In this document: positions 1 to 64,000 of the stretch, one piece after another
Layout: each line of letters starts with the position of its first letter
Position numbering within the stretch: position 1 is the stretch's first letter
Origin: Rhynchobatus australiae
Lineage: Eukaryota
Length of the DNA: 64,000 nt
Reading direction: 5' to 3'
Assembly (NCBI GenBank): GCA_034780895.1
Contig: JAUZTB010000127.1
Location: 69,020,101 to 69,084,100 of the forward strand
The notes under the pieces: generated by a model
Told to the model about the DNA's origin: nothing
Seen by the model: the letters and a program-made list of their open reading frames with translations, nothing else
Databases searched by the model: none
Program-made: the position numbers and the translations under genes

Positions 1-1995
1 TTCGCTCCACATCCTACCCACTCCCTACTTATCCCCTTGCTCTTGATGCATGTATCGAATGCCTTGGGATTCTCTTTAATCTGACTTGCCAAAGAATTTT
101 CATGGCTCCTCCTGGCTCTCCTAATTCTCTTATTGAGTTCTTTTCTGGCTTCTTTATAATCCTCAAGGGCTCTGTTTGATTTTGGCTTCCTAAACCTTAC
201 ACACGCTTCCTTTTTCTTCTTGACTAAGTTCACCACCTCTCCCGTCATCCAAGATTCCCATACTTTTCCATCCTTGTCCTTCCTTCTTACTGGAACATAC
301 CTGCCCTGTACTCTGTGCAGTTGGTCTTTAAACATGACAGATGTGGATGCTCAAAAACAGCTGTTCCCAGTTAACTCTCCTTAGATACTGCCTAATGCTC
401 TCATAATTTGCCCTGTTCCAATGTAATACTCTCCCACAAGGTCCATGCGTATCCTTATCTATAACTATCTTAAAGCTTAAGAGGTTATAGTCACTGTTCC
501 CTAACTGCTCTCCCACTGAAAGATTGGTCACCTGGCCAGGCTTATTACCCAACATCAGGTCCAGTACAGCTCCTCCTCAAATTGATTTAAGAAACCCTCC
601 TGGATGCACCTAACAAATTCTGTCCAGTCTAAACCTCTTACACTAAGGAGGTCCTAGTCTATATTAGAGAGGTTGAAGTCACTCACTACAACAACCCTGT
701 TGTTTCTACACTATTTCCTAATCTATCTGCATATTTATTTCTCAATGTCTCAGTGGCTTTTGGGGGNNNNNNNNNNNNNNNNNNNNNNNNNNNNNNNNNN
801 NNNNNNNNNNNNNNNNNNNNNNNNNNNNNNNNNNNNNNNNNNNNNNNNNNNNNNNNNNNNNNNNNNNNNNNNNNNNNNNNNNNNNNNNNNNNNNNNNNNN
901 NNNNNNNNNNNNNNNNNNNNNNNNNNNNNNNNNNNNNNNNNNNNNNNNNNNNNNNNNNNNNNCTTGGAACGTTAAGCATCCATTCCTGTCCCTCTCTCAA
1001 CCAAGTCTCTGTTATGACCACAACATCATAGTTCCACATACTGATCTATGCTCCAAGTTCATCACCCTTGCGTATAATACTCCTAGTATTAATATACACA
1101 CACTCCAACCCATCTGTCCCATTGTGTCTATTACTTTGCTCCTGCCTGTTCTTACTGGTCACAACCTCCCTTTACTTTCTGACCTGGTGCTCTGGTTCCC
1201 ATCCTCTGCCGAACTAGTTTAAACCCTCCTGAGAAGCACCAGTGAACCTCTCAACCAGGATATTGGTTCCTCTCCAGTTAAGGTGCAACCCATCCCTCTT
1301 GTATAGGTTACTTTTGCCCCAGAAGAGGCTCCAATTATCCAAGAACCTGAAACTCTGCGCCCTGCACCAGTTCCATCTTTCTATTCCTGCCCTGACTAGC
1401 ACACGGCACTGGGAGTAATGCAGAGATTACTACCTTTGTGGTCCTGCTTTTCAGCCTCTTTCCTAACTCCCTATGCAGGACCTCATCCCCCTTTTACCTA
1501 TNNNNNNNNNNGCCAATGTGCACCACAACCTCTGGCTGCTCACCCTCCCCATTGAGAATGCTCTGCAGCCGCCCTGAGACATCCTCGATCCTGGCACCCA
1601 GGAGACAACGCACCATACCGGCGTCTCTTTTGCAGCCACAGAATCTCCTGTCTGTCCCTCTATCCATCGAGTCCTCTATCACATTGTTCTGCCTGACTTT
1701 ACATTTCCCTGGTGAGCCTCAGAGTCGGCCACAGTACCACTGACCTGGCTGCTGCTGCTGTACCTGAATAGGTCCCCCCCCCCCCCAAGNNNNNNNNNNN
1801 NNNNNNNNCTGTACTTTAGGTGTGACCACCCCACTAAAATTCTTGTCTATGATGGTCTCAGCATACAGAACAATGCTTAATACGTCCAACTCCAGCTCCA
1901 GTTCCTTCACACTGCAGCTTGGTGCACTTCCTACAACTGAAGTCATTGGGGACACTGGCAGCCACCCTGATCTCCCACATTCTGCAAGACTTGCG
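1..1995 (-). mobile_element. Degenerate CR1 LINE, 5' half (ORF1 zinc-finger/zipper and SGNH esterase; ORF2 APE endonuclease)
   Basis: Minus-strand fragments DSMDRGTDRRFCG..RCLLGARIEDV..PEVVVHIG and FLDNWSLFWGKSNLYKRDGLHLN (ORF1 esterase); YDVVVITETWL and LGNSDYNLLSFKI..WNRANY (endonuclease region). Contains stops and frameshifts. Confidence 0.88.
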
Positions 1996-4900
1996 TGATC
2001 CCTACCCTTACCCCAGTCTCCATCCCCAGCCTCAATCCTCAGACCATAATTGCCTGTTTCCCTTACCCCAGCCTTGGACCTGTGTAACATGTTTTAAAAC
2101 ATCAAAAGAAAAAAAATGACCCATTTCATTTGGTCTTTATTGAAATAGGCCCTTCTGCTTTATTGATATTTTGAGGAGCTGATGGAAAATACTCAGCAGA
2201 TCAGGCAGCAACTGTCAGATTGATTATATTTCCCTGAGTGAAAGAAAATACATAGTCTTGATTCATATGTAGAGAGTCATTAGAGTAATTGGTATGAATA
2301 TTAGTGCAGATTCAAATGGAAAAAAAAACAACCACATTATTCCCTGGGGGAGAAAATAATCCCAAAAGGGAATTCTCCAGTTTGAGAGATCATAATTCAT
2401 TTGGTAGCNNNNNNNNNNNNNNNNNNNNNNNNNNNNNNNNNNNNNNNNNNNNNNNNNNNNNNNNNNNNNNNNNNNNNNNNNNNNNNNNNNNNNNNNNNNN
2501 NNNNNNNNTAATTCATTTGGTAGCATATTGCCGTACAGTAGTTTCTATAATTTTCTTACACTGATTCCACATGGAGAGATATCTGCAGAGGGGAATATAG
2601 TGGATGTATTGGACAGTAAATAGCAGATATTACCTATAATAACCAAAAATGGACAAGATATTACATCCAACTGTTGTTCTCTCACTATTTTAGACCCAAT
2701 CCACCAAAACGTTTCTTGAGGTACTTAACTATTTGATATTTTGGTAAATTGACAAAAATAAGTAACTGTAGAACTTAGACACCAGTCTTGTGCCCTCAAC
2801 CCCACTGATAGAGAACTTAACTGAGGCAAGGCCTAGAGCTGATAAACATAACAGAGAGAAAAATCTCTGAAAGATTACAACAGTGGCATGGCACAAATAA
2901 ATAATGTAATGGAGAAACCGTATTCAAATAATCCTTCTGAAAAGGGGAACTGAGAATTCAAAAACCAGAATGCAATAGTGACAATTTCTGGACTGAATTT
3001 TGCCATCATCATTCATACAATGAGACTCGAGCTATTGTGACAATTCAGACAGGTTTATTGCTTGGTTTCTTATTCTTCAAACCATGCTGGAACTTTTGCC
3101 TAGCTTGTTCAGCGAGACAAATGTAGCAATATCCAATTGCTTTTGGTAAAACTTTTACATCCAGAATCTTTCTGGATTTAGAGTAGTATGAGTAACTTTC
3201 CTGTAGATAAGACTTCTCACTTTGTTAAAGAAACCATATGTGAAGAAACTTACTGAAAAATTATTTGATGCATTTAATAGTGTTCAACACAGCCTTAACA
3301 ATTTTGCAGAACTTTATTGGAATTTTGGAAGCATCCACAAATTACAGAGCTTAATCCAAGGGTTTCTGATGGGATTTTGCAAAATGGGGGTTTTATTCTT
3401 CCATGGGACAGCTTATATATGCACATTATTTACTTATATATTCATAATGTTCCTTTCTCTCACACACATTGGTATATTTCTTGAGTTTTGCTTCAAGAGG
3501 AACTTTCTCAAGTTTCCTTATGGAAAATAATTATAAAACTCAAATACATAAATTTGCATATCAAAGATTTCATTTAAAGTGTCAAAACAAAGTCAAATAT
3601 TGAAAGAAACGTACTTCAGATAATATTTTATAACGTTGCTCTCAGTCACTTCTGACCAAAGTTCTACATCTAGTGAAACATGATATAAAGTTTGCTGATA
3701 TTGTCAATAACATCAATCAGTTTATGACAATAATTTTGTTAAATGCCTCCAAATATTTGAAGGCACAATTTTGTTTGTGCTGCACTTTATGTTAATAGAA
3801 CCAGTACAATTTCATTCACCAGTGTTATTCTTTGATTTCCATGCACATTCTATCTTATTGTGACGTGCATGGCAAGACAGTGTAGTATGGAGTTTAAATA
3901 GATGGAGAAACTGGACAGTGATTAAGAAAATGACTTCTCAAGTGAAGACACGGTAATTGAATTTATGACAATTTTTGGAGAAGGGTGGATTTATTTTTTG
4001 AAACTAAATTTCTGAGCCACTGAGGCCAAGATTCATATCTCTCCTCAAATCTAAATATTTCATACATTTGGCTACTTAAATGCAAATGACCAACAGGAAA
4101 GAAATAATTAAAATCTAAAACAAATGGGGCTTAATTATTTTATAGTTCTGAATTAAATTTGAAGATTTCAAATCTAACTTTTCAAATTAATACTTCAGTC
4201 ATAACTGTATCACACACAATAAAAAGATTCAGGCTTTTTTTAAAATTAAGACTAAGTTGACATTTAGTCCTGTTGACATTTGCATTGTTGACAATGATGA
4301 CTAATTTTCCATTGAGTTGCTTTAAAAATTTAAACACAATTCACAATAAATCATAATATATACAATATAAAGTTGTTTAATCAGGTGTTTCATAAAATAG
4401 ATATTACAATTGCATTTAGATATTCCTAAACTAAATATCACACAAAGATTAAATCAATTTGCATCACATTTGACCCTTATGAATTTGTAGCCAACTGCGT
4501 GTAATGAAGAGGCAGAGACTTGTGTCTAATCTGGAAGCAGACTTGTTTTGCAAGTTGTCAATGTTTTCTGATGATTTACTATCTTAACACCAATATTTCA
4601 AATATCTACATTTCTGATTTTTTTCTTGTTTTTCCAAAAGCTACACAAAAGAAAAAATGTTTGGACTATAGATATATCCAAACATTTATCATTAGTCAAA
4701 TTGGGTTCTGTTATATACAGTAAAAAAATAAATTATTCACAGTTTTTATATATTCTTCAGTTAAACATCTATTCTTTTTTAGTAGATTCCAAAATCACTG
4801 CACTGCATTCTCCTGCTGGGTGCTGTGCAATTCTCAGCTTTAATTTGGTAAAGGCTTCATGTACTTTGGCTTTGTGCAAAGGCTCAGCTTCATGATACAG

Positions 4901-6726
4901 TGCTGCACATCATGAACCTGTGTATTTTCTTGCTTCCTAATCAATACTGGATATCAGAGTGGTTGGGATAAATATTAAGAAAATGTGATGAATTTATTTT
5001 CCAAAATAATGTCCTATGATGGCCTTAATTTGTAGCACTTGGGCAATCTATCCACTCAAATATTTCCTCCAATTTTTATTTAATATTTCTCTCCTCTCCA
5101 CCCACACATTCCATTGAGCCCTGACAACCTATTGTCTTGAACTGAAACCTAATGGCTTTCCTCTAAGTTTTATCTGTTGCCCTCACTCCCCCCCCACAAA
5201 CACACACACACACACGTGAGCAAGAGAGATGTAGCATTTCTACTATACACCATTCCAGACACTGAACAGCTATTGTTGACCTCCTATCAATACCAATGCA
5301 AATCTGTATCCCACAATTCTGAGCCCCCACACAGTCCTAACACCATCAAATCAACTTTCTCAGAACTGATTAAAGACATCACATGATACTTCCAGACAAT
5401 AACACCAAAACACCAATTGAAAGAGCAGTAAGATGGTGCTCAGTGTACACGAGTCTATTTTCAATACCAAAGACTTGGAGATTCCCTAAACGACAAGTGG
5501 AGGGGGCAGATAATTTTGCACAGATATGGTTAAATTCCTAAAGATCCTCACCTTGCTCACTTTTTGAAATGTCTGGGATTAGTTGCCACAATTTATGTTT
5601 CAAGTTCCAACATGTCACGGAAAGTTCTGGAAATGTACAGATTTGTACATTTGAAGGATTTCCTTTAATAGCTCCCAACCAAACTCCATCCTCAGCAAAC
5701 CCAAATCATTCCACCGTCCCTTCCCACAGTCAACCTTCACCACCACTGCCTTCACAAGGGAGGTCACTGGGAGAATGAATTTTCTGGTTACGATTGGATC
5801 AAATGACAATGCACACCACATTCTTTCAAACAGTCATAGATCCCTACAGATTGGCTTGATTAGTAGCACTTTCACCCTAGTCTGAAGGCTGTGGGTTCAA
5901 ATTCCTCATCAGGAAATAACACAGCAATACTGTTGGGAGTGCTGCACTATATATAAACTGTTAATCTTTATTAGTTCATCAAAGCTGTAATCAGAATGGT
6001 GTGGGATCAGAACTTATGTAGTAATAAGAAATGGGTAAAATCTACATGGTTAGGAATAATATGCATCACAAGTCTGTGCTGGCAGACTGCAATTTTTGTC
6101 TCCCCCCCCCACCCCCCTGTGAACAAAAATTTATAGGTTGAAGAGTGTAATGTGGAAAAATTCAGCTTATAAATCTTTAAATATTGGCGCACATGCTCTA
6201 ACTAACCTTCTTGGAAATATGACTAAACTGACATGGTTTCAACTTATCCACTTGGCTGGTTACTTCTGTGACAGGAGGTGTCTAAATCTTAGAATCCCTA
6301 GGGTTCAAAATCCTCAAGGTGAGTTTTATGGTTTTAATGAATATAGTTTCTGAATTCAAAATAGATACTTAAATTTAACACTCAAAATGAAAGGCAACCA
6401 AGAAATTTTAAAACTAATAATTTGAAGAGAAAGAATTAGATTAGATAGAATGCTGTTTTGATCTAAGATTTAAAATGAAAGAACAGTAACAAATTAGGGA
6501 ATGATTGAAATGGACTTGAAGGAGAATGTTTTTTTTAAATTATAAAGTCATATCTTAAAGTTTGGCTTTAATAATTTAGGATTCACATTACATTTGAGGT
6601 AACAAGACTGAACTTTTCATTTAAATGTGGTGCATGTCTCAAAAAGAAGCCTGCTTTCAAAAAGAAAGAAAATATCAAAGAAAAATCAGTTACACTGATC
6701 TCATGAGGCTGGACTGTGCTGCTCTA

Positions 6727-7355
6727 AATTTTGGACTGTACATCTCCACCAGTACAAGGATTGTGTGAATGCAGGAAATATGCATGAACTCTTTTTTAAA
6801 ACTGCATGAGGGTGCAGCTTTTTTTTAAGTGAGCAATTGAGTATTTTGGCAGACATACACAATCAAGGGAATTTGCATGTAGTGAAGCTCTGCCATGAAA
6901 CTGGTTGTATGCCAGTTTTTCATAAGGTTAGCACCATGGCACAGTAGGTGTTTTGGTGCCTCACTGCTCCAGAGGTCAGCCAGAGTTCAATCCTGAACTC
7001 TGGAGTTTTGATGGTCTCCCTGTGACTGTATGCGTTTCTCCAGTTTCCTCCCAAATCCCAAAGCTGTGGTAATTGGTTAGTGAAAATTACTCCTGTTGTA
7101 AGTGGTAGAAGAATCAGGGTGGAGTTGGTAGGCACATGAAAGTGAATGCAGTACAGGGAATAAGTTGGGGAATAGGGTTAAAGGGATAACTGAGAACTGA
7201 TGTTGACTCAAATTCCCTTGATTGTGTATGACTGCCAAAATACTCAGTTGCTCATTAAAAACAAAAGCTGCACCCTCATGTAGTAAGAAAGAGTTCATGT
7301 GTATTTCCTGCATTCACACAATCCTTGTACTGGTGGAGATGTACAGTCCAAAATT
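6727..7355. repeat. Inverted duplication: arms 6727-6875 and 7209-7355
   Basis: aattttggactgtacatctccaccagtacaaggattgtgtgaatgcaggaaata...caatcaagggaatttg recurs as its reverse complement with few mismatches. Confidence 0.92.
6930..7208 (+). mobile_element. tRNA-derived V-SINE/HE1-like SINE, 3'-truncated
   Basis: A-box-like tggcacagtagg, B-box-like gagttcaatcc, V-domain-like 'tctccctgtgactgtatgcgtttctccagtttcctccca'; similar to copies at 24672 and 54399. Confidence 0.7.
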
Positions 7356-7631
7356 GTCTCACGAGAATATGAAAAATGGGAGAATTCTTTGTAGTTATGT
7401 TGGAAAATTCTATTGAATTCTGAGTCACTTTGGTGAATCAGTAAAGGGACATAATTCAGGGTTATGACTAAAATAAAATAATAGAATGTGTGATTTTCCT
7501 ATGTGCTAGAGCCAAACACTGATTTTCCCAACAGTCCAATCACAAATGCAGTTTTGAAATATACTTGCAATACATTTGTGCTCTCTCTGAAGTAAAAACG
7601 TTCATGTGAGGTTTGCTGTTTAAACAGAGCA

Positions 7632-7649
7632 GTGTCACCACCTGGTGGA
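7632..7649 (-). promoter_or_regulatory. Candidate CTCF site
   Basis: Minus strand reads TCCACCAGGTGGTGACAC, close to the CTCF core CCACCAGGTGGCG; motif match only. Confidence 0.35.
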
Positions 7650-10479
7650 TTAGTAATGTTATGCAGTTCTGGAATGGTTGGGGTTGATCGCAGAAATCCC
7701 ACATTCTCAACTAAAGGGGCTCCAGTGAATTCTCAGATTGGTGAGCAACTTGAAACATCTACTACAGTGAATCCCACATACTCCAAACGAGATTTTCAAG
7801 ATCTAGCTGCTTCAGTTTCTCCTGTCCTTGATCATGACTCAACAGAATGGGCAGAAACATTAAAATAGCGATAGATACTACTAAGAAGACAATTCTGATC
7901 TACACATCAGATGACTCAATTTACTATGTTTTTTTAAAAAAAGCATTAGTTCCAAATGGAAATCTCTCATATCCTTAAACTATGTGGGCAAGAACACCCG
8001 AGAGAAGACCAAAGAATTTTTGTTTGGAGCAGGCAGGTGGAGGAGAGGAGTGAGGGAGGGAGAAAGAAAAGAGGAAGAGCAAAAGAAAGAGGCGAGTGCA
8101 AAGTTGGTTGATTTTATATTTGTTTGTATGGCATTTTCATTACAATATATTACTTGAAGTATTAAATCTCTGAAGTGGTTACATTCTGAATTAAGGTCTA
8201 GATAGGTGAAGATTACACTCAAAACAAAGCACTGACCTGTAATATTGCCCGTGATTTCTAAACTGTAATCAGTGGCACATGATTAGATGTTATTTTCCTG
8301 CTCTGTGATAGGATTAGAGACACACAGAACAAAGAAACCCCATGCATTATTTAAAACATAGAATATTGAAAATAAAGAATGTGATTAAAAGAAAATATTA
8401 ACAAACACCATACAATTTAAGTGTTTATTTGCCAATAATAGGGAATAATCTCTGAACACACTGAAACTTAAGACCTTCATCAATCAGGCCTCATCTGGGG
8501 GTAATCTATTGCCTACTGTTCAGGGTGGGTGAAGTAGGTTATATAAAAAGAAACAATAAATGGACATTCCATCCATCCTAATTTCAACCTATTTCTGGTA
8601 ATAACGAAAGCAGGGTGGTGGCCAGGATAACCAAGCTGATCTTGGGTGGTGGCTTGGTACTTAACTTTGTTTTAACAATGCTGTAAGGCTCTATTTTTAC
8701 CTGATTACTTTTAAGACTGATAAACCAGGTTTCCTGAGTAGATGGAAGGCTTAAAGACTTTGAGCAGGTTAATTTTGTGTGGGTAATAGCAGGAGAGTTT
8801 CCTCCCATCCCAACATACACCTTTCCACAATAACTTAACCTTTGCCATCTATATGCCCTTCGCTGCACACTAGCTCCCCCAATCATCTTTCTGCCATCAA
8901 TATATACCTCTGTTCTCTGACTAGCTGTCCCCATTTCCTCTTCACCCCATGATATTTTGGACTTACTTCAATTGATCGGGATCTTTCCATTCATTGATCC
9001 TTCAGCTGTGGCCTGGAACCACTGGCCTACACGTGATACAGAGAGCTTTCAATCTGGTTGACTTATTTTGGGGAAAACATGAAATAATAAAATAAAATTC
9101 AGATCCTAGGATTGAATTTGACAGATTTCTGGGAAATCTAATTCTGGGTTTTCTGGACCCTAAACTTCTTGCAATCTTACTGCCTCAATTAGTTACTTGG
9201 CCAGGAAATTTACTTCAATGCCAAATTTCAAATGAAATGCTTAGAACAGTAAGTCTGTACTATAGAATATTGCAGAAATATTTCTATATGGTGATTGAGG
9301 TACCCATGTTAATACATCTCATGGACTACTGTAGACTGCAGTCCATTATACAAAAATTAGTACGTACTTTTAAGTAGAAATCCACTAATTCCAGTTTTGA
9401 ATACATGCTTCATACTAATTTTAACATGAGAAGTATTGTCTGAAAAAACTAAATTCCATCCCAATCAACTTGCAATACATCTTCATGATACAAAAGCCAT
9501 TATAGTCCCATAAATGAGAAATTCTGTGCAAAGCAAATCATAAATTGCGCAATCATTCAAACATTCTCAGTTTGTACTACTCCTTTATTCTAGCACACCT
9601 ACCAAGAATACATCACCATATTCCTTTTACCACATATTCAAATGCTGACTGCAAATGGAATGCCTATCTACAGCCTATTGTGACTGAAATGTCCAATGAT
9701 GACAATAGCTGCCAGTTTGATAATATCTGTAGTGTCCAATCCACATCTGCTGAAAGCACACAACTGACTGTTTCTAAATATATACATTTAATCATTTACA
9801 AAAAAGGACTGGGGCTACCTTTATTGGAATGAACACAGTCGTTACTGCAATGCTAACATACTTACCTATAGATGTCACAAACACACTGTTCTAGTATATT
9901 TCTAGACTGTGCTGTAGACAGTTGGAATTAGATAATCATGTGCCAATTCTATCTGCCAATAAACTCTGAAATTCTCAGTGATTTTCTCGATAAACTGTGG
10001 TTCTGGTATCTGAGATTNNNNNNNNNNNNNNNNNNNNNNNNNNNNNNNNNNNNNNNNNNNNNNNNNNNNNNNNNNNNNNNNNNNNNNNNNNNNNNNNNNN
10101 NNNNNNNNNNNNNNNNNTCTGAGATTTATGGGCAATTTCACTAAAATTTTAACCTACACCAGAAATGTCATTTTCAATCAGAAGCTTCACTTTACTAGTT
10201 TCTAATGCCCTCTGTGTGCCAGCTGCCCAGAGTATTTTGCCCAAATGGCCACTGTCTGTCTCTGGGCTTTATAACCCTGGAAAATTATTACAATAGGACC
10301 CAATCCTGTCCTTAGCTAACATGCTCATATTTCAGTAAAGGTAACCGATACTGGAACAGTAGCTGATTTTCCTCTTTCTTGTCACCCTGCTGAAGCCAAT
10401 GACGTTTCTAGTTTGTCTTACCATTTGTACACTGGCCATTGGGCTTACTAATAAGCCATCAGAAGAAATTGAAAGCATT

Positions 10480-10635
10480 TTTATTTGAGTTATATATTTA
10501 ACTCATTGCCTTTAAGCAGAAAGGCAAAGCTTTGGGGTGCTATTTGTATACAGACAATATAATAATGTTTCGGATTGCAAAAACCAGCATTGTGGCACTT
10601 TAATTTAAAATGCATTCTGGGCCTTCTGGTTTATT
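10480..10635 (-). other. Candidate shroom4 polyadenylation signals (AATAAA at 10635-10630 and 10485-10480)
   Basis: Minus-strand AATAAA hexamers about 1.0-1.15 kb after the stop codon; the true 3' end cannot be fixed from sequence. Confidence 0.25.
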
Positions 10636-11623
10636 CCCTTCACCACAAAAAAAATGGCACTCATTCCCCTTCAAAAATAATAACTAAAAGTCCCAATAAA
10701 TAAGTTGCCAAGAAGAATGGTTTTGTCAAGGACTTGTTAACTGACCTATGCAATGTTAAGTGCAACTATTTAGTATTAGACACTGAACCAGAAGAAACAA
10801 AAAACAACTACAAAAAGTGGAATTTGGAAAAAAAAATGGATTCACAAATGACATTTACTGTAATAACAACAACCAGGAACGAATATCCTTCGTACTCAGC
10901 TTCTGACTTGTGTGGGCATACACAGTGCAACTCAACTCCACTCCAGAAAATGGTTAACAAATTGAACTAATCGAGTTATTTTGGCAGATCTCAAATTCAA
11001 ATCAATTTACCATCAAAATTATGAACATCTCCCTATAACTTTCTGCTGAAGGCACTGATTCTTAACATTGCACAGACAGCCCTTGAGTGCTTTGTTCACT
11101 TTGTCACTTTTGTGCAAGTCCAAACATTGTCCAGGCAATCTGACAGCAGTAACCATCATGCTCAAGCTCAATATGCTTCTCAGCCAACATTGATTTTTTC
11201 CAGAAGTCATACTGGATAATAATCAGGATTAGGAATGCAAGGCAACTTTCTCATTTCCAACTGTGAACTCGAAGCTATTTGGGGTCTTTAAGATACCTTA
11301 TCTAAACAGACCAATCAGTACTAGAAGGAAAATTAAAATGGGATCTTCCTGATTTCTGTGACCCAGCTCTATACAAGTTGCCTTGACAAATTGCGTGGAA
11401 GCTAACACTTCCTTACTTTCACGTGAGCTACTTCCACTGAAGAATTACAGATAACATTATAAGCAAGGCTAAAGTTCACAATCATCAATCACAAACAGGA
11501 GACATATATTCTGCATTTCAAACCACTGGTTATCAACACATTTGAAAAATGAATCCATTGCTTTGGAATTTGAAAAGTTTGTGGTTAGTAACTTAGGCCA
11601 GGGTTTACTTTCTGATCTGTATT

Positions 11624-11899
11624 TCAGATGTTGTCTTTGTGTGCTCCAAGAGATAAGCTCTCCCTCAGACATTTGAGCTGCTCTTCACCAAGTTTGATTT
11701 TATCTTCCAGCTCTCGCTGCTCAATGATGAGAGCAGATTTCATCTTTACGAAGTGAGTGTAATCCTGGAGCTCATCTTCCGACAAATGCTTGACCAGAAT
11801 ATCATGGACAACACGTTCCCTGCGATCCACATGTTCCTTCAGCTCTTTGGCCTCTTCAAGCTGTGCTGTGAGTTGCTTTTTCTTTTCATTCAGTGCATG
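11624..11899 (-). CDS. shroom4: Shroom4 terminal coding exon, ASD2 C-terminus
   Basis: Acceptor ttgcag|CAT at 11899, stop TGA at 11626-11624. [24 protein letters not shown]...[37 protein letters not shown] is nearly identical to the recalled human SHROOM4 C-terminus. Confidence 0.96.
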
Positions 11900-12335
11900 C
11901 TGCAAGTTAAAAGGAATTGTGTTAGTCAGTTAAAATGGTCTCATCTTCATTTTATTTCTGCATTTTCCTTTACTGTTTCCCAGGCAGAGCATTATGTTGG
12001 AAAACACATCCACAGAAATTAGCAATCTTGCAACATTATTCCCATCTGATTGTTATTTATGTGTGCACATAGTGAATGCCAGCAGGCTAGGTGGTTGTAG
12101 CAATCATCACAACTGAGGTCCTCTCTGTTCTCACACAATACCTACACAAGTTACTTTTCACCATGTTTACCAGGTAACAAACCAAATGCAAGGACAACGC
12201 TTAAATTCATAGTAAACTCAAGCAGAGTGATTAAGCAAGGATTTTTGTTCCCCCTTATGGAGAAGTGAACTGGTTGTTCCGATGAAGGATCTTTGACCTG
12301 AAACATTGACTGTTTGAGATGTGACTGACTAAATA

Positions 12336-12603
12336 CAGGAAGTCCCCGGGTTATGAACAAGTTCAGTTTTTGAGACTGTTCGTAATCTGATTTTGTATGT
12401 AACTCGGAACAGTGTCTGTGCGTGCGCACCTGGCCTGGGGATCGCGGCCACACATGGCCCCAGCCGCACATGTGCACTTAGCCCAGGGTTGGACCAAAGA
12501 AGGTGTACCACCGCCATGTTAGGATCGGGGGCTGGGCCTGCTTACAAACCAACCATGAAGGTCGGTTCGTAAGTACAGGCGTTCGTAAGTCAGGAACTTC
12601 CTG
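12336..12603. mobile_element. Tc1/mariner (Tigger/pogo-like) MITE
   Basis: TA duplication at 12334-35 and 12604-05. TIRs CAGGAAGTCCCCGGGTTATGAAC and GTTCGTAAGTCAGGAACTTCCTG (18/23 complementary). No ORF. Confidence 0.88.
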
Positions 12604-12749
12604 TACTCTTAAAAATAGCTCACTTGGACCCAATAGGATAAAAGACTCCCTTTGGTTTCAGAATTCTATGACTCTATTTGATTCTGGTGATGGGAACTTT
12701 GACATCCACCTAAGATAATTGATATATGGCCTTGGTTTATTATCTCAAC

Positions 12750-13212
12750 AGAAGATGGGATCTCAAGCAGTGTAATCCTCCCTAAAGGAGTGAGGGGAGA
12801 AACAGGAAACTGCACCTGGAACATTGTGTACTGTTTTGCCATTTGAGGTGAAATCAAATAGTCTCAACGAATCTTAAACAAGTTTTACAGGGCTCAACTG
12901 TTGAGCCCTGTAAAACTTGTTTAAGATTCATTGAGATTACCTCTTGTTCCTTGAGGATACAGGCTGAGACTCAGGGTAAGGAGGAGGCCATGAAGGACTG
13001 AAAAGAGAAGAAATTTCTTTATTCAGAGAATGGAGATCTTTGGAATTTTCCAACCAGAAGGGCTGTGGGGATTCAGTCATTGAGTTCATTTAAAACAGAG
13101 ATCAATGGATTTCTGGACATTAAGGAACAACTGGGAAAGTGCAAGAAAATGCAGCTGGGTAGAAGATCAGCCGAGATTTTTATTAGATGGCCTACTCCTA
13201 ATTCTTACGTTC
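12750..13212 (+). mobile_element. CR1/L2-type LINE 3' fragment
   Basis: 'cacctggaacattgtgtactgttttg' (HLEHCVLF), 'gagaagaaatttctttattcagaga' and the typical tail 'ggcctactcctaattcttacgttctta'. Confidence 0.7.
12862..12936. repeat. Near-perfect palindrome (37-bp arms, 1-nt centre, 1 mismatch)
   Basis: tctcaacgaatcttaaacaagttttacagggctcaac-t-gttgagccctgtaaaacttgtttaagattcattgaga. Confidence 0.95.
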
Positions 13213-13389
13213 TTAAGTAAAGTGAACTGGAGGGTCAGCTTGGATTAACTGCTCATGACTATAGAGTGGGGCTCAATGCAAATTGGTGCTGAGTTGCATT
13301 GAATATGCTATTTTTCTCCAAACAACGTTTTGAATATCCACAGAGTCTAATGAATACAACTGTTAAAAGTATTTACTGACACTACATAC

Positions 13390-13662
13390 CCTTTCTTCCT
13401 CATTTGCGTCAGGATCCAAATTATTTAAGGCATTTTCTACTCTTGCAAGTCGACCCGAGAGAGACAGCAACAGATTCACAACCTTATCCAGATCCCCAAT
13501 AAACATTCGGTACTTATCAAACTCATTTGGTTTGCAGACGTTGTTCACCATTCTTTCCGCTTCTTCGCCCAGGGCACAGTTTGCACTGATGTCTTCCAAA
13601 AGGCTCTTCTGGGCTTCATGCAACACACTGAGTTTTCTACTAAGACTGCAGATCAATTGTTG
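13390..13662 (-). CDS. shroom4: Shroom4 penultimate exon, ASD2 (ROCK-binding) domain
   Basis: Acceptor ttccacag|CAA at 13662, donor AGG|gtatgt at 13390; 273 bp, phase 0-0. [34 protein letters not shown]...[37 protein letters not shown] is the canonical ASD2 core. Confidence 0.96.
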
Positions 13663-14479
13663 CTGTGGAAATCAAGAAGAAAAAGTATGGAGTAGAGAAG
13701 TGTTAGCGTACTCCAAAGCAATTTGAAAATGTGTCACCTCCAAGTGGCATTAGCCATCCCTTAGCAGAAGCAACATGTGCACAGACCTGGAGCAGCATAA
13801 CAGCAGNNNNNNNNNNNNNNNNNNNNNNNNNNNNNNNNNNNNNNNNNNNNNNNNNNNNNNNNNNNNNNNNNNNNNNNNNNNNNNNNNNNNNNNNNNNNNN
13901 NNNNNNNNNNNNNNNNNNNNNNNNNNNNNNNNNNNNNNNNNNNNNNNNNNNNNNNNNNNNNNNNNNNNNNNNNNNNNNNNNNNNNNNNNNNNNNNNNNNN
14001 NNNNNNNNNNNNNNNNNNNNNNNNNNNNNNNNNNNNNNNNNNNNNNNNNNNNNNNNNNNNNNNNNNNNNNNNNNNNNNNNNNNNNNNNNNNNNNNNNNNN
14101 NNNNNNNNNNNNNNNNNNNNNNNNNNNNNNNNNNNNNNNNNNNNNNNNNNNNNNNNNNNNNNNNNNNNNNNNNNNNNNNNNNNNNNNNNNNNNNNNNNNN
14201 NNNNNNNNNNNNNNNNNNNNNNNNNNNNNNNNNNNNNNNNNNNNNNNNNNNNNNNNNNNNNNNNNNNNNNNNNNNNNNNNNNNNNNNNNNNNNNNNNNNN
14301 NNNNNNNNNNNNNNNNNNNNNNNNNNNNNNNNNNNNNNNNNNNNNNNNNNNNNNNNNNNNNNNNNNNNNNNNNNNNNNNNNNNNNNNNNNNNNNNNNNNN
14401 NNNNNNNNNNNNNNNNNNNNNNNNNNNNNNNNNNNNNNNNNNNNNNNNNNNNNNNNNNNNNNNNNNNNNNNNNNNNTGA

Positions 14480-14930
14480 CCAACATATTCATAAACTTCA
14501 AGACCTCTGTCAGAAGTCCTCCAATCTTCCCAGTTTTAAGAAAAAATCCATCTGCGTTCCTGATAGTTGTAATCTCTAATTCCCAGTACCATCCTTGAAA
14601 ACCTTTTTGTGCTGTCCTCAGTGTTTTTTTAGTTTAATTTCCATTTCCACTCTGTAAACTATTCCTAACCAACTTCAACATGAAGCCATTACTTCTGAAT
14701 TCAGTATCTTCAGAAATAAATCCCAGCATGTTTAACTGCTTTGCTGATCTGTAACGCTGCTTTTAATGATTTGTTCACCTGCATCTCCAAATCACTATTT
14801 TTTTGTTCCATTTAATTTCTTATATTCTAAGGTGTGAATGTTGTTTCTGATTTTCCTACAAAAATGTATCAACTTGTTTATCTTTTAAAGCTCATGTATT
14901 ACTCAATTGCCCAGACTGCACACTTTCTAA
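14480..14930 (-). mobile_element. Decayed CR1-type LINE fragment
   Basis: Resembles the reverse complement of CR1 RT/3' sequence ('cccagtaccatccttgaaaaccttttt'). Confidence 0.45.
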
Positions 14931-17145
14931 AGCTCTCTTTTATTGTTTGCATTGTTTCTTTGTGCTGATTTCGGCAGAGGTAATGATAGTGACTTTTGTA
15001 CTACCAACTTGGCTACCAAGGCAATACCATTTTAAAAGTCCTGTCAAATGTGTATTATATTCTAGTGTTTACTTGCCATCCTTAAGTGTCAAATGCATGA
15101 TAATTGCCATATGCTTCTGGGTGCAACTAGATATTTATATTTGACTTTCTAGTCCTGAATAAAGTGGGAAACAGTGATGCTGCTCCTTGAAGGTGCACTT
15201 AGTGAACCCAAGGCAATGTGTATTTAAGAAAACAATAATGGAACATCAGTAATTCTGAAAGGGCTTTTGCACATTCAATATACTTTGGGTTCAAAGTTAC
15301 CTCCTCACTTTCTTGGTCTAAAAAAAATGTGCACCAAGCCAATACATTATCTAATCACTCAATAATTCCCACAGTTAGCTGGATACATGATTATAGGAAC
15401 ACATAAATGGACTATGCTATGGTGAATGGATTTCCTCAACTATGTCTTGAGGCTGCTATACATAGAAACCAACTTTGTTTGAAAATTGGTTTGTAAGCAT
15501 CCAAAAATAAATCAAGTTCCGTTGATTATCTTGAAATAAAAGCAGGTCCAGTCTGACTATACCATTCTTTTTACACATTCATAAAGGACATTTTTGTATA
15601 TCACTGACGATCATCAAATGACAAATTGCAAATGTGGTCTCATCGTAGTTCAAGGAACCCTTATAAAATAGTTGCAAAATTATCTGTGCTTTTGCAGTTG
15701 TGGTTTGCATTTTATCCTAAGAAGATTAGGGAGGAATAACTTAAAATAAGAAACTGAAGCTCTTTCTAATGCATTTTCACATGGCCATTCATATTCCATT
15801 TAGGTAAGATGAGTGCCCTGAAGCTGTATGTGGAGATGGTGAAAAAACAAAATCACACTAATTAGCCCAGAACTCATTCCTCTAGATCTTTTGCCAATGC
15901 ATTTCTAAATGGTATTGACTGAAGCCTAGGAGCAAGATTCTAATTCTATTCATCCACCAATAACTGTGTAGTGTGGGAAAACTTGATTTATTCAATATGT
16001 GATAAAAATAAATGGCATAGGAGAAAGAGGGATGAAGAACTGATCAGCAAGACCCAAGTAGGTTAGAAGGATAGTGACTGAAGGCAATTAGACACAGACA
16101 GAACCCACCATTGCAACAAGTCATTTACTAACATATTTCCTGGAATACTTGATGTTACTTCTATCAATAACTCAACTTTAAATAGTCTTTTCTCTCCACA
16201 GCCCCCGCCGTCCCCCAACAGTCATTCATTGGATCAGATGTTTACATGAAGTGCGCGAAACTTGGGCCGAGTGGAAAGGGAGTCTGGGAACTGGGGAGGG
16301 GGTGGCACCAAAGGTGCGAGAGGGAATGTGGGAGTGAAGGAGGCAGTGCAAACATTACCTGGTGAGCCAGATGCCGAACCATTCGATAGCAGATTAGAGT
16401 TTTGTTGTTGGTTAACTTAAAATACATACATCCTAATCAATGTCTGATGTAGGGGGGTGGGGGGAGGAGAAGAGGGAATAGATGGTCTAAGTGTTTGTGC
16501 ACATCTGCATGTATATTTGCATACGTTCATGTGCACCTGACCTCGACATTAAGTACTTGATAGTCAGCATCAGTGGGCCAAAGGGCCTATTTCCATGATG
16601 TATGACTCAATGACTATAACTCTATGTCCTATCTCAGAGTAACTATAACTATATCATGCATTTAGATGCAAGGAAACATTTTGTAGCAGCAAAAGTACAT
16701 ATTTAGGTTGGATTAGAGGTGTACCATTTGGAATATAACTGCTTAAACAAAATTCACAATGCAAAGCTGCCTGTGTTGTTTGCTACAAGTTCAGCCATAT
16801 GGCCCAGGTGGCAAATCATCCTGGTGTCATCATTCTTTGATTGATTCTATCGAACCTCTGAGGTATGGGTTCCCTGCTGCGAGTCTCATAATGTTGTACT
16901 AATGGCCATTTTTTTTTAATGGTTACTACCATGGGAGAGGAATTGCAGAATAACCCAAGCATGTCTTCACGTACTAACCATAAGCTTGATAGACTTCCCT
17001 TTTACCCAGGATCATAGAAGTAAACTGTTTTGCCAAAAGAGCAACAGAGTAGAATCAGCTAACTCAGCAACCTGGATATCGGCCCAGGAGCTTACCAAGT
17101 TCAAACTAAAGCATATGGAATTGGCAAGATCAGGAAGAGACTTAC

Positions 17146-17664
17146 TTCTCTGAGTTAACATTCAGACTCAGCAGTAGTGGATTTCGTTTCTTGCGCTCAC
17201 GTGCCCGTGACAGCTCCTCTTTGCTTTCTGGAAAGATTCCACCCATCATATCCACAGCACTCTTCATCTTCGAGTTTGGATCCAGAATGTCTGCCAGAGA
17301 TTGGTCTTGCCCTGCAATGTCTCTTACCAATTCCTCTGAAGTCAACTCAGTGGGAGGTCTGCTCTTCACATCTGGACAGCACCTCACAGTCTCAATTCCC
17401 TCACCAGGATCCCAAGAGGGGCTTTTTATAATGTTTCTTTGTAATCTGCTTCCAGGTTTTACGTATATTTCTGAATCTTCCCACTTTTCATCTTGCCTGT
17501 TGATAATACTCAAGTATGATTCCCCACATCGTTGACAGCCCAGATCCACCTCATTTGTTGTAGATGGGATGTTGCCTGGGTGATAGAGTTGCTCTCCTTC
17601 AAAAGGCCAGTCTCTTCCTACTCTGGGTGACCCTGCCCCCACTGAATCCATTAACTTTTGAGTT
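17146..17664 (-). CDS. shroom4: Shroom exon with the pre-ASD2 '[30 protein letters not shown]' motif
   Basis: Acceptor tttttctttcctcag|A at 17664, donor GAGAA|gtaagt at 17146; 519 bp, phase 2-2, inside the 205-aa ORF. The motif resembles Shroom2/3 '[32 protein letters not shown]'. Confidence 0.88.
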
Positions 17665-17694
17665 CTGAGGAAAGAAAAATGAACAGTTAATATC

Positions 17695-18215
17695 TTAACT
17701 AAAGAAATGGGAGCAGGAGACGTCATCTGGTCCCTCAAACCTGCTCTGCTGTTCAACAAAAATCTTGGCTAATCTTCTAATTTAAAACCATTTTCCTCCC
17801 CTATGTCNNNNNNNNNNNNNNNNNNNNNNNNNNNNNNNNNNNNNNNNNNNCTCAGTTCTAATGCAATCAGTGACCAAACCTTCCCAGCTCAAGGGCACAT
17901 AATTCAAAAAAATACATCAGTCTTTGAGTGAAAAAAATTTATCCTCATTTCAGTCCTAAATGGCTTACCCCCCTTACTTTAAATCTGTGATGTTTACTTC
18001 TAGACTCCTCTGCCGGGGAAATCATTGTCCCCACATCTATCCTGTCAACCCCATGAATTTTGTGTTTCTATGAGGCTGCCTCTCATTCTTCTGAACTCCA
18101 GAGAACAGAGGCCCAGCTAACTCAGTATCTTTTCATTTGACAGACCCACCATCCCATAAACCTGTGAAATGAATCTTTGTTGCAATCCTTCCACAGCAAA
18201 TATTTTGGATAAAGG
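17695..18215 (-). mobile_element. CR1-type LINE 3' end
   Basis: 'gagcaggagacgtcatctggtccctcaaacctgctctgctgttcaac...cctctcattcttctgaactccagaga' is the reverse of the same CR1 tail seen elsewhere in the window. Confidence 0.65.
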
Positions 18216-19479
18216 CCTCGTTGAGCAGGCTTGGTTGATTGTGGTAAATGGGGACATGGTCAGCAGTAATCAGAGCAAAAATCTTGAAGCCAACTTGTCC
18301 CCAAAAGGGTACCCTGTTTGGCTTCCCCTTGCCATTTTCCTTTCTTCGCCACCCACCTCCCCCCACATGGGAGGTTGCATGCTTCTTGGTCACTGGACAT
18401 TCACTTCCAACAATGTGTCAGGAACCATTCCTCATTCAACTTTCCAAAGTTGTTGCAATCACAGCATTCACATGGCAGCCTCAGTTCCAAGGTAGAGCAC
18501 TTGCTGAATTTAACAGCATCAGGTCTTAGGTTCAAATCCTATTCTCAAAACCAACATGCCCAGTGTAGATCAGCAGTGTGCTGCATTGTAGGGTGTGCTT
18601 TCCCTCAGGTATGACAAACCATGGCTCCAATTGTAAATAAAGATTCCTTGTCTACTATTTTGAGAAACAGTGACCTAATTTTCTACCCAGTACAACATGC
18701 TCAAGTAGCATCAAACCAGATTACATCAGCAATGGCATTGTGAATTTTGTGACTGAATCGATAGCACTCTTTCTCCCCCTTCTCAACCACGTGACCCTAC
18801 TCCTTAGCCCCACCCCAGAATCCTGAGCATAAAATTCTAGGCTGCCTTCTGGATAGATGTCAAAATCAAGCACTCCCACTATTCACCTGCCTAGTTAGAT
18901 ACAACACATCCCAGGGCCTTATTCTGAAGCCAACTTGGAATTCTAGCCAATAAAAACTCCCCAGTGATCATTACTAAATGAAATTGCTGCCCATGGGATC
19001 CTCTAAATTAGTCACCAATTATGCTCTTTCATGCAATGCATTTCAACATCATAACTTACGTATTTTTTGTTCATTTTGCCTTTTATTCTTTTGCTAATGA
19101 TCTTAAATCTATGTTTTCTGGTTGGTCAATCTTTTTGCCACTGGAATCACTTTCCCATCATTTATTCAATCAAAACTCATCATGATTTTAAACGTTTTAA
19201 TTAAATCTCCTAATATTCCCTAATCTCTATAGGGAGTTGAATAACCTGCTAATGCAGTTTAGGGTCACAGAACTAGACCATTGGTTAACACCCAGCGTGA
19301 GCTGTTGTCAGAAATTGGGTAGATCGTGTTAGGGGGCTAGAAGTGCTGGCAACAAAATTATCATGGAATATTTATACAAGTTCTCTTTTGTGTGTTTAAA
19401 AAGCTCACTGCTGGAGAATTATATTGGTTTCTACTTTTAAATGTGTAGCAGCGGCATCAAGTGCACCAAGTCCAGTACA

Positions 19480-19790
19480 GTATAACCTCACTAAAGGAGG
19501 CCCTTCTGCCCATGAGGTATATGCCAGCTTCCTGGGGAGCAACCCAATTAGCTCTCCTTATTTCCCTGAAGTTAATTCTCCGTCACACACATCCACCAAC
19601 TTCCCTTTGAGGCTTTTTGCTATTAACGTACACTGACGGGTAATTGATAATGGCTCTTTGCGAGGGAGGAGGAAATGGGTGCAGCTGGAGGAAACCCACA
19701 GTCACAAAAATATTGCGAAAACTCCATACAGAAAGCATCCAAGGTCAGGATTGACACTTAAGCACTATTTGCTATACCACTCTGCTGCTG
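19480..19790 (-). mobile_element. V-SINE/HE1-like SINE
   Basis: 'ctggaggaaacccacagtcac...aaactccatacagaaagcatccaaggtcaggattgac' is the reverse complement of the SINE V-domain and B-box. Confidence 0.65.
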
Positions 19791-21896
19791 CAAGGGCAGC
19801 TCCCTCTGCCCTAGCCCACTAATGAANNNNNNNNNNNNNNNNNNNNNCATGGACTTTCAGGAAGCTAGATTCACAACAAAAATCACTGAAAATTATGAGA
19901 AACTTGCTCTCAATTCTATAAGGAGACTTTATTACAAATCCTCAAAAGGTACTTCATATAAACAAGTTTTAAAATGGATAGAAATGGTATGTGTGCTTGA
20001 TGGGGGATAGGGGTATGCTGATGGCAGAAAGGAAGATCTGTGATGCATCCACTAGTTGACAAAAGCTTCAACTTGAAATGTTTACTTTGTTTCTCCTCAG
20101 ATACTGTATGTAGACTGACCTGTCGATTACTTACAGCATTTTCAGCTTTTCTTTCAGATTTCTAGCTTCCAGTGATGTATTTTTTCCTAAAAATAATTAT
20201 GTTCTAATTTATATCAAACTAATTGATCTGCCATAGCGAAACTGGGAACTTAATTCTTCATGAAATATCAAAGACATTTTAATTACAACAGCTCTCAACA
20301 TTAAACAGCCCCTGAAACACAGTTCTTTGTCTTGCACTTTAAAATTAGTACTTTGTGGTATGATCACATAATGGGCATTTCAAATGAAAACTCATACAGA
20401 ATAGCTCATCTGTCTGAAATCTTCACATCCAAGAGCAACACTCTTAAATTGTACCCCATTACATCACCTGGCCCACTGCCCATGTTACCATCAGTGCCAC
20501 ATGATGCACATCCATTTTAAGACCTTATCAGCCACAGAACGGCAAAAAAAAGGTCCTACTTCACAGCATCATTTAAGGCCAATATAATTAATGTCTCTTG
20601 ATAGTTCAGAATGAGTCAATATACATGTGGTGTGGCATTGAGCCAAACAGACCATAAAAATCCCCAAGTTAGCTAATCCCTGCCAAGGAGCCAGTTGGAA
20701 TGCTGTAGTTGGCCTTAGCATCCATGGGAGCAGGAAAAACAAGTGGAAAATAACGAGACTGAGTTTTGTTCTTAATTGCTGATCCCTGCCACAAAATGTA
20801 CATGTGAACAGGATCAAATGCAGTGATTATATCTTCCATGCTTGAACAGATTACCAACTCTGTACACAAGGCTCGTACATGAATAATGGAAATTTTGACA
20901 AGGCATCACTTATGCGACTAGCACCTGGCAGACCACACCCATCAGCAATCAGTGCCTTCAGATGAGCAGAGGAAACTGTTTTTGAAAAAGGGAAATCCCC
21001 AGTACATTTAATTTAGGAGGCTCCAAGCTGAATAAAAAGCACAGAAGTTCCACACATATATCTGCACACAAAATTAGGATTTTGTATATATAACCTTTGA
21101 TTTCGGAAGAGTAAAGTTATACATTACAAGCTACTATATTTGGAATGCTGTCCTTCCCAGATTCTATTGACCTCCCAGATCAATTCCACTTGCCAACGAG
21201 TGGTAAAATTCACCATGTACTGAAAAACGGTATGTCTGTTCATCAAAAAAACATACACTTTTAAAGTAGAACATATGCTTTCTCTTTTTCAACTTTTCTT
21301 CCCCACTTGAAACTGTCTCACTGGGGCATGGCTATTTGTCCTAATATTTGTCAGTAGAGGTTATCAAAGGCTAGATTGCTTTTCTACACAAGCTGGAAAG
21401 AGCAGTGGAAGATTCAACCCTTTTCCTCGCTTCTGATCAAATGTCACATCAAAACAGGCACAAGGTCANNNNNNNNNNGAACCAGATTTAAGTGGATATC
21501 TGCATTCAGCTATAAGTTGTTAGAGAAATCAGAGTTACAAGACAATTAACTGTCAGTTTCTTAAAGCATAGAGGTATGTATTTTTTCCCATTATGGAGGG
21601 TTAACATGGTAGCAGAACCACCACCCCAATGCAGCAATTTCCCACTTTTGACTGGAAGAATTAATGGAGAAAGGCAGTGGAGGCTAAAGCTTGCAATAAG
21701 AATAGAATTGCATATATCAGAATGTTAATTGCTTCAAAAAGATGAATTTAGTTGAAATAGCAGACATCTAACAATATCCTGCCAACAAGTAATCATCTTA
21801 TCCTTCTGTCAGAGGAATGCAGGGTCACAGTTTAATTCTGGGGCAAAACCTCCACTTTAGTTTCAAACTGATTCTCATTAAATGTTATGCAATTAC

Positions 21897-24014
21897 CTTG
21901 GTATGACATCACTTTCCAGGGGCACTGCCAATTTCACCATTGACCTCTGTGACTTAGAATTATACAATGAAGACATCATATGTTCATCTGAAATAGGAAC
22001 TAAAGAGGAAGGTACTAAGCATCTTGGATTAATAAAATTGGATCCTGGATACCTGTATTCAAAGCCCATCGAGTACTCTGTACACATTTGTGATGGATGA
22101 GAATATCGTGTTGCAGTGTCCACAGCAGAGCCAGCATTTGGAGATAGATCTGAATAAGCCCAAGTTTCCCTCTCAGTGATTGGTTCTGACTTTTTCAAAC
22201 TCACTGATGTGGGCTGTGAGATTAACATAGGATCTACTTCATACTGAGCACCCCTCTGTAACCGATATTTATCCAAATCTGGCAATTCATGCAGAGACAG
22301 CTTTCGGAACTGGTACTTTTCCAAATCTGGCAATTCATGCAGAGACAGTTTCCGAGAATGGTATTTGTGTAAATCTTGCAATTCATGTTGTGACAGCTTT
22401 CGGCTCTGGTATTTCTCTAGACCTGGAAATTCACGTTGGCACCATTTCCAGGACGGAATCTTGCCCATATCTGACAATTCATGTTGGCACAGTTTCCGAG
22501 GTGGATGCTTGTCCATATCTGGCAATTCATAGTGGGACAGATTCCGGGATGGATACCTGTCCACATCTGGCAATTCATGCTGGGACAGTTTCCAGGGTGG
22601 ATACCTTTCCACATCTGGCAATTCACGCTGAGACGGTTTCCGAGGTGGATACCTTTCCACATCTGGCAATTCACGCTGAGACGGTTTCCGAGGTGGATAC
22701 CTGTCCACGCCCGGCAATTCATGCTGGGACAGTTTCCGAGGTGGATACCTGTCCACGTCCGGCAATTCATGCTGGGACAGTTTCCGAGGTGGATACCTTT
22801 CCACGTNNNNNNNNNNNNNNNNNNNNNNNNNNNNNNNNNNNNNNNNNNNNNNNNNNNNNNNNNNNNNNNNNNNNNNNNNNNNNNNNNNNNNNNNNNNNNN
22901 NNNNNNNNNNNNNNNNNNNNNNNNNNNNNNNNNNNNNNNNNNNNNNNNNNNNNNNNNNNNNNNNNNNNNNNNNNNNNNNNNNNNNNNNNNNNNNNNNNNN
23001 NNNNNNNNNNNNNNNNNNNNNNNNNNNNNNNNNNNNNNNNNNNNNNNNNNNNNNNNNNNNNNNNNNNNNNNNNNNNNNNNNNNNNNNNCCACGTCCGGCA
23101 ATTCATGCTGGGACAGTTTCCGAGGTGGATACCTTTCCACGTCCGGCAATTCATGCTGGGACAGTGTCCGAGGTGGATACTTGTCCATGTCTGGCAATTC
23201 ATGCTGGGACAGTTTCCAGGCTGGAAACTTGTCCATATCTGACAATTCATATTGGCCCAGACTCCGAGAACGGTATTTGTTCACATTTGCCAATTCATGC
23301 TGAGGTGATTTCTGGGGCTGTAACTTTTCCAAATCTGGCAACTCATGTTGGGTCACTTTCTTGAACTGGTACTTTTCTAAATCCTCCAATTCATGATGGG
23401 ATAGTTTCCTGGTCTGGTATTTTTCCAAATCTGGTAATTCACATTGGGCTACTTTCTGGGCCTTTTCCAAATTCTCCAATTCGTGTCTAGGTGGTTTCCC
23501 AAATTGGAACTTGTCTGAAACTGGCAATTCATGTTGAGACAAATTCCTAGGCTGATAGGTTTCCAAATTCAATAATTTCTGTTGCAATGGTTGTTTTCCC
23601 AAATCTATTGGTTCATGCTGAGACAGTTTCTGCAATCTGTATTTCTCCCAGTCCGGTGGTGGTGGTCTCTGTGGTGGAGATTTTTTCTTTTTTTTGTTGC
23701 TAGATAAATCATCACATCTACATGCCTCAAAATCACATGGGGTATGTTTCTCTCTTTCAGACTTTCTCAATACATCTGGTGATTCGCTACTAATGTGGTG
23801 GGTGGTACAGCTGCAGACAACTTCTCTCTGGGGAGAGTCTGGGGAATACTCAGGATAATTCAAAGGCAATGCAGTAGATGGGCTGGGTGTCTCCCAAGAA
23901 ATTTCTTGTCTCGGTTTCCTTGGCAGCCTATTCCACTCATTATTGAGATTCTCTTTTGACTTTGATTCAGAAGGTGCTTCTTGAACATTGCTCAGAGTTT
24001 GTATCTTCGTTTCT
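21897..24014 (-). CDS. shroom4: Shroom4 exon (equivalent to human exon 6) containing a 16-aa tandem repeat array
   Basis: Lies in the 711-aa ORF; acceptor tctttcag|A at 24014, donor CCAAG|gtaatt at 21897; 2118 bp including 282 N, phase 2-2. Contains KKKSPPQRPPPPDWEKYRL (human: KKAFPPPRPPPPNWEKYRL). Confidence 0.88.
22238..23659 (-). repeat. Coding minisatellite, 48-bp unit, about 30 copies (consensus LPD[VL]E[RK]YPPRKLSQHE)
   Basis: Unit on + strand ccggcaattcatgctgggacagtttccgaggtggatacctgtccacgt. About 24 units are visible. 'ccacgt' at 22801 and 23089 is 288 bp apart (6 units) across the N block. Confidence 0.95.
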
Positions 24015-24671
24015 CTGAAAGACATCAAATATTGTTATTTGATCANNNNNNNNNNNNNNNNNNNNNNNNNNNNNNNNNNNNNNNNNNNNNNNNNNNNNNN
24101 NNNNNNNNNNNNNNNNNNNNNNNNNNNNNNNNNNNNNNNNNNNNNNNNNNNNNNNNNNNNNNNNNNNNNNNNNNNNNNNNNNNNNNNNNNNNNNNNNNNN
24201 NNNNNNNNNNNNNNNNNNNNNNNNNNNNNNNNNNNNNNNNNNNNNNNNNNNNNNNNNNNNNNNNNNNNNNNNNNNNNNNNNNNNNNNNNNNNNNNNNNNN
24301 NNNNNNNNNNNNNNNNNNNNNNNNNNNNNNNNNNNNNNNNNNNNNNNNNNNNNNNNNNNNAGCACTTGTACTTGTTTGTGCATTTTATTCCTTTTATCTA
24401 TTACAATAAGCTGATATTCACCCAACTGCCAATTTGGTTGGGAAAGGTTTAAAGTAAATTGACACACAGGGAGAAATACAGATTGCAGAAACTGTCTCAG
24501 CATGAAGTAAATAGGGGCATGGGCACAACCCTATTAGCAACAGACAAGACAAAGAATGTAACTAAGGGGTGGCTATAGGATAGTAACTGAGAAAGTACTG
24601 GCACTGTAGCATGGGAGTAGAGAAGGAACTAAGTGGTATTCTAGTAGTGAGAACAAAGGAAGTGCTTGCCA

Positions 24672-25005
24672 TTGGCACAGCAGTCAGTGCTGCTGCCATA
24701 CAGTTCCACTGACTAGGTCAATCCTGATCTTGTTTGCTGTCTGTGTGAATTTTGTACGATCTCTCTGTGACTGCATGGGCCTCTTCCAGGTGCTCCAGCT
24801 TCCTCTCGCATCTCAAAATCCCGTGCTATTTGGTAGATTAATTGACTGCTTTAACTTTCCCCTGGTGTAAATGAATGGCAGGTGAATCAATGGGCATGAG
24901 AGTGAGAAAATAGATTACAGGAAATAATTTAGGGAATGGGACTGATGGGAATTCTCAGTTGGCAGAGACTCGATGGGCCAAATGGCCTCCTTCTATGTTG
25001 TAAGA
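24672..25005 (+). mobile_element. V-SINE/HE1-like SINE, near full length
   Basis: tRNA-like head, V-domain 'ctctctgtgactgcatgggcctcttccaggtgctccagcttcctc', LINE-derived tail 'gactcgatgggccaaatggcctccttct'. Confidence 0.75.
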
Positions 25006-25397
25006 AATACGACTACAAAAAAAAAGATGGTTTTAGAATGCACTTTTCAAACTACAAAGTGTGCTAAATACTTATGTGGGCTTGTGATACTGTTGTAATA
25101 AATGAAACATGACATTCCCTGGATGGGGAGATACTTTGCCACCTGTTTTGTCAGTTAGCTAATTGCTTATTATCCTCACCTCTGGATCTCTGATCACACT
25201 TGAAAACTGGGAGGGTAACACGATTCAAAGAATCAATTTGATTATTAATCTATGACTGCCTTCAGGAAGGGAACATTCAGCAATAGTTCTGAAAATTCAA
25301 CATCACAAACACGGTGAGTGTAATTTGTCAAATTAAACTGTGTGATAAATAGGGAAGAATGAAGGCACTCCATGGAATTAAATCACTAAGCTCTTAC

Positions 25398-25462
25398 CTT
25401 TCTGGTGAAGAAAACTTCCTGTTTATTATCTCAGTCTGATCCAGTTTTTCCACCGGATATCC
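25398..25462 (-). CDS. shroom4: Shroom4 small exon (equivalent to human exon 5)
   Basis: Too short for the ORF track. ttctttgcag|GGA...GAAAG|gtaaga; 65 bp, phase 0-2, exactly bridging the two large exons. Encodes GYPVEKLDQTEIINRKFSSPE(R), similar in size and motif to human 'EFPGDKWNPITGNRKTSQSGR'. Confidence 0.8.
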
Positions 25463-26299
25463 CTGCAAAGAAGAGTGTCAGTCAGTACAAAGAAACATCC
25501 GCCATTCTATTTACAGCATAGTTGGGAAACACATCAGCAGTGTTTTAGATTTTCTCGTTAGCTAGACTGTAGACACTTCCCTTAATTAGCAACCAAAGTA
25601 AATAATTGACAATGGCTGGGCTGGGTTTGTGGAACTTGGAAAAAGAACCATTGCAGTACAGAACTGGACTGTATTACAAACATACTCCAATCATTTAATA
25701 ACTAGTGCCTGTGAAAAAGTACCTCAGTTCCAGCATTTCCAATCTCTAGTCATTGGTCTTCTTTGCTGTTTATTTTATCCTGACATCCAGATGCATGTGA
25801 ACAACTGTTTATCTGAAAATGTACATTAAAAAATGTAATGTCTGTGATAACCTTTTCCTTCTCAATATTTTCCTTCTTAAAGCTGCTGGCTGATATTGCA
25901 GTGCAAGTTCATGAACACTGACACTCTTGGCCACTTTATTAGATGATCTGGACACAAGGTGTTCCTGGATTGGAAGATCTTTCATCAAGGGAAAAAGAAC
26001 AGCTTTTCAGACACTTGAAGATACAGGCCCAACAAAAATGTGAGAGCAAAAAAAGGTGGTAGAAAACAGCAGGCCCAGCAACTCACTGACAACCATGATA
26101 TGTATGGTCTCTCCAGAGCTGTAAAAGCCATGCACGGTCCAAACAAGCAAGATCTCAGCCCACTGAGAGCCAAGAATTGCAGTGGGGGGTGGGGGGGTTG
26201 GTGTTGAGGCATTAACTCTTCTGTAACAGTGACTCTGTGCTTGAAGTGAGCACTTGAGACTCCATCCCCAGTAGCCCATTCGTAACCATCAGGTCAAGC

Positions 26300-27460
26300 A
26301 GGCCACATTTCAATTCAGAAATAACAAGCCCTTGGAGCAGACAGTAAAACTGCTGCAACCTTAAACCTCAGTGGTGAAGAGCTTCAGTCACAAATCCACA
26401 ATCACATTCTTCACACCAGGGAAGAGGAAGATATTAAGATATATTGTGGGACCTTCAAGATGCCGTAATCATGGCCATCTTGCCAGAAAGAGTCAAATCC
26501 ATCTGGTAATTACAAAAAGGGTCTCCCTGCTGTTTGGTACACAGGTCAGTCCTCCTGAACCACTTCCTTTCAATGGCCAAAGAGCTAGTCCTCAAATCAC
26601 AGTGTGGGTTCTGTCCATCTGGAGGTAGAGTAGACGAGATTTTCACTATGCAACAACTAAGGTTGGCCACATCATTTCACGTCCAACACCAGACTCCCCA
26701 GAGAGACATCCAATTCCAAGTCCTGTTATGGGAAGTGAAATTCATTAATGTTCCAGCACAGCTTTTGGTCGACCAAGGAAAAGGGTACGTGAAGATCAAA
26801 ACCTCAGACTTGGCACAAAACCCAAGTACTACTGGGCAGCCACAATCACTGTCTCACACCTGTTTCACATATGTTTCACACCTAGACCACTTACAGCAGG
26901 CATCTCAAGGCACTAGAAAAATAGCACCAAAATCCACCAAATTCACTGAAAAGAGATGGAAACCAATATCAGTGACCTATTCCATGCCAAAGTCCTCAGT
27001 ATCAAGGTCCGAGTTACTCTTGGTCAGCAGCACTAGGCTCGTCACATCGTTCCATGTCCATCGCCACACTCCCCAGACAGACATTCCATTCCAAGCCCCA
27101 AGGATGATACCAGGTGGACAGAGAAAAGGATTCAAGAATGTGTTCAAAGCTTCTTTGAAGACATTGAACATTCCTGAAAACCTCTGATCCATGACCAAAG
27201 TATAATAATGGAGGATAGTATTTAGCCCCTCAGGGCATGCATCAGGAGTACACAGAAGCCTGCAAAAGTGACAGAAGAAGCATACCACCTCAAACTGCCC
27301 ACTTGCCTGCCCCCCTCAGCCACTTCCTTCTTCATCTGTGCACAAGTCTGCAGTTCCCACGTTGGCCTGATTAGCCACCCCAAACCCCTTAAGATCAAAG
27401 TGGAAGCAAGTCATTCACAAACTGAGGGGCTGCCAACGAAGGTGGAAAAGGATCCGGACA
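26300..27460 (+). mobile_element. Degenerate RTE-clade LINE
   Basis: Peptides ELVLKSQCGFCPSGGRVDEIFTMQQL (RTE RT 'PESQCGFR..GTVDMIF'), PGGQRKGFKNVFKASLK and C..VCSSHVGLISH (C-terminal zinc motif); internally deleted. Confidence 0.75.
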
Positions 27461-28013
27461 TGTCAGCAGGCTATCCAGTCAAGAGGCAATAGGAGCTTCA
27501 TAGAGTGGTGTCCACCTTCAAGTAAGGTGCAAACACTCCACTTGTTAAGCAGATACCATTGCTTTGCAATCAGGAATGGAACCTACTGTATAGCTTCTCC
27601 TAACTGAAAATGGGCTTCCTTTCGTGAATGGCAAGATGAAATGTCAACTCATGAAACACATGGGAACCTGAAAATACAAAATTGTTGTGAGGATAGGCAC
27701 AACCCAATGTTACTCCAGTGCCAAGTATGCTTCCCTGATATGGGAATGCTTAGCTCCCACAAAGATGCTGAATGAGACCTGCAGAATCATCAGCTGTTGC
27801 CTTAAGCTAATCAAATGGTAACAGCTTGTAAATCTTCACTGGAGCTGTGGCCAGCCAAGGAGAAAGGAAGTGGCAAACAAAAGTCACCAAACACCTGATA
27901 CATGTCACAACACCACAGAAATGTGCCCAATATCACAGAGCAGCTTTGTAATTATAACAAAGTTAGGTTTTACTCCCATCACAGTGACCCATGTGGTATG
28001 TGGTAGGCACAAG

Positions 28014-28160
28014 GAGGATCACAGATGCTGGAAATCTGGAGCAACACACAAAATGCTGGAAGAACTCAGTGGGTCAGGCAACATTCATGGAGGGAAATAG
28101 ACAGTTGACGTTTTGGGCCGAGATCTTTCTTCAGTCCTGTCCATTTCCCTCCATGGATGA
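28014..28160. mobile_element. Penelope-like terminal fragment (short dispersed repeat)
   Basis: 'cagatgctggaaatctggagcaacacacaaaatgctggaagaactcagtgggtcaggcaacat...gacgttttgggccgagatctttcttcag'. Related copies at about 2180, 20040-20170, 31150-31290, 39500-39570, 55780-56010 and 57290-57390. Confidence 0.5.
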
Positions 28161-28239
28161 GGAATGTGGCAGGTACAGCTTGGGGACCTTGGCAGTGGTG
28201 TCAAGGAAATGAGGGCAACTGAGCTGTTCCAAGCCAGAG

Positions 28240-29172
28240 TAGAGGGGAAATAGTTCACCTGGAAGGACATAAACTGTCTCTATACCCACAAAGGCAATCA
28301 AAAGTTAACATGAACAGATTAGGAATATGAGTGGTACACTGGTCTTTATTACAAGAGGATTTGAGTACAGGAATAAATAAGTCTCACTGCTATTACAGGT
28401 CCTCCCAGGTTACAAATGCCTGACTTGTGTACACCCTTTACATACAAAATAGGCATTTGAGAGACTGGTGGTATGGATTTGCCAGCTGCTCTGGGGCTGC
28501 AGGCATCTTCTGACGCCTGGAAACTCAGTTCGCTGCCACATTTCCAACTTGCAAACTGCCCGAGTTACAAACAGTTCACAGGAATGGAACCATATGGTAC
28601 CCTGGGGAGGACCTGTATACAGAGCCACGGTGAGACCTCACCTGGAGAATTGTGTACAGTTTTGTTCTCTTTACCTAAGAAAGGATGTACATCACAGAGG
28701 GAGTGCAGGGTTGCAGGAATGGCTGGTTTGTCATACAAGGATAAATTGAGTAGACTAGGCTTGTTACCTTTTCAGCTTAGAAGAACGAGAGGAGATCTCT
28801 TTGAAATTTGCAGTATCTTATGGTACTTGACAGGCTATATGCAGGGAAGATGTCTGACCAGGCTGGAGAGATCAAGAATTGGGGTTCACAATCTTAGAAT
28901 AAAGATTAGTAGGGTATTTAGGACTGAGAATGAGGAGAAACTTCTTCAGGTAGAGACTGCTGAATTTTTGAAATTCTCAACCCTAATGGGTTCTGGAGGC
29001 TGAGTTGTGTTTTCATTCAAAACAAGATGAATAGATTTCTGGGCAGAATTGGATGTGGGGAGAATCACAGGAAAATGGGGATTGTACACGAAAGTGGTGT
29101 TGACAAGAAGATCAGCCATGGTGTAGCAGACTAGGAGATACCAAACAGCCAACTGCTGCTCCTGTTCTTATG
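28240..29172 (+). mobile_element. CR1 LINE ORF2 3' end, interrupted by a MITE
   Basis: YRATVRPHLENCVQFCSLYLRKDV and GLSYKDKLSRLGLLPFQLRRTRGDL are typical CR1 ORF2 C-terminal peptides; tail 'ctgctcctgttcttatg'. Confidence 0.85.
28396..28615. mobile_element. Tigger-like MITE nested in CR1
   Basis: TA duplication at 28394-95 and 28616-17. TIRs CAGGTCCTCCCAGGTTAC and GTACCCTGGGGAGGACCTG. Removal restores the CR1 frame CTG CTA TTA TAC AGA GCC (LLLYRA). Confidence 0.88.
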
Positions 29173-32100
29173 AAGAAGTGTGGCTAGATGTAATACCCAA
29201 GACCTGAGAATGCTGTGAAAGGCAGATCATGCAATAGCTTTAGTTTCACAACATCCACACACGGTTTGGCATCTTGCCAGGGCCAACTTGAGAGCCTTGC
29301 AATGTACCCATCAATGAAAAGATATATTACTTTCATGAATGGACACAAGAAGTTTAAGATTCTTGAACCCAAGAATCAACTCTGGTAGATCCTGAGTACG
29401 TATGACTNNNNNNNNNNNNGCAGCACCACAAACTTAGCCATAAAAGTACAAGACTCAAGGAATGTCGACCTCCAGGCTTTGAAGGCATCAATGGAACATT
29501 AATTTGGAGAACTCGGTACACATTTTTGTTAATATTGCCGAGCTGTGGAAAGAAAGTTCTAAGGAGAGGATAACGATAAAGCAACAAAAGTAAAACTACA
29601 CTTCTTGGATGTCAAGACTTTAAATACAAGTCTGGCATTGGGATGCTGATATGAAGTACAACAGATATGTAAAAGACTTGAGAAATTGCTTTTCCATATG
29701 ATGGAAGCCTCTATAAATCACAAAAACAAACAACAGAGTGAATAAAAGCAGACTACTACCAGTCGTTGGGGGTCATGGGTACAAGATTTAAAGTATAATC
29801 TTGTAAAATCCACAGTTGTCAAGATGTCAAATTTACTTCCAGGGTTAGTACATCCACAATCAAGATTAGTTTGTATAAATGGATGACGAAAAAAGATTAG
29901 AGGATTGTGGGAACAGGGTGGGTACACTTGATTATTTGCTCTTGTGAGGAGTAATAGTTGATCTGCATTGGTTAGGCCAATGTCTGTGTTTTAATTTCTA
30001 TACATTTAACCCTTGCAGAGAAGCCCAAGTGTAGAAGGTTGTGTGTTGCTTCTCTTTTGACAACTAATGACACATCATGTAGGCAAATCAAAGTGGAGAG
30101 AAAGGTGTCTGCACTGTAACCTTTCAAAAGAACATTAAAAATTGACATTTTCAACTTCACATCTATAATTAATAAAAAAACAGAGCACCAAATCTCTAAT
30201 GGCCCACTTAAAAAAAAACACATTATGCTGAGCAAGTCTCAGTTTTTGTCCAGTCTTCACTAAGTTGGCTAGCAAAAAGGTATTCCAAATGATCCTAAGA
30301 TCCCAGAATAAAAGGAGAGGGCAANNNNNNNNNNGAGCTTCTCATTTTTCATGCTAGAGGTACAAGTTCAAATCTAATTTCTCACTCAGTTAATATCTAG
30401 TATGTTTGAGTTTCCCAGGGAGAAATCAGCTTTGTTCGACCCCGTGGAACAATGTAGATATAGAGCCAACATGATGATGTAAATCTGCATCTCAGCAAAA
30501 AAGTCAACACCAAAGGAAAAACAATGAAGGAAAAGCAAAAATGTAACACTTCACCATTATATAGTTTAGTTTAGATGGTATAGTGCAAATGAATTACACC
30601 ATAAAACCATTACATACACCAGAGATACCTCACAGCAACTTGAATGCAATAATTTTCTTCAATACTTGCAACATGTTCAACTGGGTTAGTGCCGTGAACC
30701 CTATTGTCTGTTATAATCCTTGCAATTCTTTGCAAGACTTCAGTATCACATCATGACTTGGTCATAGCTTCCTTTGTGTATTTTACTTTCTTTGGTCCCA
30801 CAAGTAACATTCCATTGCTAGGAGCTACTTACTGGAAAAGGAAATGATTCAAATTCAGGCACAGAACTGAACAGAGTGTTCACAGAATCATATCCTGATG
30901 ATCCAAAGGGATATTTATAAAGGATGTGCAAATACACTCAACCATTTTGATTCGGCATCTATGATTTTCTAAGGGCAACCCAATAAACAGTTCATTTTCA
31001 GGGATGGTGTGGGATGCAACCAATGAAGATCAGAGAGATGTGGAGCAAGGCTAGCTGAGTTGTCTAGTCTGAGATATTTCTCTCTGCAGTCTTGCTATAT
31101 AAAGACATTTATTTGAGCCAAACTAGTTTTGAAAGGTAAAAACAGTAAAGCTAGAAGCACTCAGCAAATCAGGCAACATCTGAGGAACATAAAACACAGC
31201 CAACATTTATGGTTAAAGACTCTTGATCAGATGCTGTCTGACAAAAGATTATTGACCTGACTGTTAATTTTGTTTTTCTGTCCTGAGATACTACCCAAGT
31301 TCTTTTGAAATAATTGCATTTAGTTGGAACCAATAAATGGTAAATGGCTAATCAACATTTAAAATAAAGTGGATGTGAGAAGGGGAACACCAAAAAGTGA
31401 CCGAGTTGGTGAAAGAAAATCTCAATGAAATTAATGCATTTCATCAAGACAAAATATAACTGATGGTAGTAGTATAAAAGGTGCAAATTCAAAAAAAATC
31501 TGTTCAGAATGTGATTTAAAGTACTCATTCCACAACAGCCTACAAGGAACCAGTGTGATATCTCATCAATGTTAATGCCCATCTTGGTAGAAGAAATGAG
31601 CACACAATATTATGAGAGCAGAGGGGAAAAAATAATCAATAATTCAAAAATAATTCCTTCTCCTGACTACTAATCCAGTGAAAAGTAAACATGTGAATAC
31701 TGGAGAATGACAAAATCAAATTTTTATCACAATGGGCTTTAATAGTAAAATAGAAAAAATATATTCACTGTTTTGACTGGTAGAAGTTTGAAATAGTTAT
31801 GGAACATGGGACTGTACCTACAGAATGAATCAATGTTTTGAGAGGCAGAAAGGAGAAAATTAAAAGTTTGAAATGCCATTAAGGATCTTTTTAAAGGATA
31901 TGTAAATACATTTCAGCATTGTGATATCTGAATTGTAATGGTGAGATTTTAATTTACTTACATTCTACCCCTGTGCCTGATTAATATTATTCTATCTATT
32001 GGGAAAAGAAAATCTAATTAGAATAATTCGGTTTTAACAGTGGACATTTACCAGAAGTAGTTATAAAATTTCTTTGAAAACACTGGAAAATGTAGCCAGA

Positions 32101-32611
32101 TATACCCCTCCCATGCATTTGTTTTTTTTTGAAAGACTCCATTAATATTACCAAACTAGTATCACATTTGAAACAAAGTCACTCAACAACACAAGTGTGA
32201 TATCTTGTGCGTGATACGTGGTTAGCTTTAACATGTTCCAAGTTCCATCTATATCGTTTACATCAGAATTGCACCTTTTAATCTGAGCTCACAAGAAGTA
32301 CAGCAGTTCAAAATAGAATTACATCAACCAGACAGCAGAAAAGGTTCCTAGTTATGCAAATACATTTTTATCATTTCTCATGTTCACAACCTTGCAGCAA
32401 ACTCTGATTTCAATAAGAAAGGGGCAAGGTTGAACATCAGAATGCTTCTCATAAGAAATAAAAAAATGGATTAAGTTGTTTCTTCAGCATGCTTCATGGC
32501 ATTTTTGTCATTGTTAATAAAACCAATAATAGATGGTTGATTCACTGGAAGAATAAACTTCCAAAAAAAGTTGAGACCTATTTAAATGGGTGGTTAATAT
32601 AAATGCCCTAC

Positions 32612-35048
32612 CTTAGTTAAAGTGGGTGGCATTTGCTTGAATCTTGTGGTAGATCGAGGTTCTTCGAGGTGACTGTTATCTGAATGAAAATACTGATAAT
32701 GTATCGATGGATCTCCAGCAGGGTGTTGTATTTGCTGAATGTGAGACACATGCTCTTTCAAAGTGCTTGATGTATTTGGTTTGAGTGGCTCTAAATTTTC
32801 ACATTTCTGTTCACATTGTTTCTCTCCTTGATTGCTGTATTTTTGTTGTTCCGTACCTCTAGATGAGCAAGCAGGATATTTCTCAGAGCATTGACCAACT
32901 CTGCCAGTAGAGTGCTGGAAGTTTTCCTCAGGACATTGCCTCAGATCATCACCTGGAAGTACGTGCAACTTACTGCAAAAACGCTGACCTTTAGACTTTC
33001 CAATTGAATTTGATTTACTCTGAAGTCCTCCAAAATTACAAGAATCAGACCCAGAGAAGCTTTTACTAGTCTCTTCAAAGAATTTTCTCCTCTCTGCAAA
33101 AGGCACCAATGGGGAGGTATCTGGCTCCTGTAACAATGGCACTGTACATGGTTTTATCTCACCTGACCCACTTTCCTTTATCAGCTTATTTTGAGACTCC
33201 AGTTTATTTTCAGATGTCCACCTTCTTGGGTCACTTCCCCACGATTCCTGTGCAGTCTTTTGCTCAAAACTTCTGGGTAATGAATCTATCTCTGTTTTGC
33301 ATTTGTCTGGTGAAATATTGGAGTTGCTGGCCAATGAACAGAAATACATACTTCCAGTTTTATGATCTTCTGCTGTGTTATCCAGGCTTTTATTGGAACT
33401 TGTGGTCTGTGTCTTTGTGCTAGTAGTTTCTTGTGCTATGTCATTAGCTTCAGACTCATCAGTTATGCAAGTATAGAAAGTGGACGGTTTCTCTTTTGAA
33501 TCATTCATTTCTTCTGAAGTTTCTTCCATCTGCAGCAATGCAGCACCACTTTTGTTCTTCTGGAGCTGAGCTTTCTTCATTTGTATCTCATTACGCAAAT
33601 TTGTGGCAAAGCGGTCACTTTTGCGCCGCATTCTGGCTACTCTGGAATTTGATACACGGGCATTTCGGACAAATTCATTCTTGGTTTCTTCCAAATCTGT
33701 CTCTATTTCCATAATATGACTACTTGAGGATGTGCTTCCAATTTCACTCATTTTATCCAATGGTATTGGAGGTACCTGCTGATGGGCTATCATTTCAGCA
33801 GATGCACCTCTGCAACTTGTTCGACTTAGTTGACTCTTGCAAGATGAAGCAAGATCTTGACTACCTAAACAGTGATTGCAGGAAGAACCATCAATTTCTT
33901 GTTGCTTTCCCTTCAGTATGCATTCAGAACTCAAAGGATTCTCTTTTTTCTGTTTTTCAAATGCAGAATCAATTTTGTTTAAAGTTTTATAAGGAAGCCC
34001 AACACTGGACTGATATCCATCCTGAGGTGTTGATGTACTATTGTGCCATTCACCTCTTTCCTGATCACACTGCATTCCCAATCCATTTTTATTACCGTCT
34101 GAAATCATTAGTGAATGCAGTTGCACTGACAACAACTTCTCAGGTGCACTGTGTCTATGCAAATTCAAAGTTAGTCTTTCATTTTGACCAATTTGATTTA
34201 TGCTCTGGTATTGACTGGCAACAAATGATGGATCAATTAAGTTGCATAAATCCAACTGTCCCATCAAATAACGATTGGATTTTCCAGGAAATGTTGTATT
34301 TTCATGTGAAATAATTTCTTCACTGTGCCTGTGAGAATGACAGTAATGCTTTGGCTGTTGCCTTAACAAACAGCAACACTCAATTGGACAATGACTAGAT
34401 ATGGATTTACCAGAGTGCTGGGAAGAGCCAGTAGAGCAATTAGGAACACAATAAGATTCTCCCTCAGAATCTCTATTTCTCGCCGATAACAAGGTTTCAG
34501 AAGTCCACCTTCCACGGTGAAGCAGCAAGTTTTTTGCTGCAACTGCCTCAGAATTTGTCACACACACAGATGCAGAGCGAGCTTTAGTTGCCACAAAACT
34601 TTCCCTGCGAACAGGTGGCGGTGGAGGGGCTGAGTTGGTAGAGCCTGAAGCGTTTTCTTCATGCACATGGGATTGTGGCATGTTGTCGCTTTCAGATGAC
34701 CCCTTCCCACAATGTGAACAAAGTTGTTCTTCAGCCAGTGGTTCCCCACCTTCACTTCCACTTTGCTGGTATTGGATATCTCCATACCTTGTTGGTAACC
34801 ATGGTCCCAAACTATGCAATATACTGTCCATGGAAGCAGACTCATCTGTCTTCATTGATGATGAAACAGTATAGTCAGAGGTGTTAGAGCTTGCAGAAAA
34901 TGAGCTGTAGGCAGAATCTCTTTTGTTAGGATATGTGCTTTGGTCACAACTTTGGTTGGGTTGGTCAAGGCTGTCCATACTTCCAAATGAGCTCCTTTGA
35001 TCCAAGCTATGATGGAAAGCTAGTTGATCCCACTGCATAGGAAAGTCA
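32612..35048 (-). CDS. shroom4: Shroom4 large central exon (equivalent to human exon 4)
   Basis: Lies in the 831-aa ORF; acceptor cttacag|T at 35048, donor AAG|GTAGGG at 32612; 2437 bp, phase 2-0. Contains SHROOM4 motifs YPNKRDSAYSSFSASSNTSD, PPPPVRRES, HRHSAPEKLL, RRKSDRFATNLRNEIQMKKAQLQK and LVPFAERRKFFEETSKS. Confidence 0.95.
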
Positions 35049-35329
35049 CTGTAAGATACAAGAGAACGTAGGTGATTCCTTAAAAACAAAATACCACAAT
35101 ATCATATTTTGCTCTTTAACTTGTTTTGACAAATAACTTATACGTGCCATTTTCATGTTTGTATCACCATTTTCTGCTCCATGGTTGCAAGATACTAAGT
35201 TCACCTCTTTTGCATTCCTCCTCCTTTAATGTATTGAACCAATTTCTTCCTGCGGCTAAACCATTACACACGAATGTTCATGGGACATTTTAAGTACCTA
35301 CCTCACTGAGTGCGCCAAACGTTAATCAA

Positions 35330-37170
35330 GGATAGTCAGCATGGATTTTTTTTTAAAAAGAGAAGGGTGATATAGAGCATAGTATAAATCAGGAAAATTA
35401 GAGGCATATGTAACAAAGATAATACAATAATCATGGAACACAAATTTACATATAGACTTGGCAAACCAAATTAACAGTAAATCGCGGAGTGTAAATCTGG
35501 ATGGTTTTCCAGATCATTATTTTGAGGAACCAGCNNNNNNNNNNNNNNNNNNNNNNNNNNNNNNNNNNNNNNNNNNNNNNNNNATTCATGTAGCTAATGG
35601 GGCCTTAGAGAAGAGTGATAATAATATGAAAGGATTCTATATTAAAATTGAAAGTCATTTAGATAAATTTGAATAAAAACAAACAATGACGATAAGAAAT
35701 GCAAGTACATTTGGTAATTTCGTAAACAATATTAAGAGGTATGACAGTAGACAAACAATCATTAATACTTAAAAGAACACACAAGTTGCAGCAAATATAT
35801 TCATTAAGACACAAATGGAAAAAATTGAAAATTTTCCCTGCGCGCAGATGGTGGGGGAGGGGCTGTGTTGGTATAATCTAGAGTACTTCCTTCCCAGACA
35901 TGGCAAGGTAACATTTCATCTCTTTCAGATGACCCATTCCCAAGCTAACAAATGGAACAGGGTATAGTAGATGAACATATGAATTAGGAGCAGGAGCTGG
36001 CACTTAGTCCTTTGAGCTACTCTGCCATTCCGTAAGATCATGGCTGATCTGATTGCAATGTCAGAGTACAGTTCTGGAATAATTAATGAGCCTGAAAGCT
36101 GATAAATCCCCTGGATCTGATCACCTTCATTCCAAGGCTGTGAAAGAGGTGGCTTTGCAGATAGTGGATACTCTAGTTGTCATCTTATAAAATCCCATTG
36201 TTTCTTGAACAGTTCCTACAGATAAAGGTTAGTTAATAAAGGGGGATCGAATAACATGGAATTACAGACCAATTAACCTGACCAGTAGTAGGGAAAATGT
36301 TAAAGTCTATCATAAAAGTATAAACAGGACACTTAGAAAATAATAATAGGATTGAGCTGAGTCACAATGGATTTATGAAAGGGAGATCACATTTGATAAA
36401 TGTTATAGTTCTTTTGAAGGTGCAACTTACAAAGCAAATATTGGGGAAAATCAGATAGACGTGGCATATTTGGACTTTCAAAAGACCTTTGATTATGTGC
36501 CACATAAGGATTTACTTAATAAAATTAGAGCACAAGGGATTGGGAGTGATACATTAACATGGATTGTGGAATTGCTTAATATAAAGAAAACAAATTGTAA
36601 TAAACAGCAAGTCAATTTTAGGCCAATAGGAACCCTGGCTGTTCACAATCTAAATCAATAATTTGGATGAAGGGACCAAGTATAATATATCCAAAGTTGC
36701 TGCTAATACATAGCTAGGTGGCAGTGAGTTGTTGAGTAGGCTTCAGGGGTATGTATATAGGTTAAGTGCATGGGTAAGAATGTGGCAGGGGACACAATGT
36801 GGAAATGTGAAATCATCCATTCGGTAAAAAAAATAAAAACACAGAGCATTTTTTAAAAACAAAATCGATAGAGAGATTGAACAGTGTAGGTGTTCAAAGG
36901 GACTTGTGTACAAGATCAATGGTGGCTCACTTCATTTACTGAGGAATGGTTGGATAAGAGAAAAGCTACATCAGAAGTGAAAACTGCAAAAGGAAGGTAG
37001 ATAAAAAGGTACTGGGAGAAGAGAGGAGAATAATCTCTCCAGGAATATAAAAGGTAGCTTGGAATAAATCCAATGAAGAAAAAATTTTTTTATCCAGAGT
37101 GGTGAGAAGTGGTGCATAATTTAGATGCCTTTAAGGGAAAGCCAGCTAGGTACATAAATGAGAAAATAAN
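35330..37170 (+). mobile_element. Degenerate CR1 LINE ORF2 (endonuclease and RT fragments)
   Basis: 'aaatcccctggatctgat' (KSPGSD), 'aattacagaccaattaacctg' (NYRPI), AYLDFQKTFDYVPHKDLLNKIRAQGIG (RT motif). Confidence 0.82.
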
Positions 37171-38271
37171 NNNNNNNNNNNNNNNNNNNNNNNNNNNNNN
37201 NNNNNNNNNNNNNNNNNNNNNNNNNNNNNNNNNNNNNNNNNNNNNNNNNNNNNNNNNNNNNNNNNNNNNNNNNNNNNNNNNNNNNNNNNNNNNNNNNNNN
37301 NNNNNNNNNNNNNNNNNNNNNNNNNNNNNNNNNNNNNNNNNNNNNNNNNNNNNNNNNNNNNNNNNNNNNNNNNACCAGCTGGTTGCTTCTTCTATCCTTT
37401 TTTATATTTATATGTATGCAAGTGCATTGCTATGGGAGACAACAGAGCGACCTCTTGCCAGCACAAAAGAAAAAAAAGAGGAAAAGCCACAAAGCCATAA
37501 AGGAATATTTACCCTCCATGGGGTAACAAAATTAAACAGTAAAATTCATTATGCACATATTTATATTAAAGAACAGCATGAAAAAGTCTGTCAATTCAAA
37601 ATGCTTAATGTAGTTTAGAAGCTAAAACCAGCATCATTAACAGAGATCCATCAACATCCATTCCAGCAAAATACTTTTCTAGGCTGACATTGCAGAAGTC
37701 AGGGCCCCAATGTAATTACAATAAACACAATGATTCCTGTCAGATCAGCAGTAGTGACAGAGAACAACAAATCACAAACATATGAACAAAAGAATAGAAT
37801 GAAAGAGGGATTAAATTTTCAGCACTTCCATACTCTTGCTGTTTTAATATTTACCCAATTTTCTCTTCTCTATTGCAAAGGAAGTCTCATGCTAGCATAT
37901 GATTTTACAGCATTGGCTACTCCCAGTACCACACCCAAGTCACGTTCTTCACCCAAGCAGACAATGTCATACTCAAATTTAAATGTGCCCTAGAATAACA
38001 CTCTCACAGGCACATTTAACATGAGTCTCCAAGGATCAATTGCAATTAGCAATTCCAAATGATTTTACCTACCCAAACCCAGAGGCACTTAAATTTTCTA
38101 CACTCCTTCAATTAACATGCTAGTTTGGATTAACTAATTTGGACCCTGATCTGATCTGAAGATTTTCTTATGCCTCAGGACCAAAATGAATTTAACTGGT
38201 ACCTTTCACACACTTCGTTCTTCTCATTAATAATCTTAACTGTCACATGCAACCACCGTTCAGAAACTCAC

Positions 38272-38403
38272 CTGGAGTCATATCCCGAATGCCACGACAG
38301 ACTGAGAGACCCTGATGAATAGGGCATCATAGTGGCCTCAGGTTGTGCCTCTGATAACTTGGCCAGGTGCCATGTGTAAGGTCTTATGCCAGGACCACTT
38401 CTC
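38272..38403 (-). CDS. shroom4: Shroom4 coding exon (equivalent to human exon 3, just after the PDZ domain)
   Basis: Acceptor tttcttttag|G at 38403, donor AG|GTGAGT at 38272; 132 bp, phase 2-2. Encodes RSGPGIRPYTWHLAKLSEAQPEATMMPYSSGSLSLSWHSGYDS, close to recalled human SHROOM4 'RPHSWHVAKLLEGCPEAATTMHFPSEAFSLSWHSGCNT'. Confidence 0.9.
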
Positions 38404-39239
38404 CTAAAAGAAATAAAAGCCACCAATGTAAGCTGTAGATAATGGAACACTCAATTCAATAAAACACTCAAAACACTCAAAGCTCTGTAGACCTTATCTG
38501 CCTACAAAACAATGATTACACTTCAAAAGTACTTAAATTAGCAGAGAAGCATTTTGAAACATTCTGAAAACAAGAAAGACGCTAATGCAAATACATTTCA
38601 TTTACGGAACAAGACCCAACCAAGAATAGCATGTGCTGGATAACAAAACATGCAACAAATATTTTGATAGGATCTACACATCTTAAAGTTACACTCATTA
38701 TGTTTTAAGGCCATTTTCTTAACTAATGCATTGGTCTGCTGCAATTTCTACACCTTCCCCAAAATTCCTCAACTGAAAATTCTCACTGGTACAGCTCCAC
38801 GTGCTCTGGCAGCACTTTGATATATCAGCTGGATGTATTTTTCACGTGCAAATGTCTTGGGTGAATGTTGGTGGGCTTTTCGAGAATAGAAAGCAACACC
38901 CCTCAACTTTTCATCAATAGCTTCTAGACAGCGGTCAGTAAAGAGAATCTAACTGATTTTGCCTCTCCCTCACCAATGGCTACTGAAGTTAATTGTCACA
39001 TACAACATAGCCAATTAGGACTTTCACTAAGATCATGCAACTTTATGATTCTCATAACTCAGTCCCATATCTGACACCACATTTATTCAGCGAGTCACGA
39101 ATACAGCTTGTTTTCTCAGTGGTTTATATATACAGTCCTTCAGTTCAGAATCTCCTTGTCAAACAAAGAAAATTTGTTACAGTAAGCATGTCAGTGCCAA
39201 CTAAACAGGACATATAGTTTGACAAATTACTATTTCATA

Positions 39240-40042
39240 TTTGGAACCACAGAATGCCTGTTGGGGATAGTTTTCTAGAGCAGTTTCTGGTCCAACAAGA
39301 AAAGCATTGCTGGATCTAGTTCTAGGAAATGAGGTGGCCCATGCACACCAAGTTTCAGTAGAGGAACACTAAGATGATTATAACATGATTTAGGTTAGCT
39401 ATGGAAAAGGAAGACCACTATTTGGAGGAAGGGCTATTTAAAAGGGATGAGTAGATCTGGCCCAGGTAAACTGAAACCAGAAATTGAGAAGCAAAATTGT
39501 AGCAGAACAATGGAGCAACAATCAGCTAGAGGAACTCAGCAGGTTGAGCAGCATCTGTGGGAGAAAAGTAATTGCCAAAGTTTTAGGTCAAATGCACATT
39601 CCCATGAGGAACAAAGGAAGAACAAATAAATGGGTTCCCTGGATGATGAAAGAAATTACAGAGAAGATAAAGCAAAAAAAAAGACTGCTTATGGCAAGTA
39701 TCAGGTTTTAAATATCAATGGGAATCAAGCTGATTAAAAGAATCAGAGTAGAAGTGCAAACTAAAATGGCAAAGAGGGTGTATTAGGAAAGATTACCAAA
39801 TTAGCTGTCAACAAAAAAAGGAATCCAAAATGTGTACTGTTGGCATACAAAATGATAAAATATCTAATAAGGGCTAAGTACCAAAGATGTATTTTTCATG
39901 TCTTCACCAGAAAAGAAGGTGCTTCCAAGGCACGAATGAAGGAGGATATAATTGAGCCTTTCATTGATAGCATTCAGGTATTTAAGAATTGACTGAATGC
40001 AATGCAGTTAAGTCACCAGGACAGGATGGCTTGCATCCTAGT
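39240..40042 (+). mobile_element. Degenerate CR1 LINE ORF2 fragment
   Basis: 'ctggatctagttctaggaaatgag' (LDLVLGNE), VPWMMKEITEKIKQKK, ending at 'aagtcaccaggacaggatggcttgcatcctag' (KSPGQDGLHP). Confidence 0.7.
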
Positions 40043-43000
40043 ATTCCTCATTGTGCTTCTTCCCAATGAAGAAATCATAGGGAAGAAGCACAATAAACTG
40101 AAAGAAAGAGTTTGAGTTCCTGAAGATAAACACAAACAACTAGTAACTTGCTTGCAAGGTGTTACTGAGCTAGATAGTACAAATGTCAAAACGTTATTAA
40201 ATTATTTACAGCAAGAATCACTCCAATTTTATAAGGCGCAAATTTTTGATGTCCGAAAAATACATTTCATAACATTAAAGGAGTCTGCAATCAGTTTCAC
40301 TTCTTAGTGTAAAACTCGGTTCTAATGTTTCTTCAGCGCTTAGAGCATGTAATCCAAGGAACAGGAGTTCACATCAGTGAAGATGCAGTCATAAAACATG
40401 GCCCTGGCTGGAAGGAATTACTGGTCATGATATTGCACATATCCTGGATTGTGCATTTCTAATTATACCTTTGTTTACAGGACAGTATTCACCTACTTTT
40501 GAGGAGTAATTCAGGGACCAGTTTTAACCATTCCCTTTGTAAAAGCTTTTGCTCCCCCACATCTTTTGCTGATCGTGATCATCAGCTTTGCTCAGAAACC
40601 AACATTAAGCTGCAATAATCTAACCCTGCATCTTAAATCCCTCATCCCTTGAAATATTCTAGAAAATCTTCTCTTCACCCTCTTGAGACCTTCATATCTT
40701 TATAAAACATGGTGATGAGAAATGGATGCAATATCCTAGATTGACCTATCCAGTGTTTTTATAAAAGTTCAACATCACTTCACCACATTTGTACTCCATA
40801 CTTCTTAAGTATGTTGAACTAAATTCTTTCTAAATCCTGCCACTTTCAAAGTGAATGTACAGTTACATATACTGGCTGAAAAGAAAGAGGAAATATCTCT
40901 GCTTCTCCTCTACATCAGCTTGTAGAAGACCACTGATCATGCACATCCTAAACATGTTTACATTGCTTATGGATTTAATAAGGTCTGCAATAATTATTTT
41001 TATTCCAATGACAGAATGCTAGATCCTCATTTCCACATACAATGAGGAATGTTCACCTCATTCCTCTTATTTTCACACAGAAATATTTTCAGATAAATTT
41101 CTCAATCCAATCGCCAGAACTCATTTAAGATAGTTTAATGGAACAGTAAAAAAACAAGTTATCTTTAACAGTAATATGTTATTTTTAAACAAGGTTTTGG
41201 AAGCTAAATTCCTTGCAAGATGGGGTAAGGATTGCGTGAGTTTGGGAGTTCTACGTTAATGTAAAGCCTAAGAAAACAGTGCAGATTTCTGGCCTCTTTC
41301 AAACTTTACACACAGGATATTTCAACTGCCCAACTCAAACAATTTCCTGCAATTCTCCAATCCATAAAAAGAAGAAACACATTGTTTTTTTTTTGTGATC
41401 AATGTTTAAATAGCAGCATAACAAGAATTCTTAAACTCCCTCAGGGAGTGTGTACAAAAACATTTGCCTTGCAGTTTACATTTTGAACACAGAAGACAGA
41501 TTGCACTGATTTAATCAATGTTATTTGTCAATGGCTTAACATGAAGAACCTGATTTGACGAGGTATTTTCCCCCCATTCCCAAATATATCCAATCTTATT
41601 TTGCCTTGGCAATTTTCTCATCACCTGTAAGGTTTCGATTCTATTCCAGCTTGTGGCACCAGCTTATTGCTCACAGAAACCAAGAGAACTCCTTCAATTT
41701 AGCCTTAAGGCCCATTTGGTGACTGGGATAGGAAGTGAGAGAAGTGGGAGTTAGATTTGTTTTTTTTTGGGGGGGGGCAGCAGAAGGGAGGAATAAATCA
41801 GCCTAAATTTAAACTACTCATGCCATAATGCAACACTATCCATTTTATGAAGTATTTTCCGGACAAACTGGGGTCACTAATCAAAAGGAATAACCAGACT
41901 CAGCTTCAGACTGTTAGCATTCACAGTTCCAAGGCCAAGTGTCAGGAGTGACAGGACAGTTACAAGGTCAGCTGTTGCCAAATAATTAGTCACAATATTT
42001 AAGAGAAGATTATTGTCTGATCTCCTTTGCAGTAATGTAGTGCATGTGGAAAAAAAAATTAAACACAGCAAGTCAAAAAGCCCCAGTCAGCAAAACTTCT
42101 CTCACTTGGCATTAATTCACCCATGATAAAGTTAGAAAATTAACGCACAGCTCCAAAGGAAGTCTCAGGCCAAACATAGAAGCCACATAAATTGTGAAAA
42201 GGAGGAACTACACTTAATATAATCATGGGATGAGGCTTATGGCTGTTCAGTCATCGGTAGTATTCAAAACTGAAATAGATTTCAGGATATATTAGGAATC
42301 AAGGAATTTGCAGACAGATCCAGAAAAAGGTGTTGAGGTATGACATCAGTCATCTTGTTGAACTAGAGCTGGTTCACAGGGCTGAATGGACAACTCCAGT
42401 TCTTCCTCCTATTTCTTATCTGCTCAGGCAAGAAGGAACTTCAAGACCAGTATTTAATGCTTATTCCAAAAAGCCCTTAAGGTGGTAGTCATGAGTTGTC
42501 ACCTTCAACCTCTGCAGTCCCTGTGCTAAAGTAATGCCATCAGGCAGGGATTTCCATGATTTTGATCCAGCAATTAAGTGAGAATGATTGGATATTTCTA
42601 AATCATGGTGATGTTGACTAGAAGTAATGAGAGGTGGTTCTCCTAAATGTTTACTTCCCTTATTTTGTTGGGCAATAGATTGAGGACTCTTTTTGAAGCA
42701 GGTTTGACAAGTTGCTGCTGCGCTGCATTTTGTGGCTGGTACAAGCAGTAGCCAGAGTGAGTTGATAGGAGAGGGAACGCATGTTTAAGGTGGCGAAGGA
42801 GGACACAGATCAAGTGAGCTACTTTGTTCTGATCACCAGGCTTGTTGTCTGTTGTTAGAGATGAATCCTCCAAGCCAGAGTACCTTAGTTTGTGCCTTGC
42901 AAACTGTAAAAACCCCAAAGGCTGTGAAGGTGCCCGTTAACATTTCATTATTCTCAGCATCAGTGCTAACAAATCTAAAAGACATACAAGTGCAATTTAC

Positions 43001-43139
43001 AGCAGTGTCAGATTTACTATGTGGACAGGCAACTGGTGAAAGCATGAAGTTTCTCTGGTGGCTGGAAGTGTGCTGCAATTACCTCCAGAACTTTTGATCC
43101 TGATACTATTCAGTTCAGTTTCTAGCATTAGAAACATTT

Positions 43140-44700
43140 AACAGTTATGGCACAGAAAGAAGCCATCCAACTTTTAAATGCTCAAACTGGTCAACAATGG
43201 ACTTTAGGTTAGTTCCACTTTAGGTTATACCTCTTTAAAAGATCATCCAGATATTTTGTAAATGTGATGAGGGTCTCCACCCCTACATCCTTTCGAGCAA
43301 TTTCTACATTCCTCCACTCATTGTCTAAAATATTTTATTTCTTCCTCTAATTCTTCTATCAATTAAGTTCAATCTATGCCCCCACCCCCAGTTCCCCACC
43401 TCCCTGCCAAGGTAAATAGGTCCTTTCTTTTTAACCTGCATAATTATGAGAGGCCTGGGCATTTCAATTAAAGTCTTCACTGATGCAACGAAAGTAATAC
43501 TAGCCTGGATAGCCTTCCCTCCCAACTGTAATTCTCCAGCCGTAGCACATCATAAACCTCCTCTACATCATCCTTAATGCTATTGTGGCGACTTACCTCT
43601 CACGAACTGGCTCCCACGATCGCGGGTGTCGTCGGAGGCCCCGACACAAGATGGCGCGGTGCACTCCTCCTTTGTCGGACTAGTGGAGCCCGCGCGCGGG
43701 AAGGTCACATGACCTGCGCGTGACGTCAGCGCGGGAACTGTAGTTATTAAAGGGGCGGCGCACCCCAGTCGTTCATTCGACTCTTGGACTCCAAACAAGT
43801 ATCTCATGTCTTTATTCAGTGTAGCTAGCCACTACACTATCATATCCTCAAGTGGATTGTGTGACCAGAGCTGTGCATAGGATTCTAGCTGTGATCTAAT
43901 GTTTTACACAGATCTGGCATAACTTTCCTTCTCTTGTATTCAATGACTCAACCAAAAACTGCCTTCTAAACCACCTTATCTACACCACGGATTTGTGGAC
44001 TCCTTTATCCTTCTTTCTGTACCTCTTAGTAGCCCCGCTGGCCTAGTTTGCCCTCTCCAAATGCATTGTGCCAAGCTTCTCTGGCATGAATTCCATCTTA
44101 ATTTTACACCCAACTAATCAGCCCATGGACATCTTCCTGGAGCCTCCAACTTTCTTCTTCACTCTCAACTGGACAAGCAATATTGGCATCATCGGCAAAC
44201 TTCTTTAACTGTAGCCCTTGAGTCAGAGAGTCACAGTCAACAGCACAGAAACGGACCTTTCAGCCCACCGTATCCATGCTGACCCCATCTATACAAATCC
44301 TATTTTCCTGCCTCGAGACCATTTCCTCTATGCCTGTCAAATTATTTATAAATACACTACACAAAACAAAGGGCCTATTACTGAACCCTGTGAAGCCCAT
44401 TGTATATAGGTTTCAAGACATTAAAATTCCCCATCAGCCATTATTCTTTCCTTCCTGTCACTAAACCAATTTTTAATCTAATTTGCCACTTTCCCTCAAA
44501 TCTCATTGGTTTTTATTTTCTTGATAAAGATACAATTTGGAACTTGTTAAATGCCTTGCTACAACCCGTGTATACTTCATTAAATATTCTAACCTCATCA
44601 ACACTCCATCTTCACTGTTCAATAGATTCACTTAAGTTGGTCGGTCAAATTGCTTAATGATTACATGCTGACTGTACTGGAATAATCTATGCTGTTCCTC
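43140..44700 (-). mobile_element. Degenerate CR1-type LINE remnant hosting a solo LTR
   Basis: Reverse-complement RT motifs, e.g. 'tattggcatcatcggcaaactt' (KFADDAN) and 'gaacttgttaaatgccttgctacaacc' (SKAFNKF). Confidence 0.65.
43584..43836. mobile_element. Solo LTR, 253 bp (probably Ty3/Gypsy-type)
   Basis: Termini TGT...ACA, exact 4-bp target-site duplication CTAT at 43580-83 and 43837-40; abruptly GC- and CpG-rich relative to the flanks. Confidence 0.85.
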
Positions 44701-45261
44701 AACATTTTTTCATTTCTCTGTTTATTTTGGAAATTGTTGCTGTTTTACTTTTAATGATTAGAAATATTTGAAAAAGATGACATTAAAATCTACTGTGAAG
44801 ACTTTATTACTACTTTATGGGGCCTAGTAAATTGGACTGATACCTTTGTTCATTTGTGAAATGAAATCTTTTGCAACACAGTCCCACAATAATCCCAAAT
44901 AGCAGTACATTCTACACTGACAAAACAGAACTGATCTCTATCCCATGTGTACTCTGTCTTTCCTGTGACAGCCAAATGTAGCATAAATTACAAGTTACCA
45001 TGCCTCTCTGATTTAACTACTTTAGCTAATCTGTTTTTGTTTATGTAGTTTCAGAAGAAATGGGATAATTCAATGAATCATTGCAACAAAATCTGAGAAA
45101 AAGGATTGGCAGAAGGCCATACAAGCATCTTTTTGTTTTCTTTCAGTGAACTGACCTCCTGTATACTTCAAACATTTTTTAAACACAAGGCTAGAAACCG
45201 CTGGTGGCAATGATAGTAAATGAACATGTGCATTACTTGAATGAAGTTTCTTCGAGTTAGA

Positions 45262-45575
45262 GAGAGATATAGTGTGGAAACAGATCCTTTGGCCCACCAG
45301 GTCTGCACCGACCATTAACCACCCATTTACACCAGTTCTTCATTAATTCCATTTTTCATTCTCTCCACATTCCCTCAGATTTGACTGCACACCAACACAC
45401 CAGCGGCAGTTTATAGTGGGTGATTAACCTATAAACCCACACATCTTTGGATGTGGGAGGAAACCGGAACATACAGAGGTAACACACAAAGTTACAGGGA
45501 AGACGCCACACAGACAGCACCAGAGCTCAGGATTGAACCCAGGTCTCTGGCATCATGAGGCAGCAGCTCTACTAG
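45262..45575 (-). mobile_element. V-SINE/HE1-like SINE
   Basis: 'ggatgtgggaggaaaccggaacatacagagg...cagacagcaccagagctcaggattgaacccaggtctctgg' is the reverse V-domain plus B-box. Confidence 0.75.
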
Positions 45576-48239
45576 TCACACACACCTACAATACTTGATC
45601 TATTTCTTTCATTGTTTCTAAAGATGTGGACTTGCTGGAAAGCCAATGTTGTTCTGAGGTGGTGGTTATGGTTCATCTTTTTGAATAATTTCTAATACAA
45701 TTACTGATTTACTAGGGTACTGCAGGGTACAGCTAGAAGTGAACTGTAATACTATTGCACTGATGGCACAGATAGACCAGACCAGGCAAGGATAGCAGGC
45801 CTTTTACTCTTAAGGACACCGACAATGTAGATAACTTTTTAAAAAACATTTCCAGATTTTTGTTTCTAAACATAGAAGTTTAATCTAACTAGGTTAATAT
45901 ATTCCATTATAATAATAGGTGTTGACTAGCTATCATCAATTACTACCAACAGTATTTTCTGCTCTTTCTGTTGAAGTAATTTGAGCAAAAAAACCAGAAA
46001 ATTCAGTTTTTGCACTGAAAATTAAAACTACTGCATACTTCAACTGTTGAAGAAAAAATAGAATGTACAAAAGTCATGATTTACAGGATTGGATAACTCA
46101 ATATTGTGCTCTCAAGAGCACCTGCTGTATAGCATTTACAACTTTTTCCTATATTATTGACACCCCTATATTACCTGTAATTCTAGACTAGTTCAGTACA
46201 GACAATGTCAGTTCTGTGCACTTGACAAACGCATCTGTTCACGTTAACTGCCGCTTTAAATAAAAGTAATTCAATGTATATGAATCTCTTGGAGATTTTT
46301 TTAAAAAAGGTCTGAAAGAATGCTACAAAAATTCAAAGTCATTGGTAGCAGTACATTTAGCTGGACAATACAAAAATCACACTTAAACCAATAGATTTCC
46401 CTCATGTGCAACATTTGTGTGATACCCTTAATTTACCAATGATACACTTGTTACCACAAGAACTTTGCCCTAATATACAGCTTAAAGATGCTCCCTCTAG
46501 CAACAACCCAAGACTTGTAGCGCGAAGTATACAATTATGCTTTTGGATGACTGACTATTTAGGAAAAAAAGTAGGACAAAACACACCCCGTATAAACACA
46601 CTAATAAAAGCAATGAATTTAACTTGAAGTACTTCAGGCATATAATCCATTAAACATACTCAAAAACTTTTTAAAGAGGGTAGACTTCTTTTTTAGAAAC
46701 ATTAAATTGAAAATAGTAATCTTAAAAATAAACAGGAGCAACAAAATTTCAAGCGGCAACCAAATGCAAGTAAGTGAAGATGATGTTTTGTGATGATACC
46801 TATACTTAGATTTAGCACTCAAAACTATAATTCTCTGGTGTTGGTTCGACTTACAGTGGCAGTGCAGCAAATTTCCACAAGACTCCAGCTTGTTCCTCGT
46901 CCTACAACCCACACACACCTTGTCAAATTCTAGATACCATTATCTTTTGCTTCTTCCCCACTGAAACTTCATACTGACAGCTACTGTAGTATACTGATAG
47001 GATTTCCACTGGAGGACGTATAATCCAACATCGAGAAGTTCGGGAGATAGCAGTTCAACCACTAGCCAGAGACAGGAATATTGAAACAGCAAAATAATGC
47101 AGGAACAATTGGACTGGGTAACTGGTCTTTCGATTTGAACAACATAGAGCAGCAAACGGGAAACTTGCAGAACAATCAAGGTTTTTTTTTGCAAGCATGT
47201 TTCAGCCAATCATTGTGTATACAACAAAAGAGTTTCCCTCGCAGTTTTTAAACCGAGTCCATTTCACCCTTTCATCACATTTGGTTCCAAATCAGATAAT
47301 GATCATTTTAGAGCCCATTTTTAAAAAAATTCCTATTGTAATACAGGAACCGAGCTAGAAACAGCAAGGAAACAATGTCCGGAAAAGATTTTTAAAAAAG
47401 CGTGAAAACTTTTATAAATGCAAACCCTTCCTGTCGCCCAGAAGAATGTAAGAAATGAAGAGGGCTGCTGTCATCACAGCCAAAAGGAACTGAGGCTTGA
47501 GTTCAATTAGGCTGTGGCCCCAGGCCAGCAGTCCTGGGTCTGGATCTAACAAAATGAACATTTAAAAATAACTAAAATGCACAAATCATGGATTGCCTTC
47601 AGACTAACATCTGCAAACTTGCATATTCCTGATTTAACTAATTAACTTGTTTATAGTTCCGTTATTCCAGCTTCGTTTTCACTCACCAATAAATAATCTG
47701 TAAAATTACTTTCCAAGTGCAGACCATAGCTGGCCATACAATTCAAATCGTACCTTCATCATTTCCTAAATATGGGAATCTTAGTTAATCCTTTGCATCA
47801 TCATTCCAAGCTTCTGTCTCACTGCATTTACANNNNNNNNNNNNNNNNNNNNNNNNNNNNNNNNNNNNNNNNNNNNNNNNNNNNNNNNNNNNNNNNNNNN
47901 NNNNNNNNNNNNNNNNNNNNNGAAGAATATAACCCTTAATACAAGATAACTTTTAAACATGATGGATGTGAAGAAATAGAGACACATTATAGATGTTTGA
48001 TAACTTCTTTAACCACTGCAGCTCCAAAATACAACTGGTGCTGACCACAAAATCTCAGGCTTAACCCTTAATCTGTTAGCTGCCTTAGCTTAACTGCAAG
48101 AGCCAGGGAAAGACTTTTTTTTAAAAAAGATGAAAATATCATTCCTAGTCATAATTTGGTGCCCTTATATGAGAAAGAATTTATTTATGTATGATTAAAG
48201 AAATCATGAAATTGGACTAAACTATTTTACAAGGTGGAA

Positions 48240-48590
48240 TAGATATTATAGAACATAACAGATCAGTACATGCCCTTTGGCCCATGATGTTGTGTTGACC
48301 TATATAAACCTACTCTATCATCAATCTAACCCCTCCCTCCTACACAGTCCATAACCCTCCACTTTTCTTATATCCATATGCCTATTTGAGAGTCTTTCAA
48401 ATGTCCCTATTGTATCAGCTTCTACCACCATCCCCAGCAGTGTGTACCAGGCACCCACCACTCTGTGTAAAAAAAAACCTACTTCTCACATCTCCCCTAA
48501 ACTTTCTTCCTTGGACCTTAAACTGATGTCCTCTGGTATTGGCCTTTGCCGTCCTGGGGAAAAAGGTGCTGGCTGTCCACTCTATGTCAA
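48240..48590 (-). mobile_element. CR1-type LINE 3' end
   Basis: 'gccctttggcccatgatgttgtg...caggcacccaccactctgtgtaaaaaaaaacct' is a typical reversed CR1 tail. Confidence 0.7.
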
Positions 48591-50539
48591 AATTATCTAC
48601 TATGTTAAAGATGCCAAAGAAAAGGTGAGTTATAAGAGTTTGGTAAGCAACAAAGTTGCAACATGCACAAGAATGTCAGCATCATTATATAGGGAAGGCA
48701 GGAGAGAATATTATGTCACCAGTATCTTCTGTGGTAAAAACAGACCACAGGGAATCTAAAATGAAGCTGGAATGGATATGTGATGTTAAATCAGGATATA
48801 AGAACATTGAATGCAGCAAATAAAATAGCAAATTGTATAGCTGGATTAGAACAGACAAAAGATTAAACACAGTAACAAATGTTCCAATGAACTAACCGGA
48901 AGCAGAGCAGAAGAGCATCAAGACTGCCTCCCAGGTGTCGGAGTCGAGGTAAAAGACTGGAGAGATTGAGGATTAGATACAGTAAAACTCAGTTAATCAG
49001 GCACACTTGGGACTTTGGTGGTGTCTGAGTGGCAGGTTTTCTAGACTACTGGATGTCATTAATCAATTAAATAGACACACTTTTAATTTACATTTTTTAG
49101 ATGTTATACTAATAGTATAATAAATTTTCCAGTGAACACAGGAACTTTCAAGGAAGTGTGGGAACTGGTGACCAGCGGGAGGAGGAGTGCAGGTACCAGG
49201 ATCCCAACAGGTTTCAAAGCTTTGAGCACCATTATCAATTGTGATAATTACCAACCAAACAACAAACTACATAAATTGAGAAATAGAAATCATGGTCAGT
49301 AGGATGTGCAAGACAACCAGCATGAAACATCCAAGCTTCACATACAAGTAAACCAAATTACAATCTGTGTCTCATTGCTAACCCTGAACAGAGCCCCTAG
49401 TAAAAAGGAGAAATTTAGTTTCCTCATTCTCCCAAGAGTACGAAAATCAAACTAAACCAGAATTCAAACAAGCCGTGGAAAATACATTCTTGAACTCTGT
49501 CCAAACAGGGGCTTTCCTCAGTACAAGGACTTAGCAGTTAAGAGACACAGCTGCTTGCTAAACCTGAAAACTATTTTGCTAAGTATTAAACAGAGTCCAA
49601 ATTCCGATAGTCTAACACAGTTAAGCATATCCAAAAAGAATAGATTTGTGCAATTCCTGAAATTTGTTTATATTGAGCATTTTCTCACTTATTTCAGATG
49701 GATAAGCAGGCAAAGCCAAAATCTCTACAGATCAACCAAACAGCCAGAGAATTATACAGCACAACCCAGTTGAATAATGACCTTTCATTTTTGGAATCTG
49801 GGGCAATATCAAGTCTTGAATAATGGAATGAATGTCTGCCCTCTCAGCACATGCAACCATATTAAGTGAAACACATTTGAAGCCACTGCAATTTACTTAC
49901 TGGTAATCAACGGTTCACAATTCAAATTATCCCTCATTCTAGCATTACTATTAAGCCAAGTGACTGACCTAGGTTCAATGAGTACAGAAGGGCACGCTAA
50001 AAGCAGCACAAGGTAGATCTGTAAAAATGATGAGGTGCCAGTCTAAAAAAGCTGTAATACAGGACTACATGTATGCTAAACAGCTTGCAATAGACAGAGC
50101 TAAGCAATTTCATAATCAAAAGGCCAAATCATAGCACAGCACTCTTACCGCGTCAGATGTGAATGGTGGTGGACAATAAGACAGCTGATGGTAGAAGGGT
50201 GCTCCAACTGACAGGCCCAGCATACAAATACTAAAAAGGTTGAAGTGTTTTCAACCACATTCATCCAGGTGTCCCAATCATCACAGATGTCAGCCTTCAG
50301 TCAATTCAGTTCATTCCATGTGACAATAAGGCCAAGAGCACTGGATATGGCAAAAGGTTACAGGACTAGAAAACATCCCAGCTGTAGCGCTGAAGATNNN
50401 NNNNNNNNNNNNNNNNNNNNNNNNNNNNNNNNNNNNNNNNNNNNNNNNNNNNNNNNNNNNNNNNNNNNNNNNNNNNNNNNNNNNNNNNNNNNNNNNNCTA
50501 GAAAACATCCCAGCTGTAGCGCTGAAGATCTGCACTTAA

Positions 50540-51900
50540 TGACAAGTTTCATCTCGAGCCAAGTTGCTCCTATATAGTTACAACACTGGCATCTACCCGA
50601 CAATGAGGAAAGTTGCCCAGGTACATCCCGTTCATAAAAAGCTGGACAAATCCAACCTAGCCAATTGTAGTCCAGTATTCTAGCAACCATCAGCAAAATG
50701 AAGGAAGCCGTCATCTGCAGCAGCAGTTACACAACAACATTCTACTCATTAATGCCCAGTTAGGTTTTGCGAAGGCTACTCAGCCCTAGACCTCATTACA
50801 GTTTTGGCCCAAAGAGCTGAATTCCAGAGGTGAGATGGGTGAGAGTGACTGCCCTTGACATCAAGGCACCATTAGGGTGCCCTTGTAAATCTGAAATCAA
50901 TGGGCAGCAAAGTGAAAATGCTCTAGTGTTCAGTTATACCCCTCACAAAGAAAACTGGTTGAGTAGTCATCCCAGCCCCAGGACATCACTGCAAGTGTTC
51001 CTCAGAGCCATGACCTAGGTCCAGCCGTCTTGAGAGCCACTTCATCAATGGCCTTCCTTCCATCGTAACAGCAGAAGTGGAAATGTTTCTTCACGATTCC
51101 ATAATGTTCAATTTCATTTGCAACTCCCCAGCAAATGAAGCAGTCCATGCCTGCACGTAGCAAAGATCAGCATTCAGACACGGACTGATAAGTTGCAAGT
51201 AACATTCACGCCATGTAGTTCCATCTGCATCTTCAACAAGGCATTCAATGTTATTACCATCACCAAGACCCCATCATCAATATTCTGGGGGTCACCACTG
51301 ATCAGACACCCAAATGGATTGGCATGGCAACAAGGGCAGATCAAAGGCTGGGTACCTCAACATCTCAAGGTCTTTTCACTATTTTTACGCACAAATTTGG
51401 AATGTGGTGAAGTACTCTACACTTCCCTGGATGAGTGCAGCACTAAAATATTCAAGCAGCTCAATGCCACCCAGGACAAAGCAATCTGCTTGATTGGCAC
51501 CCCCATCAAGCACCCTAAAATGTTCATTCTCTCCACCACTGGCATATCATGGCTCTAATGTGTGCCATCTACAAAATACATTACTCAAGCTACTCTGCCA
51601 GCAACTCTCAAACCCATGACCTCTACCAATAAACAAATCAAGGGGAGCAGGTACATGGGGANNNNNNNNNNNNNNNNNNNNNNNNNNNNNNNNNNNNNNN
51701 NNNNNNNNNNNNNNNNNNNNNNNNNNNNNNNNNNNNNNNNNNNNNNNNNNNNNNNNNNNNNTGAGTTTCAAAATACAACACTGATCCTTCATCACTGAGT
51801 CCAACTCCCAACTGTGTTGTGGGAGTACCTTCACCAAAGCAGCAGCTCACCACATCCTTCGAGGGCAATAAATGCTCACTTTGCCATGGACATCGAGATC
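50540..51900 (+). mobile_element. Degenerate non-LTR retrotransposon (CR1/L2 group), RT and 3' end
   Basis: ELNSRGE..VRVTALDIKA RT motif, KQLNATQDKAICLIG, tail 'gggcaataaatgct'. Related fragments at about 42440-42960 (-) and 60370-60530 (+). Confidence 0.75.
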
Positions 51901-54398
51901 AAGGAAATGAATTTTTAAAAAAATGTAGTGGTTAACATTGGGTGTAATAAGGAGACCTCAAAAGTTGGCACAGTAACTGAGTGTACCTCAAAAGTTAGGT
52001 AATTAAGGTCCATAGCTACATTTATATTCAATAATATTCTGCTGCTAGTCTTTCCTTCCAGTATACATATCCCAAAGAGTTAACTTCAAATTAAACATAA
52101 ACTTGAAAAATTCCACCAAGTTTCTATTTGGGTTACAGCCATCTATGCAACACCTGCACAGTGGGAGTGTCTTCACCAAGGTAGTAGCTCATCACAATCT
52201 TCAAGGATAATAAATGCTGGCCTTGCCATGGTCATTCGAATCCCAAAACTTAATAAAGATAGTAATGGCAGAATCAGCATCACAGGTTTTTGTGCTTAAA
52301 TTCACTCTCTAATCGCCTCTATGTAGAAATGCATCAACAACTCTTAGCTTTTGTTTCTAATACCATCATTTTTGGACACTGGTAAACTCAAGCAGGGGCT
52401 GAAGATTCACACAACCCAAATATTTGCATTTGGCAAGGTTCAAGTTCAAAAGTCATTTTAAGATCATCTGCAACATTGACATAAAGATAACAAACTCTCA
52501 GACCAGATTTAGCCATCAAGAAATTACATGATTTCCCCTATTCATGCTTTCTTGGCCCAGCAGCTCTATAAATGCAAACCTTCCAAGGTCACGCACATTG
52601 TACTTTACAGCCAGCATCTATCTGTTCATGTTTGTAAACAAAATGAGCGAGCAAGCACAAAAATTAAAGATTGGGAGAATGGACAATAATCCAGTTATGG
52701 TTGTGGGGGTCATGAATTCATCTTTCAACTATTTACTAAATATGGTCATTAACACCAAAAGAATTTACCCTGAAACCTACCAGATTGAAATCAGAAGGCA
52801 GTCTGCAGATCACTGGCAGCATATCTGGAGGAAGTACCAAGGAACTCAATAAGATAATCTGGATAAATTAAATTTTGTTAACAATAATTACACGGTCAGA
52901 ATTGGAAACCAGTTAGCCATTTGCTTCCTTCTCTGTCAGTGTTCTTATCAATAGATGCATTTCAGAAAAGGCTCACAAGGGTACTACAAATATAGAATGA
53001 TCATCTTACGAGGAAAGGTTCAATAGGTCAGGTCTGACCACTCCAAACCATCCTCGGCTTGACGCTTTTTTTTTCTCCGATGACTTTCTCGTTACCATTC
53101 CACTATTAGCCATTCACCCCTCTCGCCATCATTCTCACTTTCTCTGGGACATTTTTTAAAAAGTAAACGTTTCACAGAAATGTATACCTATTAATATGTA
53201 GATTTCTCCCTTTGCCGATAAATCTGATTAGCTGGAAAGCAGTCAGACGATTATGAAATTCGGATCCCAACCAAAAGATAATAGCCAACACTACGTGGAT
53301 TATCATATTCACGTCATGCTTTAGGAACAACATTTTTGGCAGATATTGTACAGCATTGATCGCAAATATGAAAACATATCCAGAATTTGATCACTAAAAC
53401 TCCTGACGTGTGAAGCTGATGGTATTTTATTCATATTTGCGCAGTTACCAAAATTCACCAGTTTAACCTGGTGTATACGCAATTCTATTATATAATTTAA
53501 CATACAGAACAAGATATGTACGAGATATCGTATTTGCTATCAAAGCAAATTAAATAAACATCCAGGAAGCTAATCATTTACTGTATAGTTGTTTTGAGGC
53601 AACCTTTGCTTTTAAAAATGCAGCCTGCTACAAGGACAAATCTTTATTCGATGATTAATGCATCGGTCTTGTGACCCTGACAAATGACACTCGTGATCAC
53701 AACAACATAAGCCAAAGTAGTTCAGCAAGGCTGGAGCTGATATAAAAGCAAAACTTGAAGACAAACAAAACAGGGCAGTCTAGTTTTAAACATTTGGAGT
53801 AGCAAAGACTGTAGGCTGGAGGTTAGTGTTAAATTGGGGGAGGCACTAATGCAAAAGGAAGACGAGAAGGTATAAAGCTGGATGAAATGAAGGAAAAGCT
53901 CAGTCAGTGCCACAACCAAAATGATGAGATTATGCTGGTCTGATGATACGACCAATTATTTTTNNNNNNNNNNNNNNNNNNNNGTACTTTTAATTAATTA
54001 AAATAATTGACCAAAATTACAATAGTTTTCTTAATCACAAATTAACCAAAATTCAAGACTAAAACTAGATTACAAGAGATGAAAATAATACCTGCAGATC
54101 AACAATCCAAACTGATTTTGGAAATTATTTAGAATAATATTTTCTTAAGTTTGGATGTCAAGGCATGCAGGAAAAGTAACAAAAAAAAGCGCAATAGAAA
54201 GAATAAGAATATTGAGAGAAGCAAAAGGAACAAAACATCTAAAATATGCCAAAGAAAATCCACATTTAAAAATTGCTTCAAATAATCTTCGTAAGTACTT
54301 GCCAAAGAATAAAAGAGCAAGTAGAACCCAATTAATAGCTATGAAAATACATTGCCAAATGCAGAAAACAGAAGGACTCTCCTAAATGCTCTCAGGCA

Positions 54399-54705
54399 GG
54401 CACGGTAGTGTACAGGCAAGCATGATAATGTAGCGGTTAGCGTAACACTATCATAGTGCCAGTGACCCGGGTTCAATTCCAGCTGCTGTCTGTGAGAAGT
54501 TTGTACATTCTCCCGGTGTCTGCGTGGGTTTCCTCCGGGTGCTCCGGTTTCCTCCCACATTCCAAAGACATACAGGTTAGAAAGTTGTGGGCAAGCTATG
54601 CTGGCGCTGGAAGCGTGGCGACACTTGCGGGCTGCCCCCAGAACACTCTACGCAATAAGATGTATTTCACTGTTTCGATGTATATGTGATTAATAAAGAT
54701 ATATA
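54399..54705 (+). mobile_element. Young tRNA-derived V-SINE
   Basis: 'ggcacggtagtgta...gtagcggttagcgtaac...gacccgggttcaattcc', V-domain 'tgcgtgggtttcctccgggtgctccggtttcctcccacattccaaagac', tail 'aataaagat'; CpGs retained. Confidence 0.85.
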
Positions 54706-57700
54706 TTCCTATTATATATATTAATTCTGGAGGGACATGAAGTTCTCAAATTCCCAAAATCACACAGAAACTAAACTTGTATCACATTCTTGCAGCTGTT
54801 TTAGGTAACTTTTGTTACACTGAAAACACTCAAAACAACCTTTGCAAAGCAACTAGTTGGCATACGTAATTAGCATAATAAATGTAGCTACATATAATTA
54901 AAGAAAGTCATTTTTCATGACCTTGGGACACCACAGATCAAGTTACAGCCATTGAAGTAAATCTAGAGAGTAGACAGGGTTGTGATATAAGAAAACAACC
55001 AACTTGCACAGCACAAGGTCCCACAAATAAAAATTTTATCAGCTCATTTAGTGATATTGATTAAGGTGAGTAATATTGGCTAGGATTAGGGATAACATTC
55101 CCAATTTATTTTTGAAATTTTTGAGATTTTTAGGCCCACCTGTGAGAACAGTTAGGGCCACAGTTGGACATCTCATTCACGAAGCCTTGTCTCCAGCAGT
55201 GCAACTGCAAGGTAGTCTCACAAGAATGACTGTCAAAATTACAAAACGATCAGCAGCCAAGTTACTGTCAAATAAACTGGCAACAGCTACTAAATAGACC
55301 AAGGGTCACATGTTAATATTGAACAGTTAAATATCCTGACAATGCCTCCATCAACGGCAAGTTCGGAGATTTATTTTTAAACACAGTAAATCAATGAACA
55401 CAGTGCTTAATAATCCTGTCAAAAATAATTACAGGTTCAACTTTTTGCAGAAATAAATACTGTACAGAACCTCTTTGTGGCTGGGTCCAAAGACAAAGTA
55501 TGTGATGTGCAAAGAGAGTTAAATTGTAGACTGAAATGTGAAACAGATAGTTTTGCTCTTCCTAGTTTGCTGGGTTAAAAGAATTTTCTTTCCCTGCCTT
55601 AAGGAAAGGAATTATGACATACACTGTAAAACAGTTAAACTTGAAGACAACATTAACTAGCTAGAGGCAGTCCATTGCAGGTGAAATTCAATAAAATGCA
55701 AGGCATTAAAATGGATAATTACAGAGCTCTATGAAAAGCCTCAAGTTTACTGAGGTCAATGGTTAAAACACAGATTTTAACCAACAAACTGCTGAAGAAA
55801 CTCAGTGGTTGAACAGTACCTGTCAGGGGAAAAGGAACTGTCAACTTTTAGAGTTGAGACCCTACATCAATCCAGATGCATAGCCTTGACGTGAAGCATC
55901 GACGATACATTCCCTCCCCCCACCCACCCACCCCACAGATGCTGCTCAGCCAACTTTCTCCAGCAGTTTGCTTTTTGCTCCAGATTCNNNNNNNNNNNNN
56001 NNNNNNNCTCGTCTCCAGATTAAAATCAACAAGGCCAAAAGCTTAACTATGTTACTAAGTTAAAATAATACGAATTGGAGAATATCATACCAACACTGTG
56101 GTCACCAAGGTACAAGCTCTGGATGAACTCATGACTTCAGCTTTAAAGAGCTCAGTCTTGAATTATGCTTCTGATTAAATCTTAACAGTACAAAACTGCG
56201 TACATTCAGACTGGTGAACGGCAAATTTAAAATTAATGTCAAATGAACTAAGTACAGTTGAGGATGTAAAAGCCTTGAAGTCATTCAAGCAGCAGCTAGT
56301 ACTTGTTGGATTTTTCTCAATGTACAAACTAAAGTAAATAAACCTCCTCATATTTATCTGCAAGAACTTCTGGTAACTTTTATCTGAAAAGGGATACATT
56401 CATCAGCAGTTTAAATAAGTTGAACCAATAGAACAAGTGGTCCTTGGAAAGAAGCATATGGAGCCAAATGATGTTCACCCATTCTCTACTTGTGTCCTTC
56501 TGTTAAATTACATAATGAGTAATAATAGCAGTATATACTCCTCCCTCAAGATACCTCACTTCAGTCAACTAACACACCTCACAGTAGAGTTTAAGTGGTT
56601 CTTATTGTCAATGAAGTGGGAAGGTTGAAAACTGGCTATACCTGTCTGTGAAGTCTGTCTTCTTGTAAGCAATTGAGGCGATCCTTGTGTTCTCCCATTA
56701 TTATTTATATTCAGTAATATCATCATTTCAGGGTTTAAACCACACAGGCAAGAGTTATCACAATGCTCAATTTAGGAGGATGATGTTATATTTGTTTAAT
56801 GATGATTCACCACGCTCTCAAATAACTCTTTCTTTAGTGCGAGTAATACTGAGATTTGTCCATAAAAAGTTTTTGAAAACTTTACTTTCGATACACAGCC
56901 CTTACAATGATCACAATTTGTCTATATTTACTCATTTCTATAATTTAATCAAGGAACATGATTTTGCATTCCTTGATAACGTGCGTTGAATTGTTAAACT
57001 TCTTCCTGCACTGTATGCATCATTTTGCTACAACACTCTTGGAATTTGCCACCATTTCTATTTATTCCCACTCCTCCTCTGCACCTACCTGGGGAGTCTT
57101 CTGGTCACCTGCAGATACAGAACATCTCACCACTTCTAATCAAGGTCTCCAGCAAATTATCAGAAAATCTTAGAGCATGCTTTCAGCTGCTGTCTAATCC
57201 TTGAAAGCACTTAGTCATATACCTTCACCTGTAATACGCTTCCCTTTAAGAGAAATAGGCTGCCAGGAAGTAGCAAAAAGGGAAAAATACTGCAGATGCT
57301 GGAATTCTGAAACAGAAATAGGAAGTGCTGGAAATACTCAGTATTCAGGTAGCCACTGTGGGGATGGAAGAGAGCTAACATTTCAGGTTCGCTGGGTTTC
57401 AGGTTAAGAAGTTAAAGTGAGGGTTTGTCCAAATGTACTTATATTGCGAAAACAACTACCCTGAGGATTCTTAAAACAGGGCATGGTTTCAGAAGCAAAA
57501 ATGAAAATTAATGGATCAATTTACTGACCAAAATTCAAATCAGAATAAAATGTGTGGCTTATTTTATAATAAATAATGTGAATTGTTTCTCTCTTCAAAG
57601 ATNNNNNNNNNNNNNNNNNNNNNNNNNNNNNNNNNNNNNNNNNNNNNNNNNNNNNNNNNNNNNNNNNNNNNNNNNNNNNNNNNNNNNNNNNNNNNNNNNN

Positions 57701-60700
57701 NNTCTTGATTTTTATTTGCAAGAAGCCCCAAGTTTCCTTTAATATTTCCAGTGCTTTTTCCATGCAATGAACTTCTGCATTCCCATTTTTAAAATGAAAT
57801 GCAATCAGTAGATAGTACAGCAGATTGTAGTGCATGTTTAATGATGGCCATTTTGTACTACTCCTTGGAATTGAGACAAATCTGTTAGCATGTTTATCAC
57901 CTGTTGACTGAAAGAATTTAATAGTTTTTATCCCTTTTTTCCTCTCATGATTGGACTGAGATGCTGGTTTACTGCTGCCAACCAGCCTCGCATATCTCAA
58001 CCAGGTGCCAGAGAGTGATGACACAGGATTTAGAGCACCCCAGCCAGGCCAGATTGTACCCTGATCAGAAGTCCAGATGCAGTTACCTTAGAAATCAAAG
58101 ACTGTTAATGGATTGGCATCAGGATCGAAAGACTGGGCTGAAGTTTGCACCTTCCAATCCCAGGGACTGTCATGTACAAGCCTGACATTTTCCAGCTTTA
58201 CAAGAAAGGCTCAGTACCACAATGAACAAGGCACTGAGCCATTGGGAAAGCTGAACTTTTCAGTTCTGGTGTTTGCAAGCATTACATAAAAGACGCAAAG
58301 AAAAGGCGTGTCCATGTTATTTTAACTGAACAAAACTTCAGGGAGTTCAAATTGGAAAGCTGTTCTAGCTATATGCAAGATGCTTCCATGGAGAAATTGT
58401 AAAGTGCCACACAAGCTCCTGTGCAAGACATTTGCTGCTGTCAACCAATTGAAAAGGTTTGATGAAAGCCATCTGGCATGTTCAATTTTTTTTCCCCAAG
58501 CAGCCAAGTGCTAATCTGGCAGCAAAGTTTTGTATTTACTGTAAACTGTTTCATTGGAGTTCCTGTTCAAGTTTGAAATATCATTGCCTTGTTTTCTAGG
58601 GAATGGGGAAATTCCTTGTTCCAATTTCCAGGGCTAATCCCATCTACTTTAGGGTCATGCAGAGCACTCAAGATTGGATGTTTTCTGATGGGCAGCCTGT
58701 GATGAGATTGGATTTCATGATTACCCACTGCCCCCTGCAAGTAATGAAGTTTGTTGTGAATCCAGACCATTCACAGGCCCTTCAACTATAAAAATCTTAA
58801 CTAAATTCAGTCCTGCCACCTTATCCAGGGTTAACCTTCCAGAGGAGCCCACTGGAAACCGAGGAGCAAAAGGCACCTTGGCTTTTTCCTTCCCTTACAA
58901 AAGGAAGTAATGCTATCAGCATTTTGCTCAAACTAGATAATGGAGCAACAGGGCTTGAACATGGGGCCTCCTACAACAGTTTTCCTTAGTGCTGGACTTC
59001 AGCACATTTATCATCTAGCAATCAGTAACTTGCACAATCTAAGAATTCTATAGCACAAGAGTATTTACGTTTGTACTGGATGGAAAGAGAAGCATGAAGA
59101 GCCTATAATAATTAAGCACCCAAGATGGGAGCAGTGAACTTGCCTGAAATTACATAGCTGGGTGTGGCCCTCATTGGTGGTCAGTCAGACACAAGTCACT
59201 TTGTTGGGACTATACTGAGGGAATATTGTATTGTGGTCAATGTTTTGTGAAGACCAAGTGCTAGAAAATTGTTCACACAATTTAGGGTAGAGCAATTTTG
59301 TCCAAATTTTTGATGCCTTAGCACCTGTTTGGAAATTTATCCTCTCATTTTTCAGTGGGATTTTTGTTCTGTCTTACATTTTTTGGTGTAAATATTCTCA
59401 AATCATGCAAATACAAAATACTTCTGCAGTGAGATTTTCAAAGTCAATGGTCTGCAAAACAAGTTCTTATTTACTCACAACATAAGTACTGCCCCACATC
59501 CCTGCCATTTAAAGGGCTAACACAAAACGCATTCTTTGGCATCTACAATCTGTGATGACAAATACATGTGCCTTTACATCTTTGCCCATGGAGGTCAGAG
59601 TCATGGCCACTCTGTTTTCTAGCCTCAGGATCATTCCAGGTTACTGCTGCCAATCCCAATCTTGCTGCTGATTGCTACATAATTATTTAGAAGCAAAAGG
59701 TTTAATTTATTTCTCCTTCATTTGACAGTAACTGAGGGAGCAGAGGACTTCTTGACAGCACTCATACCCTTATATTGACCTCCCTGGCAACTTCTTCTCA
59801 GGAGAACCTGGTTCTTACCCTGGGTCTCTGTAGTTCCCATGCATCATGAACACACCTCCTCCAGGCACTGTTCTTCACCGACCTGTCTAGGTTATCAGTT
59901 TCGGCTCAATTTTACAAACGGAAATGCTGCTATGTAAAACTTGCAACTTGCTCTTCATGCAACTTTCACAAACAGCCTTAAAATGACCTGCCACACTGTT
60001 TTAGCACTTAAATCAATAGTGTGGAGAAATTCTCAGACCCAAGTTGGACAAAATTTGGTAATATGCTATAACCCCACATTCAGAGACAAAGTCGTCATTG
60101 TCCCCACTCTGCTGATATCTCCCTTGTTGTTAGTGGGCAATAGCAATAAGTGGGTTCAGCCTACATCATCATGTAGGAGCCCTTTGGGAGGGGGAGGGGG
60201 GGGAAGAGGGGACTGAATGCTATCAAAAACATTAAAAAGGAGCAAATTCAGGTATTTTATTGTTTCACTGTATCAAAAAAAATAGACGAGCTGCTAAAAT
60301 TTGGACTGGATAGTGTTCCAGAGAATTATCCTTTTGTCCTCACTTGCTTCAAAACAGCATTTTGGCAAAAATTGTCACTGGATCAAAATCCTGAAACTCT
60401 CCGTATAGATCTACCATCACCACATGGACCGCAAAGGTTCAAGATGGTGTCTCATTACCGTTTCCCCAAGGAAATGTAGGGATGGACAATAAATGGTGAC
60501 CTTGCCTACAATGCTGTCATCCCATAATGAAAAAAAAAATTAACAAAAAGAGGTACACAAAAGTTTAAAATGTGTAGGATAAATATGTAGGTTGAGATTG
60601 CCTCAACCTCTTATGAGAAAATTAAATGCAATTTAATGATAGGAATTAATCCATATTCTTTGACTTCCCATCGTTGTTAATAATCAAAAAAGCTTTTCTG

Positions 60701-60934
60701 TTCAAAGTGATTTCTATCAGAACTATTTTTAAAGGTGCTCTGCTACAACTCCAGGCTCTCTGTGTTTGTAGTTCTGTCTGGATTGGTTCCATCCATTAAA
60801 TTATTGGTTGTACCCACTAACTCTCATTTATAATGCAGCTGGAGTGAAATTTAATTTTGTCACACCAAAGAGAAAGGAAAAAAACATTTTTGCTTTTAGG
60901 CTACTTCCAGCTACTTCAGTGCATATCAAAAAGA

Positions 60935-61510
60935 AACTGAAGTAGGTCACGCAGCCCCTTGTACCTGGTCCATCATTCAGTAAGATTATGGATGAGCTTT
61001 TATGAAAGCACCACTTTCCTGCACTTGCCCCATATGCCACAATTTCCTTAATATTCAAAAATCTATCAGTCTTCATTATAATCAGCGACTAAGCATCCAC
61101 TCAACTTCTGGATAGAGAATTCCAAAGGCTCAATACCTTCCAGATGAAGACATTTCAACTCTTCTGTATCCTGAATGGTCAGACCTTTACTTCGAGATTG
61201 CGTCCTGGTTCTCAACACCCCAGTCAGAGCAAACATTCACCGTCCTTGCATCTAGCCTGTCAAGAGCTTAAGAACTGTATTTTTCCCAATGACTTTCATT
61301 TCTCCCCCTTCTTCTAAACTGCCTAATCTCTCTTCTGATAATTTTTCCATTCTATGAATTAACATTGTAAACCTTCATTGCACATCCTCTGTTGCAAGTA
61401 TAAAAAGAGGGGAAGTCCAGATTTCAGATGCAGTCTCACCATGGCCCTACATATTTGGACCAAAACAGCACTTCACCTGTACTCAAATCTATTGCAATAA
61501 AGACCTTCCT
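60935..61510 (-). mobile_element. CR1-type LINE 3' end
   Basis: Minus strand KTDRFLNIKEIVAYG and the reversed CR1 tail; 'cctgtactcaaatctattgcaataaagacc'. Confidence 0.65.
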
Positions 61511-64000
61511 ATGCAATCTAAAACAAAACAAAAAGGAAAATTAATTACAAAAAATGCAGTTCTTTCCTTTGTAAATGAGAAAACCATCAGTGATGCCCAT
61601 TTCTCGTTTTGTCCATTTTGAACAAACCCAGGGTACATAAGCATCCCTGTGAAACCAACTCTCAAAACTTAAATTTATGACTTGCAGCTACCACTCTAGG
61701 CTGAAAAGTTGTTAAAAGGTTAAAGTGGAACTGACTCCAAAAGGCTATGTCTAGACTACAGAGCATTTCTTTTGGATCCACCCTTCAGAGCAATGCATAA
61801 AGCCATTGGCCAAGTGACTAATGCTCTCCCGCTGCACAGCGGGCTGCTCTATTTTAACAATTGCGACAATTGTTTTTTTTTAAAAACAGAACTGTCAGGT
61901 TCATGCTCTTCACAGGCCTGTTAAATTAGCTCATTCAGAACAGTGGCTGCTCTCTGCCAAATCCAATCCCTCCCTATTGGATGTAGTCTGGGGGAATAAA
62001 CCACAGAGGACAGGAAGTGTGAGGTCAGCAGGAAGGCATTTTGCGAATTGTGAGCATGCCCCACACCGTGAGAAAAAAAATTCAGATTGCACCACAACCA
62101 GCTGAATTTACTGTAAGACTAAAATAATTCATTTCAAACATATGAATTCAGTGTCATGATTAAAATCATTTTATCAGTATAATTGGTGTACATCTTTGAA
62201 CTACAAATTTATGATACATTTATCATACAAAATGCACTGTTTTGTCTCACTGCTCTTAAATATTTTTTAAAACTCTATGGTTTATGTGGCATCGCAAGTT
62301 AATAGCCAATCTCTAGTTGTTCCAGCAGGCCAGTGCTGATGAATCACAGCTGTCCATCAGCATAGTCTCATATAGCTGATGAGCCTTCTATGCCACCTCA
62401 GAACGCAATAAATTGTGTCAATGTAGATTTGGATGAACGCATAGAGCAGACCTTAAAAGGTTGGCAGGTTTCCTCACTTAACAGGATGAGAGAATCATCT
62501 GCATTTTAAATTCAAAAATTACAGGCATCCATAACACCCTTCCCTTGTGAGCCGGAGGTGGGGGCGTTGAAAAGAGTGCTTTTCCAGGTTCCTCTAGTTT
62601 CCCCATCCTGGAGCACTAACCCTGAGCCAGGTCCACTGCCCCGTGTTCTCTGGGATAAAATTTTGCTGTATTCAATTTTCACAGCACTTAGCTGTTTAAT
62701 GCCAATTCCCTGGCTGTTTGATCATGATGTCCAGCTGTTAAAATTGCCTAATCTTGCCAGCTGCCACTCCCAACTATGCACAATGCAGGCTCTTACACAC
62801 TTCTCCCACAGGAATTAAAAAGGTTTCTATTTCATCTTTTTTTTGGAAAAATAAATTCAAAATCTTCATCTGCCATGCGGACTTTAAATTCTTTACATTT
62901 TCACACTCTGGACTAATAGCCTGAATCACAGGCTTATCTGATTTTCTCCGCAATTCTTTCCTACCTGCCCTCCTTCCTCTATCCCTGTGCTTGCTTAAAA
63001 CCTTTTGCATCTAAACTATATCGAATTCTGGGTGAAAGGCTTAAAGCCCAAAACTCTAACTGCATTTCCCCCTCTCCAAAGATGATCCGGTAAATATGTC
63101 CAGCATTTTCTGGTTTCACATTCTGGAGTACTAATTGAGGGGCAGGATCACAATGTTGCTTTACACTGATACTTTTCTAAAGATTGTTTTACATTACTTA
63201 TAACAAGAAACTGATAAAGAAGTTATTGGTTAAACTAAGTGCTTAAAGAGCACTTAAAAAGTAAAATCTAAAATCATGAAGGGAGAGAATTACATTCTCA
63301 ACTGTGCTATTCAAATTGGGAATCTACGCAGTAAAAGCATAAAAGCAGAACCCAAGCTTCCTAGACTGAAAATCAGTGCACCCAAAAAAAACCAAGTGCC
63401 GACTCAAATTCCACTCTTTCAACACATTCCAATTCGCAGTCATGAGGTGGTGTGTATGGTGGGGGTGGTAGACAGGAGTGGGGGCTGGAAAAGAAACAAA
63501 CCTAGTTCCGAACATGTTAGAATCAAAATTAATAGCTTATTACAGCAATAACTGTGGCTCAATAGCATGTATTGCTTCTCCCCCTCCTGTGGCCGACTCA
63601 CGTTACATACCATCCCTTAGATGCTGGACACTCCCCAGTATTTCAACCAAATCGAGGATCTTCTTGCAACTCTCCAGTCTAGGCAGTGAGTAGCAGTCGT
63701 TCAGTTTATTTTCCTAAAGTCAAGTTCACTCACCCCACTGAACTCTGATTCAAACAAGCTACTTTCCACCCCAAAATGTTGTCATTTCTTTACGGTTAAA
63801 ATCGTTTCTTTAAAAAAATCTGTGTTCCAATTTTGAACATTAAAATACTAAATACCTTGACTACCAGGGTGAATAATCCTCATTGAAAAGCTTAATGAAA
63901 CCCACTCATTATAACACAGCAATTTCAAACAGATTAAACTCACCTGAGACACCTTTGTCTGGGTTCTGAGTACAAATCCAAACTTCCAAACAAATCACGA

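Follow-up and report, generated by a model that had tools for sequence, protein, structure and literature searches.

An in-frame tandem array of 16-residue units in Shroom4 of sharks and rays, very probably grown from a conserved single-copy motif

Variable numbers of tandem phosphosites within a disordered region are known from the KSP repeats of the neurofilament heavy chain and the heptads of the RNA polymerase II CTD, where phosphorylation has been shown and changes the net charge; their sites are mostly proline-directed and lie in terminal tails. Xin repeats (XIRP1/XIRP2) are 16-residue units present in about 15-31 copies, three of which bind and six of which cross-link actin (PMC2478706). 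The SFM is a short helical motif in a disordered Shroom region, and human SHROOM4 scored in an SFM screen at position 770, among the matches listed in supplement file 3 (PMC13364712). Shroom proteins form a Shroom-Rock module, with an LPPPP-EVH1 connection described in the fly (PMC7875558). SCRIB and ROCK bind ASD2, and SCRIB, a scaffold of the SCRIB-SHROOM2/4-ROCK pathway, carries compact, partly repeated SADH and WRAAR motifs (PMC10626209). According to a paper of 2022, only two functional domains were known in SHROOM4 (PMC10262053).

The array described here lies in Shroom4 of sharks and rays, and its closest counterpart is a single motif in Shroom4 of bony vertebrates, which occupies the same place in the same gene, shares the residues of the array's head and unit 1, and carries RRAS where the array has RKLS; however, the motif is one copy with its Trp kept, whereas the elasmobranch array has about 10-33 copies with Leu, Val or Met in the inner units. 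It resembles Xin repeats in unit length, in a high and lineage-dependent copy number and in belonging to an actin-associated vertebrate protein, but actin binding is demonstrated for Xin repeats, and the window array gave neither a match to the Xin consensus GDV(K/Q/R/S)XX(R/K/T)WLFET(Q/R/K/T)PLD nor a Xin Pfam match at E up to 10. Like the SFM it contains a short helical motif in a disordered Shroom region, but without SFM spacing: a relaxed SFM pattern (hydrophobic P1 and P4, aromatic P8, acidic P9) matched nowhere in the window array or in 22 further arrays, and three times in the central exon of the gene. Unlike KSP repeats and CTD heptads, the array has a predicted basophilic site, sits in an internal, alternatively spliced exon and has a traceable single-copy ancestor. 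SADH, as described, differs in having three copies, in the partner protein SCRIB, and in binding spectrin (PMC10626209). With a repeated kinase consensus in a predicted disordered tract, the array would fall among tandem phosphosite arrays.

The gene in the window (the whole stretch analysed, 64,000 nucleotides from Rhynchobatus australiae) appears to be batoid Shroom4, with orthology judged by best named matches and the shared motif. Shroom4 is the gene that the earlier note had named; it lies on the minus strand, which that note had left unstated. The closest named matches of both exon-seeded and PDZ-seeded searches were Shroom4 or Shroom4-like; Pfam ASD2 was recovered on the frame 17768-17145 (E 8.3e-09), and the later ASD2 exons are 97-99% identical to a Pristis model. 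The exons (PDZ, central, small, array and ASD2) were mapped by tblastn with two batoid models as follows:

38274..38465, minus strand: exon with the second PDZ part (tblastn)
32611..35050, minus strand: large central exon, holding FAERRKFFE (33074-33100), which fits the relaxed SFM actin-filament motif pattern
25398..25461, minus strand: small upstream exon, spliced to the array exon (tblastn and spliced contigs)
21897..24014, minus strand: array-bearing exon of 2118 nt, phase 2-2, AG acceptor and GT donor (acceptor joint in RNA-like runs, donor by protein models alone)
17145..17666, minus strand: next exon, start of ASD2 (Pfam and tblastn)
13390..13665, minus strand: ASD2 exon (tblastn)
11627..11902, minus strand: last coding exon, end of ASD2 (tblastn)

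Over the central exon, identity to the Pristis pectinata model is 94%, which points to a batoid near the sawfishes. A full PDZ is present in orthologous models; in the window its second part was found, and residues 1-77 had no match there. Likewise, residues 1182-1239 of the Pristis model had no tblastn match in window positions 13666-17144, and their exon may lie in the N run 13807-14476. Several side observations concern the same region. A diverged second match (59%) to central-exon residues 247-288 lies upstream at 35828-35959 on the minus strand, as a partial intronic duplicate, and introns at 27900-28900 and 24900-25010 hold very high-copy interspersed repeats (summed contig depth to about 76,000 in run X5). 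Two shark models (P0009, P0020) skip the equivalent of the ASD2-start exon (17666-17145); the ELVRDI pattern of this exon had no match among the 66 bony-vertebrate proteins examined, a few of which have similar stretches.

The array lies in an open reading frame of 713 aa without a stop (24034-21896, minus strand), in which PPQRPP is followed by the repeat at 23659-22238. Its parts are:

22238..23659, minus strand: array of 30 tandem 16-aa (48-nt) units, two of them shortened, to 12 and 14 aa
23660..23695, minus strand: single, unamplified basic and proline-rich head of the parent motif, KKKKKSPPQRPP, homologous to KKKGPPPPRPPPP in 84/105 bony-vertebrate Shroom4 proteins (best 120 of 841 matches)
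23612..23659, minus strand: unit 1, with ancestral WEKYR retained and a predicted helix (helix 21-31, block pLDDT 81)
22238..22429, minus strand: last four units, 83-88% identical across four batoids (flanking non-repeat sequence 58-79%)
22807..23088: N run hiding five units and parts of two, its length preserving the 48-nt phase exactly

Twelve complete units precede the N run and eleven follow it (23 fully visible, two partial, five within the run). The last unit to start ahead of the run and the first full unit beyond it begin 336 nt apart, exactly 7.0 periods of 48 nt, so that the total is 30, although N makes up 282 of the 1422 array bases (20%). TRF reported a period of 48 with scores of 519, 238 and 159 (threshold 50). 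In the two visible halves the coding frame has 0 stops, whereas the two alternative minus-strand frames have 6/12 and 1/13. The earlier note's description of about 30 in-frame units without a visible stop was thus borne out, as were its sequences for unit 1 (PPDWEKYRLQKLSQHE) and the final unit (LPDLDKYRLQRGAQYE) and its remark that the two shortened units lose whole codons; both of these units keep the frame. The visible array carries 65 K/R against 63 D/E, and ten [RK][RK]x[ST] sites; arrays of other species have 6-18 each. Long open frames also cover the array on the plus strand (22231-23364 and others), and these were regarded as repeat shadows. RKLS[QL]HE in the units resembles SRKLSVL in ASD2, a likeness too short to be weighed further.

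Most of unit 1 (23612-23649) recurs, inverted and exact over 38 bp, in the upstream intron at 24469-24506 on the plus strand, and the two arms could pair in the pre-mRNA across the acceptor at 24014. In the DNA run X5, a 923-nt contig matches 24469-24995 over 527 nt, and its other 396 nt equal the distance 23650-24045; this contig may join the two inverted arms, through either an assembly artefact or an inversion.

The array very probably arose from a single-copy Shroom4 motif by tandem duplication, a view that rests on sequence comparison. The parent motif, KKKGPPPxRPPPP[NK]WE[KQ]Y+xRRAS[HQ], is present once in 84 of the 105 bony-vertebrate Shroom4 proteins (best 120 of 841 matches), these 84 show neither another unit-like copy nor a periodicity of 16 residues, and none of the 105 has the array. 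Among the 21 proteins without the motif (best 120 of 841), the 15 inspected look like shorter isoforms or partial models. The parent Trp is present in 83/84 copies. Each unit aligns to the part of the motif after the prolines, P-[DN]-W-E-K-Y-R-x-[RQ]-[RK]-x-S-[HQ], so that amplification was confined to the post-proline half, with the basophilic kinase site in it (RRAS to RKLS), and the Trp became Leu, Val or Met in the inner units. Derivation by tandem duplication of a conserved linear motif, as the earlier note had suggested, therefore stands, but not its picture of whole copies of 'PPPDWEKYRL', since the proline part remained single, the inner units lost the Trp, and the parent motif is longer, ending in RRAS[HQ].

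Human SHROOM4, which the earlier note took as the model of the ancestor, does have one copy, but in a derived placental form without the serine. In placental-type copies (16/84) LF[RQ]A[ATV]Q stands in place of the RRAS site, right where polyQ/polyE starts, whereas non-placental copies keep [RK][RK]x[ST] in 53/68 and Ser/Thr in 61/68; the array is located where placental mammals have these low-complexity runs, much as had been noted for mammals. Marsupials and platypus show other decayed forms of the RRAS site. The human-type LFRAAQ ending being derived, the likeness of the final unit to that ending does not reflect true homology. Of the proposal that the first and last units correspond to the two halves of the motif, the WEKYR of unit 1 holds; the trace in the last unit is instead RRG[ST] or RKGT, which ends it in 9/12 shark species, and together with the WEKY of unit 1 this suggests an internal duplication between helix and kinase site. 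A second conserved motif, R-S-x-S-L(P), lies at most 90 aa after the parent motif in 63/68 non-placental bony vertebrates (best 120 of 841) and resembles a 14-3-3 site; batoids have RSRSLG inside unit 8, and the three sharks with an R-S-x-S-L(P) match have it near the N-terminus only.

Comparison of sequences places the array in both sharks and rays, and it is not special to Rhynchobatus australiae. The exon-seeded search returned 23 proteins, all elasmobranch, ASD2-bearing and named Shroom4, Shroom4-like or uncharacterized; 22 of these models, from 19 species (seven batoids and 12 sharks, including Heptranchias and Pristiophorus), carry the array, and the Pristis model P0023 does not. In all 22 it is open and in frame, in both lineages, so that the stops or frameshifts in relatives that the earlier note had considered were not seen in these models. 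A PDZ-region-seeded search, which is independent of the array, gave 15 elasmobranch proteins (14 with the array, and P0023) and 105 bony-vertebrate proteins among the best 120 of 841 matches, and a motif-region search seeded on shark matched elasmobranchs only. No chimaera Shroom4 was recognised in the exon-, shark-motif- and PDZ-seeded searches (the last within the best 120 of 841) or in a profile search, whose matches were mostly unnamed. The comparison of unit counts that the earlier note had called for gave about 10-33 in elasmobranchs, with Rhincodon shortest at 161 aa (about 10 units) and Hemitrygon longest at 522 aa (about 33), and a single parent motif in bony vertebrates (best 120 of 841); the counts depend on assembly, since two models of Chiloscyllium punctatum disagree (8 and 19 units). 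Being common to sharks and rays, the array dates at least from their common ancestor, about 250-300 million years ago.

The outer units are recognisable by position across species, and the inner units are homogenised within lineages, with the consensus L[PA]DLEKYQSRKLSQHE in sharks and LPD[VMI][ED]RYPPRKLSQHE in batoids. Pristiophorus (P0011) has a five-unit (80 aa) higher-order repeat within the array, and most of its units have QKLS, with RKLS in only 5/29. Unit columns were taken from 206 shark and 125 batoid units delimited at 16 aa, with merged and shortened units excluded. Positions D3, K/R6, Y7, K11, L12, S13, H15 and E16 persist in both groups (K11 83-86%, S13 70-85%, D3 90-99%, E16 83-98%), and positions 4, 6, 8 and 9 changed between the two lineages; column conservation of this kind can result from homogenisation rather than selection. 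The mean pairwise dN/dS over 20 full window units is 0.29 (units being non-independent), and these units show 25 of 32 possible distinct single synonymous changes and 50 of 104 non-synonymous ones. Ten disjoint closest unit pairs contain 36.5 synonymous and 62.5 non-synonymous changes, giving a ratio of 0.49, 0.61 or 0.75 at a transition bias of 1, 2 or 4 (p 0.001, 0.019 and 0.12), so that significance is lost at a bias of 4. All these estimates of selection come from pairwise comparison. In organism A, a relative, units 1-4 differ from those of the window by two synonymous and seven non-synonymous codon changes and a 3-nt deletion, and the sequence before the array by eight synonymous and four non-synonymous changes. 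Across four batoids, identity is 58-75% before the array, 83-88% in the last four units and 67-79% after it. The Arg codon at -3 has decayed to CAG (Gln) or TGG (Trp) in 6/20 full window units, and this Arg has decayed in 35% of shark units. Selection on the array is thus moderate and uneven.

Four of eight listed sequencing runs were compared over positions 23460-33000: X1-X3, RNA-like runs from one study of organism A whose RNA status is a guess (X2 is marked as probably DNA, yet contains spliced joints), and X5, which is DNA. The GT-AG joint 25398 to 24014 was found in all three RNA-like runs and the joint 32611 to 25461 in two, and X5 has neither; RNA-like contigs continue from the array exon through units 1-4 to the end of the compared stretch. 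The 5' part of the array exon is therefore included in spliced RNA-like contigs of a relative, and the inclusion in mRNA that the earlier note had asked about holds within this scope, the 5' joint and units 1-4. Because both ends of the exon are in phase 2, it can be skipped or shortened in frame, and the following sites bear on this:

22047..22055, minus strand: alternative in-frame donor AG/GTATCC, last exonic base 22053, matching the shorter exon end of models P0006, P0008 and P0011
22557..23133, minus strand: seven visible in-frame donor-like AG/GTATCC sites in inner units, phase 2, with the same sequence as the 22053 donor
23133, 22797, 22749, 22701, 22653, 22605 and 22557, minus strand: last exonic bases of these donor-like sites, putative in the window species
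23904..23912, minus strand: point 23910, AG/GCAAG (a GC-type donor) in organism A and AG/ACAAG in the window, the same point as the array-skipping junction of P0023

The Mobula hypostoma X6 model (P0010) exits the array at an AG/GTATCC-type point. The shared phase of the donor-like sites reflects one event copied many times and is not evidence of selection. At 23910, contigs of X1 and X2 fork, two covering 23912 (depths 11.7 and 13) and one covering 23909 (7.7 and 6.7), and the Pristis model P0023 joins its next exon at the equivalent point; from the contig fork, organism A likely has an array-skipping isoform made through its GC donor, which the window, with AG/ACAAG, lacks. As to the splicing-out that the earlier note had set against its proposal, array-containing forms thus occur along with skipped or shortened ones, which are modelled (P0023, P0010) and likely in organism A.

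The array is predicted to have no stable fold. An AlphaFold2 model of its 3' half with 18 sequences reached pLDDT 50 and pTM 0.13, a model of the head with the first units, built from one sequence, reached pLDDT 62 and pTM 0.21 with a helix over unit 1, and neither gave a confident, regularly packed fold such as a solenoid repeat. Pfam returned nothing above cut-off on the array, and the ESM Atlas no usable match for the array or the parent motif; five chains from a PDB profile search (E 0.07-4) were taken as chance. A profile of the motif and three units, run against 1.84 billion representatives, gave 37 matches: one elasmobranch Shroom4, 29 single Shroom4-type motifs and seven others (P0129, P0131, P0134, P0139, P0145, P0152, P0157), rejected on inspection as unrelated repetitive proteins (P0131 from its 12-residue proline-region match, the other six by sequence). 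No paper on the array or the parent motif was found with the motif strings, Shroom4 plus elasmobranch, or shark tandem repeats as search terms, a scope that takes in few subscription papers. The earlier note's remark that it knew of no description of the repeat is therefore upheld for Pfam, PDB, the profile search and the literature searched.

As for function, PKA and related AGC kinases have RRxS as their consensus, and the array may be a disordered multi-site phosphorylation strip with RKLS as putative kinase sites, a reading that we prefer tentatively and hold at somewhat under an even chance. In this reading the second half of the conserved motif, expanded in frame and spliced in, is common to sharks and rays; in their common ancestor a single internal duplication would have fallen between the WEKY helix and the RRxS site, and unequal exchange or slippage would later have enlarged the array. 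Phosphorylation of RKLS by PKA or a related AGC kinase could then shift the charge-balanced array from zero to strongly negative charge and tune Shroom4 between its predicted actin-binding region and the ROCK-binding ASD2, and alternative donors may tune the length of the array. This reading is preferred because the ancestral site is conserved (53/68 and 61/68 non-placental copies, best 120 of 841), K11, S13, D3 and E16 are kept in both lineages, dN/dS is 0.29, the last four units are conserved above their flanks, the joint is spliced, no fold is predicted and the charge is balanced. Decay of the -3 Arg, the closest-pair ratio of 0.49-0.75, the changes in units 1-4, an approximately threefold variation in unit number, the serine loss in placentals (16/84) and the array-skipping forms (P0023, and likely organism A) speak against it. 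Several of these observations would fit a near-neutral spacer, in the form of a coding minisatellite within a disordered linker that tolerates change, in which selection acts only on frame, composition and the ancestral motif (head, unit 1 and terminal units) and the inner units turn over by slippage and gene conversion; we regard this as possible, at roughly one chance in three. Such a spacer would agree with unit counts of about 10-33, neutral-looking change in units 2-4 between close relatives, the weak selection signal in the closest pairs, the lost Trp and often lost -3 Arg, placental polyQ/polyE at the same place and the modelled skipping forms. However, it fits less well with an array that is open and in frame in 22/22 array-bearing models of both lineages, shortened units that lose whole codons, a dN/dS of 0.29 in the deep comparisons, last four units more conserved than their flanks, and the survival of the same columns through independent homogenisation in sharks and batoids.

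By analogy with Xin repeats, the D-hydrophobic-E-K-Y helix of each unit might weakly bind a partner, with 10-30 copies giving avidity; F-actin, spectrin or a domain reading the proline head plus helix would be candidates. The core D3, hydrophobic-4, K/R6 and Y7 is among the best-kept parts of the unit, a helix is predicted for unit 1 as well as for other units of the shark type, and three Xin repeats suffice for binding and six for cross-linking of actin (PMC2478706). Such docking nevertheless seems unlikely, as the near-invariant Trp (83/84, best 120 of 841) is replaced in the inner units, those of batoids have Pro-Pro directly after Tyr and are predicted without a helix, and no SFM-like or Xin pattern was found in 23 arrays, whereas an SFM-like stretch is present in the central exon at about the position of the human SHROOM4 score (770, PMC13364712). 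An assembly or annotation artefact, or an untranslated insertion, is very improbable: 20% of the array is N and the Chiloscyllium punctatum models differ (8 and 19 units), but the array is in frame in independent assemblies of 19 species and spliced contigs enter it. To return to the phosphorylation of the RKLS sites, the Lys-to-Arg codon change in batoids would put an in-frame 5' splice site in each inner unit, and one gene could then make an isoform ladder differing in the number of kinase sites. It is a long shot, and rather improbable, that a so far undescribed Shroom4 regulatory site, kept throughout jawed vertebrates, became in sharks and rays a phospho-rheostat of many sites, with splicing controlling its length and the batoid ladder setting how strong Shroom4-ROCK contractility is.

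The array is a genuine feature, old within sharks and rays, and has no description in the literature and databases searched. Should it be a neutral spacer, its interest would be mostly descriptive. It belongs with tandem linear-motif arrays in disordered scaffolds, and the same gene still displays the single copy from which the repeat derives. The array further draws attention to a motif that is strongly conserved in SHROOM4, a gene of human neurodevelopmental disease (PMC10262053). Three natural states of this site exist, namely one site in most bony vertebrates, a site lost beside polyQ/polyE in placentals, and many sites in sharks and rays, and the amplified natural version makes the kinase and the partner of the motif easier to find.
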